64,000 nucleotides of DNA. It comes from a virus (lineage: Duplodnaviria; Heunggongvirae; Uroviricota; Caudoviricetes). The position numbers were made by a program, and so were the translations under genes. Shown here piece after piece: positions 1 through 64,000 of the stretch. The DNA lies in IMG/VR virus record IMGVR_UViG_3300025861_000004, one strand, 5' to 3'. Below the pieces are notes generated by a model. It was given only the letters and a program-made list of their open reading frames with translations. It searched no databases and was not told the DNA's origin. Positions within the stretch are counted from its first letter, which is position 1, and the number at the start of each line of letters is the position of its first letter.

Positions 1-7
1 GGACGAG

Positions 8-1453
8 GTGAACGTCCGCACGGTCACCCTGCCCAACGAGGAGCCGGCCGACAAGGGGGACCGGGAGGTCGCGCCGTTTCCCGGCCCCAAGCCCCCGCGC
101 GGTCCCGTCGGACCCACCTGGGGACCCAACCCGGCGGACAAGAAGGAGCCTAGCTGGGTGAGAACCCCGTCCGTGGACGGGGACAAGGACCGGGACCGGG
201 AGACGGGCTGGAAGCCGCTACCCGGTTTCCCCAACCACGTCACGCTCGCGAGCACGGGGGCGATGCGAGGTAAGCCCTATCCTCCCCAGTCGGAGCGCGA
301 GCGCAAGCAGCGCGGGGAGGCTCGCCAGCACGACAAGACGCACTACCGCAAGAACCGTCGAGAGGTCCTGCGACGGTCTAAGATCTGGTACGACAAGTAC
401 AAGCGCACCCCGATGCTCAAGAAGGACAAGAAGCGTCGACGGGACAAGCCCAAGAAGTTCGAGCGCCTTCCTGGCGGGTGGGAGAGCCACTCGGACAAGG
501 AGAAGGCGCGGCGCAAGCAGGAGAAGCAGGCGAGCCGGCGGGTCGTCGCGCGCCTGCTGGCGAACCACGCGGTGCGCGCGATGCGCGCGGAGGTCGAGCT
601 CGACCTCGTGGCCCGCGTGCTGGCGGCTCGACGGTTCCCCTGGTACCAGGCGGCGGCCTCTCGGAGGGAGGATGTGGACCGCGGGCAGGCCGCGTTCCTC
701 ACGGCGCGCGGTCGCGTGGGGGTGGTTCGGAGGTTCGGGGTCGGCCTGGTGACCTACGAGCTCCTGCGCGCGGGTCGCTGGCACAGCCGGCAGGCCCTGC
801 TGTCCAGCTTCCTGCGGGAGGCCCTACCGCTGAGCGGCATGGACCTGCGGGCGATCCTGGCGGGGGTTGGGGCGCGACGCGCCGACTACTCCATGATATG
901 GAGGCCCGACCGGTCCCAGCAGGACGCGGCCCCGGAGAACCGAAACTGGCGCGTCTACCCGGAGGAGGAGCTTCCGGCCCCCTGGACCGACCCGGGGTTC
1001 GGGGACCTTCCCGACCTCGACGGCCCCTGGCGGGTGAACCCAGAGTTCACGGACCTGCCGCACAAGCGTCCCCGCAGCGCGGCCGTGGACGGGCTGGAGG
1101 AGGCGGTCAGGAGGGTCGCTCCCGACGTGGCGCGTCGCGCGACGCGCCTGCGAGTTCGCAAGGGGCCCAAGGACTCCCGCGGGGTTCAGCGCTTCACGGT
1201 CCAGTCGTCTGGGGGGGATCCTCGCGCGGTCGAGGTGATGCGCGTGGGTCCCGCGTGGACGCGCGTGCGCTGCTCCTGTCCGGCCTGGGTGTACCAGGGG
1301 TGCGAGTACCACGCGCGACGAGGAGGGTACCTGCTCGGTCACCCGAGAGGGCCGGCGACGCCGCCTCGCGTGAGGGACCCGCAGGGTCGGCACCTCGTGT
1401 GCAAGCACGTCGTCGCGGTACTCCGCTGGCTTCGAGGGCACCACACGCCCTAG
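8..1453 (+). CDS. Basic hypothetical protein with C-terminal SWIM-type zinc finger; frame is open to the left window edge, so the true start may lie upstream
   Basis: CSCPAW...CKH (CxC-xn-CxH) at the C-terminus; Lys/Arg-rich N-terminal half; GC3-rich codons. Confidence 0.7.
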
Positions 1454-1833
1454 CGGTGGTCGGTAAGGACGCGCAGCCGGACGAGCGTGCGGGTCTCGAT
1501 CTGACGCACTCGCTCGCGGGTGAGGTTCATCATCTCACCTGCGGCCTCCAGGGTCACTCCACCTTGGTCTGCCACGTCTAGCGAGCAGGTGGGACGGTTC
1601 TCCATGTCCTCGGGTGCGATGTCCGGGAAGTTGAACTTGATCGACCCCGTTTCAGGTCGTACGTCGAGGTACAGGTGGTGGCGGCACGCCACCCACGGGC
1701 AGGGACGCGGGCCGTCCACACAGTCTCCCCGGGTTCGGGGTCGACTCGGTAGGCCGTCCTCGCCTTCGTCCTCCTCGTCAGCAACCCCCTGCGCACCGTC
1801 GGAGGTTCCTGAGCTCTGCGCGTGCTGGAACAT
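1450..1833 (-). CDS. Sigma70 region-4-like HTH DNA-binding protein with Cys/His motif (127 aa)
   Basis: [20 protein letters not shown] is a sigma70 r4 HTH; it is preceded by RPRTRGDC...[15 protein letters not shown]. Start set at ATG 1833, which lies exactly 30 nt after a TCAGCTC motif. Confidence 0.85.
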
Positions 1834-1870
1834 GGCCTGTTGTCGGTAGGGCTTCGTTCGGGCGAGCTGA
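1834..1870 (-). promoter_or_regulatory. Class A promoter motif (TCAGCTC-N17-CCGACAAC-N5-ATG)
   Basis: Motif at fixed spacing before ATG 1833. Confidence 0.75.
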
Positions 1871-1908
1871 TATGAGTCTTTGGCCGCGTCTCGCGGTAAG
1901 GTGTGCGT

Positions 1909-2268
1909 ATGGCGCTGTATCGTATGCGGTGTACCTCCTGTGGCTTCACCCAGGACCGGCGGATTGCCGCCACCCTCGACCCGAAGACCTTCTGCACGCT
2001 CTGCGAGCAGGAGGCGCGACCCGTCCCCCCGAAGCGGGGGCAGGAGATCGTTCGGACCGGCGACGACTGGGTTGGCAAGGGGATGGAGCTCCGCGCCCAG
2101 ATGGCCCGACGCGCCGCCAGGGTCCAGCAGGACGCCCCTCACGCCCCCACGCTGCGCCCCAACGTCGAGGGCGAGGAGGTGGGGAGCTGGGCGGAGGCGG
2201 CCAGGCTCGCCGCCTCCAAGGGACTTGACCCGCGACCGTTCACCCGCATGGCGGAGGCGCAGTCGTGA
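1909..2268 (+). CDS. FmdB-like zinc-ribbon protein
   Basis: [12 protein letters not shown]...FCTLC: two CxxC pairs in the FmdB-type N-terminal pattern. Confidence 0.7.
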
Positions 2269-3050
2269 GCCGCCTGGGTGGTTACAACCTCGCCCCCGAG
2301 ATCCTCTTCAGGTGGCCTCGCGGGATGGACATCCTCGTGCCCAACCGGGCGGACCACGTGGCGGTGCGCCTCTGGGCGAGCGCCCGGCTGGAGGACATGT
2401 ACGGGGCCCCCAAGAAGTCGGGCATCACGGGCGACCCCACCCAGCGTAGGCTCGTGGGGCAGTGCCGGACGGGGGACGTCTTCTTCACGTCGAGCCTGCG
2501 CGAGCGCGCGCAGGTCATCACGGACCGCACCACGCGGCACGCGCGCTTCATGGTGTCGATCGGGGACCTGGACCCGCCGCTGCTGGAGGACGAGGTCTGC
2601 TACCTGGCCGTCCAGCAGGTGATGCTGGACGGTCGGGAGGTGGAGGTGGGGCCGACAGGGTCCACGAGCCCCCTGCTCGGGTTCACGCTCATCGCCCCAC
2701 CCGACTCGGTGTACGGGATGGACGCCCAGAACATCCACTTCCAGGGGATTGCCCCGATGGGCACGGGGGCCAAGCTCGGTGTTCCGCTGTCCGCAACGAC
2801 CGACTTCTCGGGGAAGAACAGCCCACCCCCGCTGCTCATCGCGCTGCCGCACCAGTGCTCGGGGATCACCCTGCGGACCGACGTGGACGGGCTCGGCTAC
2901 TCCTTCGACTGGGGGATGCCGGTCGTCGGGGTCCCGGCCGGCTCTCCGCTGGAGATCACCTCGTCGGTCAAGTACCTGCTCCTGGCCGCCCTGGGGGCCA
3001 AGGTGGTTCCGTTCGCGGCCGACACGGTCTCGTTCCTCTTCAACCGCTAG
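2265..3050 (+). CDS. Hypothetical protein (261 aa)
   Basis: GTGA overlap with upstream stop; GC3-rich codons. Confidence 0.75.
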
Positions 3051-3114
3051 GCGTCCCGATGGGTTCTCTATGAGGTGCCCGTAGGGCAGAAAGCCCTACG
3101 AACTGGAGGACCCT

Positions 3115-4197
3115 GTGGAGCTCTACCTCTGCCTAACCGTTCCCGCCAAGAGTGGGACGATCTACGTGGGCGACCTGCGGGGCGACGCAGCCCGCCGCAA
3201 CGGGTCGATCGACCCGCCCGCCCAGTGCCGCTACCTGCGGTACCCCGACGTCGGGTCGGTCGCCTTCTCTGTCGAGACGGGATCGACCTACCGCCCCGCG
3301 CACGGAGTCGCGGCCTACCTGGCCGCGCGCGTGCAGCCCGGGGGGAAGGCGGACAACGTCGCGACCCTGACGGTCACCGGCGTCAAGGCCGGCGACACCG
3401 TGAGCTTTGGTGCCCTCGTCCTCACCGCGGGAACCAAGGAGGATGCGGCCACCAACACCTTCAAGGACACCGCGACCGCTGGGTCTGATGACGCCTCTGC
3501 GGCATCGCTGGCCGCGGTGCTCAACGACGCAACGGTCCTGCCAATCCTGCTCATCGCGCTGGGTGTGACGCGCGCCATGGTGGCAGCCAACAAGAACGTC
3601 GTCACCATCACGACCGACCCTCCAGTCAAGGTCACCCCCATCACGGCGAGCGATCCCGCTCACGTCGTGGTGGGTGCGCTGGCTCCGCCCGCCGTCATCC
3701 CTGCGGCCGACGCCTACGACCAGGCGGCGCTAGCGATCGAGGCGTACCTTCAGGCCGCCCACGCGATGACGGTCGCGGACGTGAACGCGGCGATCGCCAC
3801 CGCGCTCCCCGGGGCGGACTTCGCCACGCAGGGGGTGCTCGCCGAGCTGCTCTCGATCCTGGCGGGCCGCGCGTTTCGGCTCGACGAGGGGACGAGGCTG
3901 TTCGACACGACCACCAAGGCGTGGCTCGGGGGCCCCAGCGTCGGGACGTTCACCCGGCCGCTCCAGAGCTCGACCTACTGGATCTTCCCCGCCCACCCGG
4001 GGCCGACGACGAAGCTCACCACTCCCCCCTCGGAGGAGGGCCCAGTACGTCGGACCTTCCCCGGCAGCTTCTCGGACTCCTCGATCCTCAAGGGGCACCT
4101 GTCTCGCCTCACGGGGGGGATCGTGCTGCCTGGCCACCGGAAAGACCAGGGTCGGGTCGCCGTCGTGTATGACCAGGACGGGAACGTGGTGGCCTAG
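3115..4197 (+). CDS. Putative virion protein, paralog 1 of 3
   Basis: GGAGG RBS; shares ILAG-x2-Y/F-x-L, GHLSxL and terminal VVYDxxG motifs with the next two genes. Confidence 0.8.
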   Translation: MELYLCLTVPAKSGTIYVGDLRGDAARRNGSIDPPAQCRYLRYPDVGSVAFSVETGSTYRPAHGVAAYLAARVQPGGKADNVATLTVTGVKAGDTVSFGALVLTAGTKEDAATNTFKDTATAGSDDASAASLAAVLNDATVLPILLIALGVTRAMVAANKNVVTITTDPPVKVTPITASDPAHVVVGALAPPAVIPAADAYDQAALAIEAYLQAAHAMTVADVNAAIATALPGADFATQGVLAELLSILAGRAFRLDEGTRLFDTTTKAWLGGPSVGTFTRPLQSSTYWIFPAHPGPTTKLTTPPSEEGPVRRTFPGSFSDSSILKGHLSRLTGGIVLPGHRKDQGRVAVVYDQDGNVVA

Positions 4198-4222
4198 CCA
4201 CCGCTACAGGAAGGACACATTC

Positions 4223-5113
4223 ATGACCGCGCTCGCGTATCTCGTGACGACTCGCAGGGACCTGGGACCGATCTTCCCGTACCTGTTCGACCTTCGGCCG
4301 GATGGGCTGTACCGGAGCCCGTCCATCACCCCGCCAGGGCAGACCCGGCACCTGCCCGAGCCGCCCGTGGCGGCCGGGACCCCGCCGCTCACCTTCGCGA
4401 TGGACGGGTCGGCGACCGCCCCCGTCGACCTGCGGGGGCTGTCGGCGTGGGCGATCGACAACATCCAGAACCAGGACGGCGGCAAGTCGCTCGCCCTGAC
4501 GGACGTGCAGGCGGCGTACTTCGAGACCGCCATCCTCCAGCGGGTGGAGGCGGCGCTGCCCCTGGCCGCGGCGGACATCGACGCGGCCCTCAACAAGATT
4601 CCAGGCGTCACCGGGTCGTCGGTGTTCCCCAGCGCGACCTCCAAGTCGACCGGGTCGATCGACGGGCTGCTCCGGGTGGTCTCGGACCACACCTACCTCG
4701 TGCCGGCCGGCGCGAAGGTGGTCGAGATGAACGGGGCGTTCCCGGTCGACACGGTGACGATGAAGCACGCGCCGCTCGGTTACTTCCTCAACGGGCGGCC
4801 TGCGCCGGTCGCGGCCCCGCGCTACGGGCTGCCGCCCAAGCCGGCGCGCCCGCCGCTCACGGTCCAGCCCCCTCCGGCGGAGCAGGTGCCGCTCATCGAC
4901 TGCGCCGAGCTGCGGCAGTCGATCCGCAAGGGGTGGCTGTCTCACCTGGTGGACCCGCGCTTTCGCTGGCGTCGGGGGACCTTCACCTACGGACCTGCGG
5001 GCACTGCGACCACCGTTGGTGGGAAGTCGATCCCGGGGCCCGAGGCGGGGCAGGCGGCCTTCCGCGCGCGCGCCGCCGTCGTGTACGACGCCAACGGGAT
5101 GGTGATCGCGTAG
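4223..5113 (+). CDS. Putative virion protein, paralog 2 of 3
   Basis: AGGAAGG RBS before ATG 4223; motifs GWLSHL and VVYDANG. Confidence 0.8.
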   Translation: MTALAYLVTTRRDLGPIFPYLFDLRPDGLYRSPSITPPGQTRHLPEPPVAAGTPPLTFAMDGSATAPVDLRGLSAWAIDNIQNQDGGKSLALTDVQAAYFETAILQRVEAALPLAAADIDAALNKIPGVTGSSVFPSATSKSTGSIDGLLRVVSDHTYLVPAGAKVVEMNGAFPVDTVTMKHAPLGYFLNGRPAPVAAPRYGLPPKPARPPLTVQPPPAEQVPLIDCAELRQSIRKGWLSHLVDPRFRWRRGTFTYGPAGTATTVGGKSIPGPEAGQAAFRARAAVVYDANGMVIA

Positions 5114-5144
5114 CTGCGACCCTTCCGAAACCACAGAGGCCAAC

Positions 5145-6074
5145 ATGACTCCGATCGCCTATTCGATCCCGATCCGCTCCGACCTTGGGGGGCTTTCCCT
5201 CCAGGTGCTCGACCTGGTCCCGAACACCGCACTGCGGTCTACGCTCGACCCGGAGGGGCAGACCTTCTACGTGGGGGTCGGGGCAGACCAGCCAGGCCCG
5301 ACCCAGACGGCTCACGGCCTGTATGTGGGGGGGTCGCGTACGACCTCTCCACTCCCTGCCATCGCCGGCTTCGACTACAACGGGGACACCACGGTGGACG
5401 CCTACGGCCCGCAGGACGTGTCGTACGGGCTCACCGCGTACCTGCTCGACTGTGCGACGGCTGACCCGGGCGGCATGTCGCGCGTGCTCACCACGACCGA
5501 GGCGACCAACCTCGCGCTGGCGATCTTCAAGTTGGCCTACAGGCGGCAATCCCTGCGGGTGGGGGACATCGAGTCCGTCGCCTTCGCGACGACCGGTGTC
5601 GTGGTGGAGTTCAAGGCGTCCACTCCGACTTCTGCGGCGTTTGGGCGCGTGGAGGACGTGATCCGGCTGCTAGCCGGGGAGACCTACGGGCTTCCGGCCG
5701 GCGTGCCGCTCCTGGGAGCAGGGGGCAAGCGGCTCACGCCCGCGCAGCGTAGGGCGGTTGCGGATGCGCTGCCTGCTGTGATCGCCCCGATGGTTTCGGG
5801 CCGGTTCCTGGACCCCCCGGAGGGTGGGTTCCGCAAGGTGCGCGAGCTCATGGTCACCGAGGCGCTGCTCGCCTCCCTCGCGGAGGGTCACCTGTCGCAG
5901 CTCAAGCCTGGAACTGAGTTCTTCGCCAAGAACCCGCGGTTCGCCTACACGGCGAGCTCCGTGCTCCCCTACGTTCCGCGGGCGGTTCAGCTTGACGGGT
6001 CGCCCGTCCCTGAGACGGGTTACACCAGCGGGGCGCTCGTCGTCTACACGGCGGACGGCGTCCCCCTGATGTAG
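5145..6074 (+). CDS. Putative virion protein, paralog 3 of 3
   Basis: GAGG RBS; motifs GHLSQL and VVYTADG. Confidence 0.8.
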   Translation: MTPIAYSIPIRSDLGGLSLQVLDLVPNTALRSTLDPEGQTFYVGVGADQPGPTQTAHGLYVGGSRTTSPLPAIAGFDYNGDTTVDAYGPQDVSYGLTAYLLDCATADPGGMSRVLTTTEATNLALAIFKLAYRRQSLRVGDIESVAFATTGVVVEFKASTPTSAAFGRVEDVIRLLAGETYGLPAGVPLLGAGGKRLTPAQRRAVADALPAVIAPMVSGRFLDPPEGGFRKVRELMVTEALLASLAEGHLSQLKPGTEFFAKNPRFAYTASSVLPYVPRAVQLDGSPVPETGYTSGALVVYTADGVPLM

Positions 6075-6566
6075 ATGGCGACCACCTTCCAGCCAGGTCA
6101 GCTGCTGGGGCGACCAGACCTCTCGATCTTCCTGGCGGACCCTAAGGGCCAGCCCTACGACCCCTACAGCGTCACCTTCGCCCTCTACTACGTGGACCCG
6201 GGACCTCCGGAGACGGAGGTGCTCGTGGGGAGTCCGACGCGAGAACCTGCGCACCCGGCGCGTGGAGAGTACTACGCTGCCATCTTGATCCCGACAGGGG
6301 CGCAGCCAGGCACGTATCGGATCCGGTGGACCCTCAAGCAGACGGCTGCCAGCCCTGAGCAGCATGTCGTGCAGGAGTTCGCCGTCGTCACGACGCCGAT
6401 CATCCTGGTCTCGATGTCCCCCCTTGAGGCCCAGGCGGTCATGGAGCTTCGCATGCTGCTGCGTGACCACTGCGTGGCCGGTGAGGAGGTCGTCGAGGTC
6501 GATGCGGATGGCGTTCGCGTCCTGGTGCGCCTGGACGACCTCTACGATGTGGTGACCTCTCCCTGA
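6075..6566 (+). CDS. Putative structural-protein N-extein fused to a short (31-aa) split-intein N-fragment
   Basis: Beta-rich domain, then LLRDH|CVAGEEVVEVDADGVRVLVRLDDLYDVVTSP-stop; the tail matches intein block A (Cys1, G, V..V, I/L-xDLY). Confidence 0.7.
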   Translation: MATTFQPGQLLGRPDLSIFLADPKGQPYDPYSVTFALYYVDPGPPETEVLVGSPTREPAHPARGEYYAAILIPTGAQPGTYRIRWTLKQTAASPEQHVVQEFAVVTTPIILVSMSPLEAQAVMELRMLLRDHCVAGEEVVEVDADGVRVLVRLDDLYDVVTSP

Positions 6567-6693
6567 TCCGCATCGGGTTCCTACCGGACCCGACCCCGTA
6601 CAATGTGATCCGCTCACGGTGACCTCGCGCAAGATGGGTTCTGACGCAACGTGCTGCCGCGTCTATCCTCAACCCATTCGCTTGGAGGCTCTC

Positions 6694-6771
6694 ATGCGGT
6701 CTTACCTCTACTGCCTGTGCCGTCGCTGCGGTTACCGGTACGAGTTTCGTCTGCCCGTCATCCCCCAGTAG
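6694..6771 (+). CDS. 25-aa Cys-containing peptide MRSYLYCLCRRCGYRYEFRLPVIPQ
   Basis: GGAGG RBS just upstream of ATG 6694; below the ORF-track length cutoff. Confidence 0.45.
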   Translation: MRSYLYCLCRRCGYRYEFRLPVIPQ

Positions 6772-6794
6772 TCTGATGAGGGTAGAGTCGTACC

Positions 6795-7055
6795 ATGACT
6801 CCTCCCACAACGGACCCCTCCCCGCAGGACCAAGCTCGAGGTCTGTACCCCAAGTACCAGATCTGTAAGGCGGACGGGTCTCCCGTAGACCCGTCCGCCG
6901 ACTACTTCGTGCTGCGCCTGGACGGACAGGACCCGCACGCCCTCGCGTGCCGGGCAGCGGTCCTCACGTACGCGAACCACATCGAGCCTCACCTTCCCTT
7001 GGTCGCGCGCGACCTTCGCGAGAAGGTTCGTTCGCGGGATTCGTCCCGCGGCTAG
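6795..7055 (+). CDS. Small phage hypothetical protein (86 aa)
   Basis: GLYPKY...DG...YFVLRLD...A...Y pattern recalled from small phage proteins. Confidence 0.7.
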   Translation: MTPPTTDPSPQDQARGLYPKYQICKADGSPVDPSADYFVLRLDGQDPHALACRAAVLTYANHIEPHLPLVARDLREKVRSRDSSRG

Positions 7056-7108
7056 ACCTCTCCGGCCACTTAATCCCGCTATATCGCCCGCCTGGCAGGA
7101 GGTCTGCT

Positions 7109-10100
7109 GTGGCCATTGTTAATACTTACCGCCCGCCTGGCGTATACGTCACGACCGATATCGAGATCCCCGACGAGGGGTTTCCGGAGTCGGTGCGGAT
7201 CCCCGCGTTCATCGGTGAGGGCACGGAGCTGCTGACGCAGACCGACCTGGAGATCGTTCGCGGCTCCTCTTCCGTGGCGGACCAGAACGTCGTGCTCGAG
7301 GACGAGCGAGGCCGCGCGGTCCGCAAGGTGATGAGCGGCGGCATCATCTCCCTCACGGACTTCGACGGGGTCATCACCAAGTTCCGCGTCCACCACTACC
7401 CGATCGTCGACGGAGCGGGTATCGGACGCCCTACTACGTCGCAGTCAGACGTTCAGGTGTTCGTCGATGGTCGGCCTGCGGTTGTGCAGTCTGTCGACGG
7501 TGTGCAGGGGATCATCGAGCTGGTGGTGGCCCCTGACCCCACCTCCACGGTGGCCTGCACCTACTACTTCAAGCGCACCGACACGCAGTTCACGGACGAC
7601 CTGTCGTTCCAGGTGACCCCCGAGGCGGCGGTCATCTACGGGCTTCGCGGGATCGCGGACACGGACGCGGACAACAACCAGGGCGAGACGCTCCAGTTCA
7701 TGGACGAGCAGGTCGGTCCAAGTGGTCAGGTCGTGGTGCCTGGCAACAACCGCCTGTTGCTCAACGTCGACCGTGCAGCGGTGGACATTCGCATCCCGCC
7801 CGGCCGCTACACCATGCGGCAGGCGGCCAACTCCATCTCGGCGGCGCGCGCTCAGTCGCTGCGCGCAGGTACCCTCCTCAACAACCTGGGCTTGTCCACG
7901 CTGTCCCTCACCGCAGACCACGAGCTTGAGGTGACGGGGGGGTCGGCGTGCAGCCTCCTTGGGCTTGAGCCGGGGCAGCTGTACCGGCGCCGGCGTACCT
8001 TCGTGACCAACGAGGGGCCGATCGTCGATGGCAGCAACGGTGGTGTTACGACGACCGACCCCACCAAGGTGGTCGTTCGTGTCGACGGAGAAACGATTCC
8101 TGCCGAGTCGGTCGATGGGCGGTCTCGACAGGTGACCCTGTCGATCGCGCCGCGCGCGGGGGCCAAGGTGGTCATCACCTACTGGTCGAACACCTGGCAG
8201 GACACCTACGACTACCTCGGTCATCGGGGGGTCACGCGGATCGTTCGGGTGGGGGACACTCCAGGGCGATCCGCCTACACCGACGGCGCGGACTACGTGC
8301 TCGACTCCGACCGAATCCTGTGGGGGGCCTCATGGTCGGTGCGGCCGGCGAAGCTCCCGGAAGCAGGGTATGTGGCGTTCGGTCCGGACCAGGTGGACGC
8401 CTTCATGCTGGACGACCGGGACTTCCTGGCTCCCTGCAAGCCGGTCGTGCAGAGCGTGGGGGGGCAGGTGGTGCAGAGCACTACGTCGTTCATCCACCCC
8501 CGCCTGCCTACGCTCGGCAACGGGCGCGACACGCCGCTTGGTCAGTCGCTCTTCAACCTGACGGCCAACACCCGCACGGGGACTCCATCAGACCGACCGG
8601 ACCTCATCTGGGCCTACTGGGGCTACGACCCGCAGGACGCGCTGCTGCGCGGACGTCAGCGCGTCGTGCAGGCCAACGGGGCGATGTTCACCCTGGGGTC
8701 TCCGGTCCCCGTGGGGGCCAAGGTCTACGCGACCGCCTACTACAACGCGCTCTCTGACGCGGTGTACCGCCTGCGGTGCGAGCGTGCAGGGGCCTCGACG
8801 TTCGGGACCTATCGAGTCCTCGACGTGGGCGACCGGTCGCTCTTCTGCGCGATCTACGACCCTGGGTCCAAGGGGCCGGCGATCTTCGACGTGTCGCTCG
8901 AGTGGCCGGGCGGTTCCGACCTGTCCTCCGACGCGCGTTTGGAGGGTGTATCCGATCCCCTCTTCAAGGGTCCCGTCGAGGAGACCATTACGGTCCACAT
9001 GGCAACGGAGCAGCCCACCTCGGCACGCTACGCGGTGTCAGGCTCCGGTCCCTACGCGCTCGTCCGCAGCTACTCGGACCGGGCGCGCATCCGCGTGAAC
9101 AACGCAGACCTCATGACGGGCCTGGCGGGCATCGACCTTTCGGACCCCGCCAACCTTGCGGGCTTCACCGCGGGCTTCCCTCCCACGCTCGTGGGGGACG
9201 TGGTCAACTACACGGGCGGCAAGGGGTCGGTCGTCGGTCAGTCCTACACGATCGATCGCCCCGAGGAGCTCGTCCTTGAGATGGAGGGTGTGCAGGTCAC
9301 CGCGGTGGTGCCTGCACGCCAGGGGGCGACGGTGGGTCTCGTTCGCGACGCCATCAACCTCGCCGTGTGCGGTTGGCAGGGTCAGGCTGACGGAGGCAGC
9401 GGGAACACCGTCGTTGTTCCGCTGCTGACCAGCGGCGACATGACCGACCGGTTCAAGGGCTGGGAGGTCGTGGTCGGAGACACGGCTGCGGCGGCGACGC
9501 CGGGTCAGACGCGCAAGGTCGCATCCTATGACCCTGCGACGCGCACCATCACGGTCAGCGCCCCCTGGGCCGGCGGGGCCCTCGTCAAGGGTGACCCGAT
9601 CCGGCTGCGCGACCCGAGCGCGATCCCGGAGATGCGAGGCGAGACGATCTTTGACGCGTCCCTAACCATCTCTCCTGGGCAGTTCTCGCAGGTCGCGATG
9701 GCCTACGTGGGAAGCGTTACGGGAGCTACCGGCGTCGTCACGCTCGACATCCCGGCGGGCACCTACCCCACGCCGGGCGACCTGGCCTCGACGCTGGAGA
9801 TTGGGCTCAACGCGGCGATCGCAGCGATCGCCACGAAGTTCGCGGGCCTGCGGGTCAGCTTCCGTGCGGACGGGGATGGCCGCCTCGTGGTGGGCCTGCG
9901 GTCTGCCGCGCTCGACTCTGCGGGAGCCCTCTCGTTCGTCGCGGCCCCCAAGGGACCGGCGGCGGACTTCTCCGTCCTGGCGGGTTTCGACACCGGCTCC
10001 GGGTTTGGTGGAGGTCAGGCGGTCCTCGTTGACGCTCCCGTCGCACATGCGTTCGGAGTAGCGCGGTCGGACGGCTCGCGGACTGCGGACCGACTCGTCA

Positions 10101-12406
10101 TCCGGGGACGCTTGTTCCCGGGTCGGTCGGGGTCGGTGGACCCCACGGGTCAGGCGCAGCGCTCGACCCTACGGGTGCTCACGGGCTCAGCGGCCGTTCG
10201 AGTGGGAATGCTGGTGGGCGACTTCGGGGAAGGCGGGCCGCACGCGCTGGTTCGTCCCGCCTCGATCCTCATGCGGGCGAACTTTGGGGTCGGGCAGGAC
10301 GGCACCACGGGAGAGCCCCTCGTCGTGTTCTACGATGGTACGGGTCAGCGCGCAGCCAACAACGAGCTGCGCTTCACCGTGGATGGGCAGTCGGTGGTGG
10401 TGCGGTTCGCCTCCAGTTCGGGCGGGACGCCTACTCCGGTGGGGCCCGCAGCGAACCCGAACAGCCTCTTCGCGCAGGTGGTGGCCGCAATGGCTGCCGT
10501 TCAGGGCACACCGTTTGGCGGCGCGGGAACCATCCTCTCCTCGGGCACGGTACGCCGTGAGGGATCCGGGATCCGGGTGACGAGCATCCGCTCGGACGAG
10601 CGATCGATCATCTCGGTTGGGGACAGCACGGCGGCCCCGACGATCGGGCTCTCTCCTGGGCAGGTGGCCGAGCGTACGCTCGTGTCGGTACGACGTCTCG
10701 TGTCAGGGCTCAACGCCTACCGCGCGACGTCCGCGACGACCTACCTGCTCCGGTTCGACGCCGCTGGTGCGGTCGGCACGTTCGGCAACGTCGCGGTCGC
10801 CTCCGTGGAGCACGACGAGGCGGGGTCGGAGTTCCTGCACCTCTCGGCGATCCCGCTCTCCTCGGCGGGTTACGGGACTTCCTCGCAGGTCGCGGTTCGC
10901 GACTCGGTCATCGCGGGGCGCGTGTCCCGCAGCTGGCTCGCCTACGGGACCGGCATCGGATCGACGGACGGCCAGGGGGACATCGGGGAGCCGAGGGTCG
11001 ACGGGTTCTACGTCACCTCCGACAACCCGAACGGGTCTGGATCGGCTAACGACTCGGTCCTCAACGCAGGGGTCGGGCAGGACGGCCTGGTGGGCCAGAC
11101 GTACCGCGACCGCGTGACGGGCCTTACCTTCACGCTCCTCCCCCGCGGGTGGTCGGAGAACCCAGACGGTCCGTGGCAGAGCTATCCCTCAGGGGGTGGT
11201 GCGAGCTTCAACATCCGGTCCACGCGGGTCATCACCGCTGAGGCCAACCGGGTGCGGCGCGTCATCCCGGGCCTAGAGCTCAAGGTCTCCGACACCCTGA
11301 GGGTCAAGGAGGCCGACGAGGCGGTGCTGCGCACGCTCGACCGTCGTGGGCTGGAACCCGCTGTGGGGGCGCTCTACTACGCGACGTACCAGTACCTCAA
11401 GCCGAGCTTCGCCCCTGGCCTGTTCACGCGTCAGGACGCCGTGGAGGCAGCCTACGGACCGTCTATCCCCGATAACCCGGTCTCGCTCGCCGCGTTCCTG
11501 GCGTTCCTCAACGGCGCGGCCGTCGTCGCGATCCGTCAGGTCCCGCGTGAGGGAGGGTTCACCAAGGGGTCTCTCGCCGAGTATGTTCGCGCGACCGAGG
11601 ACCTGGAGTCTCCCGTCGGGGAGGTGTCGGTCGACATGATCATGCTGCTCCGCGGCGACTCGCCGGAGCTCATGCAGGTACAGACGAGCTCGAACGCCAA
11701 GATGTCGGCCTTCCGCATCAAGCAGGAGCGGACGAGCATCTTCGGGCTGTCGGCGGGGTCTGACATCGCGACGGTCAAGAACGTCGCGGGGGGGCTATTC
11801 GACGACCGGGCGCGCGTCGTGTATCCCGACGTGGCGTTCATCAACCGTGCGGACCAGAACGGGGTCACCAAGAGGTACTTCGTTGACGGTACGTTGCTCG
11901 CAGCGGCGCTGTCCGGAATCGTTACGTCTCCTCGTCAGGACGTCGCGACGCCCTGGACGGGGCGTCGCATCGCGGGGTTCGCCGGTATGGGGCGCAGGCT
12001 GTCGGAGCCGCAGGCCAACGAGGTCGCGGCGGCCGGCGTGACGGTCATCACTCCCATTCCAGGAACGCTCAAGGTTCGGCACGGGCTGACCACCAACACG
12101 TCGAACGTCCTCACCCAAGAACCGACGGTTCGGCTCATCGCCGACGAGGTGCAGCAGGAGTCGCGGGCGCTGCTCGACCCGTTCATCGGGATCAAGTACC
12201 TGCCCGGTGTTGCGGGACAGGTGGAGGGGCGACTCTCCAACTACCTGAAGTTCAAGAAGAAGTCGCAGATCATCCGCGACTACCGCGACGTCAAGGCGCT
12301 CGCTGGCGGTGACGCGGTGTCCCTCGCGGTGGCGGCCAAGTACGCTCCCGTCCTGCCCCTCTTGTACATCGACCTCAAGTACACCCTGACGACCAACCTC
12401 GACTAG
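7109..12406 (+). CDS. Contractile tail sheath protein, very large (1765 aa)
   Basis: N-terminal YRPPGVY and C-terminal sheath domain (TTNTSNVLTQEPTVRLIADEV...YAPVLPLLYIDLKY); AGGAGG RBS before GTG 7109. Confidence 0.9.
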   Translation: MAIVNTYRPPGVYVTTDIEIPDEGFPESVRIPAFIGEGTELLTQTDLEIVRGSSSVADQNVVLEDERGRAVRKVMSGGIISLTDFDGVITKFRVHHYPIVDGAGIGRPTTSQSDVQVFVDGRPAVVQSVDGVQGIIELVVAPDPTSTVACTYYFKRTDTQFTDDLSFQVTPEAAVIYGLRGIADTDADNNQGETLQFMDEQVGPSGQVVVPGNNRLLLNVDRAAVDIRIPPGRYTMRQAANSISAARAQSLRAGTLLNNLGLSTLSLTADHELEVTGGSACSLLGLEPGQLYRRRRTFVTNEGPIVDGSNGGVTTTDPTKVVVRVDGETIPAESVDGRSRQVTLSIAPRAGAKVVITYWSNTWQDTYDYLGHRGVTRIVRVGDTPGRSAYTDGADYVLDSDRILWGASWSVRPAKLPEAGYVAFGPDQVDAFMLDDRDFLAPCKPVVQSVGGQVVQSTTSFIHPRLPTLGNGRDTPLGQSLFNLTANTRTGTPSDRPDLIWAYWGYDPQDALLRGRQRVVQANGAMFTLGSPVPVGAKVYATAYYNALSDAVYRLRCERAGASTFGTYRVLDVGDRSLFCAIYDPGSKGPAIFDVSLEWPGGSDLSSDARLEGVSDPLFKGPVEETITVHMATEQPTSARYAVSGSGPYALVRSYSDRARIRVNNADLMTGLAGIDLSDPANLAGFTAGFPPTLVGDVVNYTGGKGSVVGQSYTIDRPEELVLEMEGVQVTAVVPARQGATVGLVRDAINLAVCGWQGQADGGSGNTVVVPLLTSGDMTDRFKGWEVVVGDTAAAATPGQTRKVASYDPATRTITVSAPWAGGALVKGDPIRLRDPSAIPEMRGETIFDASLTISPGQFSQVAMAYVGSVTGATGVVTLDIPAGTYPTPGDLASTLEIGLNAAIAAIATKFAGLRVSFRADGDGRLVVGLRSAALDSAGALSFVAAPKGPAADFSVLAGFDTGSGFGGGQAVLVDAPVAHAFGVARSDGSRTADRLVIRGRLFPGRSGSVDPTGQAQRSTLRVLTGSAAVRVGMLVGDFGEGGPHALVRPASILMRANFGVGQDGTTGEPLVVFYDGTGQRAANNELRFTVDGQSVVVRFASSSGGTPTPVGPAANPNSLFAQVVAAMAAVQGTPFGGAGTILSSGTVRREGSGIRVTSIRSDERSIISVGDSTAAPTIGLSPGQVAERTLVSVRRLVSGLNAYRATSATTYLLRFDAAGAVGTFGNVAVASVEHDEAGSEFLHLSAIPLSSAGYGTSSQVAVRDSVIAGRVSRSWLAYGTGIGSTDGQGDIGEPRVDGFYVTSDNPNGSGSANDSVLNAGVGQDGLVGQTYRDRVTGLTFTLLPRGWSENPDGPWQSYPSGGGASFNIRSTRVITAEANRVRRVIPGLELKVSDTLRVKEADEAVLRTLDRRGLEPAVGALYYATYQYLKPSFAPGLFTRQDAVEAAYGPSIPDNPVSLAAFLAFLNGAAVVAIRQVPREGGFTKGSLAEYVRATEDLESPVGEVSVDMIMLLRGDSPELMQVQTSSNAKMSAFRIKQERTSIFGLSAGSDIATVKNVAGGLFDDRARVVYPDVAFINRADQNGVTKRYFVDGTLLAAALSGIVTSPRQDVATPWTGRRIAGFAGMGRRLSEPQANEVAAAGVTVITPIPGTLKVRHGLTTNTSNVLTQEPTVRLIADEVQQESRALLDPFIGIKYLPGVAGQVEGRLSNYLKFKKKSQIIRDYRDVKALAGGDAVSLAVAAKYAPVLPLLYIDLKYTLTTNLD

Positions 12407-12582
12407 CTTCCGTCCCAGTCGAGTATCCCGAGGCGCTTGTCCTCCTCCCACTGCTCGCGTGGTGAGAGCCTCTCGTAGTCGGGGTGGCGGCCTCGGGCGC
12501 GCTCCGCCTCAGGGGAAAGATCCACCGGTTTCTGGCTGTCAGTCGACTTCTTGTCTAACGTCGAGGAGGCGGGCGCGCTCAT
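12403..12582 (-). CDS. Small hypothetical protein (59 aa)
   Basis: ATGA overlap with the upstream minus-strand gene; ends LSPREQWEEDKRLGILDWDGS. Confidence 0.55.
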   Translation of the reverse strand: MSAPASSTLDKKSTDSQKPVDLSPEAERARGRHPDYERLSPREQWEEDKRLGILDWDGS

Positions 12583-13214
12583 TTGGTGAGCCACTTCTGC
12601 CACAGCTTGTCCGGAGCGACCTTCTTGCTCTCAGCCTCCCGCACCTGGGCAATGAGCTTCTCGGTGTGTTTCCAGCCGAGGGCGGTTGGCTTGAGGTTCT
12701 CGGTCATGAGGTTGGCGTGGTGGACGACCTCAGCGGGGATGCCGATGTCTAGCGCGTCCGCGATCACGTGGCGACGGGACCGCCAGTGGATGTAGCCGGC
12801 GCGGGGCTTGGTCACGCCGACGCGAATGCGGACACCCTCGAAGTCCTCGTACAAAGGAGCCTCAGGAGGTCCCCCTGGAGGGGGACTTTGTACGACTTGG
12901 ACGGGTGCCTGTGAAGGCGCTACCTCTGGGCGGGCCGGCTCAACCGGGGGGGTCGTCTGAGCGGGCTCCGCGGCTGGGGTGTCGGCCTCGTGGAGGCAGA
13001 TGCGCACGCGCGACTCTGCTGAAGCGATCCTCGCGAGGATCGACCGGAGGTCTGCGGTGAGGGCCGCGGTCCGTGCCTGAAGGTCCTGGGGGTTCTTGGC
13101 GTCCTCATGCAGGAGGGCCACCTGCGTGAGGGCCCCATTTGCTCTGCGCCTGGCGTTGTCGAGGTCCGTTGTGGCCACCAGCAGCGCGTTCGTGTGGATC
13201 AAGCTCATCTTCAT
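12579..13214 (-). CDS. Hypothetical protein (211 aa) with coiled-coil and Pro-rich linker
   Basis: Long ORF antisense to the tail module; GGGTAAG 7 nt before ATG. Confidence 0.7.
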   Translation of the reverse strand: MKMSLIHTNALLVATTDLDNARRRANGALTQVALLHEDAKNPQDLQARTAALTADLRSILARIASAESRVRICLHEADTPAAEPAQTTPPVEPARPEVAPSQAPVQVVQSPPPGGPPEAPLYEDFEGVRIRVGVTKPRAGYIHWRSRRHVIADALDIGIPAEVVHHANLMTENLKPTALGWKHTEKLIAQVREAESKKVAPDKLWQKWLTK

Positions 13215-13228
13215 GGCGATGCTTACCC
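13215..13228 (-). promoter_or_regulatory. Class B motif GGGTAAG-N7-ATG
   Basis: Same motif and spacing at 19362 and 36431. Confidence 0.5.
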
Positions 13229-13243
13229 CGTTCGAGGTGTCTT

Positions 13244-13300
13244 GATCAGGGTCGTCACTTCATCGACCCTGATCGTTTAACGGTCGTCCAGGGTCGATGA
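13244..13300. repeat. Three copies of CAGGGTCG in +/-/+ orientation forming two mutually exclusive hairpins
   Basis: GATCAGGGTCG (13244-13254) pairs with 13264-13274; TCATCGACCCTG (13260-13271) pairs with 13289-13300. Confidence 0.8.
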
Positions 13301-13369
13301 TCCCGCTTCATCCAGGTTGGTTCGCTTAGATGGCATATGTTCCCGACAGGGGAGAGGAGCTGTGCGCTA

Positions 13370-14197
13370 ATGCCTAATCAGGACAGGAACTCGCAGAACG
13401 GCGTTCAGGGAACGTCCTACATCTACGACTTCGGTACCTCTCCCAACACGCGGACCGCGGTGTCTCAGAAGGTTCGTATCCTCGCACCCTTGTACAACGA
13501 GCAGGCAGCCCTGTCCCAGATGGGGGTTATTGGGAACTTCTCCCTCCAGGAGAGCAAGAACCTAGAGCCTGTTCGCGGGGTCGGGTTTGGAGACCGGATC
13601 GCGGAGATCGTGCCGGGCGTGACCGAGCCGATGGGGATCAGCGTAGAGCGCGCCCTGCTCTACTTGTGCAACATCTGGCAGGCGACCGGTTACGCGGCCG
13701 GCGTGGATGGTCCAGTCCGGTCGATCCGTCACCACCGGTGGCCGTTTGACATCGAGGAGCAGATGGTGTTCTCCACGCTCGTCGACGCGGACATCGGGGG
13801 TGCAAACATCGGGTATCGCGGAGGATCGGGCGGTACGGCCGGGTCGTTCGACGGTGGCGTGCGGGCCATCCAGTTTCCAGAAGTTACGCCGGACCTCGCG
13901 GGACGCCCGGGCGCGCTGCGTGGTCACTCAGCGCTCGTGACGATCTACGAGGCGTGTTACTGGTCGTCGTGGAACCGAGCCTACAGCAAGGACGCGGCGG
14001 CCATCATGGAGACGGGGGATGCTCAGTGCACCGACGTCCACGACTTCGCGTCGAGCTACGGCGAGTTCCTGGCCACGGGCAACGATCCCACCATCGGCCA
14101 GCTCGGGTCGCTGCGCTACGCTGAGGGCGGCTTCCGCGCCGCGCGGGCTGGGACGCAGATCGGCGGGGGCGGGACGCGCAACCCGTTCGCTGGGTAG
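13370..14197 (+). CDS. Tail tube protein (275 aa)
   Basis: Downstream of the sheath; tube-like motifs EPVRGVGFGDRIAEIVPG, ISVERALLY, PFDI, TIYEACYW; GAGGAG RBS. Confidence 0.8.
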   Translation: MPNQDRNSQNGVQGTSYIYDFGTSPNTRTAVSQKVRILAPLYNEQAALSQMGVIGNFSLQESKNLEPVRGVGFGDRIAEIVPGVTEPMGISVERALLYLCNIWQATGYAAGVDGPVRSIRHHRWPFDIEEQMVFSTLVDADIGGANIGYRGGSGGTAGSFDGGVRAIQFPEVTPDLAGRPGALRGHSALVTIYEACYWSSWNRAYSKDAAAIMETGDAQCTDVHDFASSYGEFLATGNDPTIGQLGSLRYAEGGFRAARAGTQIGGGGTRNPFAG

Positions 14198-14233
14198 CGT
14201 GGAGCGACTACTTGAATAGAGGCCCATACCATC

Positions 14234-15391
14234 ATGAAGCGCAAGGATCTCAGGGCGCGCCTAGCGCCCTTGCGGAGCAGCAGCAAACCGTTTGTCGTGG
14301 ATGCGTGCGGGGTCAAGCTGGAGATGCGCGTCCTGTCCAACGAGGACGCGCAGGCCATCCAGCAGATGGTCATCGACTACGGCAAGATGGCGGTCGACGA
14401 CACCACCGAGGAGGCCGAAGAGGCTGCGGACAAGACGTATCGTCGGTTCTCCGCGGAGCTCCAGTACCACATGAAGGTCGAGACGATCGCTCGCGCGGTG
14501 GTATCGATCGACGGGATGCGGGACCTCGTAGTCACGGCCGACGACGACTCGGTAAAGGTCGAGCTGCGCGACTTTCTTCGCGAGGAGATCGCCGACTGGG
14601 ACCGCCCCGTTACCGAGGAGATCTACACGGCCTATGGGCTCAAGGCACTCCGTGAGGAGATCGTCGGGGCCCTCCAAGTTCAATACGAGCCCGTCGATAT
14701 GAGCCTGGAGATCTCCAGGCTGGAGAAGTTGCTGGAGCGCGCGAAGCGTGGGCAGGCCGAGCAGCAGCGTCTGCTACAGGAGCGCGTGACAGAAGCTCAG
14801 GAGCTATCCGACATCGAGAAGGCAGGGCCTTCCGCTTCGGAGGCCCCTGAGCAGGTTCCTGTGGCCCCTGAGGCCCCTGAGCAGGCTCCTGTGGACCCCG
14901 CAGTGTTCGGGGGAGCCCCGGAGCGAGCGCCCGCTCCGTCCAATCTGTCCAATCCGTCCAATCCGTCCACTGAGTTCCGAGAGTTCCGAGAGCGGATTCC
15001 GCGCGAGTCTCTGAGTGCGCCGCCTCCTGGTCAGGGGTCCAGGTCGTACCTGGACGCCCCTCCCATGCCCCTGGCGGGAGGGTCGTTCCTTGGCGACGAC
15101 ACTACCTCCGCGATCGAGGAAGCAGAGCGTCAGCAAGTCGCGATGCGCATGCGACGGGGGCCAAGGACCCCCATTGAGAGGGGGGCTGGGTCCATCGAGG
15201 GGGAGGATGGGTTGGCGGCCCTGCGTGGGGTTGCGATCCCCGGACCCACCATTGTACCTCCGCGGTCCAAGCCGGAGGCCCCACGAGGGGGAGGTCCCTC
15301 AACTCCTGGGGAGTTCCGGTTGCCTCCGAACCTGCCTGTCAACCAGAGGCCAGGAGACGGGGCGATAAACCCGCGGTTCCGCGGGAGGTAG
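14234..15391 (+). CDS. Putative tail assembly chaperone with Pro-rich repetitive C-terminus
   Basis: Position between tube and tape measure; acidic helical N-terminal domain. Assignment is by synteny only. Confidence 0.55.
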   Translation: MKRKDLRARLAPLRSSSKPFVVDACGVKLEMRVLSNEDAQAIQQMVIDYGKMAVDDTTEEAEEAADKTYRRFSAELQYHMKVETIARAVVSIDGMRDLVVTADDDSVKVELRDFLREEIADWDRPVTEEIYTAYGLKALREEIVGALQVQYEPVDMSLEISRLEKLLERAKRGQAEQQRLLQERVTEAQELSDIEKAGPSASEAPEQVPVAPEAPEQAPVDPAVFGGAPERAPAPSNLSNPSNPSTEFREFRERIPRESLSAPPPGQGSRSYLDAPPMPLAGGSFLGDDTTSAIEEAERQQVAMRMRRGPRTPIERGAGSIEGEDGLAALRGVAIPGPTIVPPRSKPEAPRGGGPSTPGEFRLPPNLPVNQRPGDGAINPRFRGR

Positions 15392-15394
15392 TTC

Positions 15395-16456
15395 GTGACG
15401 GCCGAGCCCGTGGTGGTTCGATCGACCACCTACGAGCAGCGCAGCTTGCTCTACAGGGATGTCGAGCAGCTCATCTCGCCGGGCTTCATCACCTGTCGGG
15501 TGCGGGTAGGGGGGACGCACCTCACGCTGCGTACTCTCGGTGCGGGGGACGCGGTCGTGCTCAACGCGAGGGTTCCGCGTCCGGTGACGCACGGGGACGT
15601 AGAGGGGTGGCGCTGGACGCTGGCGACCGCGCTGTGGATGGTAGATGGGCACCTGCTGCGCGACGGGGATGACGAGGTTGCGTCGGACGTGTTGGCCGCT
15701 TGCCCTGACGGGGTCATCTCGTCCTTGTTCGACGTCTTCCTCCACAACCTGGTGGGGAGGCAGGACCAGGCCCGACACGCGGCCTACGTGTACGTGTACG
15801 AGGTCAACTCGCGGGACCTCTGGCGTACCTACGGGGCACGCCCCTGGGAGGTGGGTGGGGTGCCCGGATCGCAATCCGCTGCGGGAAACCCGGTACAGAA
15901 CTGGTGGACCGCCTTCAATGAGGTCGAGGACATCCGGGAGGACTACGCGCGCCACTGGCGGGGTTACAAGCTCATCACCTCGGCCACGTCTCCCAAGGGG
16001 ATCAAGCGGATCAACGAGAGCGACGAGCGCTCTGAGAAGAACGAGGAGCGTCGACGCCAGGACGCTCTTCATCGGTACTACTGGTACCGAGCTGGAGTCC
16101 TCCCGCTGGAGGAGTACGTCAAGGCGATGGACCAGAACCTGGGGGGGCAGTACGCCTTTCGCCTCAAGTCCGTCGATGAGCTCGATGACGACTACCGCCG
16201 CTGGGTCAAGGGGGAGGAGGACGACCACGACCGCATCATCCGTGAGTTCAAGCAGCGTGAGATGGCGCGGGTCGAGGCGTGGCACCAGGACATGATGCAG
16301 GCCCGTGCGGCGGCCGTCGCAGGCCACCAGGACTTCCAGGGGCCTGACCTGCAAAACCCGATGACACGGGATCAGCTTGGCCCCGCGGTGCGCACCTCCT
16401 TGTGGGTTCCAGACTCCCTCCGGCACCCGCGCTACGGGCAACGAGACGACACGTAG
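15395..16456 (+). CDS. Putative second tail assembly chaperone
   Basis: GGAGGT RBS; directly before the tape-measure-like gene. Assignment is by synteny only. Confidence 0.55.
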   Translation: MTAEPVVVRSTTYEQRSLLYRDVEQLISPGFITCRVRVGGTHLTLRTLGAGDAVVLNARVPRPVTHGDVEGWRWTLATALWMVDGHLLRDGDDEVASDVLAACPDGVISSLFDVFLHNLVGRQDQARHAAYVYVYEVNSRDLWRTYGARPWEVGGVPGSQSAAGNPVQNWWTAFNEVEDIREDYARHWRGYKLITSATSPKGIKRINESDERSEKNEERRRQDALHRYYWYRAGVLPLEEYVKAMDQNLGGQYAFRLKSVDELDDDYRRWVKGEEDDHDRIIREFKQREMARVEAWHQDMMQARAAAVAGHQDFQGPDLQNPMTRDQLGPAVRTSLWVPDSLRHPRYGQRDDT

Positions 16457-16487
16457 GCTATCCCAGCACCCTGAGTAAAGACTTCAC

Positions 16488-19358
16488 ATGCGTGCGCCCA
16501 GCCAGTCCAAGTCGGTCCTGAAGCTCATCGCCGACCTCGAGCTCACCGGAATCGAGGGTGTGCAGCGCAAGCTGCGTCGCGCGGCGGGGGAGTTCTCTGA
16601 GGCGATCTCCTTCGACGACAAGCAGTTCCTGGAGGGCTGGACCAAGACGCGCAGCGAGATCGGCAAGACATGGGCCAAGACGGTCCGGGAGGCGGCCGAG
16701 GCGAGCTTCTCACCGGGTGCGCTCCGCAAGGTGGTCCACCAGTACGAGGACTCGATGAAGAAGGTCGACGCCTCGCACCTCAAGGTCGAGAAGCTGGCGG
16801 CCCAGATTCGGGAGCGTCAGGCCCGGGGGCTGGAGTCGCGCGCGCTCCAGCAGGAGGCGCAGCTCGAGCGGCGGCGGCTCGCCTCTCTGCACAAAGGGTT
16901 CGACGATGAGATGAAGCACGTCCGAAACGTCGCCGAGCGGCGCAAGGACGCCGTCGAGGAGGCGGAGCGGCTCAGCAAGCGGACCTGGTCTCAGGCCGCC
17001 GAGGAGATCGGGGACTCGCTGTCGGAGCAGTTCGACCGCCTGAAGTCGGGGGACGTTGCGAGCGTCCTCAAGGCGGCCGGACGACGCCTGAACACCGCGA
17101 GCGTGCAGGCGTCGCAGAAGGCGGGGGAGGGGAAGTCGGGCAAGCTCTTCGAGGGGCTCTCTGGGGTCCTTGGCAAGCTCGGACCCGCCGTCGTGGCGAT
17201 TGGCGCTGTCGTGGCGGGGGTCGCCGCCCTCGTGAAGATCATGGTCGACGCGGATGCCAAGGCCAAGGAGCTAAATCGCACCTTGCTCGACGCGGGGGTC
17301 ACGGCCGGCGACCTGGCGGGGACCTACGAGAACACAGGCGATGCGATCGACCGCACGCGTCGCGCCTTCACGGCGGGGGAGGGGGCGTTCGCCTTTAACC
17401 GCATCTGGGGGACGACCGCCGAGGAGCACCTCAAGGTGCTCGGAGCCTACGCGGAGGCGGGCCTCACGATGCGTCAGCTGGCCCGCGGGGTACGGGACGT
17501 GGGCGAGGAGATGGAGCGGTATCGGGACGCGACCGCACACGCCCTGACCTTCTCGAAGCTCCTCGGGATATCGACCAACGAGGTGGCGACCGCCACCTCG
17601 GGCTACATGGAGGACCTCGGCCTGTCGCTCAAGGGTGTGCAGGACCGCTTCTCCGAGGTAGAGCTCGCCGCGCGGGAGTCGGGCTTCGGGACGAAGCGCT
17701 TCTTCAGCCTCATCCTCCAGGCGACCAGCGGGCTCACCGGCTACAACGTCCGCCTCACGCAGGCGGCCTCACTACTCAAGTCGATCGGCAAGGTGCTGGG
17801 TCCCAAGGCCGGCGGGGAACTCCTCCAGAACCTCCAGCGTGGGTTCGGGCACGAGTCCATCCAGGATCGGTATCGGCGTCTCATGGTGACCGGCAACACC
17901 ACGACGAGCCGCGTCTTCAAGGCGGAGGCAGAGGCGGCCGTGTCGGAGCTGTCCAAGCGGGTCGCGGAGGCCAGTGGACCCCAGCAGGAGGCCATAAAGC
18001 GCGCGCTCGGGGTCTATGGGGTTGACCTGGCGAGCGGCAAGGGTGCGGCGCAGTTCGGCAAGCTATCGGCCGACAAGCAGGCGGACCTGCTGTTCCGGGC
18101 ACAGACCGAGGGGGTGTCTGACGAGCTTGTCCGAGTGATCCGAACGGCCGTTGAGAGGTCGCGTGGGGCCTCTGGGGGCCTGGCTACTCGGGCCAACGCA
18201 CTTGGTAACATCGGGGCCGGTGGGACGCTGGCGCTCAAGCTCCTAGAGGCGCAGCGCATCGTGGGGTCGCCGCTCCACCTGCTCTCCGGAGCGAAGGCGA
18301 TGGGGGCCCAGAGCATCACGGGCACCTCGGGCGAGGAGTACTCCCAGCTTGTTCGGCTGAGCGAGAGCTTCGCCAAGCTCGACGAGAAGCTATCCGCCGT
18401 CCAGCGCGGAGTCCGCGCGGGCAAGCCCTACGACGAGAAGTACGCCGAGCAGCTCGCTCGGAGTCAAGGAATCTACGTCGACCGGCAGGGTAACCGTCGC
18501 AGGACCTTGGTGGAGGCGGGAAGCCGCTTCTCCTCGGGGCAGGGAGAGGTGATCGGCAACACGTTCGAGGACGTCATCACCTCGGCGGGCAAGGAGTTCG
18601 CCAAGGTGGCCGAGGAGCAGGTCCCTCGTGATGTCCAGCTCGCGCAGGAGATGGTCCATAACACGGCGGACATGACGAAGATCCTGGAGCAGGGGGTTGA
18701 GTACTGGCTGGAGCAGATCTACTCGGTCGTCCAGGGCATCTACAGCTTCTTCGGCAGCGAGAAGGAGCGCAAGAACCGCACCTCGGCGATCGAGTCCCTC
18801 ACGGGCGACATCGACAAGTCCCGCGCGGACTTGCGGGCCAAGGAGAAGGAGCTCTCCGACCTAGTCGCCCGCATGAAGGGATCGCAGGGGGCAGACCGGA
18901 CGGCGCTTGCCGCCCAGGTGGAGGGTAAGCGCACCGCAGTCCAGGCCCTCCAGGGACGTGTGGCGGCGCTATCGAAGATCCGCTCGAAAGTCACCGCGAC
19001 GTCCGCGTCCTACAGTTGGCTGTCGGCCAAGAGTGCCCAGGAGTTCAAGAAGGAGGCTGTTGAGCAGAGCAAGCAGGACATCCTCGATGCGGCTAAGAAG
19101 GCGGGCATCACGGGTCCGGTCGACACCGTGCTTGGACAGATCGGCCTCGGGCGGGGTGGGGACATCCTTCCGCCCTCCCCTCCGACAACCTCGGTGTCCC
19201 CAGCGCTACCCTCGGCGAGCGCCTTCTTCCCCTCGCAGCCGGGGGCGCATGCGCGATCTAGGACGGTCGTCCAGAACAACCACTACTACAACAACGCGCA
19301 GGCCATCTCGACCGCCCTTCAGCGCAATACCCTGGCGATCGATGGGCAGGCTCCCTAG
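16488..19358 (+). CDS. Tape-measure-like long helical protein (956 aa)
   Basis: Ala/Glu/Arg/Lys-rich coiled-coil with a hydrophobic segment (GPAVVAIGAVVAGVAALV); position in the tail module. Confidence 0.7.
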   Translation: MRAPSQSKSVLKLIADLELTGIEGVQRKLRRAAGEFSEAISFDDKQFLEGWTKTRSEIGKTWAKTVREAAEASFSPGALRKVVHQYEDSMKKVDASHLKVEKLAAQIRERQARGLESRALQQEAQLERRRLASLHKGFDDEMKHVRNVAERRKDAVEEAERLSKRTWSQAAEEIGDSLSEQFDRLKSGDVASVLKAAGRRLNTASVQASQKAGEGKSGKLFEGLSGVLGKLGPAVVAIGAVVAGVAALVKIMVDADAKAKELNRTLLDAGVTAGDLAGTYENTGDAIDRTRRAFTAGEGAFAFNRIWGTTAEEHLKVLGAYAEAGLTMRQLARGVRDVGEEMERYRDATAHALTFSKLLGISTNEVATATSGYMEDLGLSLKGVQDRFSEVELAARESGFGTKRFFSLILQATSGLTGYNVRLTQAASLLKSIGKVLGPKAGGELLQNLQRGFGHESIQDRYRRLMVTGNTTTSRVFKAEAEAAVSELSKRVAEASGPQQEAIKRALGVYGVDLASGKGAAQFGKLSADKQADLLFRAQTEGVSDELVRVIRTAVERSRGASGGLATRANALGNIGAGGTLALKLLEAQRIVGSPLHLLSGAKAMGAQSITGTSGEEYSQLVRLSESFAKLDEKLSAVQRGVRAGKPYDEKYAEQLARSQGIYVDRQGNRRRTLVEAGSRFSSGQGEVIGNTFEDVITSAGKEFAKVAEEQVPRDVQLAQEMVHNTADMTKILEQGVEYWLEQIYSVVQGIYSFFGSEKERKNRTSAIESLTGDIDKSRADLRAKEKELSDLVARMKGSQGADRTALAAQVEGKRTAVQALQGRVAALSKIRSKVTATSASYSWLSAKSAQEFKKEAVEQSKQDILDAAKKAGITGPVDTVLGQIGLGRGGDILPPSPPTTSVSPALPSASAFFPSQPGAHARSRTVVQNNHYYNNAQAISTALQRNTLAIDGQAP

Positions 19359-19361
19359 CTA

Positions 19362-19375
19362 GGGTAAGAGTCCGC
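19362..19375 (+). promoter_or_regulatory. Class B motif GGGTAAG-N7-ATG
   Basis: Exact motif and spacing. Confidence 0.5.
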
Positions 19376-19960
19376 ATGATCACCGTACCAGGCGCGCAGG
19401 CGACGTGCGTGGCGGCGATGGCGCGGGCAACCCCAAACCCGATCATCGGGCCTGCCTCCCTCAAGACGGCTAAAGCGCTCTCGGAGGCGCTCGTCTCGTG
19501 GGCGGTTGGCAACCCGCTCAACCTTGGTCTCACCGGTACCGCGACGGGGATGCCTGGCATGGGGTCGATCGCCTTCGCGACCACAAGGATGATGGTGCCC
19601 GACAACCAGGTTCTAGCGAGGCTGGCCGCTGCGCCCTTCCTCCAGGGCCCCACCGGAACCTCTCTGGCGAGCGCCATCTCCACCTGGATATCGACGCTGT
19701 TCACTACGCAGGGGCAGTATCAGGGAGTGAGCCCACTCGTGGGGATCGGGCTCGACTCGACGAAGTTCACCACGATCAACCTCGTCACGCTGGAGAAGGA
19801 GCTCGCGGGCAAGCTCGGCGGCCCCGGGGCGTACATCACGGCGAGCGGGGTCGCCGCGGTGGTCTTCGTGGTGCTGTCCGCCGGCTCGGGAGTCGGAGTG
19901 ATCAAGGGATCTGGAGGTGGTCTACCCATCACGGCTCCTACGACGAGCTTCGTGGTGTGA
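19376..19960 (+). CDS. Putative baseplate/tail-tip protein (194 aa)
   Basis: Gly/Ala/Thr-rich ORF inside the tail module. Confidence 0.6.
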   Translation: MITVPGAQATCVAAMARATPNPIIGPASLKTAKALSEALVSWAVGNPLNLGLTGTATGMPGMGSIAFATTRMMVPDNQVLARLAAAPFLQGPTGTSLASAISTWISTLFTTQGQYQGVSPLVGIGLDSTKFTTINLVTLEKELAGKLGGPGAYITASGVAAVVFVVLSAGSGVGVIKGSGGGLPITAPTTSFVV

Positions 19961-20077
19961 GCAGAGCGCAGGGGTGATGACCGGAGGAGACCGCTAAATC
20001 TCCCCTCGAACCTTACCAGGGCTCGACACCCCTGCGCTCGAAGTAGAGTGGGGACACCTGGATTCGTTGGAGCTGAC

Positions 20078-23000
20078 ATGGCCCTACTTGCCTTCTCCGA
20101 ATGGACTTCTCATCCGCGCGCGCGTGCCGCGGTACACGCGGACGTGCCGCGGTGCCTGGAGGCGTGGGACAATCCGCCTCGCCTACGTGACGTGGCGGGG
20201 GACGTGTACCGGTGCCTCGCTGTCGACGACGGATACAGCCTGGGAGTCGCGGTGGTTACCGCCTCGACTGGTCGCTACGGGTGGCCCGGCGCGGAGGTGT
20301 ACACGGAGCAGACCACGTCCGTGTGGGTCAAGAGCGAGCGCACGTGTTTCGCCCTCGACAAGGAGGGATGCCCGGTCGACAGGGCGCGAAGTGTTCGTGT
20401 GGTGCGCGCAGACGGCCGCACCGACATTGTTTCGGTCCTCCGCACCTGGGCCGGAACCCTGTACCTCGACGAGCGGTTTGACCCAATCCTGCCGGGCGAC
20501 GTAGCGGCCTCCGTCCTGTACGTCCCGGGACCTCCGGAGGTCTACTGGACGCGCGACGAGCCTGGCCGGCGGCGTACCGGCAACTCCTCGCGAGAGGGGG
20601 TGCGCACCTTCCTCCCAGGGGGGTTCGTGCAGAAGCTCGGGCCCGCGGCTGCTGGCGCTAAGTACCCCATCCCGAACCAAGCCCCCGCATGGGCGGGGAA
20701 GTACCTCACAGGAGACCCGCAGCGCCCTGACCGCCCAGCCTTCTTCCGCGTGGGGAGCGTGCCTGGGGAGGAGTCGAGACCCGTCCTGGCGTCCACGGTT
20801 GATGACGGGACGGCTGAGGTGCTCGTGCGTGGTGCGGAGGTGCTCGTGCTGCGGGACCTCGCTCCGCACACCCTGTGGCACTGGACGTGGGACCTTGGGG
20901 TGTCGGGCTCGATCATCATCGGCGTAGACCCCATCTACCTAGCGCCCATCCCCGAGTGGTGGGAGACCCCGATCTTGCGTGTCGGAGAGGGTCGGGTCCT
21001 TCGCGTGCGCAGGTTCCTCACCGACCAGGAGGCGGCTTCGGCGACACTGCGCCTTCAGGCGGGGGAAGTGGCGGTCTCCATGAGCACGGGACTGGTGCTG
21101 TTCGCGCAACCTGACCTCGCCCGAGTGCAGGGGCGCGCGCTGCACTACCAGGGTCTCGCGCTGGGGCTCACGAGCTTTCGGCGGGCCGCGCCTGTCGTTG
21201 ATGATCGTCCTGCGGGGTTCCGTGCTCCCCGCGGGTCCTCGATCCTGCCCGACCACGGGGGATTGTCGGGGTGGTACAACCTCCCGGATGGCTCCGGCAA
21301 GGACCCCGTCGACGACGGGAAGGTGCTCGTAGGGATCAAGCGATCGGGTAGCGACGGAGTAGGCAAGGCGTACGTGGTCTTCTCGGGGGGAGACGCGGCG
21401 GAGGTCAAGGACGTGGACCTCGACACGGACCTTCCGGCCCTGGCTCCCTCCGGCACAGCCGTGTACTCGCGTGAGTCGAACCGCCTCGTCCTGGATCGCA
21501 CGCTCGCGGTGGGAGATCCCACGCCGCTGTACCTCCAAGCGACCTTCCCGTTGTTCCGGCAGGGAGTGTCCGGCGCGCACCTCGTCACAGCGCGCAAGGG
21601 TCCGTTCGAGGTGCGTGGGACGGAGGCCCTGTGGGTGCGCACGTCGGCTGGCGTGAGCGCGTGGACGGCCACGACGACTCCGCCAGGTTGGTACGAGGCG
21701 GGAGACCTGGCGGAGCGTATGGCGCTGGCCATGGGAGCGCGTGTTCGCGTATGGGTGGACCGCGGGGCCATCGTGGTCGAAGACCCCGACGGGCTTACGG
21801 TTGAGGTGCTGCCGGGCGAACCTGGAGGCCCCTTCGATTTCTCCGGATGCCAGGCGCTCGGGTTCGGACCTGGGTGGCGTCGAGACGCCGCGGGCAACGA
21901 CTGGGTCGTGGATCCTGGTCTGGCTGCGGGGTCCCTCAAGGGCCCGTGGCCCATGGACACCGACGCGAGCGGTGACCGAGTCCTCGCTGACCCCCTCCAG
22001 GGCTTTCCGGCGCTGTCCCTCCCCGCGACGCCGTGGGACGATGACGCTCGCCTGGAGTCTGGTGACGCGGTGCACGTCGTCCCAGACGGTTCAGCCCCAG
22101 CCGTATCGGTGCGCGTGGGGACCGACGCGGTGATCGACTCCGACACCGCAACCCTCTCGTGGGTGTCTCCTTCGGAGGGGACACCCGTTCTGGGGCCTAT
22201 CGTCCCAGATGACGGGGCCGTATTTCAGGGCCGCCGGGTTGAGGTTCTCGAACCCGGCGCGGACGCGTGGAGGGAGTCCGCACCGGGAGAGGTCGTGCGC
22301 GCGGGAGGTTCCCTACGACTCGCGCAGGGGTTCCCATCCCTCGCTTGGTCGGGGACCGTCGACCTCCAGGATGGAACCTTCGAGGCCCCAGCTAACCTCG
22401 ATGGTGTGGACCTCGTGGAGGTGGCCGTCCAAGGCGGGAGTGGGTGGTATGCGGCATCCTGCGAGGGGACTCGCGGTGAGCTGCGCCCGCCGATCTCTGG
22501 GAACGCAGGGCTACGGGCATACCGTGTCGGGGGTTGGGCCATGCTGGGGACGTTCTCTCCCCTCGTGATGCGCGAGGATGAGGACGTCGTGGTGGTCCTG
22601 TGGACACCGGCGGAGGGGGACTTCGTGAAGACCTCGCTCGCCCGCGGGGTCGACTACTCGATCGACACTTCTACGGGCCGATTTGGCCTCGTAAGGCCCG
22701 TCGCAGCGGGGTCGCGCTTGCGCGTCACCTACTACCGCGCGAACCCTCGGGGTCAGCGGGTCGGAGTGCAGGAGACGGACTTCGCGGGCTTCCTCATCGA
22801 GAAGGCCGTGGCCAAGGAGGTCGACGGAGGGTACTTCGCGTTTGGGGCCGCGGTGGGGCAACCTCCTGTCAACTTGGAGCGCTCCGTGACCGTCCTAACC
22901 AAGGATCCTCAGGGTGTCGTGATGCCGGCGCGCGCGCCCGTCTCCTACCCACAGGACCGGCCGGGAACGGGACTCATCCGAGCTGCCGTCCCCGCGGGAA

Positions 23001-26000
23001 CGTCCTTCCAGGTGAGCTACTGGTCGGTCGAATCCATGGGGGGCGAGGTTACGGCAGACCTGCCACGGTCTCCTGTCTACCTTCCCTGGCTGCGAGTTCC
23101 CGCCAACGCCGCGTTCATCAACCTGCGCGGTGACCGACGGGGGCAGTTCTCGCCAGGTAAGATTCTTCGGGCGGGGTCTGAGTGCTTCTGGGTTGGGGCG
23201 GTCACCTACTCACCCGCTCCGGACGACCTCACGAGCGTCGCAGTCACACCTCCGTCAGAGGCTGACGCAGGAGCCTCGCGACCCGGTGGGGACACGTTGT
23301 TCCTCGTCTCTGACAGGCCGATGCACGACGCGGGGTGGGAGTGGATAGGGGTGCAGGTCGTGGACGGCGCCGTCAAGGGGTCTGGCACCCTCCGCGTGTC
23401 TTGTCCTGTCGGCTTCCAGCCTGTCGCCGGGTCTGTGGTAGACCTCGGAGGTGCGCCGTCGGCTGTCGTGGGGGTCAAGGGGGTCGCGGAGGGTCAATAC
23501 GACCTCACCCTGGCGGCTCCCCTGCGCGCCCTGGCCGCGGGGGTCAAGGAGGCGCGCATGCTGCGCGCCCCGCTCGGCCTTACAGGCATGACGACCGCTC
23601 CCGGCGTGGGGAGCGTGGCGGCGAGTCCTGGGTCTCTCAAGGTCGTGACCTTCTCACCTGGTAGCCCTGGTCATCTCAGCCCGGCCATCCAGGTGGACGA
23701 GGACACCGGAGTCCTGCTGCTCCGAGAGCCCTTGCAAGAGGGGCAGATGATCGTGGTGGAGGGTCAGCGACTTCGCCCGCCTGACGGGGCCAAGGTGCGC
23801 GTTGTGGGCCTCGTACGTCGTCAGCCTACGCCGGGAGGCGCGCTGCGAGGGCGATACTTGTCTTCCGGTCGGGACTGGTTCACTGCGACGCTACTGTCGG
23901 CTGCCGTACCTCTCCTGCCGTTGACTATCGCGACGTCACGCCGAGAGGTCGAGCTGCGGGACGCTCAGCTGCGTGGGCTGCTTCACGGAGCCACCCTGGT
24001 GGCCCATGCCCTCGGTGGAGTCGTCGAGGAGGCCACGGGAAGGAGGTTCGACATGTTGACCTTCCTCCAGGAAGCCGACGCGGGCCTCCCAACGCCTGGG
24101 TGCCTGGACGACGTGACAGGCCGGATCTGTCCGCGCGTCCTCTCCTCCGCCGACCTCCCCCACGCGCTCGTCAATGACCTGGACGACTGGGTCCAGCCCC
24201 CGTGGGGAGGGGCTGCGGAGCCCCTGTGGCGTGGGCGGGAGGCGTCGCGCGTCGCGCGAGGCCGCGTCCGATGGACCGCTGAGGTACGAACAGCACCGTC
24301 GCCGGCAGGGTGGATCCCGAGCCGGTCTGCGGTCGTGGCGATCCTTCGGCCCGACCGGCCTGTTCCTGGCGTTGAGCCCCCGCGCGTGCTCCGCGTTACT
24401 TCTGCGGGGTTCCCTGTCGAGGTGTCCGCAGACGGACGTACCTTCGTGGTGGTGTCGGGGTCGAGTCCCGCGGGACGCCTCGCACTGGCGGGACAACCCG
24501 CGTGGCTTCGGTCGGGCGACCACCTCACGCAGGTGGTCGGGTTCGGAGGGCAGCCCCTTTGCTGGGACGCTCGCATGGAGGCCGTAGAGCACGACAGTCT
24601 CTACGACGCGGAGGGCAAACCTACCGCGCTGCGTGACGCCTGGGCGGCCGGTTTCCCCCTCAGGTACCTCGCGGAGAGCTCTCGCGTCGAACTCCTCATG
24701 GCTCCCCGGTTCGTAGTGGGGGAGGCCGATGGGATCGCCGTGCGCCCGGATGGTCGCGTCGAGGTGCTGGGGGGTTCACGAGCCGCTACGTGGCTGCGGA
24801 CCGGTACTCTGCTGGAAGGGGAGACGGAGGGGGGAATGGGTTTGGAAGTATCCCTGCTTCGCGGGTCTACGCTCGCAGGGGTTCCCACTTCCCGCCTGCT
24901 GCGTGCTCCTGACGTGGGGGAGGCGCACGTCGCGCCTCCGCGGGCCTCGCGCGTCGTGCTCGACTTTCCTCGCATCATTTCGGCGCAGCAGGACGAGATC
25001 GTGGTGTCGAGGTCGTCGCTTCGGTGGGACGACTTCGACGGTCACGGGTTCGTGTTCGTATCGGTACGAGACGCGCTCGATGACGGGCGGGGAGGCTGGC
25101 AGTTCACCTACGCGCAGGCGGAACCCCGCGGGGAAGTGGTCCTCCTGTCGGGGATCACGGAGTTTCGACGCGTCGACGGATCTCCTGCACAGGTCGAGGA
25201 CGTTCCTGTGGGTTCCGTGGCTACGGGCGCGGGGGCGTGGGTGTTGTCTCCTCCGGCCGGCTGCGGGGGAGTCTCTGAGGTCCTCATCCAGTGCGCGTGG
25301 CCCCACAGGCCCGTGTGCGTGAACGACCCTGACCAGGTCGTGTCCGACCTGGACGCGCAGGACGTACGGTTGCGCGTCCACCTGACCGACGCGCAGTGGC
25401 GTGTGCTCTACGGCTACAACCGACCCTCCACGGTGTCCCTGTATCGCTGCTTCATTCCAGGGGTCACACTTCAAGTAACCTGGAGCCCGGACCCGCTTGG
25501 AACCCGTCCCTTGCTCGCGACCTCCGCGACCCACGTGCTTGACCGCATGGTCGAGGTAGATGCGGCGGAGGCCGCACCGAACGGAACCATTCTCCTGCGG
25601 GTCCACCCTCCCGCAGGACCCATCGAGGTCGCAGACGAGGAAGTGGCGATACCTGCACCCTACATCGCGCGCGGGAACTGGGTCGAGACGGGGGGCTGGA
25701 CTGCGTGTGTCGTTCGGGTCGGGGCGCTCTCCGAGTCCCCGACCCGTGTGTGGGTTCTGCCGTTCGGTCCCCCCGACGTGTTCCTCCTCGCGCGGGGACG
25801 CGTCATGCGGGTTCTTCTGAGTCGCGCGTCGTCCCGGGCCCTCTCCATGCCGGGAGCTCTTCAGGCGATCGACGGACCCCTCGGACGCGTGTTGCCACGA
25901 GGTCGAGAGATCGCGGACTTGCTGCGCAAGGAGGCCATGAGCTTGCGCGCGGTGACCAAGCAGGCTACGGCCGCCCTGCTGTCTGCCCCGGAGGACTCTG

Positions 26001-26143
26001 GCGTGCTTGGCGCGCGTGCGCTGTGGCTAGAGGAGGCCGCAAGCCTCGCCCTGCAACACCTGGGCGAGCTCGACACGCAAGTGTCCGCGTGGGTTAAGGA
26101 GCGAGTCATGCTCCTCAATCGTCTCGCAGCGGAGGAGGTGTAG
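20078..26143 (+). CDS. Very large putative baseplate/tail structural protein (2021 aa)
   Basis: Uninterrupted 6-kb ORF, beta-rich composition, GGAG RBS before ATG 20078; function inferred from context. Confidence 0.65.
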   Translation: MALLAFSEWTSHPRARAAVHADVPRCLEAWDNPPRLRDVAGDVYRCLAVDDGYSLGVAVVTASTGRYGWPGAEVYTEQTTSVWVKSERTCFALDKEGCPVDRARSVRVVRADGRTDIVSVLRTWAGTLYLDERFDPILPGDVAASVLYVPGPPEVYWTRDEPGRRRTGNSSREGVRTFLPGGFVQKLGPAAAGAKYPIPNQAPAWAGKYLTGDPQRPDRPAFFRVGSVPGEESRPVLASTVDDGTAEVLVRGAEVLVLRDLAPHTLWHWTWDLGVSGSIIIGVDPIYLAPIPEWWETPILRVGEGRVLRVRRFLTDQEAASATLRLQAGEVAVSMSTGLVLFAQPDLARVQGRALHYQGLALGLTSFRRAAPVVDDRPAGFRAPRGSSILPDHGGLSGWYNLPDGSGKDPVDDGKVLVGIKRSGSDGVGKAYVVFSGGDAAEVKDVDLDTDLPALAPSGTAVYSRESNRLVLDRTLAVGDPTPLYLQATFPLFRQGVSGAHLVTARKGPFEVRGTEALWVRTSAGVSAWTATTTPPGWYEAGDLAERMALAMGARVRVWVDRGAIVVEDPDGLTVEVLPGEPGGPFDFSGCQALGFGPGWRRDAAGNDWVVDPGLAAGSLKGPWPMDTDASGDRVLADPLQGFPALSLPATPWDDDARLESGDAVHVVPDGSAPAVSVRVGTDAVIDSDTATLSWVSPSEGTPVLGPIVPDDGAVFQGRRVEVLEPGADAWRESAPGEVVRAGGSLRLAQGFPSLAWSGTVDLQDGTFEAPANLDGVDLVEVAVQGGSGWYAASCEGTRGELRPPISGNAGLRAYRVGGWAMLGTFSPLVMREDEDVVVVLWTPAEGDFVKTSLARGVDYSIDTSTGRFGLVRPVAAGSRLRVTYYRANPRGQRVGVQETDFAGFLIEKAVAKEVDGGYFAFGAAVGQPPVNLERSVTVLTKDPQGVVMPARAPVSYPQDRPGTGLIRAAVPAGTSFQVSYWSVESMGGEVTADLPRSPVYLPWLRVPANAAFINLRGDRRGQFSPGKILRAGSECFWVGAVTYSPAPDDLTSVAVTPPSEADAGASRPGGDTLFLVSDRPMHDAGWEWIGVQVVDGAVKGSGTLRVSCPVGFQPVAGSVVDLGGAPSAVVGVKGVAEGQYDLTLAAPLRALAAGVKEARMLRAPLGLTGMTTAPGVGSVAASPGSLKVVTFSPGSPGHLSPAIQVDEDTGVLLLREPLQEGQMIVVEGQRLRPPDGAKVRVVGLVRRQPTPGGALRGRYLSSGRDWFTATLLSAAVPLLPLTIATSRREVELRDAQLRGLLHGATLVAHALGGVVEEATGRRFDMLTFLQEADAGLPTPGCLDDVTGRICPRVLSSADLPHALVNDLDDWVQPPWGGAAEPLWRGREASRVARGRVRWTAEVRTAPSPAGWIPSRSAVVAILRPDRPVPGVEPPRVLRVTSAGFPVEVSADGRTFVVVSGSSPAGRLALAGQPAWLRSGDHLTQVVGFGGQPLCWDARMEAVEHDSLYDAEGKPTALRDAWAAGFPLRYLAESSRVELLMAPRFVVGEADGIAVRPDGRVEVLGGSRAATWLRTGTLLEGETEGGMGLEVSLLRGSTLAGVPTSRLLRAPDVGEAHVAPPRASRVVLDFPRIISAQQDEIVVSRSSLRWDDFDGHGFVFVSVRDALDDGRGGWQFTYAQAEPRGEVVLLSGITEFRRVDGSPAQVEDVPVGSVATGAGAWVLSPPAGCGGVSEVLIQCAWPHRPVCVNDPDQVVSDLDAQDVRLRVHLTDAQWRVLYGYNRPSTVSLYRCFIPGVTLQVTWSPDPLGTRPLLATSATHVLDRMVEVDAAEAAPNGTILLRVHPPAGPIEVADEEVAIPAPYIARGNWVETGGWTACVVRVGALSESPTRVWVLPFGPPDVFLLARGRVMRVLLSRASSRALSMPGALQAIDGPLGRVLPRGREIADLLRKEAMSLRAVTKQATAALLSAPEDSGVLGARALWLEEAASLALQHLGELDTQVSAWVKERVMLLNRLAAEEV

Positions 26144-26144
26144 C

Positions 26145-28892
26145 GTGGCGGCTAGCTGGATTGAGTTAGGGTTCGCTCCCCCCTCGTGGGCCACGACTGC
26201 CCTGTCGGCGGTTGGGCAGGCTACGACGGCCGTAGCGACGCTCGCGGACGTGGCCGCTACGACGGCGCGTACGGCGTCGGCCTTCGCCCTGTCGGTCGAG
26301 GAGCCCACCAAGGCGATAGCCGACGCCATACGGCGGGAGGTGGACGCCCTTGCTGACGACATCCTCAAGGCCGGGGGATACACGACGGGAGACTGGGATA
26401 TCGTTCGCTACCCGTTCGCGGCCCTCAAGGGGGGCTACCCCATGTTTGAGCAGCGCATGGCGGCGCGGCTTCTCGACCAGGACGACCCGACTCGACCTGC
26501 CTTCTCCCCCTCCTCCGTGGTGACGGCCGTCTTCATGTACACCGAGTCTCCTGACGCCTCGGGTCTGGAGCAGGTGGTGACCGCGATCAAGGGGCTCGCC
26601 TCTATGCTGCGGCAGCCCGTGAGGTCCGACTCGGGACCTCTTCCAGTACCTCTCGACGTCACGGTGACCCCAGAGCCTCCTGACGCGGAGGCTCCCGCGG
26701 CGTTTCGTGTTCGGTGGCGCACCTCGCAGAGCTCTCCGATTCCTCCAGGAGGGTACGTGGTATCGCTGTCCACCACGCGAGACCCGCTGCGCGCTCGGGT
26801 CTACGTGCCGAGTGCCTCCGCCCCACCGGTGGGAGATCCGCCGCAGGACACCTACCCGATCCTCGACGCAACCGGTGCGCCTGTCCAGCTGTACGGTGGA
26901 GCCGACCAGCTCCCGGGCTCCATCTCCACGGGCACCGGGGATGGGGCGGCCATCAAGGAGGATGCACTTGCGACCACGCTGCTCGCGCCAGACGGCAAGC
27001 CCCTGTCCCCTGGGGTCTTCGCGGCGCGAGGCAAGCGCGTCGGTCAGCGCCTCTTCCGCCTCACCACTCTCGTCACGACGGCCCAGTGGCCCACGGGTCA
27101 CTTCTCTCTGGTGGTCAAGCGCGCGGACCTTCCTGTGGGCTGGGACGTCCCGACGCCCCCAGACAAGGGCAAGACGGCCCAGGTGCAGGTAGGTGGCGAG
27201 GCGGCGGCCTACTACGTGCGGGTCGCACCGGTCGCATCCAAGGTCGCGACCGGTGAGGTCCCCTGGGTGTACGACTTGGACGCTGCGGCCGAGCAGGCAC
27301 GCATCGGAAAGACGCCAGCAGCCCCGCTTCCCGCGGGGTTGTCCCCTGACGTTCTTGGGCCGTGGAGCGCTCCTGCGGTACTCCGCATGCCAGGGCCTGG
27401 GACGGCGGGCTTCCGCGACGCGGTGACCGCCGCCCTCGCGGTCACCGTGCTCACGAGGAGCGACCTGCGGGTCGACGCCGAGGTAGCGGGCGCTTCGGCC
27501 GCTCTGATCCCCACGGGTCTGGAGTCGGTCGCGCCTCGCGTCATGGCCCTGCTCGGGCCCAAGATGGTCGCATGGTCGCTCAAGACCGGGGCGGACCCGC
27601 GGGCCTACAGGTCCGCCCTGTGGGCAGCGTGCGACCGTGTCGCCTCGGACATCGTGGCCCGCGCCGACCTCCCACCCCGAACGGCCAGTGCGCTCGCCCA
27701 GCAGGCGCTGACCCTGCGTACAGCGCGAGTCGCTGACCTGGTGCGGGAGGCGGGCGAGTCGGAGGCTGCGGCTTCCCTTCAGGCCGCAGGCTTGGGGGAC
27801 GCGACCCTGCTGGACCTCCTGCGCCCTTCAAGCGCGGCGCATGAGCAGCGCGCACAAGCGTGGATCGCGGCGGGAGCGACAGGCAAGCCTCCAGACCTCA
27901 CACCCACAGTCAGCATGGATCAAACCTGCGGGGTATGCCCGTCGCCCCAGTCGGCAGGCATGTCGACCGAGCTGTCGGTTCGATCCGTCTACACACCAGG
28001 TGTCGTGAGGCTGCGATCGCCCCATTTTCCGTCAGGAGAGACAAGCGCATCGTCCGAGCAGGTCGTCGAGTACGCGGACCCTACTGACGCGCCCGTCCTC
28101 GTCGCGTCGAGCTCCCCCGGTGTAGCTGCCGTCTACAAGCGCTACACGCGGGTCGACGGGTCCATCAAGGTTCCCAAGCAGGAGGCCGACCGACTCCGGA
28201 AGCTGCTCGCCACTCCTGTGTCGGTTACGGGAGCTGCCGCCCAGGCGCCGGTCCTCTCAGTCCGGTCGGACGTGGTAAGGTCGGCCGTCGTCGCCGAAGA
28301 CCTCACCTTCGACCCAAAGAAGAAGGGCGGAGCGGGCCTGCTGTGTCTTAGGACGCTGCTCGCGAGCTCGCGAGGAGGTGCGATCACGAGGGAGGCCGCC
28401 GTCGTCCTGGGGGCAACCGTGCCTGTCGCCAGCCGTCCTCGCGCGTCTGGGGCCTGGTACAACGTGCGGCTGGCGGACGTTGTGCCTGGACTGGACATCG
28501 GGCTGCGCGCGGCCTCCGAGTGGCTCGGGTCGGCCTCTCGCGCGGCCACTGGTGTGGGGGAGGCGACGAAGTCCTACCTAGATGCGGCTACTCGTACGGC
28601 GGGATCGGCTCGCGACCTCTCCGATCGCCTTGGGGCCGCGGCGAGCTCCATCATCGGGGGCTCCATCCCACTGCCCAACCTCTCCGTTCTGGTCGTCTCA
28701 GGTCGAGGCACGGGCGGAGTCGTGGCCGAGCTCCTGGGGGCAGGAGGCAAGCCGCAGAGCACCCCAGGATCGTACGGAGGAGGTGCCGTGTTGCTCGTCG
28801 GTGGGGCTCCTGGCTTCCTGTTCGACCTTCTTGGCGTGTCGACAGGTTCTCCAAGCCTAGGTGGGGGTGGCCAGGAGGTTCCTGTTATCTAG
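26145..28892 (+). CDS. Large putative tail/baseplate-associated protein (915 aa)
   Basis: Coupled to the upstream gene; helical termini around a beta-rich core. Confidence 0.6.
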   Translation: MAASWIELGFAPPSWATTALSAVGQATTAVATLADVAATTARTASAFALSVEEPTKAIADAIRREVDALADDILKAGGYTTGDWDIVRYPFAALKGGYPMFEQRMAARLLDQDDPTRPAFSPSSVVTAVFMYTESPDASGLEQVVTAIKGLASMLRQPVRSDSGPLPVPLDVTVTPEPPDAEAPAAFRVRWRTSQSSPIPPGGYVVSLSTTRDPLRARVYVPSASAPPVGDPPQDTYPILDATGAPVQLYGGADQLPGSISTGTGDGAAIKEDALATTLLAPDGKPLSPGVFAARGKRVGQRLFRLTTLVTTAQWPTGHFSLVVKRADLPVGWDVPTPPDKGKTAQVQVGGEAAAYYVRVAPVASKVATGEVPWVYDLDAAAEQARIGKTPAAPLPAGLSPDVLGPWSAPAVLRMPGPGTAGFRDAVTAALAVTVLTRSDLRVDAEVAGASAALIPTGLESVAPRVMALLGPKMVAWSLKTGADPRAYRSALWAACDRVASDIVARADLPPRTASALAQQALTLRTARVADLVREAGESEAAASLQAAGLGDATLLDLLRPSSAAHEQRAQAWIAAGATGKPPDLTPTVSMDQTCGVCPSPQSAGMSTELSVRSVYTPGVVRLRSPHFPSGETSASSEQVVEYADPTDAPVLVASSSPGVAAVYKRYTRVDGSIKVPKQEADRLRKLLATPVSVTGAAAQAPVLSVRSDVVRSAVVAEDLTFDPKKKGGAGLLCLRTLLASSRGGAITREAAVVLGATVPVASRPRASGAWYNVRLADVVPGLDIGLRAASEWLGSASRAATGVGEATKSYLDAATRTAGSARDLSDRLGAAASSIIGGSIPLPNLSVLVVSGRGTGGVVAELLGAGGKPQSTPGSYGGGAVLLVGGAPGFLFDLLGVSTGSPSLGGGGQEVPVI

Positions 28893-28956
28893 TCTTGAAC
28901 AGCAGGGGTTGCGGGTAGGGTGGGGCGGTCCCATCTATAGCCACAGGAGCACGCCC

Positions 28957-29391
28957 ATGAACATCCGACCCTTGTTTGATCGCATCCTCGTCAAGCGCCT
29001 CCCAGAAGAAGACTGCACCAAGGGCGGGATCATCATCCCGTCGACTGCCCAGGAGAAGCCAACCCGTGCGACCGTCTGCGCGGTGGGCCCCGGAGCCACT
29101 TCCGAGCAGGGAACCCTGCGCCCCCTGAGCGTCAAGAAGGGCGATCAGGTCCTGTTCGGCAAGTACAACGGCACCGAGGTTCAGATCGACGGCGAGGACT
29201 ACGTGATCCTCAGCGAGTCCGAGGTGCTGGCAGTCATCGAGCCTGAGTACGCGCTGGTTGGGGCGGGCATGCTGGCGGAGTCGGAACCCACGACGCCTGA
29301 CCAGGCCCCGCAGGCCGAAGCTCCGCAGGCCGAAGCTCCGCAGGCCGAAGCTCCGCAGGCCGAAGCTCAGCAGGCCGACCAGGCCAGCTAA
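28957..29391 (+). CDS. groES: Co-chaperonin GroES with acidic repetitive C-terminal extension (144 aa)
   Basis: MNIRPLFDRILVKR...TKGGIIIP...VKKGDQVLFGKYNGTEVQIDGEDYVILSESEVLAVI; AGGAG RBS. Confidence 0.95.
   Translation: MNIRPLFDRILVKRLPEEDCTKGGIIIPSTAQEKPTRATVCAVGPGATSEQGTLRPLSVKKGDQVLFGKYNGTEVQIDGEDYVILSESEVLAVIEPEYALVGAGMLAESEPTTPDQAPQAEAPQAEAPQAEAPQAEAQQADQAS
29311..29370 (+). repeat. 15-bp tandem repeat x4 (CAGGCCGAAGCTCCG) encoding QAEAP
   Basis: Read directly from the sequence. Confidence 0.95.
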
Positions 29392-29463
29392 CCCAACGAC
29401 GAAACGAACGAACGGACGGACCGAAGGGTCCATCGAACTCACACCCGACAATAAGAGGTACGC

Positions 29464-31083
<1,620 letters not shown>

Positions 31084-31089
31084 CCCCTC

Positions 31090-31121
31090 CAGACGGCCTA
31101 GAGTCGGCTCTAGGCCGTCTG
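31090..31121. terminator. Perfect 14-bp hairpin between convergent genes
   Basis: CAGACGGCCTAGAG-TCGG-CTCTAGGCCGTCTG just after the groEL stop; no long U-tract. Confidence 0.7.
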
Positions 31122-31127
31122 CCTTCC

Positions 31128-31865
31128 CTACGTGACTTCCTGCACCTTGACCAGAACCTGGGCAAGCCCTTCTGCTGGGAGGCACGACTCCAAGTACACG
31201 TTTGGCTTCAGACGACCAACCCCCATGTGGGCTACGGTCGCGTCATAGTCGATCCACCCCCACACGAGGTCCCACCCGTCATGAGGCGGGACGCGTAGCG
31301 TGTGGGCTCCGTGGGCCTCGTGCGCGAGCGTCCTGAGGAAGTCTCGCAGCATGGCGGGAGTCTCCTCGCGGAACGTGGCGAAGAGGACCTTCTCGACCTC
31401 TCGGCTCAGGTGAACGTGGAGGCGGTTTCGCGTGGTTAGCGTACGGTCGGCCCACCCGATGAGGGGTGCGGCGGCGGTCGCGTACTGCTGGGCTGTCTCG
31501 TACCGGAACGCCTCTCGCAGGTTGACGGTATACAGCTTGGACAGGTCGTCGAGGTCTTCCCAGGAGTCGCTGGTGATCTTGGAGTAGGCCCGGTACCAAG
31601 CATCCTGGTCACGACCACCGGTCGACGGCATGTCCAGGAAGAGGACCCGCTTGACGCCAGGATGAAGGAACCCGAACCGAACGCGACGTCTCCAGTCCCT
31701 CCCGTACATCTGCGCCCCGATGAGGGTGCCCTTCGTGTGGGTCAGGGACAGGAACGTCCAGGCGACTCGCAGGATGACGAGCAGCGTCACGAGCGGGTTG
31801 GGGTGTTCCAGCAGGACGTCTACCTCCCAGGATAGGAGGCGGACCTTATGGTGTGTGCAGGGCAT
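31128..31865 (-). CDS. Hypothetical protein (245 aa)
   Basis: GGAG RBS; GC3-rich ORF. Confidence 0.7.
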   Translation of the reverse strand: MPCTHHKVRLLSWEVDVLLEHPNPLVTLLVILRVAWTFLSLTHTKGTLIGAQMYGRDWRRRVRFGFLHPGVKRVLFLDMPSTGGRDQDAWYRAYSKITSDSWEDLDDLSKLYTVNLREAFRYETAQQYATAAAPLIGWADRTLTTRNRLHVHLSREVEKVLFATFREETPAMLRDFLRTLAHEAHGAHTLRVPPHDGWDLVWGWIDYDATVAHMGVGRLKPNVYLESCLPAEGLAQVLVKVQEVT

Positions 31866-31943
31866 AGGTTTCTCCGTAGCCGAGAACCCTCGGCCAGATC
31901 ATCTTTCCTCTAGTGGGTGCGGCTGTCACCCCATGAGATCCCG

Positions 31944-32594
31944 TCAGCCCACCATGGCTTGGTTGTCGGGCCTGTATGGAGCCCTCTTATGCTTGCGCAC
32001 CTTCGCGACAGCGATTCCGTTGGTTCCTGACGGAGAGGACACCTCGACTCGGAGGTCGGCGTAGAAGCGTAGGGCGTTCGACCCGAAGCTGGAGTTGTCC
32101 TGCGCGCCGCGGTCCACAGACCGCGCGGAGAACACGACCGCGCATCCCGTGAGGCCCGCAGCCCTGTAGATCGCCCCCGTGGTGCGTACGGCGAGTTGGC
32201 TGCGGTACCGAACCCCCTCGTGGCTCTCTGGGTCCGAACCGTCACGTATGGGTAGGAGGTTCAGGGAGTCCACCACGACCAGTCCGACCTGTCGCGTCTG
32301 GACGATGGTGAGGGCTAGGTCGGTGGCCTCCTCCACGGAGGCGGGCTGGCACACGAGCAGGGACGTCAGGTCCACGCCGGCCGCGCGGGCCGCCGCGAGG
32401 TCGATCCCTCTTCCTCCGTCCACGTACGCGCACAGGAGGCCCTTCTGCTGGGCCTTGGCGATGAGCCCTAGGATGATCCGGGCCTGACCCTCTGCGGCCT
32501 CCCCGTACAGGTCGGTGAGCTTTCCGCGAGGGAACCCCCCAGTCGTGTTCTGGTCCAGCTCCGCGCATCCAGTGGGGATTGTCCTGAGGTTCAT
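31944..32594 (-). CDS. RecA-core homolog with degenerate Walker A and no catalytic Glu (216 aa)
   Basis: IPTG..LD...GGFPRGKLTDLYG, AYVD, GVDLTSLLVCQP..VEEA, LVVVDSL, GSNALRFYADLRV; Walker A reads GEAAEGQA. Confidence 0.85.
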   Translation of the reverse strand: MNLRTIPTGCAELDQNTTGGFPRGKLTDLYGEAAEGQARIILGLIAKAQQKGLLCAYVDGGRGIDLAAARAAGVDLTSLLVCQPASVEEATDLALTIVQTRQVGLVVVDSLNLLPIRDGSDPESHEGVRYRSQLAVRTTGAIYRAAGLTGCAVVFSARSVDRGAQDNSSFGSNALRFYADLRVEVSSPSGTNGIAVAKVRKHKRAPYRPDNQAMVG

Positions 32595-32631
32595 GCCCAC
32601 TTGTCGCGCTTAGGGTGGGTTTCAGAGCTGA
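32595..32631 (-). promoter_or_regulatory. Class A promoter motif (TCAGCTC-N17-GCGACAAG-N5-ATG)
   Basis: Exact 30-nt spacing to ATG 32594. Confidence 0.75.
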
Positions 32632-32703
32632 GCATCTCGACCCGTGCTTTGAGCCGATCCTTTAAGGATCTTTTCAGACTTTTTCCGACGGGGATGACGT
32701 TTC

Positions 32704-32740
32704 TCAGCTCCGCCGTGCGGGTAGACATCGACACGAGGGA
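32704..32740 (+). promoter_or_regulatory. Class A promoter motif (TCAGCTC-N17-TCGACACG), followed by a short leader with RBS
   Basis: Predicted +1 is A32741; GAGG RBS precedes ATG 32767. Confidence 0.7.
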
Positions 32741-32766
32741 AACAACCCCCTCTCCGAGGAACCAAC

Positions 32767-35250
32767 ATGCGATCCCTGATGCTGCGTAACGCGACCCCCA
32801 TCCTGGCCCTGTCCCCCCTTGGCGTCTTGTCGAGTTTCTTGCGCGCCACGGAGGTCCCCATCGACGCCCCGAAGCCCGTGCCCGCCAAGGCGGACCTCGT
32901 GGCCGTCATCGACCGCTCCGGGTCGATGTGGGGTGAGATCGACTCGGTGAAGACCGGTCTGGTCAAGGTGTTGGGTGTCCACGAGGTGCTGGGCGGCAAC
33001 GTCGACCTCACGCTCTCGCTTGTCTCGTACTCCAGCAACGGCGACTGCCGGAACCACTTCCAGCACATCCCCATGGACAAGGCGGTCACGGACAAGAACG
33101 TGGCGGCGCAGATCGAGTCGATTCAATCGACGGGCTGCACCGGCATGAGCCAGGCGGTCCGCATGGCGGCGACGATGAAGCGTCCCGGCCGCGTCCTGTA
33201 CGTCGTCCTGATGAGCGACGGCTACTGCAACGACCCCGGCGTGCGTCAGGAGCAGACGGGTTCACAGCAGGCTGTGGACCAGATCGTCGCGGCTGGCGGT
33301 ATCGTCTCGACGCTGTGCTACGGGAGCTACGCCGACTTCGCGTTCCTCAACTCGCTGGCCACGGCGGGCAAGGGCGTGTGCCTGCGCGCTGGCAGCGCCA
33401 AGGAGTTCTACGTCGCGATGGAGACGGGGGCGCGCGCCGCTGCCAACCTTCAGGCGCAGGCCATCGTGCTCAAGGCGGACGGTGCCGAGATCGTCGTCTG
33501 CGTCGACCCGAAGAGCAAGACCATCATGTCGGCCGTCGGCGGTAAGGACCTCGTGCTGGCGAGCCTGCCGAGCCCGGACGCCAAGGCGTACCGCTTCGTC
33601 AAGGCCGACCCCGGCCACGCGGGTCCCGCCTCGACCTCCGAGGAGAGCGCCCTGGCCGCCCTGCTGGCCGCCCGCGCGATGCTCGACCACGGCGACGTGT
33701 CCCGCGCCAAGGAGTTCGTGATCGGCTCGGCGGCGAGCGATGCCCGCAAGTTCTGGCGCGCACTGACGAGCGCCGAGCAGCGCGACCTGACCGCCGCGAT
33801 CGACACGGTGCTGTTCGGGGACGGCCCGGTCTCGCTCGACAGCACCCTGTCGGTCATCCCGCCGGGCGCGTCCATCCTCGATGTGTTTGCGGTCATGGAG
33901 GAGTTCAAGCCGGGGACCATCCAGGTCCACCTGCCGTCGCTCAAGAGCGCCTACCAGCGGCGCACCGTGCCCCGCGTCGCGGGCAGCATCGCGGCGGACG
34001 GGACCATCACGCCGTTCCGCTACTCGCTGGAGGGTGACGGCTCCGAGTGGGCGAACGTGACGGGCATCGTGCTGTCGCGCACCTCCCCGAACGCGAGCCT
34101 CCAGACGACCATTTCCGCGTTCCTCAAGGACGAGCAGACGGGCGAGGGGGTCGACAAGATCGGCCCGGTGGACCTGTCGGGCAAGCTCAAGATGATCCGC
34201 GCCTACACCATCGTCGGCGACGGGTCGGTCCTTACCGACAAGGCTCGGTTCAAGGTCAACGACCGCCGCGCTCGCGAGGCCCTGACCGCGCTGGGCCTTC
34301 AGGTCAACCCCGAGACGTGGGAGGTCGAGGTCGAGTTCTCCAAGATGGCCGTCGCCTCCAAGGACCCCGGCGACTGCCTGCCCTCGTTGACGGACCTGAA
34401 CCGCATGCTCAGTGCTTCGGCGCTCGCCAAGCTGCTCGCTGCGGTCAAGCCCGAGGGTGAGTCGGCGGAGTTCGACGCGGACACCGTGGCCAAGCTCAAG
34501 GAGTTCGGCCTGACCCCGGCGATGAACTTCAGCCCCCCGACGACCACCCCCTACGTGGATCGCAAGAAGGCGCTCGCCGATGGCACCATCGACGTTCGCA
34601 TCGGCTACGAGGTCTTCGTGGGGACGCCGGCCATGCCGCAGTGCATGAAGGACCTGTACGGCGGCAACGAGTTCCTGAAGCGTCGCTTCGAGGCCAAGCT
34701 CGGCGGGGCCGAGGTGGCCAAGGAGTTCATGTCGGGTGCCCTCCTGCTCGACGGGGCGGTCTTCGCGCCCAAGGCGCTTACGGCGCGCACCAAGCTCAAC
34801 GAGGCCGACGACGCCGCGTACAAGGTGAACTGCGGGGCGCTCGGCGTCTCGGAGCCCGGTGCTGAGGCTGCGTTGCTCGACGCGCTCACCTTCGCCTACG
34901 GGGACAAGGTCCAGGCGAAGGCGGCGGCTGACAAGATCGCCGAGTGCCGCACGGGCAAGCTGGACCGTGCGACCGCGATCGGTGAGATCGACAGCATCCG
35001 TCGGCGCATCGAGGGCGCGATCAGCCGCTTCTGGACCGCTCACATCTCGCCGGTCGTCATGTACACGGGCGGGACGGGCTCAGTTCCCGCCTCCATCCAG
35101 GCCAAGTCGATCGACGCGGCGAGCATCAACGGGTCGCTGTCCAAGGCGATGAAGGATGAGGGCGTGTTCTTCACCACGCCGGGCGGCCTGCTCATCACCG
35201 TCGTCGCCAGCCAGGAAGACGTGCCGACGGCCAAGACTCCGCGCGTCTAG
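32767..35250 (+). CDS. von Willebrand factor A (vWA) domain protein with long C-terminal region (827 aa)
   Basis: MIDAS motif DRSGS; GCTGM; VVLMSDG. Confidence 0.85.
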   Translation: MRSLMLRNATPILALSPLGVLSSFLRATEVPIDAPKPVPAKADLVAVIDRSGSMWGEIDSVKTGLVKVLGVHEVLGGNVDLTLSLVSYSSNGDCRNHFQHIPMDKAVTDKNVAAQIESIQSTGCTGMSQAVRMAATMKRPGRVLYVVLMSDGYCNDPGVRQEQTGSQQAVDQIVAAGGIVSTLCYGSYADFAFLNSLATAGKGVCLRAGSAKEFYVAMETGARAAANLQAQAIVLKADGAEIVVCVDPKSKTIMSAVGGKDLVLASLPSPDAKAYRFVKADPGHAGPASTSEESALAALLAARAMLDHGDVSRAKEFVIGSAASDARKFWRALTSAEQRDLTAAIDTVLFGDGPVSLDSTLSVIPPGASILDVFAVMEEFKPGTIQVHLPSLKSAYQRRTVPRVAGSIAADGTITPFRYSLEGDGSEWANVTGIVLSRTSPNASLQTTISAFLKDEQTGEGVDKIGPVDLSGKLKMIRAYTIVGDGSVLTDKARFKVNDRRAREALTALGLQVNPETWEVEVEFSKMAVASKDPGDCLPSLTDLNRMLSASALAKLLAAVKPEGESAEFDADTVAKLKEFGLTPAMNFSPPTTTPYVDRKKALADGTIDVRIGYEVFVGTPAMPQCMKDLYGGNEFLKRRFEAKLGGAEVAKEFMSGALLLDGAVFAPKALTARTKLNEADDAAYKVNCGALGVSEPGAEAALLDALTFAYGDKVQAKAAADKIAECRTGKLDRATAIGEIDSIRRRIEGAISRFWTAHISPVVMYTGGTGSVPASIQAKSIDAASINGSLSKAMKDEGVFFTTPGGLLITVVASQEDVPTAKTPRV

Positions 35251-35251
35251 C

Positions 35252-35275
35252 CTGAGAGGGGTTCTCCCCTCTCAG
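35252..35275 (+). terminator. 10-bp perfect hairpin after the vWA gene
   Basis: CTGAGAGGGG-TTCT-CCCCTCTCAG. Confidence 0.6.
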
Positions 35276-35322
35276 ACCCTCTCAGCTCCCCTCCTCTCCC
35301 TCACCTCCTTTCGCTCTCGCGC

Positions 35323-36414
35323 ATGTTCCAAACTAAGGCCGAGAGCGGCCCCTACACCCTCTGGTACCAGTTCGACGAGTTCAACATCCGGCGTCGCTTT
35401 AGTGCTGGCGAAGCGTACGCTCGCGCCTCCGCGGACCTCACGCAGGGGGCCGCACAGGTGGCCCGCTGCTACCTGGACGTGGTGGCGCGGGACGAGGCGG
35501 AGGCAACTGGGGGGGATGACTCTCCCGCCTGGACCGCCTTCAACTGGGAAGCTCCAGGGATCCTCCGGGGGTTCGAGCTCCGACGCGACCGGACGACAAT
35601 CTTCCCGCGGGAGTGGGTGGCGCAGGAGGTCTTCTGGACCGTGCTGGACCGGCGCGCGCGCGGAGAGGACCGAAGGGCCTTCTACGAGTGGTTGCGCGTC
35701 GCGATCCTCGCGATCCGGTCGGAGGATCTTGACCAAGATCCCTTCGCGCGATGGTTCGGAGGGGCTGAATCCCTCCGAACCATCGTCAAGCTCCTGTGGA
35801 CGCGCATGGGGGAGGTGATCAACGTCAGCGCGAGCCTATCCGCTGAGGGGAAGGGGCAAGCTCCTAACGGGCAAGCGATCGAGGTTCGCAGGGGGGACGA
35901 TCCGAACAGTTTTCTGCTGGGCGGGCCTGACATCCCCTGGCGCACAGTTCCTCGCTGGGGGATCGACCTCCTCGCCTGGCAGACCCTCAGGGACCTCCTG
36001 CTGGATGCAGCGGAGTTGGCCGCGGCCAATTCCTCACCGCCGGTTCCTGCCCTACCTGAGGTTCCGCCCAAGGTTCCACCCGAGGTTCCACCTGAGGTTC
36101 CACCCGAGGTTCCAACCCCTCCAGTTTCTGTGATCTCCAGGCCGGCTCCTACGGACCTTAAACCCTGTGGGTACCGAGTGGTGTTTCCCTGCGAGATTCC
36201 AGGCACTTTCAAGGCCGTTCCGCTCAAGGCGGGGGACTACCTGGAGGCGGTTGGGATCTGTGCGACCTACAGGGGGACTGGGTCTCACGAGACGCGCGAG
36301 ACGCGCATCAACGATGCGTGCCTACAGCACCTGATCTTGAACGGGTACGTGGTCCCCACGTACGCCACCCCCGAGGATTCAGCGCATGCGCAGCTGGAAG
36401 CCGCGCTCGATTAG
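35323..36414 (+). CDS. Hypothetical protein (363 aa) with PEVP linker
   Basis: Long ORF with an internal tandem repeat. Confidence 0.7.
   Translation: MFQTKAESGPYTLWYQFDEFNIRRRFSAGEAYARASADLTQGAAQVARCYLDVVARDEAEATGGDDSPAWTAFNWEAPGILRGFELRRDRTTIFPREWVAQEVFWTVLDRRARGEDRRAFYEWLRVAILAIRSEDLDQDPFARWFGGAESLRTIVKLLWTRMGEVINVSASLSAEGKGQAPNGQAIEVRRGDDPNSFLLGGPDIPWRTVPRWGIDLLAWQTLRDLLLDAAELAAANSSPPVPALPEVPPKVPPEVPPEVPPEVPTPPVSVISRPAPTDLKPCGYRVVFPCEIPGTFKAVPLKAGDYLEAVGICATYRGTGSHETRETRINDACLQHLILNGYVVPTYATPEDSAHAQLEAALD
36055..36114 (+). repeat. 12-bp tandem repeat x5 encoding P(E/K)VP
   Basis: CCYGAGGTTCCA-like units read directly. Confidence 0.9.
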
Positions 36415-36430
36415 CAGATCGCTCCGTCGG

Positions 36431-36444
36431 GGGTAAGATTCCCC
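36431..36444 (+). promoter_or_regulatory. Class B motif GGGTAAG-N7-GTG
   Basis: Exact motif and spacing. Confidence 0.5.
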
Positions 36445-37299
36445 GTGAGCTTGAGACCCTGGTCACACGTTCGTCGCATACCCAAGTCGTGGGGCACACC
36501 CGTCTCGATGTGCTGTCCCAACCCCCCAGAGAAGCGCGTCCTCCTCTCCCTGGTCCTAGACAACCTGGAGCGGGAGGAGGATGGACGCTGCGTCTTCACT
36601 CCTGTCCGCGCCGGGCACGTCGCACGCCTGCTCGGCGTGGACGGAGGGAACGGGAAGCTGCGACCCCTCGGGGTCGTGTGGGCGCGCGCCGTTCGTGCGT
36701 CCCTGATGCGCGCCGATCCCATGTGCGCGTCGAGCCGCTACCTGCTGTCCGCGAGCCTCCTTGCTCGCGACGGCCTGGCAACCCTCGCGGTGCTGGCGTC
36801 CCTCGACTCGGAGTACCGACGCGCGGGTCAGGTCGCCAAGACGGCCGCGCGTCGACTTCGGGATGTGGCCGCTCGCTGGGGGTCTCGCAAGGGGGTCCTA
36901 TCCATGCGCATCCTCCAGGCGAAGGAGGAGCTCGCGCACATGTCGCGTGACGACGACCAGGCGCTCCGGCGCTTGCGCTGGCGTCTTGGGCTGCTCGAGG
37001 ACCTCGGCCTCGCGCAGGCTAGGTCCTACTGCCAGCAGGTCCGCCTGCTGGATGCTGGGGTGCAGGTGGCCAAGGAGGCGGAGTTCAAGCTGGAGTTCGA
37101 GCCCCTGCCGCACCTCCGGTCAGCCCACCTGGTCCTAGCTCCTTGGCTCGCCCGCGTGCCTGCCGGCCCGTTCCAGCCCTTCTACCCAGAGGGGGGCGGC
37201 CTGCCCGCGGCCGAGCGCTCCCTGTGGGAGGGGGTCCAAGCCGTTGGAGCGGGACGGCCTGCCCCACGGTTCGATCCTGACAGCTCCCGGCTCGACTGA
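36445..37299 (+). CDS. Hypothetical protein (284 aa)
   Basis: Long ORF in a co-oriented run. Confidence 0.65.
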   Translation: MSLRPWSHVRRIPKSWGTPVSMCCPNPPEKRVLLSLVLDNLEREEDGRCVFTPVRAGHVARLLGVDGGNGKLRPLGVVWARAVRASLMRADPMCASSRYLLSASLLARDGLATLAVLASLDSEYRRAGQVAKTAARRLRDVAARWGSRKGVLSMRILQAKEELAHMSRDDDQALRRLRWRLGLLEDLGLAQARSYCQQVRLLDAGVQVAKEAEFKLEFEPLPHLRSAHLVLAPWLARVPAGPFQPFYPEGGGLPAAERSLWEGVQAVGAGRPAPRFDPDSSRLD

Positions 37300-37315
37300 C
37301 GCCGAGCCCGACACC

Positions 37316-37825
37316 ATGCGGGCCGACCTATTAATCAACCCCGATCGTATGGGCACCCTGAGCTCAACGATCGGAACCCTCCTCGCCCCCAGTCGGGCCT
37401 TCTCAGCTGCTCGCTGCGACGTGTCGAGGCTCGTGCGTGAGTGGGCAACCAAGGCAGGCCCGCCGACCCCCACGAACGCTACGCGCTACGCGGCTAGGTG
37501 GGCGCGGAACGCACCCGACCTCCTCCGGGAGGGACGACGGTTCCCCGAGCTCATCCTGTCGACGGGAACCTACCTGCTGGACAACGCGGTCAATCTCCTA
37601 CTTGACCAGGTGATGGAGACGGCCAATAAGACTCGCGAGCCGCTTCGTTCCGCCCTGCTTGCCGTGGTGCACAGCGGGGGAGCGGACCTGCTTGCGGATC
37701 TTGTGCGTGTCCGCATCCTGAAGCTCGACACCAAGACGGTTCACGCCTGTGAGGCTGCGCTGCGTGCGGGGCGGTTCCCCCTGCCCAGATCCCTGTGGGT
37801 GGACGCCGAGGTGGAGCTGCTCTGA
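37316..37825 (+). CDS. Hypothetical helical protein (169 aa)
   Basis: ORF after the upstream stop; start chosen at ATG 37316. Confidence 0.65.
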   Translation: MRADLLINPDRMGTLSSTIGTLLAPSRAFSAARCDVSRLVREWATKAGPPTPTNATRYAARWARNAPDLLREGRRFPELILSTGTYLLDNAVNLLLDQVMETANKTREPLRSALLAVVHSGGADLLADLVRVRILKLDTKTVHACEAALRAGRFPLPRSLWVDAEVELL

Positions 37826-38955
37826 TGCCCAAGCCCCATCCATCATGGAGCCTGCTGCGTATCTTCACCACCACCACCACAGCCGACGAGTCCACCGTCT
37901 GGGCGCTGCCCCCGCCGCCGACTGACGTACGCTTCGTCGTCGCGACGTGGTGTAAGGCCCATCGGAGGTGGTACAACCCGAGGACCTGCTTCCGCTGCCT
38001 GTCGACCCACACGCAGGTGGGGGTCCGGGTGGGTCCCGAGGTCGTGCGGCGGGTCGTATCCGTCCAGGAGGGAATGGCGGGCGCCTCCACCATCGGCTAC
38101 CTCTTGAACCTAATCGCCTCGGTGGCTCAGTGCATGCCGCAGTGGCTGCGACCCGCCTGGAAGGAGTTCTCCTCTGGGGACTCCTTGTCCAGCAGGAAAG
38201 CCGCACGCCTCCTCCGTTCCGTCAAGGGGTGCGAGGATGTGGTCCTCGCGCCTGCGACGAAGGGAGAGGATGAGTCCAGGGTCGAGACCTGGTCCTTGTC
38301 CCGTGAGGACCCCGACCCCTGGCGGGCCGCAGTCGCGCGTGGGCGCGCGCTCAACACGGTCCTGAGTCGGTTGGGCTCAGGACTTCCGGACAGTCTGTGG
38401 AGGTTCGCAGCCTCTCAGGCACGAGACGTAGTCTCCGCCTGCGGAGGGAACACCGTCGCGTTGTACCCGTACGTCGTGGCGTGCCTGGAGGACGTCCTCG
38501 ACTGCGCTCTGGTCCTCCAGGCGTACGCCTGTGACGAGACGACCGTCCTCAAGCGGTTCAGCGCAGCGGCGGCGGGGTTCGTGTGGATGCACCAGACCCT
38601 GGGCCTTCCTCTCCTCGACGGTTCGATTCGGCTCCTGTCCCCGGACCAGGTCGATCAGGTCCTCGACGAGGTTGTTGGTTTTAGCCCAACGGGTCGATTT
38701 CAGACGGCCCCCCACATACAGACGTTCGGCTCCAAGCTGGATCGCGCACGACCTTTTGGAGCCGACTTCGGGATCGATCCCGACACTAAGGTTCGGTTCC
38801 CGGTCGACTTCCTCCTCGCCGCCAAGAGTCGCGAGAGCGACCCTCCGGACGATGACAGGCTAGCGGCGTTTACCATCACTGCTAACATCAAGTCGCGCGC
38901 ACCCTCGCCGGGTTCGTTCCGGGTAGCACCTAACGGTGCCCTGCGTAGACTATAG
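37825..38955 (+). CDS. Hypothetical protein (376 aa)
   Basis: TGATG overlap with the upstream stop. Confidence 0.65.
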   Translation: MPKPHPSWSLLRIFTTTTTADESTVWALPPPPTDVRFVVATWCKAHRRWYNPRTCFRCLSTHTQVGVRVGPEVVRRVVSVQEGMAGASTIGYLLNLIASVAQCMPQWLRPAWKEFSSGDSLSSRKAARLLRSVKGCEDVVLAPATKGEDESRVETWSLSREDPDPWRAAVARGRALNTVLSRLGSGLPDSLWRFAASQARDVVSACGGNTVALYPYVVACLEDVLDCALVLQAYACDETTVLKRFSAAAAGFVWMHQTLGLPLLDGSIRLLSPDQVDQVLDEVVGFSPTGRFQTAPHIQTFGSKLDRARPFGADFGIDPDTKVRFPVDFLLAAKSRESDPPDDDRLAAFTITANIKSRAPSPGSFRVAPNGALRRL

Positions 38956-39490
38956 GAACGGGTGGGGGAGCTCTCCGGACTGCTGTGCGCGCGACCCCGA
39001 CGGGTGCGCACCGTGGGCTGGACTGCGGGTGATCCTCGTGGGGGAGGCGATCAACGTGGGGCACCGCCGCGTCCCGCAGGTGGTCCACGACCACTGGCTG
39101 AGGTCGGACGACCTCACGCGAAGGTTCGGGGCCTTTCGTCTTGGAACCGGCCGCGCTCGGCTCATACGCTGCGGGGTGCGGTGGTCCGATTCAGCGGACC
39201 TCCTGCCGCCCGGCCCCTGCGGGTGGTGGGACGCGGAGCTCGCGCGACGAGCCGCGGCTCTCTGGCTCCCCCTGTGGGTGGACCGCTTCGACCTCGTGGT
39301 CCTCGTGGGGAAGCGGGTCGCGGCAGCCGCCAAGCTCTCCGCGAGCACGGACCGCGTGCTGCTCGTAGGGCACCCCAGTGGGCGGAACCGAAAGTGGAAC
39401 GACCCGGACCACCTCGCGCGCGTGAGGGAGGAGGTGCGGGCTGCGGCCTCGCACGTACAGCTCCGCCTCCGTGCGGTTCCAGGTGTCTAG
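38936..39490 (+). CDS. Uracil-DNA glycosylase superfamily-like protein
   Basis: Motif A-like VILVGEA, central VVLVGKRVA, motif B-like GHPSGRNRKWND. Confidence 0.7.
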   Translation: MPCVDYRNGWGSSPDCCARDPDGCAPWAGLRVILVGEAINVGHRRVPQVVHDHWLRSDDLTRRFGAFRLGTGRARLIRCGVRWSDSADLLPPGPCGWWDAELARRAAALWLPLWVDRFDLVVLVGKRVAAAAKLSASTDRVLLVGHPSGRNRKWNDPDHLARVREEVRAAASHVQLRLRAVPGV

Positions 39491-39493
39491 GGC
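39457..39493 (+). promoter_or_regulatory. Class A variant (ACAGCTC-N30-ATG)
   Basis: Exact 30-nt spacing to ATG 39494; second box not conserved. Confidence 0.5.
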
Positions 39494-39952
39494 ATGCCAC
39501 GATACGCCCTCTACCTGCCCTTCTCGTTCGAGGCCAAGGACGACCGTACGGCCGCGATCGTCGCGAACCTCCTGGCGCACCGCAACGCGCTCCTCCTCAG
39601 CGAAGAGGGCCGCGTCGTTGAGACCTTGGAGGATCCTCTTCCGGTCTCCCTCCTCTCCCCCAAGGACCTCCAGGAGCGTGGGGAAGCCGTTGTGGCGGCC
39701 CTCGACACGGTCGCCTGCGGGTACGTTGGCGACCGTCCTGTCCTGGACCAGATGGTCAACCAGGCGCTCCAGCACCCTGACAGCCAGCGTGGCCCCTTCG
39801 CGCGAGTGACGGCCGTCCGCACAGCTTACCGTCGGTGGTTCCTGCGCCACGACAACCAAGTGAGCATGATCATCTACTCGCAGGTGGAGCATTTGGTCGG
39901 ACGCCTCAACGACATGCTGCGCGAGGTGACCAAGGTGATCCGTGTCGAGTAG
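39494..39952 (+). CDS. Hypothetical protein (152 aa)
   Basis: GC3-rich ORF with upstream motif. Confidence 0.75.
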   Translation: MPRYALYLPFSFEAKDDRTAAIVANLLAHRNALLLSEEGRVVETLEDPLPVSLLSPKDLQERGEAVVAALDTVACGYVGDRPVLDQMVNQALQHPDSQRGPFARVTAVRTAYRRWFLRHDNQVSMIIYSQVEHLVGRLNDMLREVTKVIRVE

Positions 39953-40358
39953 GAACCTCCCCACGATCGTTCGAGAGGCCCGAGAGGCCGCGGCCGAGCT
40001 CCAGCGGGCCACCCAGGACTTGGAGGCTTCGCTGGGCGCACTGGAGGCCGCGATCGCCACCACGATCCCAGGCATGTGGGGCAGGGTCTCCTGTGGTGTT
40101 CACCGAACGCTGGCTTTCCGTCCACAGACGGACAAGCGTTTCCGCCTGGTCGTCGAGACTGACAGGGCTCCGCGTCGCGCGACGCTCCTCGTAGAGACTA
40201 GGGGAGACCTCCTGCGGAGGGGGATCGCCGCCATCCCCGCCCTGCTGGACGCGCTCGCGGAGCAGGCCCGCGAGCAGGCCCGCGACGTGGGTGCAGGGGC
40301 CGCGGACGTGCAGATCCTGCAAAAGAACCTCGACGCGAAGACCTCAGCTCCGAAGTGA
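39942..40358 (+). CDS. Hypothetical coiled-coil protein (138 aa)
   Basis: Short overlap with the upstream gene. Confidence 0.65.
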   Translation: MSSRNLPTIVREAREAAAELQRATQDLEASLGALEAAIATTIPGMWGRVSCGVHRTLAFRPQTDKRFRLVVETDRAPRRATLLVETRGDLLRRGIAAIPALLDALAEQAREQARDVGAGAADVQILQKNLDAKTSAPK

Positions 40359-40380
40359 TCCCTCGCATCGACCTCTAGTC
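40344..40380 (+). promoter_or_regulatory. Class A promoter motif (TCAGCTC-N17-TCGACCTC), followed by an AGGAG leader
   Basis: Predicted +1 is A40381; ATG at 40392. Confidence 0.7.
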
Positions 40381-40391
40381 AGGAGACAACG

Positions 40392-40655
40392 ATGCGCTAC
40401 TCATCCTTGAAGCCCCAAATCCTGAGCACCTTGAGCGGTCACACGACTTCCCAAGCCCTACAACCCACGGTTTCGTACGCCGGAGTGGAGGGGCGACGCG
40501 AGAAGGCGTTCGTCGACGTGAACGGCGGCACCTCCATGCTGTCTGCACGCAGTCGTCGGCGCGTCCTCAACCGGTTCATGGCCCTCCTGTCGGGCCGCTT
40601 CGTCGTGACGACGGAGCGCCGGCCGAGTGGTCAGCCCATCCTGGTGGTCCAGTGA
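40392..40655 (+). CDS. Hypothetical protein (87 aa)
   Basis: AGGAG RBS. Confidence 0.7.
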   Translation: MRYSSLKPQILSTLSGHTTSQALQPTVSYAGVEGRREKAFVDVNGGTSMLSARSRRRVLNRFMALLSGRFVVTTERRPSGQPILVVQ

Positions 40656-40798
40656 CCGCGCTGAGTTCCCGTGACCTTGCCTACCTGGAGTCTCGACGCC
40701 GCGCACGTGCGCGGCGAGCCTTTAAGCTGCGCCTCATCGTCGGTGCGTTCTTCGTGGTCGTGACGATGACCACGATCATCGGTGCCTCGACTCTCTAG
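40652..40798 (+). CDS. Small membrane protein (48 aa)
   Basis: GTGA overlap; MTALSSRDLAYLESRRRARARRAFKLRLIVGAFFVVVTMTTIIGASTL has a basic stretch then a hydrophobic helix. Confidence 0.55.
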   Translation: MTALSSRDLAYLESRRRARARRAFKLRLIVGAFFVVVTMTTIIGASTL

Positions 40799-41397
40799 CA
40801 GCAGCACTCCTGGAGGGAGGGCATGTCGTCTCGGACGTCCACGCAGGGGGTCCGTAGGGACCGCAGCCGCGTCTCGTTGTAGGTGACGGGGGGGACCTGT
40901 CGCGACAGGCGCACCAGGGTGATGTTGGCTCCCTGCGGGGGGAAGAACCCAAGCGTCGCGTCTACCACGCACAGGCTGTGCGTGGCGAAGAAGACCGGTA
41001 CGCCCGCCTGTGTGGTCCTCGTGAGGACGAGGTTGGTCACCGCCTTGACGAGGTCGGGGTGCATGCTCGTCTCTAGGTCGTCGATGAGCACGATGTCGTT
41101 TGGTGTGAGGTCGACGACTGCGCGCGCGATCGCGCCGAACCGTCGTGCCCCGTCCCCATAGGGCGGCTGGAGGAGGTTCTCCAGCACGGGGTCCTGCACG
41201 CTCGTAAGGAGCTGGAGGATCTCCGCGTCGTTGTGTACCAGCGCCGTCGCCGTCACGTACCGCATGAGGCGCGGAGACACCGAGGACACGTTGACGAGCG
41301 TTTGGGTCTTCCCCGTTCCTGGGGGACCCACAATGAATGTGACTTGCGACGGACGTGCGACGAGTACGAGTGGGTCAGGTAGAGCAGGGAGCGCCAT
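40795..41397 (-). CDS. Minimal ABC-fold ATPase (AAA_21-like, 200 aa)
   Basis: Walker A GPPGTGKT, signature-like YGDGARR, Walker B/D-loop VLIDDLETSMHP, H-loop FFATHS. Confidence 0.8.
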   Translation of the reverse strand: MALPALPDPLVLVARPSQVTFIVGPPGTGKTQTLVNVSSVSPRLMRYVTATALVHNDAEILQLLTSVQDPVLENLLQPPYGDGARRFGAIARAVVDLTPNDIVLIDDLETSMHPDLVKAVTNLVLTRTTQAGVPVFFATHSLCVVDATLGFFPPQGANITLVRLSRQVPPVTYNETRLRSLRTPCVDVRDDMPSLQECCC

Positions 41398-41456
41398 CCC
41401 GTTGAGAATGCCGGACTCACAGCTCCTTGTGTCAAGTTAGACCGTGTTGAGATCGC

Positions 41457-42044
41457 ATGGCCGACTCAACCCCTCGCCTCACCTGCCTGCATCGCCACCA
41501 CGTCGACGACCCGAACCCAGACCGGGCCTACCTCTGCGGGCACAAGCACAAGGGGGAGGAGGGTGCGCGCCGATGCGCGATGGAGCACCGGGGGATGTTC
41601 GGACGCTCCCTCGTGGACGTCTACGAGGTCTGCACGGCCTGCCAGGCCGTACCCAAGACGCGAGCCAGCTGCGCGACCTGCGCGGGGAGCGGGACGGGCA
41701 AGCACCTCGCCCGCTACGTCAACCGGACCCGCACGGGTCGGAGCTCCGCGTGGGCCACCATGGAGAAGGTCGTTCTCGACTACGGCACCCTCACGTGGGT
41801 GCAGCGCGTCGTCAACAAGGCGAGCGACAAGGGCCGAGATCTCGTCGCGTATCGGGTCAACTGGGCCCGCGACCTCACGTCGAGCCTTCTCGACCGGGTC
41901 GTCGACCCGACCGGAGTCCCAACCCCCTTCCTCGTGCGGCAGGACTACAAGGGGCGTTCTCGGCTCCTTGTGTCCGAGGACGAGGAGGCGCTCGACTGGA
42001 CCTACGAGGAGCGACGCTCCTGGGAGTTGTCCGCTTGTGCCTAG
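41457..42044 (+). CDS. Hypothetical protein with Cys/His motifs (195 aa)
   Basis: CGHKH, CTAC and CATC motifs. Confidence 0.7.
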   Translation: MADSTPRLTCLHRHHVDDPNPDRAYLCGHKHKGEEGARRCAMEHRGMFGRSLVDVYEVCTACQAVPKTRASCATCAGSGTGKHLARYVNRTRTGRSSAWATMEKVVLDYGTLTWVQRVVNKASDKGRDLVAYRVNWARDLTSSLLDRVVDPTGVPTPFLVRQDYKGRSRLLVSEDEEALDWTYEERRSWELSACA

Positions 42045-42556
42045 AGGTCTCCGGACCCAAACAGACCGACCTCCTCTAGTAGCTCGCGCACGGTCTCCTG
42101 CGTGGTTCCGTGGAGCAACACCTTGACGCGTCCGCCAGATAGGGATTGCAGGAGATGGGCCTCCGCGACGCGATCCTCCAGCGGGTCCTCCCGCGACGCG
42201 TTCGCGCAGTCCACGTAGACCACGATGGTGCTCTTGCTGAACCGGGCCAGGTAGGCCCGCGCCCACAAGGGGTCCTTCCCCTCGCGCACGGACTCTGGAA
42301 TCATGCCGACAGGGGCGAAGCGACACGCGCGCTTGGCCTTCTTGATGGGCAGTACGTCCAGGAGGGCCACCTCCAGCGGAGTGTCCGCCGAACACGGCAC
42401 CACCACTGCGTGGCTCTTCGCCAGGAGGGCCTGACCCTCGGCGCTCTCGATCTCTTCGGAGAGTGCCTGGTGGTCAACAGGGTCGATCACAACTAGGGAC
42501 GACAGGGACGACAGGATGGGTGGCCTGGAGAACAGGGACGATAGGATGGGTGTCAT
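42041..42556 (-). CDS. Hypothetical protein (171 aa)
   Basis: ATG exactly 30 nt after ACAGCTC; short internal duplication PILSSL x2. Confidence 0.65.
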   Translation of the reverse strand: MTPILSSLFSRPPILSSLSSLVVIDPVDHQALSEEIESAEGQALLAKSHAVVVPCSADTPLEVALLDVLPIKKAKRACRFAPVGMIPESVREGKDPLWARAYLARFSKSTIVVYVDCANASREDPLEDRVAEAHLLQSLSGGRVKVLLHGTTQETVRELLEEVGLFGSGDL

Positions 42557-42593
42557 GTTCCCTAGTAGCGTTCGAGTGCTGGAACAGAGCTGT
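42557..42593 (-). promoter_or_regulatory. Class A variant (ACAGCTC-N30-ATG)
   Basis: Exact spacing to ATG 42556. Confidence 0.55.
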
Positions 42594-44071
42594 CAGACCA
42601 CGAAGCCCAGCTGTCGCAGCGGGGAGGCCGCTTGAGGCTCCTTCCGAGGAGTCCGCTTGTCCCGCGTGGGGCGTAGAGCCGTCCGCACCTCCGCGATCCG
42701 CTGCGGGACGATCTCGGCGTAGTTGGGGCTGAGCTCGCAGCCCGTCCAGCACCAGCCGAGCACCTCCGCGACCCCCGCGACCGTGCCGGCGCCGACGAAC
42801 GGGTCCAGCACACGGGGAGGCACCGATCCCACACCACATGCGCAGGCGGGTCGATGCCCCCTCGTGGTGCGGGTGGGTCCACCTTGCCGCCATCCCGCGC
42901 GCACCACGTTGCACTGGGTCTTGTCCATCGGACGCTCGCCGCTTGCCTCTCGGTACGTCTGTCGGTCCACTATGCGCACCCATGGGGTCCCACAGGCCGC
43001 ACACACGTGCTCGGGACCGCTCAGCAGGCAGCGCTCCACCAGGAGCGGGGGCATCATGGCGAAGTGGCGAATCTTGCTCGGGTAGCTCGCGAGGAACCAC
43101 ACGTCCCGCTGGTTACGTCCGTCCGGGTTTCCGAGCGGCACTCCGTCGTAGCGCATCGACATCACGGGCCGGCGGTCCATGCGCCCCGTCTGGCTCTTGT
43201 CTCCGCTGAGGGACTTTCGCCGCTGGACGTACTGGAGGTTGTGGGGCTCCCGTACTGACTCCCCGTCGGAAAAGTACCTCTCCGAGCGCGTAAGCATGAG
43301 GACCGCCTCATGGGACCTCGTAGGTCTCCAGCTCCCGCGACGCAGCACCAGCCCGCCGTTTGCCCTGCACTTGTCGCACCCAGGGCAGGGGGCCCACTCG
43401 GGGGCGCTGAGGTTGACGTCGTGGCTCCAGTCGGACTGCGGACGGCCGGGGGAGCTCCGGGCTCCATACACCTGCTGGCCACGCCTTCCCGCGCGCACCT
43501 TGACGCGACACTGCTCCCAGCGCCAGCCGGTGACGCTCTCGGGGATCATGTTGCGCTTGGCCCACACGACGTCGGTGCGCAGCACCCACCCGTCCGCCTG
43601 GAGCGCCAGCGCTACCCGCCAGGGGACTCCGATGAGGTCCCCTGACTGGGGACCCTGGGGGCGACCCCCCTTTCGTCCCGCAGACTTCTGGTCCTCGTAG
43701 TGCTTGTCGCGAGACCCACTCGTGTAGGTGTCCCCCAGGTTGAGCCACAGAACTCCGTCGGGGCGGAGGACGCGCCGCACCTCGCGCATCACCTCCACCA
43801 GGTGGCCCACGTAGTGGGTGACCTCCTCCTCCTGGCCCAGCGCCGTCCTGCCCGCGGGCACGACTACTTCTGGGAGGTCTCGCATCGGGCGGTAGCGAAC
43901 CTCAGGCCACTCCACTCCGTCCTCATCTCCATCGTACGCCCGGAGGCGGAAGTAGGGAGGAGAGGTGACGACCATGTGGAAGGTCCCCTCCGGCAAGGTT
44001 GGGAGGGTGGTGCGGCAGTCTCCCACAAGGAGGCCGTTGTGCGAGGGGGCTTGGGTGGTTGAAGAGATCAT
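42593..44071 (-). CDS. DNA methyltransferase (N6-adenine/N4-cytosine, beta class) with Cys-rich insertions
   Basis: Motif IV VTSPPY near the N-terminus, motif I VLDPFVGAGT near the C-terminus; WLNLGD, HFAMMP. Confidence 0.92.
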   Translation of the reverse strand: MISSTTQAPSHNGLLVGDCRTTLPTLPEGTFHMVVTSPPYFRLRAYDGDEDGVEWPEVRYRPMRDLPEVVVPAGRTALGQEEEVTHYVGHLVEVMREVRRVLRPDGVLWLNLGDTYTSGSRDKHYEDQKSAGRKGGRPQGPQSGDLIGVPWRVALALQADGWVLRTDVVWAKRNMIPESVTGWRWEQCRVKVRAGRRGQQVYGARSSPGRPQSDWSHDVNLSAPEWAPCPGCDKCRANGGLVLRRGSWRPTRSHEAVLMLTRSERYFSDGESVREPHNLQYVQRRKSLSGDKSQTGRMDRRPVMSMRYDGVPLGNPDGRNQRDVWFLASYPSKIRHFAMMPPLLVERCLLSGPEHVCAACGTPWVRIVDRQTYREASGERPMDKTQCNVVRAGWRQGGPTRTTRGHRPACACGVGSVPPRVLDPFVGAGTVAGVAEVLGWCWTGCELSPNYAEIVPQRIAEVRTALRPTRDKRTPRKEPQAASPLRQLGFVV

Positions 44072-44134
44072 CGACCGATCTGAACCTGAGTCGGAAAGAC
44101 CATACCCCTAGGGTCTGCGAGCAGGATGGTGCCC

Positions 44135-44440
44135 ATGTCGTGCTCAACCTGCTCGTCCCCAACTGTTCTCGCCCCGCTGGTCCCCGCGATGGCCCCTGCC
44201 TACGTGGGTCCAGCTTACGTCCCGGCCTACGTGGCTCCGGCCTACGTGGCTCCGGCCTACGTTCCCGCAGTTCCCGTGGTGAACGTCGCGCCCTACCTGG
44301 TCGCGCCCTCCATCGCGTCCTCCTGGGCGCTCTTCCAGGCGGCCATGAACCTCGGGGCGCCGGTCGCCCTCGCTCCGGCTCCGGCCGCCAACAGCGCGTG
44401 CTGCGGGGGCTGTTCGCCCGTCGTCTACCGGGTCAAGTAG
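44135..44440 (+). CDS. Low-complexity PAYV-repeat protein with Cys clusters at both ends (101 aa)
   Basis: AGGA RBS; MSCSTCS...(PAYV)n...SACCGGCS; alternative start at 44126. Confidence 0.65.
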   Translation: MSCSTCSSPTVLAPLVPAMAPAYVGPAYVPAYVAPAYVAPAYVPAVPVVNVAPYLVAPSIASSWALFQAAMNLGAPVALAPAPAANSACCGGCSPVVYRVK

Positions 44441-44524
44441 TTCGAGATCCCGGAGCGGGTCGCGCCCGATCTCGTCTCCGTTCGGAAGCTCCCCATCTTG
44501 GAGCGGGCGAGAGAGGATTGAGGT

Positions 44525-45223
44525 ATGGGACGTAACAACTCAAATCGTGGCTGCGTGCCTTGCGAACCTCCACGTCGGAGGCGAGACGAGTGTGCGCCGT
44601 GCTACCCCGCATACCCGCCCGTCTACTGCCCACCCGTCTACTGCGAGCCGCCCCAGTGGAGTTGTCGGTGTAACCGACATCCTTGCGTCTGCGGAGGCTA
44701 CGGCGCGGGGGGCCACGGGTATCCCGGTCATCCCGGTCATCCCGGTCATCCCGGTCATCCCGGCCCCTACAACTACGGGTGCCGCTGTGGGCGCACGCCG
44801 TGTGGTTGTGGGCCTACCTACGTGGAGAGGGAGCGCAACATGGGCTGTCTACCTGGGTGCCGCTGCGCGCGGTGCTACGTGCCTTGCTACGACCCGTGCC
44901 CAGGTGGCTGGTCGAACTTTCGTTCGGGGGCCTGCTGCGCACCGGTCCTGTTCGACGCGTTCCTTGGGGGTCGGAGCTACCCGATCGCTGGCGGGACCGT
45001 ACGGGTGACGGTGACGACTCCGAGCGGGATCTTCGCGTCCAGCCCGAACCCCCCGATCGCCAACCAGGCCGCCCTGCTCGTGTGGCTCAACGGAGTGCTC
45101 GTCGAGGCCGCCAACGCTGGGTTCTCCTCCTTCGGCAACTTCCAGGCCGTTGGGGGCTACCTGCTGGCGGCGCGCATCGGGAACACGTGCGTCACGGGCC
45201 TCACGCCCATCCTCACCTCCTGA
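44525..45223 (+). CDS. Cys/Pro/Tyr/Gly-rich protein with PGH repeats and a globular C-terminal domain (232 aa)
   Basis: GAGG RBS; 23 Cys, 22 of them in the first ~140 aa; CxCxxxPCxCG occurs twice. Confidence 0.75.
   Translation: MGRNNSNRGCVPCEPPRRRRDECAPCYPAYPPVYCPPVYCEPPQWSCRCNRHPCVCGGYGAGGHGYPGHPGHPGHPGHPGPYNYGCRCGRTPCGCGPTYVERERNMGCLPGCRCARCYVPCYDPCPGGWSNFRSGACCAPVLFDAFLGGRSYPIAGGTVRVTVTTPSGIFASSPNPPIANQAALLVWLNGVLVEAANAGFSSFGNFQAVGGYLLAARIGNTCVTGLTPILTS
44723..44758 (+). repeat. 9-bp tandem repeat x4 (CCCGGTCAT) encoding PGH
   Basis: Read directly from the sequence. Confidence 0.95.
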
Positions 45224-45224
45224 C

Positions 45225-46727
45225 TTATCGTTCCGCGGGCTCGGACATCTTCTCCTTCTTCTCCTTGGGGGAAGCCTGACGAGCCCGCGGGGCGTCCTTC
45301 CTCGGTCGTCCCCGACGGGGTACCGGACTCTCCGCGGAGAGATCGATCTCCTGTACGCCGGCTCCGTGCTGGAGGCGGTCGATGACCTCCGCCGCGCACC
45401 GGTCGACGAACTGCTTCCCAGAGTCCTCACACCCCTCACGCACGACCCGCTCGACCACTTCGGTGGGGAAGTCGTCGAGGAGACGTCGCGCGATGCTCCG
45501 TCGCTGATCCTCTGTGGGGAGGGCGAAGGTGGCGCGCACGGTGACGCGCCGGCCGAACCGGGACTTCGACTTCGTGTCGAAGATCGTCGGGTCCACCTTG
45601 TGGATGTCGTTGACCGCGAGGATCGCCATGAGGCCCGAGACCTCCTGCACGCCGGATAGCGCCTGGAGGACCAGGTTGTAGGACGGGCCCTCGTCCGTGA
45701 CCCGCCGGCCGTTCTCGAACACGCGGTCGAAGTCGTCGAGCAGCGCGATCGCGGGGGTCCTCTCGACCATGTCCTGCCAGCCAGACTCGAAGGACCGCGA
45801 GTTCAGGCTCGTCAGGTGGAAGACGTGGATGGGCACTCCCATCTCGTAGGCGAGGGCGCGCGCGAGGGCGGTCTTTCCGGTCCCCGGAGGCCCCTCAAAC
45901 AACATCCCGCAGCGCCAGATGATGCGGCGGCGCGCGTAGTCGTCCCGCGCCTGGAACCAGGCGCGCGCGAACTGAACGGCGATCTTGGCGCTTGGGGTGA
46001 GGGCGAGGTCGTCGACTCCCTCGCAGGGCTCAGGGTCCCGCATGTCGTCGGGAGACACCCCATGCTCGTACAGGATGCGCTCTCCCTCCAGCGTCATCAT
46101 CCCATCCCCATCCATCGTCTTGGCGTACTGCTTCCGTGGACGTGCCGCCCGTATGGGGTCGTCGCTGTTGTCGTCGTTGTCTTCCGCCCCCACGTGGATG
46201 ACCGCGAACCGGTTGATCTCTGACGAGTGTCGCGGTGCGTGGTCGATCGCCTGCTGGGGGAAGTATTCCGTCGAGAAGAAGCCCCGCGGGAAGTAGATCT
46301 GTATCCCCTTCGCCTCGTCGATCCCGTAGCCCTCCTGGCGGACCAGCACGGGGATCGAGTTGACGATGTAGAGGGCGGGCTCCTCCGACACGTCGAGAGA
46401 CCCGAAGGTGACGTCGCGCTTGAGCTTGTCGCTGTAGGTGTTCTGTGATCGAAACCTCCCGCCGCCCGACAGGAGGGGGATCTTCCGGCACTTGTCCGTC
46501 AGGTACCGGAGGAGGCCCGCGCGGGCAGGTCCGGTAAATCGCTGACACACCAGCAGCGCCTGGAGGGGCAGGGGAAGGGAGAGGGTGCTACCGTTGGTGA
46601 AGTAGCTGATCGCGTCGTGGATCCCCCCCACGCGCTGGACGGCGCGGGTGAGCAAGGACACGTCGCTCCAGCGGGCGATTTTTGGGGTGTTGTAGACGTA
46701 CCTGCGTGTGCGCTTTATCACGGGCAT
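45225..46727 (-). CDS. AAA+ ATPase (500 aa) with no protease domain
   Basis: Walker A GPPGTGKT, Walker B IALLDDFD, sensor I AVND, SRH-like SRFGRR. Confidence 0.9.
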   Translation of the reverse strand: MPVIKRTRRYVYNTPKIARWSDVSLLTRAVQRVGGIHDAISYFTNGSTLSLPLPLQALLVCQRFTGPARAGLLRYLTDKCRKIPLLSGGGRFRSQNTYSDKLKRDVTFGSLDVSEEPALYIVNSIPVLVRQEGYGIDEAKGIQIYFPRGFFSTEYFPQQAIDHAPRHSSEINRFAVIHVGAEDNDDNSDDPIRAARPRKQYAKTMDGDGMMTLEGERILYEHGVSPDDMRDPEPCEGVDDLALTPSAKIAVQFARAWFQARDDYARRRIIWRCGMLFEGPPGTGKTALARALAYEMGVPIHVFHLTSLNSRSFESGWQDMVERTPAIALLDDFDRVFENGRRVTDEGPSYNLVLQALSGVQEVSGLMAILAVNDIHKVDPTIFDTKSKSRFGRRVTVRATFALPTEDQRRSIARRLLDDFPTEVVERVVREGCEDSGKQFVDRCAAEVIDRLQHGAGVQEIDLSAESPVPRRGRPRKDAPRARQASPKEKKEKMSEPAER

Positions 46728-46752
46728 CGTGGCCTACGATACCCAGGCGGCT

Positions 46753-47535
46753 CTAGGCAGTTAGGAGTCTCGTTCTCACGAGCCAGTCGTTCACCTCGAC
46801 CTCGTTGGGAGGTTCGACCGGGAGCGGGGAGCCCTCACGCGCGTCTTCCAAGGCCATGAACGCGCGAGGCAGCGTACAGATCCGCCAGTAGTCCCCCTCG
46901 GACGCCTCGATCAGATCAACACCGGCGCGCTTCTTCTCGACGAGGGACTGAACCTCGTCGAACCCGTAGCGGCGCAGCAGCGTGGGGAGGTCCAGGATGA
47001 TCTCCCCCGTTCGTAGCAAGTGTGCCCCGGTGAGTAGGGTGCGGAATGCGTAGAGCAGGCTCTTGACCGAGGTGCGCCCGGCCTGTTCGGCCTGGGTGCG
47101 GGCGAACCCCCGGTAGTGGTGGGCGACCCGGCGGGACAACGCTCGCCGCAGGATGCCCTGCATCTCGTCGAGCAGTCTGGAGGGGCTGAAGTACAGCCCC
47201 CCGAGCAGGCGCTCGATGTAGTTTCCGTTCCCCTGAAGCACGCCCTGGAGCACCCCGCCGAGCTCGTTGGAGGTGTAGTCGATCTTGATGCCCTCTCGCG
47301 TCGAGACGACGTTGTCGGAGGTTGGTTTCGGAGTAAGCCCGAGGAACAGGGCGGTTGGGTCCAAGTGGACTGCCTTCACGTCAACGTCCGAGTCGGGGGA
47401 AGGGAACCCATAAGCGTGCGACCCGGACAGCGCGACGACCACCGGGAGGTGGCGCGCCACCTCCTCTCGGACCAGGGCTTCCACGACCCTAGCCTGGTGG
47501 GGAGTAAGTAGCTCGTAGGCGTTGCCGCGCGTCAT
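46753..47535 (-). CDS. Pol-beta superfamily nucleotidyltransferase (PF10127/RlaP-like), copy 2
   Basis: SGSHAYGFPSPDSDVDVKAV, GNGNYIE, KSLLYAFR; ATGA coupling to copy 1. Confidence 0.88.
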   Translation of the reverse strand: MTRGNAYELLTPHQARVVEALVREEVARHLPVVVALSGSHAYGFPSPDSDVDVKAVHLDPTALFLGLTPKPTSDNVVSTREGIKIDYTSNELGGVLQGVLQGNGNYIERLLGGLYFSPSRLLDEMQGILRRALSRRVAHHYRGFARTQAEQAGRTSVKSLLYAFRTLLTGAHLLRTGEIILDLPTLLRRYGFDEVQSLVEKKRAGVDLIEASEGDYWRICTLPRAFMALEDAREGSPLPVEPPNEVEVNDWLVRTRLLTA

Positions 47536-48815
47536 GCGTCCTCCTTGGCATCGTCCCACTCGAGCATCGGGGGTGGCGGGGCGTGTAGGCCAAACGCCGA
47601 GACCTCTCCGCTCACCCAGCGACGCGCGGCCTCCTGACTGATGCGGTGCAGTAGGGCGTCGGCGGCGCGCAGGTTCGGGTGCTCGGGGAGCTTGGTGTGG
47701 CGGCGGGCCTCGTCGAGCATCGGAGCGGTCTCCTCCGCGTCTTGTACCACGTCGGCGAGGTCGACCTCGCCGCGCTTGATGGACAGCAGCCGGTCTCGAA
47801 GGCTACCGGAGACCTGGAAGTTCACCTCTCCCGTCCGTAGCCACTCGGTGGCCGTCGCGATGAGTCGCAGCAGGTTGTAGGCGTTCTTCGGGCGAAGCTC
47901 TCGTGGAAGGTCGAGGTCCTTCTCCGTCGCGTGCTCCGCGAAATTCACGAGCCCCGTGAAGCTGTTCTCCGCGATGATTCCCTGGTCGTAGAGCGACCGG
48001 TAGAGGTCCTTCACGTACTGCTTGCCTTGGACGTACAGCCCGCTTGAACCCGCTGGATGATCCTCCGGGAACTCGGTGACGATGCGTTGAGCTACGTCCT
48101 CCAGCAGGAGCGAGGGTTCCGTGCGAAGCCAATCGAGGACTACTCGTCGGCGATCGATGAGTGCGATCGCCTTCTGCATCTTCTTGAGTTGTGAGAGCGC
48201 GTAGCGGCCGAAGCTCCCGTAGATGTTCGCGGACACGAACGCCTGGCGGGCGTCGAGGATCCACTGTCCCATGACGTCGATCGTTTGGACCTCACCTACG
48301 AACAGTGTCTCCAGCGTGTTGGGGTCGGCACGCAGCGCCTGCTGGATGAACTTGTGGGTCGACCAGTAGGTGCAGGTCGCGTCGATCGACCCGATCTCCT
48401 CCGGTGCGGGGACCAGGCCCGTCGTCCATAGGAATGGCGGGACGAACACACCACGTCGGTCCGTGTCGGAGTTCTCGTTCGCGAGTCCCCAGGCCCGTGA
48501 ACCCACGATGGCCTCCAGCACCACGCAGGGGTGAAGGGCCGTCCAGTCGCGGTCGCGTCGGGCCGCGTAGCGCGCCTGGCCGGCGCGGCAGGGGACCACT
48601 TCGCTGCGCGAGTACCAAACCTGGCCGACCCCGACGACCTGGACCGCCACGCGATCCCCGTCGATGTGCTTGACGCGTCCGAGCGCGCCCGCCTTGACGG
48701 TGCGCTCCCCCACGACGCGATCGACCCGCGTGACGACCTCCGTACCTGGAGGCAGGGGGACGCGTAGCGGGTCGATGCCCGCCATCGACCTCATGTGTAG
48801 GGATTGTGTACTCAC
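47532..48815 (-). CDS. Pol-beta superfamily nucleotidyltransferase (PF10127/RlaP-like) with N-terminal beta domain, copy 1 (427 aa)
   Basis: VGSRAWGLANENSDTDRRGVF, ADPNTLETLF, KNAYNLLRL; GTG start with AGGAG RBS and GTGA coupling. Confidence 0.88.
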   Translation of the reverse strand: MSTQSLHMRSMAGIDPLRVPLPPGTEVVTRVDRVVGERTVKAGALGRVKHIDGDRVAVQVVGVGQVWYSRSEVVPCRAGQARYAARRDRDWTALHPCVVLEAIVGSRAWGLANENSDTDRRGVFVPPFLWTTGLVPAPEEIGSIDATCTYWSTHKFIQQALRADPNTLETLFVGEVQTIDVMGQWILDARQAFVSANIYGSFGRYALSQLKKMQKAIALIDRRRVVLDWLRTEPSLLLEDVAQRIVTEFPEDHPAGSSGLYVQGKQYVKDLYRSLYDQGIIAENSFTGLVNFAEHATEKDLDLPRELRPKNAYNLLRLIATATEWLRTGEVNFQVSGSLRDRLLSIKRGEVDLADVVQDAEETAPMLDEARRHTKLPEHPNLRAADALLHRISQEAARRWVSGEVSAFGLHAPPPPMLEWDDAKEDA

Positions 48816-49012
48816 GAGGAACTCCTGATGAGGCGTAGTTGCGGGGGTCGAGGTGGGCTCAGCATTAGCCCTTCGGGAGGCGGGTCGACCGCCGACAGGA
48901 AGGGTCGAGGTTTCGGTTCGTGAACGGCGGCGGGCACCAGGCCCACGCTCCCGCATGTTGGGCATATCCCCGGTACCAGCAGGAACTTCTTGCACCGAGC
49001 GCAGTAGAACAT
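48812..49012 (-). CDS. Small zinc-ribbon protein (66 aa)
   Basis: CARC...CPTC; full class A motif upstream. Confidence 0.7.
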   Translation of the reverse strand: MFYCARCKKFLLVPGICPTCGSVGLVPAAVHEPKPRPFLSAVDPPPEGLMLSPPRPPQLRLIRSSS

Positions 49013-49049
49013 GCGTTGTAGTCGGTGTTACGATCCAGACGGGAGCTGA
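49013..49049 (-). promoter_or_regulatory. Class A promoter motif (TCAGCTC-N17-CCGACTAC-N5-ATG)
   Basis: Consensus match and exact spacing. Confidence 0.8.
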
Positions 49050-49393
49050 GGGTACGACCCCTCGACGTAGAACCGGAGACTCAGCCGGCCCGCGAAGTAC
49101 CCGACCAGGACCACCACGAGGGGGCTCACCTGCGCGCGGGCCCCTCCCATGAGGAGCCACAACATCCACGCGGCGGCCATCGCGCTGAGTCGTGCTCCGA
49201 ACTGGTTGGGCACTCCGATCCGCTCGATCTTGATCTCCCCCACGTAGGTGATGAGGGTCATCATCATCCCCAATACGCAGAACCTCCAGTCGATGGTGTG
49301 GCCGAGCGCCCAGGCTGTCCCGTACCCCGCGAAGCCGGAGACGATTCCCTGGATGTGGCGACGAGTTGATCTCGACAGAGGAACGGAGATCAT
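49028..49393 (-). CDS. Putative membrane protein (121 aa)
   Basis: About four hydrophobic segments. Confidence 0.65.
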   Translation of the reverse strand: MISVPLSRSTRRHIQGIVSGFAGYGTAWALGHTIDWRFCVLGMMMTLITYVGEIKIERIGVPNQFGARLSAMAAAWMLWLLMGGARAQVSPLVVVLVGYFAGRLSLRFYVEGSYPQLPSGS

Positions 49394-50164
49394 CTAGTCC
49401 CCACCGTCTGAGCAGCTTCCTCCCGTGTTGTCCTCCGAGGAGGAGGCCGAGTCGGGTTCGCTGGGCGGAGAAGCGCACACGGGCTCTGGGTCGGGGTTGC
49501 CGCCAGGAGCAGGAGTCCAATCGACCGGCTCCGTGGGGGCGTCTTGCTCCACAAGGCATGACGGCTGCGGAGGCTCGTATCCTTCGGGTGGCGCTGGTTC
49601 CTCGGGCGGGCAGACGAGCCCGCTGCCGAACGGCACGAGCGGACTGATCGAGTCCTCGATGAGAAGGCTCGCGTAGTTGACGGAGGGGTCGATCACGACC
49701 CCTGCGGCGTGGAACTCCGCCTGCACCTGCTCAGGCTGGAAACGTCCCGTCCGGACGGCCAGGAGGCAGGCCGAGCAGAGGGCTGCGGGGCGTCCTACGT
49801 CGTGGTGGGTCGGGTCGTTGCAGCTACGGAACCGCCATAGCTGGGCGTAGCGTTCGACCATGCCCGCGCCCACGTACTCCGGGGGGTCTGAGGGCGCAAA
49901 GAGTCCGCTCTGGAGGAGTGCAGCGAGCGCGGCCGTGCGTATGTCGGAGGGCTCGTTGACCTTCACCCAGAACCCATCCTGGACCTCCGCGTGCTCCATC
50001 TGCTCGGGGGTCATGTTGTGGGTCAGGGTGAACAGCGGCTCGCCTCGTGAGCTCTGCACCGCGATCGCGCTCTGACCGCTGGGGTACTGCCCCACATACA
50101 ACAGGAGGTCTCCCATGAGGGACGGGATGACGAGGTTGGCTACGGCACGGAACAGGTAGGACAT
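49394..50164 (-). CDS. Hypothetical protein with acidic/Pro-rich tail (256 aa)
   Basis: GAGG RBS; long ORF. Confidence 0.7.
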   Translation of the reverse strand: MSYLFRAVANLVIPSLMGDLLLYVGQYPSGQSAIAVQSSRGEPLFTLTHNMTPEQMEHAEVQDGFWVKVNEPSDIRTAALAALLQSGLFAPSDPPEYVGAGMVERYAQLWRFRSCNDPTHHDVGRPAALCSACLLAVRTGRFQPEQVQAEFHAAGVVIDPSVNYASLLIEDSISPLVPFGSGLVCPPEEPAPPEGYEPPQPSCLVEQDAPTEPVDWTPAPGGNPDPEPVCASPPSEPDSASSSEDNTGGSCSDGGD

Positions 50165-50172
50165 GGGGCCTC

Positions 50173-50568
50173 TCAGCGAGATAGGGCGTAGGTTTGAAGA
50201 TCCGCTTCTTGCAAGATCTTGGACCGCAAGCGGACGAGGTAGTTGTCGATGATGTGGTCCACGTGCCTCAGGAGGTCGCCCTTCGTGAGGCAGCGGTCGA
50301 TGAGGACTTGGAGGTCGTCTCCTGCCTCGATCTCAGGCCCGCGACCGGGGACGCGCATGACGAAGTGCTTATGGTCTGGCCGATGCCCTTCCTTCCGCAT
50401 GTAGACGATGATGTCGTCTGCCTGGTTGTAGAGGGGTAGACCCTGCCGGGTGTACGACCCAGCCAACCTGATCCTCCACACCCAGCGAGTTCGCTCGTCT
50501 GTCGGAGCCTTGTCCACGAGGTAAACTCCCTCGGGAAGTTGTGCTGGTAGCGTGTCAGGGCAAGTCAT
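50173..50568 (-). CDS. Hypothetical protein (131 aa)
   Basis: ATG 30 nt after TCAGCTC. Confidence 0.7.
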   Translation of the reverse strand: MTCPDTLPAQLPEGVYLVDKAPTDERTRWVWRIRLAGSYTRQGLPLYNQADDIIVYMRKEGHRPDHKHFVMRVPGRGPEIEAGDDLQVLIDRCLTKGDLLRHVDHIIDNYLVRLRSKILQEADLQTYALSR

Positions 50569-50605
50569 GTCCCTTACTCGGGTCCTAAGGGCTCGCGGGA
50601 GCTGA
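50569..50605 (-). promoter_or_regulatory. Class A promoter motif (TCAGCTC-N17-CCGAGTAA-N5-ATG)
   Basis: Exact spacing. Confidence 0.75.
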
Positions 50606-50999
50606 CGGGTGTGGGCTCAGCCCTCTCGTGCAGTATCTGCATGCTCATCGCGGCCACGGAGGCTACGAACCACGCCTCTCCCATCTTGGTGAGCCCGAAG
50701 ACCACAAGCTGCATGTCATGCAGGTTGACCTGCTTGACGATGGACCAGGTGGCCATCAGGTAGACCACGAAGGCCGTCATGGTGACGTAGCGCATGCGAG
50801 GCAGGCCCGCAGACACCGTGTATGCGAGCGTGACGGCGGAGCCGATGAGCATCGCCTTCATCGTGAGGTCGATTCGGATCCCGTAGCGACCCAGTCCGTC
50901 GAGGTAGAGGATGCTCCAGTCGACCATGATGCAGAGGCCCACGAGGACCGCGATCATGGTGTGCAGTAGGAGGTTGTCCGCTGGGCGAACGGGACTCAT
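50574..50999 (-). CDS. Putative membrane protein (141 aa)
   Basis: Four hydrophobic segments; ATGA coupling. Confidence 0.7.
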   Translation of the reverse strand: MSPVRPADNLLLHTMIAVLVGLCIMVDWSILYLDGLGRYGIRIDLTMKAMLIGSAVTLAYTVSAGLPRMRYVTMTAFVVYLMATWSIVKQVNLHDMQLVVFGLTKMGEAWFVASVAAMSMQILHERAEPTPVSSREPLGPE

Positions 51000-51376
51000 A
51001 GGCCGCTGTCCCTTCGTATCAGGCTCTCCAGTTGAGTCGCGTAGCGCGTGCTGAGCCACTTGGCGTAGTTGACCAGGTTGTGCCGCGTGAGCATCTCCAC
51101 CACGAGACCCTCCAGGTCCCCGTAGCGGTTCTGGTGGGAGGGGAAGCAGAACGCCCCAGGGAACCAGACCGAGTAGGCGGTTACCAGCTTGTCGGGCCTG
51201 ATCCGCACCTGGATGGCGTCCTTCTCGTCGTAGAGGGGGTCGCCAGGCCGCACGCGGTCGCCGCGCAGGCGGTACATGAAGCGCCACGAGATCCCGTCTA
51301 CGTCCGGGGGTTGTACGAGCTCCAGGTTCGACGGGATGATCCCGTCGGGAATCACGGAAGGCGTCTTCGTGTCCAT
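50996..51376 (-). CDS. Hypothetical protein (126 aa)
   Basis: Abuts the upstream stop; GC3-rich. Confidence 0.7.
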   Translation of the reverse strand: MDTKTPSVIPDGIIPSNLELVQPPDVDGISWRFMYRLRGDRVRPGDPLYDEKDAIQVRIRPDKLVTAYSVWFPGAFCFPSHQNRYGDLEGLVVEMLTRHNLVNYAKWLSTRYATQLESLIRRDSGL

Positions 51377-52000
51377 TTACCACTTCCTGTGTGGGGCGAC
51401 GGCCATTCGCATGCGGGCCGTAGACTCGTCGCGCGCCACCTTGACGAGGCCCCAGGTGATGAGCACACCCCCGATGAAGGCTGCGGCTACGAGGAGGATC
51501 ACGATTAGCGCGCCTGCTCCGTCTGAGTCGGTGTCCCCACCGCTCGACCCACCGCTCGACCCACCCCCGCGGAACAGACCGCCCGCGCTGCGCATCGCAC
51601 CGCCCAGGTGCTGCACGACCACGTAGGTGTTGTGGACCTGCGCCCAGGTGTCGTAGCCGGCGACCGCGAGGTCTGCGAGGCTCCGTGATCGCCTGTAGGC
51701 GGCCCAGGCGTCAACCGTGATCACTAGGCCCGTCCCGAGGATGGGGATCGCGATGAGGGAGAAGCACAGCGCCTCACCGCGTGCCGCGAGCTCCGGGGTG
51801 ATCCAGTGCATGGAGAGCGCGACGAAGAGGTTAAACAGCGTGAGCACCATCGTGAAGCCGATCGAAGCCATGATGGTGACCGACCACGTCACCAGGTGCG
51901 CGAGTCCACCTCGCTCCTTGGACTCGGGCCAGGCGTAACCGGCACCGAGCGCGTTGAGGGTCGAGAGCACCAGGGTGATGACGATCCACAGGGCAGTCAT
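51377..52000 (-). CDS. Putative membrane protein (207 aa)
   Basis: Four hydrophobic segments and a GGSSGGSSGG linker. Confidence 0.75.
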   Translation of the reverse strand: MTALWIVITLVLSTLNALGAGYAWPESKERGGLAHLVTWSVTIMASIGFTMVLTLFNLFVALSMHWITPELAARGEALCFSLIAIPILGTGLVITVDAWAAYRRSRSLADLAVAGYDTWAQVHNTYVVVQHLGGAMRSAGGLFRGGGSSGGSSGGDTDSDGAGALIVILLVAAAFIGGVLITWGLVKVARDESTARMRMAVAPHRKW

Positions 52001-52284
52001 GAGCGTTCCTTGTACCGTTGGTGGACGGCGTATGCGACGACGGCGACGAAACTAGCACACAGCGCGAACGCCACGGCCCACACTCTCGGCGTACAGGGAC
52101 GGTACGTCGCGTAGACGATGAGGGCGTCTAGCGTGAGGCTGAAGGTCGAGATGAGGCCAAGCGTGATGGACAGGATTGGTCCGAGGTAGGGGCGCGCGCG
52201 GCTCCAGAAGAAGCCCATCGAGAAGACGGTGACCGCGAACATCAAGAGGCGGGCCACGAGCCCCGCCAGGTACTGGTGAGTCAT
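51997..52284 (-). CDS. Putative membrane protein (95 aa)
   Basis: Three hydrophobic segments; ATG 30 nt after TCAGCTC. Confidence 0.7.
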   Translation of the reverse strand: MTHQYLAGLVARLLMFAVTVFSMGFFWSRARPYLGPILSITLGLISTFSLTLDALIVYATYRPCTPRVWAVAFALCASFVAVVAYAVHQRYKERS

Positions 52285-52321
52285 GTGAGCGCGTCGTCCC
52301 CGCCGAACGGGCTGGAGCTGA
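52285..52321 (-). promoter_or_regulatory. Class A promoter motif (TCAGCTC-N17-ACGACGCG-N5-ATG)
   Basis: Exact spacing. Confidence 0.75.
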
Positions 52322-52798
52322 CTAGCGGAACAGGTACAGGGCGAGCGCGTTGAGGCAGACGTGCATCGTGTTGTCCGTGATGATGAGCAGCCAGACGGTG
52401 AGGTACTTCTCGCGGTCGGGATCGTAGCCGGTCCCCTGGCACTGCTGCCAGGGACGATTCGGGGGGACCCAGGTGGTCTTGATGCGCGCGTGCGGCATGC
52501 CGTCGATCGTAGCGCGACTGGCCTCGTGCTTGCGCTGCCAGGGGGCAAGCCAGTTCTTGGCCCACGCGACGTAGCGTGCCAGCCGGAAGCGGTCGATGAC
52601 GAGGTGCGACAGCAGGATGATCGCCAGCGCAGCCGGGTGCCGCGTGACGATCAGGAAGGGCACCGTGTAGAGGGTCGCGTGCACCGCCGCGACCCAGGTA
52701 CGCTTCGTCTTGTTGAGCGCCATATAATCACTTTGTAAGATGTAATCCCCCACAAGATGACACAGCAGCGCTAGGTTCAACTTCGTGGCCAAATCCAT
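52322..52798 (-). CDS. DUF3307-family membrane protein
   Basis: HLVGDYILQSDYMA, HATLY, SHLVIDR, DNTMH. Confidence 0.85.
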   Translation of the reverse strand: MDLATKLNLALLCHLVGDYILQSDYMALNKTKRTWVAAVHATLYTVPFLIVTRHPAALAIILLSHLVIDRFRLARYVAWAKNWLAPWQRKHEASRATIDGMPHARIKTTWVPPNRPWQQCQGTGYDPDREKYLTVWLLIITDNTMHVCLNALALYLFR

Positions 52799-52834
52799 CG
52801 TCAGTTCCTTTCCAGTAATGTCCGTTTACTATCT

Positions 52835-52871
52835 GGTAGTGGGTGCCTTTGAGGTCCGACCAGACGCTTCG
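52835..52871 (+). repeat. Left terminal inverted repeat
   Basis: GGTAGTGGGTGCCTTTGAGGTCCGACCAGACGCTTCG. Confidence 0.92.
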
Positions 52872-52947
52872 TATCCCGGCATTGCCGAAGAAAGGTCCTC
52901 GTCGTTGACAGGACCGAATTGTTGGTCCAGCTGGGTAGCGTAGAGGC

Positions 52948-53406
52948 ATGCTGCCAGAAGCTTTCGCCGAAGACGATCAGCCAACTACGACCGATCAGCC
53001 CAGCACGGAGAACAAGCGCGTCCTCTGCCCGATCCCTCCGGGTTGGGGTGTTCAGGTCGAACGAATCCGCGGGACCTACGGAACCGTGGCTTGGAGGGGG
53101 GTCCGCATCAGTGCCAAGCTCCAATGCGGACATGGGTTCCACTTCGGGATACGTGACAAGTGCGATCCAACCCACATCGACCCAAATCCTATCGAGGAGA
53201 GGCTTCCCAACGGTGAAGTGGTGCGCTTTCTGCCTGAGGAAGCGGTGGAACTAAAGTACGACGAGGACAGCTGGCTTGCCATCCTGTGGCGTGGCTGTGT
53301 CGACCACATCCGTGATTGGCAGGCTAAGTATTGCGATTCGGAGGGCTGCTGCCTTTGTCGATCGGCCAAGAACGAAGCCGCCGACAACCCATGCAGCGCG
53401 TCTTGA
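52948..53406 (+). CDS. Passenger hypothetical protein, Cys-containing (152 aa)
   Basis: GAGG RBS; lies inside the element. Confidence 0.55.
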   Translation: MLPEAFAEDDQPTTTDQPSTENKRVLCPIPPGWGVQVERIRGTYGTVAWRGVRISAKLQCGHGFHFGIRDKCDPTHIDPNPIEERLPNGEVVRFLPEEAVELKYDEDSWLAILWRGCVDHIRDWQAKYCDSEGCCLCRSAKNEAADNPCSAS

Positions 53407-53599
53407 GTTCCGTCTCGACGAACCAATTGGCCTCGATCTGCCTACTGCCGCAGTCGGGGCACGGTAGGTTCAACAGCTGGGTGAAGGCGTTCCAGCCAAC
53501 AGGAATGCCGCACTGGCGGGCTTCGTTGTAAAGCCTCGTCAAAAACTGTTCCTCACTGACGCCGAAAGTCGGCGCCGGTGGTTTGATCTGATCGCTCAT
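53324..53599 (-). CDS. Passenger zinc-ribbon protein (91 aa)
   Basis: CPDC and CMGC; GGAAG upstream; overlaps the end of 52948-53406. Confidence 0.55.
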   Translation of the reverse strand: MSDQIKPPAPTFGVSEEQFLTRLYNEARQCGIPVGWNAFTQLLNLPCPDCGSRQIEANWFVETELKTRCMGCRRLRSWPIDKGSSPPNRNT

Positions 53600-53685
53600 G
53601 TTTCTTCCTTTTGATTGGGTGATCGGCGGCCTGGCAGGGCCACCACCGACGCCGACTTTGGGCGCCAGCGAAGACGGCAACATGT

Positions 53686-54561
53686 CTATGCTGCCCGCCT
53701 GGGTTTGATGGGTGTGAGCAGGTTTCGAGGTGCCTGCTCGTCGGGCAGCAGCGCCACGACATCGTCGAGGGACCAGACGTGGTCCGTGATCCCCGCCGCC
53801 ATGGCCGGCGTCACGCGCAGCGTCATGTGGATGCGGCAGAAGTTGTAGTGGAAGAAAAACAGCGCCAGCGCGTCCATATGGCGCTCCAGTTTCTTGCTGA
53901 AGGCGTTCGTCTTCCGGGTGAACCTCCTCATACCCATGCGCATGGTCAGGTTGTGCCGCTCCACGTAGGACGTGCTGACCAGCTTCTCATCGGGACTGCC
54001 CGCGACCAGTGTCTTCTGTGCGCCGCTGTACCGACCCTTTCCACTTTTTTGCTGCTTCAGAGAGCCGCCTTTGTATTCCTTCACGAGCTGCGCGAAGTCC
54101 ACCTCCTCGAAGCTATCCCCGACGGCCTCAACGTATGCCTTCAGTCCGTCCGTCGTGAGCTGCACCCGGCTAGCGAGGCGACCCGCCAAGTCCCCAATGA
54201 AGGCCCTTGCGGTGTCCTCATCGCGCTTTCCAACGAGCCAGCACGGGATGAGTTTGGTCTCCGCGTCGATTGCCGTGAACGTCCAGACTTCCCCGTAGCC
54301 AAGCTGGCCCTTCTTTTCCTCGGGGACGTGTACTTCCCGGATCTGGACGAAGCTGTGCAGCTCGTCGCATTCCAATCGCTTGCAGTTGAGGTTCCGAAAG
54401 ACCCGATCCTGGTATGCGTCGCAGACCGCGCCGATGTCGGCGAGCAGCTTGGCTACGGCGCGCTTGCTCACGTTGTTAATGCGCTCGGTGGAGGCCATCG
54501 AGCAACCCTCGACGAGAGTGGAGAGGATCGCGACCCTCTTTTCCCTCGACAACTTGTTCAT
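53686..54561 (-). CDS. IS1-family DDE transposase, single ORF
   Basis: N-terminal HTH, then [17 protein letters not shown] and [29 protein letters not shown]; catalytic D, D, E are intact. Alternative start at 54570. Confidence 0.93.
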
Positions 54562-54657
54562 GTCGATCATTTACGGTTCGCCTCTGACATGGACCCGAGC
54601 GAGGTTGTTAGATTTTTAGCTCGGGATGCCGTAGAGCCCACCTAAAGGGAGGGAAAG

Positions 54658-54683
54658 GCCCACTCGTCCATGGACGAGTGGGC
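54658..54683. repeat. Perfect 26-bp palindrome
   Basis: GCCCACTCGTCCATGGACGAGTGGGC. Confidence 0.95.
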
Positions 54684-54849
54684 GCACGGGTTAGGTCCGT
54701 AGAATTCGCTTCCGCACCCTCCATCGTCGGAGACGGAGATCAAGCACAGAAACACACTTGAAGTTTGACGGCCTCATGGTGGTAAGCCCACCTCCTCGTC
54801 GGAGGGGCCGTCTGCTCTTGACGTACATAAGCAGAGGATGTACCTCTGC

Positions 54850-55002
54850 CAATCAAGGCATTCAGCCCCGTGAAGGCAGGCACCGTTGGTTGTGGATCCT
54901 TGGACGGCCCTGCCTATAAACCTGAATGTCACCCGCGCTGCGGGGGTAAGGCCCAGAGAGGAAACCTGTTGGTAGCAGGTTCTTTTCTGGGTTTTGCTTT
55001 TT
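54850..55002 (+). ncRNA. Candidate structured small RNA ending in an intrinsic terminator
   Basis: CATTCAG/CTGAATG outer stem with nested GCAGG/CCTGC and CCGT/ACGG; hairpin 54952-54991 then TTTTGCTTTTT; TTGACG at 54818. Boundaries are approximate. Confidence 0.45.
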
Positions 55003-55015
55003 GGGGAGCCTCCTC

Positions 55016-55492
55016 TTATTTGGTACTTGAGTCAGAGAGTCCGAGACCGTAGGCACGGAGTAACCGCCCCGGACGAAATGTCACAACCTTCTTGGGGCCT
55101 GCGCCACTCTCGGTGCGCTCCAAGATATCCTCGCGCTGGAAGCCGGATTCGGTGGCGGTCGCTTCGATCCGCTCCAGGAACCGCAGCAGTGAGGTACCGT
55201 GTTCCGTGAGAACCTTCTTGAGTGCCACTCGGCGAATGGATTCCGCGTCGACAACCTTCTGAATCAGTGAACGATCTCGTTCGTCAAGCCTGGCCGCACC
55301 AGATAACCAGAGAGACCTCTCATCGGTTCCGGTAGGAACAACCTTTTGCGTTGCAGCCGCTTGAGGTTGGCCCTGGGATTGGGGCTCCCCCCTGAGCGCG
55401 GTCCCGACGGCGGATTTGGCATCCTGCCAAGCGATAGCGTCTGCGAGAGTGGTAGCGATCACACGACCATCAGGCAGTAGTTCGTAGGCCAT
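55016..55492 (-). CDS. Passenger hypothetical protein (~158 aa)
   Basis: ORF inside the element; GGAG upstream. Confidence 0.6.
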   Translation of the reverse strand: MAYELLPDGRVIATTLADAIAWQDAKSAVGTALRGEPQSQGQPQAAATQKVVPTGTDERSLWLSGAARLDERDRSLIQKVVDAESIRRVALKKVLTEHGTSLLRFLERIEATATESGFQREDILERTESGAGPKKVVTFRPGRLLRAYGLGLSDSSTK

Positions 55493-55749
55493 TCTCATCT
55501 GCTCCAATCCGAAGGTCCAGGGATCCCGGAGACTTAGCGTAGGCCGGATCTTCAAGCAACTAATTTCACGCGAGATCGTCGGAGGACCCTTCTGGATACT
55601 TTGCGGATCTTTGGTGCTCCCAATTCAGGAGAAGGGCCAGACTAGGAACCGCGTCAAGAGGTGGCAAAAGATCCATCATCCGCGAGTCCGCGAGGGCAAA
55701 AATGGCCCAGCGCGGGTTCACGGGGAGCGGCGCACGCTGGGACAGAAGG

Positions 55750-56757
55750 TCAGCGGCTCAGGCCATTGCGGCCTGCCCCCAGCAGGTCTGATGCGTCGCT
55801 GGGTACCCAGGTCTTCCACGGGATCCGTTTGAACTCTCCCTCCCTCGGGCACTCGTACGAAAAGACCCTCACGCTCTGAAGCTTCCCGCGGAAGGAAACC
55901 GTCCTGTTTCGTATACGTCCCGCATCATCGATCCTCACGATCTCATCCCCCTCGGCAACGCCGAAGCCCTCGACCTTCGCAATGTCTGCCTTGTACGTCC
56001 AACCCAAGTACAAGGTCGCTGGGGAATCGGGCCAGACGATGGCTGTCTTCGCACCCTTGTTCCCTTCAAGTCGTGCGAACGCCAAGGACTGCCTCCATTT
56101 CTTCTTGAACGATTGTCCCTTCGTGATCTCTCCGATGGGATCTCCAGCCGCATTGAACGCAATCGTGGTCTCCCGTCGGCTCACTGGCTCCTTGGGGGTT
56201 TGCTCTGTCCAGGCATAGCTGGCCACACGACCAGCAGCATCGTAGTTCACGCTCATCCGAGCGGTGTGTCCCTCAGCGCGAGCTGCCGACACCTCAATGA
56301 GGTGCCCCGCATCGTCATAGTGGTACTGGAGGCTCGGCTCAGGGTCCCCGTGAAGTTCCACGCAGTTGTCCTCTCCCTCGCCCACGCAATACGGCTTCAT
56401 GGGCCACTGGGTGGCTGCTTCGAGCCGACCCTCCTGCCCATACGACAGTTCATAGATGGTCGCTCGTCCATCAAACTCGCCGCTCGGGAGGGCGTCCTTC
56501 TTGATGATCCAGCAGGGCATGTTGGGTGGGCGACCCATAACCGACGGTGGTTTGGGTCGGGCCGGCAGCGGAGATGGGAGAACTGCAAGCGGCAGTGCGG
56601 ATGCTTTTGGCTCAACAGCGGTCACTACCTGGGGTGCATCGGCACCTCCATGGCACCCCAAGGTTACGCAGAGGAGTACAAGTTTCACGACGCTACGTTG
56701 ATGCTTTTCGCATGTCTCCGCGAACAGCGTTCTGCTCTCTAGCTCGGAGTTCCTCAT
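55750..56757 (-). CDS. Putative lipoprotein with YD-like repeats
   Basis: Lipobox-like TLGC after a hydrophobic stretch; YGQEGRL, YDDAGHL, YDAAGRV, FNAAGDP, IDDAGRI; AGGAGGT RBS. Confidence 0.7.
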   Translation of the reverse strand: MRNSELESRTLFAETCEKHQRSVVKLVLLCVTLGCHGGADAPQVVTAVEPKASALPLAVLPSPLPARPKPPSVMGRPPNMPCWIIKKDALPSGEFDGRATIYELSYGQEGRLEAATQWPMKPYCVGEGEDNCVELHGDPEPSLQYHYDDAGHLIEVSAARAEGHTARMSVNYDAAGRVASYAWTEQTPKEPVSRRETTIAFNAAGDPIGEITKGQSFKKKWRQSLAFARLEGNKGAKTAIVWPDSPATLYLGWTYKADIAKVEGFGVAEGDEIVRIDDAGRIRNRTVSFRGKLQSVRVFSYECPREGEFKRIPWKTWVPSDASDLLGAGRNGLSR

Positions 56758-56803
56758 TGCCTACCTCCTGGTTGGTTCTGGCGACGAGGAACGTCACTCA
56801 TTA

Positions 56804-56818
56804 TTGCGTATATCGCAA
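56804..56818. promoter_or_regulatory. Candidate operator palindrome TTGCG-N5-CGCAA
   Basis: Lies between the divergent lipoprotein and XRE genes; a second IR (CAGGATTC/GAATCCTG) is nearby. Confidence 0.45.
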
Positions 56819-56877
56819 CATCAGGATTCTTGAGCCATGGCCAGCGACGCGGAATCCTGGGCAATTACACCGAGCCG

Positions 56878-57309
56878 ATGCCCAAGACCCAGGCCACAAA
56901 CCTGCAGCTGCGACAGCGGGTGGCTCGCCGCCTCCGACACGGGCGCCTGGCCAAGAAGATGTCGCAGGAGCAGCTCGCGGAAGCGCTCGGCGTCTCGACC
57001 GAAAGCGTCTCGCGGTATGAGTGTGGGAAGCTGGCGGTATCGCTAGACCTGCTGAGCCGAGCCTCGCGTGTGCTGGGCCTCCCGCTCGAGCAGTTGGTCG
57101 GCGGAGGCCCGACGGGGCTCTCGGCAGCTGAATCGGAGCTTGTCGAGGGCTGGCGGCAGTTGGGCACCCGCGGACAGCAGGCGCTCTTGGAACTCGTTAG
57201 GTGCTGGATTGGGGCACAGGAGGGCGGACGGAAGACGGGGGAGAGTTCGCCTCAGCGGCCTCGAAAGCGGCTCGTGCAACCCGCAAGGTCGGATACGACG
57301 GCAACATGA
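56878..57309 (+). CDS. XRE-family HTH transcriptional regulator
   Basis: MSQEQLAEALGVSTESVSRYECGKLAVSLDLLSRASRVLG. Confidence 0.9.
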   Translation: MPKTQATNLQLRQRVARRLRHGRLAKKMSQEQLAEALGVSTESVSRYECGKLAVSLDLLSRASRVLGLPLEQLVGGGPTGLSAAESELVEGWRQLGTRGQQALLELVRCWIGAQEGGRKTGESSPQRPRKRLVQPARSDTTAT

Positions 57310-57604
57310 CGCGAATCTCATCCAGCCAGTACGAGATCAGCAGCCATTGAGGTTTTGCGCGTGGACGCGCGACACAGCTTCTGGTCAGCATCCAGATCGC
57401 TCTGCCCTCAACTGTCTGACCCCGTCGAAGAGCGAGCAGGCGGTAGATGCCGTCCTTGCTATGAAAAAGAGCGATCCAACGAACCGCATCACGTTCGGCG
57501 GAGTCATCAAGGTTGAAGTGGGCCAGGATTCGGGGCGGCTTCCTTGATCGGGGGCGAGTTTTTCGTCGAGAAGAAAGAGTGGGCCAAGGGGTGGAGCAGC
57601 GCAT
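57197..57604 (-). CDS. Possible passenger hypothetical protein
   Basis: 135-aa ORF filling the gap between two XRE genes; no motif recognised. Confidence 0.3.
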   Translation of the reverse strand: MRCSTPWPTLSSRRKTRPRSRKPPRILAHFNLDDSAERDAVRWIALFHSKDGIYRLLALRRGQTVEGRAIWMLTRSCVARPRAKPQWLLISYWLDEIRVMLPSYPTLRVARAAFEAAEANSPPSSVRPPVPQSST

Positions 57605-57751
57605 AAATTACCTCCAGTGCGCCTCGGCGGTCATTTCGCCGGGTCGCGCTAGGGCACCGACGGGGTTGCAGCCCTGTCGGTGCCCGTTCCTCTATTCTCC
57701 CGCGGGCTTGCGCAGAGTAGTTGAGCTTGGTTCGGCGTCAAAACAAAAAGT

Positions 57752-58285
57752 ATGGGCCGAGAGAAAATCTCGTGCTCTGGCTGGGTCTGGCGAGCCTGTG
57801 CTACGGCGGTCACCGTGACCAGCGGTCGACCGAACCCACTGCATCATGGCTTCCCGGGGCGTCTCCAGCGTGTACGCCGAGAGCGCGACCTCGTCCGCGC
57901 CCACCTATCAACCGCTGCGGGGTTGGGCGTGGACACGGTGCGCGCACTTGAGGCCGCGGGGCGCGTGCCGCGGGTGGAGACGGTATGCCGCCTCGCAGAT
58001 GCGTTGAAAATCAACCCTGCCTGGCTGGCCTACGGCGTCGAGCCAAGAGAAGCCATGGCGCAATCGGAGGCACTCTCGTTTGGAGAGCGGCTGATCCTGG
58101 CGCGACAAGCGCGAGGGCTGAGCCAGCGACAACTTGGAGACATGGCGGAGATGACGGGCGCATCTGTGAGCGCCCTGGAGAGGCAGGGCAATGTCCCCGA
58201 TATCGGGCGGGCGGAACGCTTGGCCAAGGCGCTAGGGGTGCCTGCGGCATGGCTTGCGTTTGGGGTGGGGGAGGGGCTTGGTTAG
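57752..58285 (+). CDS. Tandem double XRE-HTH protein
   Basis: Two HTH_3-like repeats, each ending LAxAL...PAWLA(Y/F)G. Confidence 0.88.
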   Translation: MGREKISCSGWVWRACATAVTVTSGRPNPLHHGFPGRLQRVRRERDLVRAHLSTAAGLGVDTVRALEAAGRVPRVETVCRLADALKINPAWLAYGVEPREAMAQSEALSFGERLILARQARGLSQRQLGDMAEMTGASVSALERQGNVPDIGRAERLAKALGVPAAWLAFGVGEGLG

Positions 58286-58458
58286 CGGCCCTTCTTTGGA
58301 GCAGCTGTAGGGGGCTGCTCTTGAGGGGTGTCCACGTCATGGCCCTGGGGCGCTGGGACTTCATGCTTCTCAACGAAGGCATTGACCATGCGGTGGGCCA
58401 GTTGGACCTCGTCGAGGTGCTCCGGGCGTTCTGTCTTGGGTTTGCTCATCTTCGTCAT
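58282..58458 (-). CDS. Small basic protein next to the right IR (~58 aa)
   Basis: RPEHLDEVQLAHRMV resembles small proteins recalled at the ends of IS1/IS1595-like cargo elements. Confidence 0.55.
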   Translation of the reverse strand: MTKMSKPKTERPEHLDEVQLAHRMVNAFVEKHEVPAPQGHDVDTPQEQPPTAAPKKGR

Positions 58459-58497
58459 GAAGCGAACCTTGCACGGCACCCCGAGCTAAGCAACCCG

Positions 58498-58534
58498 CGA
58501 AGCTTCTGGTCGGACCTCAAAGTCACCCACTACC
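58498..58534 (-). repeat. Right terminal inverted repeat
   Basis: CGAAGCTTCTGGTCGGACCTCAAAGTCACCCACTACC. Confidence 0.92.
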
Positions 58535-58676
58535 GATGTACGAGGTTGTCGGGCGGTAGCCGCAGGTCATACTCCGCTATGTGAGGAGGATCGGGCAGGC
58601 CCGGAAAGATGGGGGGAGGACGTTCGGCGTACGCCGCCGCCCACACGGCCCGGCGCCATTCTAGTTCATCGGCCAT
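58530..58676 (-). pseudogene. Phage gene truncated by the IS element (48 aa left; its stop codon lies inside the IR)
   Basis: ATG 30 nt after TCAGCTC; the frame runs into the IR and stops at TAG 58530-58532. Confidence 0.65.
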
Positions 58677-59530
58677 ACGCCCTGTGGCGCGCGCAGCGGT
58701 GCGCTGGAGCTGACCTCCACGGTCGGCTGGAGGAGCAGGTCCCCGGCCGACCGTGCGGTCTTCTCCGCGAGCGACAGGTACTCGGGGTCCACCTCCACCC
58801 CGATGGCGTCGCGCTCGGCGCGTGCCGCGGCGAGCAGGGTCGTTCCCGTGCCTACGAACGGGTCGAGCACCGTGTCGCCCCAGAAGGAGAACATGCGCAC
58901 CAGGCGGTCGGCGAGCGTGAGGGGAAACGGGGCGGGGTGGTCGGGATCGGTCGCGCCTGGGATGCGCCACACCTGCTGGAACCACTCGGTGAAGTGGGCC
59001 TTCGAGATCCGGCTGCGCGCCCGCTGCTCCTCCGTGGGGGAGCGGTACCCGCCAGGCTTGCGCTGGAGGAGGATGTACTCGACGTCGCTCTTGATGATCG
59101 CGTTCGGCTCGTAGGGTTTGCCAAGGATGCCGGCCCCCTCATTCTCGTAGTCGATGTTGGCGACCTTGTACCAGAGGATGGGGTTCAGGTTGTCGAAACC
59201 CACCTCGCGGCACCGCACCACGATGTCCGCGTGGAGCGGGACCACCAGGTGGCGGCCGTGCTCCTTGCGCGCCAGGCACACGTCCCCCACCACACAGACC
59301 AGCCTCCCGCCCGGTACGAGCACCCGGAAGGCGTGCCGCCACACGAGGGCGAGCTCCGCGAGGAACCTCGCGTAGTCGTCGATGTGCCCCATCTGGCCGG
59401 GCGAGTCCCGGTACGCCTTGAGGTTCCAGTAGGGTGGGGAGGTGAGGACTAGGTGGACCGAGGCGTCTGGGACCCATGAGAGGTCCCTCGCGTCCCCCAG
59501 GCGCAGGTGGATGCGCGGAGTGCGGCTCAC
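58661..59530 (-). CDS. DNA methyltransferase (N4-cytosine/N6-adenine, beta class), orphan
   Basis: VLTSPPYW and VLDPFVGTGTT; GTG start at 59530 follows GGGTAGT-N7. Confidence 0.93.
   Translation of the reverse strand: MSRTPRIHLRLGDARDLSWVPDASVHLVLTSPPYWNLKAYRDSPGQMGHIDDYARFLAELALVWRHAFRVLVPGGRLVCVVGDVCLARKEHGRHLVVPLHADIVVRCREVGFDNLNPILWYKVANIDYENEGAGILGKPYEPNAIIKSDVEYILLQRKPGGYRSPTEEQRARSRISKAHFTEWFQQVWRIPGATDPDHPAPFPLTLADRLVRMFSFWGDTVLDPFVGTGTTLLAAARAERDAIGVEVDPEYLSLAEKTARSAGDLLLQPTVEVSSSAPLRAPQGVWPMN
58677..58713 (-). promoter_or_regulatory. Class A motif (TCAGCTC-N30-ATG)
   Basis: Exact spacing; lies inside the end of the MTase gene; second box weak. Confidence 0.6.
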
Positions 59531-59538
59531 AACAAGCA

Positions 59539-60180
59539 CTACCCTCCCGCGAGGAACCTGCCCGCCATGGTCCAGAACCGATGCGCGTCCTGACCCGAGT
59601 AGTCGGTCCCGCAGGCCGCGCACCAGACGTGTAGGTTGCGGTCCGTCGAGACCTGCCCGCAGGACCGTATGACAGGGACGCGGCGGCGGCGATTCACGCG
59701 CTCGCGCTCCTCGTCGGACATCGAGTACCAGCGGTCCAGCGCTGCGTTCCAGTCTCGCTGGAGCATGTCCGCGACGGCCCCGAAGAACTCGGCCTCCGCG
59801 ACCGCGTGCTCCCCGCGCGGGATGAGGCGCTCAAACAGCCTTCGGGCCTGCGCGACCGCGAGCTCGGGGTCCATGGAGATCCCGTGGTGGTTCCACTTGC
59901 CCGTGTTCTCGTTCGAGTCGAGCCCCAGGTAGCGCGCGAGGCACGGGACGTCGAACCGCACGTATATCCACACGCTCGCGTACTTCCCCTGCGGCTCGAC
60001 GTGGACGTTGGCCCAGCCGGCGCGCGTGAGGAGTCGCATGTAGAGGGGGTCCTGCTCATGGTGCATCTGATGCGTCACACCCCCCTCGCAGGCCATCTCG
60101 CGCAGCGTGCTGGCGAGGAGCATCGCGGTGCTGTGGGCGGGGTCCATCTTGGGGCGGCGGGTGCGGGTCTTGGTCGGCAT
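59539..60180 (-). CDS. Hypothetical protein (213 aa)
   Basis: Full class A motif upstream; NTGKWNHH motif; C-terminal CAAC. Confidence 0.75.
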   Translation of the reverse strand: MPTKTRTRRPKMDPAHSTAMLLASTLREMACEGGVTHQMHHEQDPLYMRLLTRAGWANVHVEPQGKYASVWIYVRFDVPCLARYLGLDSNENTGKWNHHGISMDPELAVAQARRLFERLIPRGEHAVAEAEFFGAVADMLQRDWNAALDRWYSMSDEERERVNRRRRVPVIRSCGQVSTDRNLHVWCAACGTDYSGQDAHRFWTMAGRFLAGG

Positions 60181-60217
60181 GCCAAGTAGTCGATGTTTCG
60201 GGCTCGATCGGAGCTGA
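60181..60217 (-). promoter_or_regulatory. Class A promoter motif (TCAGCTC-N17-TCGACTAC-N5-ATG)
   Basis: Consensus match. Confidence 0.8.
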
Positions 60218-60931
60218 CTACTTGTCGTCCTTCCACTTGCTCGTCACGTCGTTTATCCGTCGGAACAGCGTGATCCCGCGCTCCCCGAGCGCGTCTAACG
60301 GTTCGACCTCGCGTGAGTCTCCGGCGAGCCACTCGTCTAGCGTCGCAGGCCATCCCTCCCCGACGAGCATCACGTGGGGGTGCAGGGAGAGGAGCTCGCG
60401 GACCAGGGCCGTCCGATGCGTGGTGATGAACAGTCCCGTGAGGTGAGGCGGCGGGATCGTCAGGAACTTGGCAAGCTCGCGCCCCATCGACCGCGCCCAG
60501 CGGTCTGATAGGCCCGTGTCGGGCTCGTCGAGGTACACCGTGTGGGGCTTCTCGCGCTTCTGCGAGGTGCTCATCATCGACGCGATGGTGTTCGCGGAGT
60601 TGTGGCCCGTCGACTTCCAGGACTCGTCCCCGTAGACGAACCCCTTCATCCCCCACATCCCGTCCGAGCCTGCCCGCGCCTCCATGCTGAGCGGGATCGC
60701 CTCGACCTTGTGCTCCTTGGCCGCCACGGAGATGATCCGGCGCACGAAGCTCTTTCCCGTGGCGTTGTCCCCGAGCACCAGGCACAGGGGGCCTTGTCCC
60801 GCCGCGTAGCGGACGCAGAGCAGCCCCTCGTTGATGAGCCTTCGCTCTAGGGTCCACTCGATGAGGGTCGTGATGGTGGGGGTCTTGCTGGTCTGGGGAG
60901 CTTCGGCCTCTGTCGGCTTGCGCTTGCGCAT
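60218..60931 (-). CDS. Minimal ABC-fold ATPase (237 aa)
   Basis: Walker A GDNATGKS, STG signature-like segment, Walker B/D-loop VYLDEPDTGLS, H-loop FITTH. Confidence 0.82.
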   Translation of the reverse strand: MRKRKPTEAEAPQTSKTPTITTLIEWTLERRLINEGLLCVRYAAGQGPLCLVLGDNATGKSFVRRIISVAAKEHKVEAIPLSMEARAGSDGMWGMKGFVYGDESWKSTGHNSANTIASMMSTSQKREKPHTVYLDEPDTGLSDRWARSMGRELAKFLTIPPPHLTGLFITTHRTALVRELLSLHPHVMLVGEGWPATLDEWLAGDSREVEPLDALGERGITLFRRINDVTSKWKDDK

Positions 60932-60968
60932 GGCAGGAAGGAGCACCCACAGGCCGGACGAGAGCTGA
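60932..60968 (-). promoter_or_regulatory. Class A motif (TCAGCTC-N30-ATG), back-to-back with 60972
   Basis: Exact spacing; GAGCTGA-TAG-TCAGCTC palindrome; second box not conserved. Confidence 0.65.
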
Positions 60969-60971
60969 TAG

Positions 60972-61008
60972 TCAGCTCCGGTACTGCGGTACTCATCGAC
61001 TACATGGT
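60972..61008 (+). promoter_or_regulatory. Class A promoter motif (TCAGCTC-N17-TCGACTAC-N5-ATG)
   Basis: Consensus match. Confidence 0.8.
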
Positions 61009-61332
61009 ATGACGACCCCTAATCTTCAGCAGGCGACTCGCGAGCTCGTGAAGCTCCTCAACGCGCAGCTTGGTACGAGCTACACCGACGTGGACGCGCT
61101 GTTCTTCGAGGCGGTCATCGTTCACACGATGAAGGACGAGAAGATGCAGGAGGCCGCCATGGGCGAGAGCCGGGCGGCGTTCGCCCAGACCCTGAGCACC
61201 GAGCTTCCCCGCCTGATGCGGGAAGTCATCGACGCGCAGCAGGCGATCTTCAACCGCTATGTCGCCGACGACGCCTTCGGCCACGAGCTACGCAAGAACC
61301 TGAGCGCGGCCGTCTACGCGGCGGCGCGCTAG
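61009..61332 (+). CDS. Hypothetical helical protein (107 aa)
   Basis: Full class A motif upstream. Confidence 0.75.
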   Translation: MTTPNLQQATRELVKLLNAQLGTSYTDVDALFFEAVIVHTMKDEKMQEAAMGESRAAFAQTLSTELPRLMREVIDAQQAIFNRYVADDAFGHELRKNLSAAVYAAAR

Positions 61333-62042
61333 GCGTCCTGCTCGGACGGAGGATCTGCGCACATCTTGCGCAGGCCCCCCTTGTAGAGGGGGTCTTCCGT
61401 CTCGTAGTCTGGCCCCTCTACCTCGTCGTCCTCGTCCTCGTCCTCTTCCGTGGGGTCCCGAAGCAGGTGCGCGATCTTGGCCTGAACCTTCACGAAGTCC
61501 AGGCGCTGAAGGATCGTGTGTGACGGTAGGTACCCATCATCGTTCGCGAGGACCTTGATGGTCCCGAGGTGGACCCGCATGTGGGTCACCTCGTAGGGAT
61601 AATCGTCCCTGTTGTGAACCTGCCGCACGTACTTCTCGACGAGGTCCAAGGCGTCCTCGTTCCCGTTGAGGGGAACGAAGAACCGCCAGGTCTCCCCCTC
61701 GTGGTCGTTGTGCTCGGTGAGCACGAGGCAATCGGTAAGGGCGGCTAGGCCGGGGTCTTGCGGGGGGACGAACGGCGTGACCGCTTGGGGGTCGAGCGTG
61801 TTCCCGTGGTCAGTCTCCACGAGGATCGCTTGCGCGCCGGCCCGCTTGTTCGCGAGCAGGCTGTGGACCGCAAGGGCGGCCTCCTCGGGGTCGCGCACCG
61901 AGTAGGAGTTCTCGGGGAAGCGGAGCTCCTCAGCGGAGGCGTCGGAGGCGAACAGGTGGACTCGCAGGGGTGGCCAGGGCCCCGCGTCATCCAGCATTCC
62001 CACTACCTTGGTTTCTCCTCGAAGCGGCTTCTTCTCGCTCAC
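61329..62042 (-). CDS. Hypothetical protein with acidic tail (237 aa)
   Basis: GTGA coupling with the upstream gene; EEDEDEDDEVE stretch. Confidence 0.7.
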   Translation of the reverse strand: MSEKKPLRGETKVVGMLDDAGPWPPLRVHLFASDASAEELRFPENSYSVRDPEEAALAVHSLLANKRAGAQAILVETDHGNTLDPQAVTPFVPPQDPGLAALTDCLVLTEHNDHEGETWRFFVPLNGNEDALDLVEKYVRQVHNRDDYPYEVTHMRVHLGTIKVLANDDGYLPSHTILQRLDFVKVQAKIAHLLRDPTEEDEDEDDEVEGPDYETEDPLYKGGLRKMCADPPSEQDA

Positions 62043-62734
62043 TTGCGCCTCCCGATGTCGGTGTTGAACGTGTCGATGAGGGAGATCATCTCCCTGACCT
62101 TTTCGGGGACTACCCGGAGGTTGTGGTCTTCCAGGGCGGTACCGACGAAGAAGTCTGTGGCCAGCGGGAGGAAGACGGGGAGGTTCCCCATCGTCATGCC
62201 GCTGGCGATCGCCAGCGGTGCGTCCTTGGGCATGAGGGAGCGGAACCACTCGATCTTCTGGGTCGTAGGAGGTTCGCCTGTCCTGGGTCCCGAGGTTGTC
62301 ACCACGAACCCAGGGTGCGGGTCGGCGGCGTAGTCGTGGAGGTGTCGCTCCACGATCTCCGGGGGGTCGTGCTGTCCCTTGAACGCCAACCCCCCGTACG
62401 TGATGTACGCGCCCGTGGGCCGGACAGCGCTCGTCTGAACGGAGATACAGTCGACCCACGAGTCGCAGTTGAGTTCCTCTAACCACAGGGGTGGGGTCCC
62501 CATGAGGTGGTTCACCGTGACCTGCACGCTGCTCTTGTGAGGTATCCGACGACGTACGGACGCTGCGATCCACTGGACCTCCTCGATCGTGCAGTACTGG
62601 TCGATGAGGGCGATCGCTCGCGCGCCGGCCCCGATCGCGACCCCCGCGTCGAAGATGCCCCGCTCGTCGTCCTTGGCGTGGATCACCACGTGGAGGCGTC
62701 GTGGAGTCTTAGGGGCGAACAATGTGGTCGTCAC
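62039..62734 (-). CDS. BtpA/SgcQ-like TIM-barrel protein
   Basis: YGGLAFKGQ, VVTTSGPRTG, LAIASGMT, DFFVGT match the recalled BtpA-family pattern. Confidence 0.75.
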   Translation of the reverse strand: MTTTLFAPKTPRRLHVVIHAKDDERGIFDAGVAIGAGARAIALIDQYCTIEEVQWIAASVRRRIPHKSSVQVTVNHLMGTPPLWLEELNCDSWVDCISVQTSAVRPTGAYITYGGLAFKGQHDPPEIVERHLHDYAADPHPGFVVTTSGPRTGEPPTTQKIEWFRSLMPKDAPLAIASGMTMGNLPVFLPLATDFFVGTALEDHNLRVVPEKVREMISLIDTFNTDIGRRK

Positions 62735-63044
62735 GGACGGGGTCCCTCGTGAAGAATAGGTGGAGCAGGAGCCGCTGGAACCAGGTGCGCGCGCGCACCA
62801 GGCGCCACCCCTGCCGCTGGGCGTGCCAGGAGGGGTGGAAGACGCCCCGGTGGCACTGGAAGACGGCGAACGACTCCGGGTAGACCGGGCACGGCATGTC
62901 GTGCTCGGCGGTTGGGCCGACGAACGCTACCGTCGGCTGGAGCGGTTTGCGGTCGACGATCTTCGACCACTCGAAGACCTGCTTCTCGTCGCGGAAGTCG
63001 TAGGGGGCTTCGTCTTGATCGGCTTCGGGTCGGGTGTCGGGCAT
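62709..63044 (-). CDS. Hypothetical protein (111 aa)
   Basis: ORF in a co-oriented run; overlaps its neighbours. Confidence 0.55.
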   Translation of the reverse strand: MPDTRPEADQDEAPYDFRDEKQVFEWSKIVDRKPLQPTVAFVGPTAEHDMPCPVYPESFAVFQCHRGVFHPSWHAQRQGWRLVRARTWFQRLLLHLFFTRDPVRDDHIVRP

Positions 63045-63448
63045 ACGGGTTTGTCTTCGGGCTTAACCGGAGGGGAGCTGTTGGCGACTTCCCGACGCCT
63101 GCGGATCTCGGCCGCACGTGAGATGGCGGCGGCCGAGGTGTCGAGATGCTCAAGGACGACCTCCTCCTCCTGCACCTTCTTGACGACCCCGTACCAGCGC
63201 TCCCGGTACCGATTGCCCGACGTGGAGATGTAGTCGGCCCCAAACTCTACCGGGTCGCCGACCGCAAGCTGCTCGGTCTGGTACAGGCAGATTCCCCGGC
63301 CGCGAGGCAGGAAGCGACGGGACAATCCGCCCGGCTTGGTGGCGTCGATCCCGATGATGGCGACCCAGTTGAGTCCCCGCTTGCTGCCCTCGAACACGGG
63401 GGCCTCCAGCAGCACGCCGGGAGCGGCCTTGAGGTGGGTGACTTGCAT
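62927..63448 (-). CDS. Hypothetical protein (173 aa)
   Basis: ATG 30 nt after TCAGCTC. Confidence 0.7.
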   Translation of the reverse strand: MQVTHLKAAPGVLLEAPVFEGSKRGLNWVAIIGIDATKPGGLSRRFLPRGRGICLYQTEQLAVGDPVEFGADYISTSGNRYRERWYGVVKKVQEEEVVLEHLDTSAAAISRAAEIRRRREVANSSPPVKPEDKPVCPTPDPKPIKTKPPTTSATRSRSSSGRRSSTANRSSRR

Positions 63449-63485
63449 GCCGGGTTGTTGGGTCGTGGTGCGTCGATGGAGCTGA
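63449..63485 (-). promoter_or_regulatory. Class A promoter motif (TCAGCTC-N17-CCAACAAC-N5-ATG)
   Basis: Exact spacing; back-to-back with 63490. Confidence 0.75.
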
Positions 63486-63489
63486 CGAC

Positions 63490-63526
63490 TCAGCTCCGCT
63501 TCGATAAAGCCTCTCGACTGTGAGGC
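63490..63526 (+). promoter_or_regulatory. Class A promoter motif (TCAGCTC-N17-TCGACTGT-N5-ATG)
   Basis: Exact spacing. Confidence 0.75.
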
Positions 63527-63913
63527 ATGGACGCGCTAGAGAACCCCCAAACTGTCTGCGGTGAAGACCATCCATCTGACGACTTCTGCGACCAGTGTCA
63601 GGTAACGATAGGTATGCGGGAGCGATTCCTCGCGACGCCCATCTACGACGTCAACTACCTCATCGAGGCGCTACTCGAAGAGACGCCCGCCCTCGCGAAC
63701 GAGATGCCTTTGCCGCAGGTACTGGAGACTTTGGGGTACTCCGTTGGAGGTTTCATGACCTTCAACCTTGATGACCTCGACGACCCCATCGACCTCGACG
63801 CCGACGACGGCCAAAACCGTGCGGGGCTGAGCTATGTGGCCTGGATGCGCGCGCTCATCGACCTGCTTGGTGCGCACGAAGTAGCCCATAGCTACTTTCG
63901 CATCGGCGAGTAG
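63527..63913 (+). CDS. Acidic hypothetical protein (128 aa)
   Basis: Class A motif upstream; CDQC. Confidence 0.75.
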   Translation: MDALENPQTVCGEDHPSDDFCDQCQVTIGMRERFLATPIYDVNYLIEALLEETPALANEMPLPQVLETLGYSVGGFMTFNLDDLDDPIDLDADDGQNRAGLSYVAWMRALIDLLGAHEVAHSYFRIGE

Positions 63914-63929
63914 CTGGGTATCTCGTGGC

Positions 63930-64000
63930 GTGCCTGGCGCATCCCGCAACCTCAGGGGTAGCAGCTACAACCGCCGCGCGCGCCGCGCATGGCTCGTGGA
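63930..64000 (+). CDS. Possible start of a gene running off the window
   Basis: GGGTATC-N7-GTG; reads MPGASRNLRGSSYNRRARRAWLV. Confidence 0.3.
   Translation, partial: MPGASRNLRGSSYNRRARRAWLV

Follow-up and report, generated by a model that had tools for sequence, protein, structure and literature searches.

Our analysis makes it very probable that the gene at positions 6075-6566 (plus strand; here the N gene) is one of two into which the coding sequence of a ~314-residue virion protein has been split: it supplies the front half, the back half lies 67 kb away in the genome of the same giant, uncultured phage, and the two products are rejoined by an intein. The window, the whole stretch of 64,000 nucleotides that was analysed (G+C ~67%), corresponds to C1:11063-75062, minus strand, of a 202,778-bp IMG/VR virus record, and the same phage has also been assembled as a 331,503-bp ENA contig. 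We infer from the sequences of both halves and of their relatives that the joining occurs by protein trans-splicing, and the split protein is, with moderate confidence, a head-to-tail connector or adaptor.

The N gene encodes 163 residues and ends ...LRMLLRDH-CVAGEEVVEVDADGVRVLVRLDDLYDVVTSP before a TGA stop. Reading frame, translation and homology identify residues 1-132 (6075-6470) as the N-extein of the connector-like protein. Intein-free homologues of ~298 residues match it with their own residues 1-132, and it has an Ig-like beta-sandwich followed by a helix ending ...LLRDH. The 31 residues from Cys133 to Pro163 (6471-6563) are assigned, on a homologue alignment and a complex model, to the N-terminal fragment (IntN) of an atypically split class-1 intein, comprising Cys1 (residue 133), two beta-strands and the first helix (LDDLYDVV). 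The initial annotation had claimed such a 31-residue fragment at the end of a structural-module gene and its coordinates proved exact, with the Cys codon at 6471 and the stop, at the split site, at 6564-6566. Cys133 stands directly 3' of the last residue common to the intein-free homologues, and across 55 aligned N-fragments Cys133 and L156 are invariant and G136, E137 and G146 at least 90% conserved.

Among 5.8 billion proteins searched, 97 relatives of the N gene were listed; some 75 of them are short N-fragments, the short homologues ending no more than a few residues from the TGA position. The relatives fall into three classes: proteins of ~165 residues that all end LRDQ-C-xGEExVE-xDxDG...L(W/Y)E, like the N gene; proteins of ~257 residues that read LRDQ-NPDKFYHFRPPE...NWVADEF and then carry a second, similar tail of ~30 residues beginning with Ser; and longer proteins that read through both break points. 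In the intein-free homologues (48 of 80 related phage loci) LRDQ runs straight into NPDKFYHF. This comparison bears directly on the reading that the 163-residue protein is complete, with the tail as a normal extension of its C-terminus and only a coincidental likeness to block A. The complete reading frame and the equal length of many homologues would suit it, but homologues lacking the tail extend in frame by a conserved stretch of ~165 residues, which in this phage is supplied by the distant gene immediately after an intein C-end, and the tail itself lines up with the beginning of contiguous inteins. The continuation in homologues and the collinearity refute the reading, to which we give practically no credence; at the junction the extein goes on and the tail replaces nothing, so the doubt voiced in the initial annotation, that this might be a plain C-terminus, is removed.

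The back half was located with intact homologues. Residues 2-116 of the intact homologue P0092 match the N gene and residues 116-280 match an ORF at C1:1023-1514 (plus strand), and a second intact homologue, P0081, searched against the phage record gave the same two-place match. The corresponding gene (P0099, 313 residues, identified by its matches to intact homologues) lies at G000:C1:633-1574 on the plus strand of C1, which in extrapolated window coordinates is 73489-74430 on the minus strand, 9.5 kb past the window end, 66.9 kb from the N gene and on the opposite strand. It starts with TTG, 9 nt after GAGGAGG, and in alignment this start coincides with the Met-Leu at which homologous IntC genes begin; a search with the gene returned 961 matches, the top ones mostly IntC-type genes. 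Its first 131 residues are the C-terminal intein fragment (IntC), which carries LTADH (block B), YVYNLTVPPHCNF (block F) and a terminal ...GGLAN, and the remaining 182 are the C-extein, which after ...GGLAN reads SPDKFYHFRPPE... and so enters the part missing from the N gene. The predicted spliced product of 314 residues would read ...LLRDH-SPDKFYHF..., where intein-free alleles read ...LLRDQ-NPDKFYHF... at the same place. Two further expectations from the initial annotation are thereby borne out: a C-fragment with blocks B, F and G and the matching C-extein is encoded elsewhere in the genome, and intein-free homologues identify that C-extein with a continuation that is exact at the junction. 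No ORF with an intein C-end lies within the window, also as supposed, since tblastn with the IntC and the endonuclease described below gave no match there. The 331.5-kb contig holds both genes, the IntC-C-extein gene at 4457-5398 (plus strand) and the N gene at ~72.3-72.8 kb (minus strand), and with both genes on that one contig, as on the 202.8-kb record, their separation is not an assembly artefact.

The residues expected of a class-1 intein are present in the two fragments together, with one exception. Cys133 is the first intein residue and provides the block A nucleophile; the block B TxxH is LTADH, which aligns to LTHDH of the Mja KlbA intein, with T61 and H64 invariant in 55 IntC sequences; a block-F His is present (PHCNF); and the terminal Asn of ...GGLAN/SPDKFYHF is found in all 55 sequences as N131. 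The +1 residue across the 55 is Ser (43, as here) or Cys (12). The exception is the penultimate His of block G, which is Ala in this copy (GLAN/S), and across the family the position is Ser in 33, His in 9, Lys in 5, Gly in 5, Ala in 2 and Arg in 1. A penultimate His is common but not universal among active inteins. As an insertion the element is in frame, missing from the 48 intein-free loci, and its contiguous and split alleles share one site.

Structural and profile comparisons point the same way. Against the PDB the single IntC sequence matched only inteins, and weakly (KlbA 3e-4, RadA 1.5e-3), and the single IntC-C-extein sequence scored 21 bits with Pfam Intein_splicing, under the 35.8 cut-off; a genome-wide scan with that family gave sub-threshold matches only, all at the partner locus outside the window. 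A profile of 55 IntC-C-extein homologues matched inteins and intein-like (BIL) domains only, best of all Mja KlbA (3.3e-12) and Pho RadA (6e-8), followed by Spl DnaX, CDC21, TFIIB, PolII, Npu DnaE and NrdJ-1, and the alignments begin at about residue 27-31 of the mini-inteins. Contiguous alleles are known from P0184 (a 154-residue intein), P0170 (177 residues) and a 462-residue ORF of locus L012. The IntN tail aligns with residues 1 to ~33 of the P0184 and P0170 inteins, and IntN tails and IntC fragments tile these contiguous inteins without gap or loss, so that fragments from two separate genes add up to one complete intein. A model of a contiguous homologue (pLDDT 91.4) has inteins or BIL domains as all of its best 50 Foldseek PDB matches (14-24% identity; TM 0.44-0.75, at least 0.56 in all but one of the 50), and the HINT fold is thus assigned through the homologue model and the profile rather than a structure of this copy. 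In the model the break maps to the loop after the first helix, and a 31-residue IntN with a 131-residue IntC bearing blocks B, F and G falls within the 15-37 residues described for short natural IntN fragments.

The two intein halves should bind each other, as judged by structure prediction. A complex of IntC (residues 1-142) with N gene residues 122-163 was modelled with an ipSAE of 0.86, against 0.02 for the best control, a mark that 58 of 80 solved complexes attained, as did 2 of 110 mismatched pairs; split-intein complexes having already been solved, a pass here expresses likeness and is not proof of binding by this copy. The runs had at least 88% of contacts in common, with a partner pLDDT of at least 74, and the interface comprises N gene residues 131-162 and IntC residues 58-65, including the TxxH block. 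In the mechanism that we propose, the short IntN would fold onto the nearly complete IntC after translation and so finish the HINT fold. Cys1 of IntN would then form a thioester, Ser+1 of the C-extein would attack it, and cyclisation of Asn131 would leave the exteins joined as ...LLRDH-SPDKFYHF....

It could instead be that the intein halves only hold the two polypeptides together, with no covalent splicing, and that the heterodimer works as the protein. The missing penultimate His (Ala here, mostly Ser in the family) would fit this, the complex model supports association and not chemistry, and functional split phage enzymes without an intein are cited in PMC2677866; NrdA of phage Aeh1, split by an endonuclease gene and assembled with no intein, is a precedent. 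Against it, Cys1, the block-B Thr and His, the terminal Asn and the +1 Ser/Cys are invariant in 55 diverged sequences, as is expected only with selection on splicing chemistry, and the contiguous alleles in P0184, P0170 and L012 must splice to give a working protein. On balance we regard a purely non-covalent assembly as improbable and favour trans-splicing.

Related loci place this arrangement within a family. The connector-like protein is conserved across the phage group, and 80 IMG/VR loci divided as follows: 48 had no intein at either of two sites, 17 were split at the site described here (site a), 2 had a contiguous intein there, 8 were split at a second site (site b, ADEF/S...), 1 had a contiguous intein at site b and 4 were cut by contig ends. 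Both sites sit in the most conserved extein motifs, NPDKFYHFRPPE and DEFDYSIGG, and the site-b intein shares 28-30% identity with the IntC of site a. [quoted passage not shown] This gap gene encodes a TnsA-like endonuclease N-terminal domain (PF08722, Tn7_TnsA-like_N), which exceeded the Pfam cut-off in 6 of the 8 copies scanned (5 of 7 from relatives and this phage's own). Site-b gaps are filled by Vsr/DUF559-type genes.

The phage has its own copy of the TnsA-like PD-(D/E)xK endonuclease gene, of 280 residues, directly upstream of the IntC gene and overlapping its start by 35 nt (G000:C1:2-667, in L003; full length at L009:3649-4491). The protein carries PD...EVK and scores 32.6-33.4 bits with PF08722 (cut-off 26.5); a PDB sequence search with it gave no meaningful match. 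From its sequence and position it is a free-standing putative homing-type endonuclease associated with the split intein. We suggest that a contiguous mini-intein was broken after its first helix by the gene of such a free-standing TnsA-like homing endonuclease, a broken-intein layout that relatives with the endonuclease would still preserve, and that the block of endonuclease and IntC-C-extein genes was later relocated to another genome region in this phage's lineage. The IntC fragment of P0173 is 85% identical to the corresponding part of the contiguous intein of P0184 (alignment A6), which indicates that breaking or re-fusion of the intein was evolutionarily recent in at least one lineage. 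At four loci (L020:3001-5938, L022:3001-5117, L024:3001-6100 and L031:3001-6093) the connector-like protein is encoded in three pieces, the middle one beginning with the IntC of site a and ending with the IntN of site b, so that two related split inteins serve the two sites; endonuclease genes occupy some of the gaps, and L022 has none. These loci amount to putative natural tandem trans-splicing.

Only in the present phage and close relatives of it were the halves found dispersed. The place that the endonuclease and IntC-C-extein genes occupy in more distant relatives is taken here by a non-coding spacer (6567-6794), followed by an 86-residue gene and a giant sheath gene. Its close relatives L108 (87% identity) and L109 (64%) have the identical layout of N gene, small ORF and ~1766-residue sheath gene, with intact IntN tails and with no IntC or endonuclease within 6 kb of the N gene. 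At the old site tblastn detected neither IntC nor endonuclease remnants, in the window or beside the close relatives' N gene. The IntC-C-extein gene of a relative (L110) is intact, 69% identical, adjoins a DnaB-like gene and stands without an endonuclease gene. The dispersed layout is thus a derived but stable state of a fractured gene whose halves are adjacent in relatives.

The same comparisons weigh on the idea of a decaying remnant, in which the gene is broken, one or both halves are non-functional and the tail is a relic. It could draw on the separation of the halves, on an endonuclease that is no longer flanked by them and on the fast evolution of the intein parts: the IntC is 44% identical to that of L110 (dN/dS ~0.49) and the IntN tail 29% identical to that of L109 (dN/dS ~0.8, over 31 codons with saturated dS), although against L108 the tail gives a dN/dS of 0.12. 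Much faster as this is than in the exteins, the intein parts are still open and retain their catalytic residues. What speaks against decay is that both ORFs are intact, that both exteins are under strong purifying selection (dN/dS 0.07-0.14 against close relatives), that the dispersed layout is kept in relatives down to 64% identity, and that no second, intact copy of the gene was found in the virus record for a protein conserved across the phage group. We therefore consider decay very improbable, and a functional pair of halves remains our reading. The two genes occupy different genome neighbourhoods, and no common promoter signal was found: the candidate promoter TCAGCTC-N17-CGAC was not found ahead of either half, nor a sigma-70-like promoter or terminator downstream of the N gene. 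Their co-expression is for these reasons an assumption.

The initial annotation had taken the host for a virion-module protein, and this holds with a refinement: it is more likely a head-tail connector than a generic virion protein. The nearest cultured-phage homologue is gp319 of Tunturiibacter phage Tunturi_5 (28% identity over 92%, E 1e-25), annotated by its depositors as a head-tail connector protein and sharing the same downstream synteny. An AF2 model of an intact homologue (pLDDT 65, pTM 0.38) has a beta-sandwich at residues 1-109 that resembles macroglobulin-type domains (VIA Z 9.3), the VIA search having matched mainly this N-terminal Ig-like domain. The helical domain is weakly like the portal-adaptor chains 8i4m_G, 7qoj_D and 6tba, at Z ~7, within the noise range of the tool. 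ESM Atlas pointed to connector and neck families, with leads under 0.9. The intact extein model had no Foldseek match in the PDB at E <= 0.001, Pfam and PHROGs gave nothing beyond chance-level matches for the N gene, and PHROGs gave no family for the intact homologue P0183 or the partner P0099.

The kind of element described here is already known, as atypically split inteins (PMC13014065) and as fractured genes (PMC2677866). Among the former, AceL-TerL, GOS-TerL and the consensus Cat-TerL (Thiel 2014; Bachmann & Mootz 2015; both via PMC11766414 and PMC13014065) have an IntN of 25, 37 and 30 residues respectively and an IntC of 104-115 residues; the length of about 25 residues that the initial annotation had given for AceL-TerL is thus correct. 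Natural atypically split inteins have an IntN of 15-37 residues overall, and AceL-TerL and GOS-TerL are split at a site termed S2 (PMC13014065). Our intein resembles these two in its short IntN (31 residues) and long IntC with blocks B, F and G (131 residues), in the split after the first alpha-helix (S2), in being phage-borne and in class-1 chemistry from Cys1. It differs in that theirs sit in terminase, with adjacent halves and a +1 Cys, whereas here the host is connector-like, Ser stands at +1, the penultimate His is missing and the halves are 67 kb apart. The host protein not being a terminase, the locus falls outside the TerL split intein family (AceL, GOS, Cat). The PDB profile search with the IntC brought up no TerL intein at E <= 0.01, and in that comparison no close sequence kinship to AceL-TerL and GOS-TerL was detected.

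VidaL (PDB 6vgv) and PolB16 OarG are likewise natural short-IntN split inteins found in metagenomes, and they are split earlier, after beta-strand 2 (S1), with an IntN of 15-16 residues (PMC13014065), whereas the split here follows helix 1 and leaves 31 residues. Against the model of the contiguous homologue VidaL ranked 11 in Foldseek (TM 0.64-0.72, 18% identity). Fractured genes were described by Dassa, London, Stoddard, Schueler-Furman and Pietrokovski in 2009 (PMC2677866) for terminase and for enzymes that synthesise or repair DNA, together with endonucleases of GIY-YIG or Vsr-like type; one terminase locus in that work has the same unusually early break, with an IntC of 122 residues. Our 17 more distant relatives, with neighbouring halves and mostly an endonuclease gene between them, are like these fractured genes. 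In this phage an endonuclease gene is still associated; in contrast to the fractured genes, the host is a structural protein and the halves are non-adjacent, 67 kb apart on opposite strands. The cyanobacterial DnaE of Ssp and Npu also has gene halves far apart on opposite strands, rejoined by protein trans-splicing. Those inteins have the canonical split, IntN taking up ~100-123 residues and IntC ~36; their host is a cellular replication enzyme, and no endonuclease gene accompanies them. Structures of DnaE inteins were among the PDB profile and Foldseek matches described above.

Four aspects are new with respect to the literature searched: the host protein, the TnsA-like endonuclease, the two-site and three-piece family, and the 67-kb dispersal within a phage genome. 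In that search no paper linked split inteins to a neck or connector protein or to a TnsA-like nuclease; PMC2677866 makes no mention of TnsA, and the TnsA-like type is absent among the intein-associated endonucleases both there and in the other intein paper compared. Intein-fractured genes are extended from DNA-metabolism enzymes to a virion assembly protein, a TnsA-like nuclease is added to the intein-associated endonucleases, and dispersal of the halves within a phage genome represents the next evolutionary step after fracture. For annotation, two "hypothetical" genes of this phage are linked into one protein. The short, synthesisable IntN of natural split inteins is prized for protein semisynthesis and labelling, and only a handful (AceL-TerL, GOS-TerL, VidaL, PolB16) have been described and are called rare (PMC13014065, PMC11766414). 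This locus is a member of a populous family with Cys1/Ser+1 chemistry, and its contiguous counterparts and three-piece tandem versions suggest many candidate orthogonal pairs.

A more far-reaching reading, speculative and in our judgement rather unlikely to hold in full, is that in a clade of ~330-kb phages an essential neck protein requires co-expression of genes from two modules, so that trans-splicing would act as a timing gate on head-tail joining and would not be a mere scar of a selfish element. It would hold further that the family, with two related inteins at two sites, contiguous or split, and natural three-piece versions, amounts to a large natural collection of short-IntN split inteins, mutually orthogonal and accompanied by an intein-associated endonuclease type not reported before. 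Were the timing gate true, it would involve an N gene in a late virion operon and a partner beside replication-type genes, behind the TnsA-like endonuclease.

The surroundings of the N gene gave several minor observations. Directly upstream are three tandem paralogues (3115-4197, 4169-5113 and 5145-6074; 360, ~296-314 and 309 residues) with a C-terminal ...VVYDxxGxxxA motif in common and no Pfam or PHROG family. The 86-residue gene between the N gene and the sheath gene (6795-7055) matches phrog_9572 (E 6e-12), whose name, "sulfatase-modifying factor enzyme", is an odd label for a small virion-module gene. The giant protein encoded at 6947-12406 has 1765-1819 residues, the start codon being uncertain (gene callers start ~54 codons later), and its last ~180 residues match the tail-sheath family phrog_279; the syntenic 1362-residue gene of Tunturi_5 is annotated as a MutT/NUDIX hydrolase. 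Elsewhere, gp165 of Bacillus phage G (L112:4953-5492, 180 residues) matches the intact connector-like protein over residues 116-247 only (E 1e-8); its gene is surrounded by genes for PhoH, an exonuclease and a ligase, and it may represent one more stand-alone fragment of the connector-like family.
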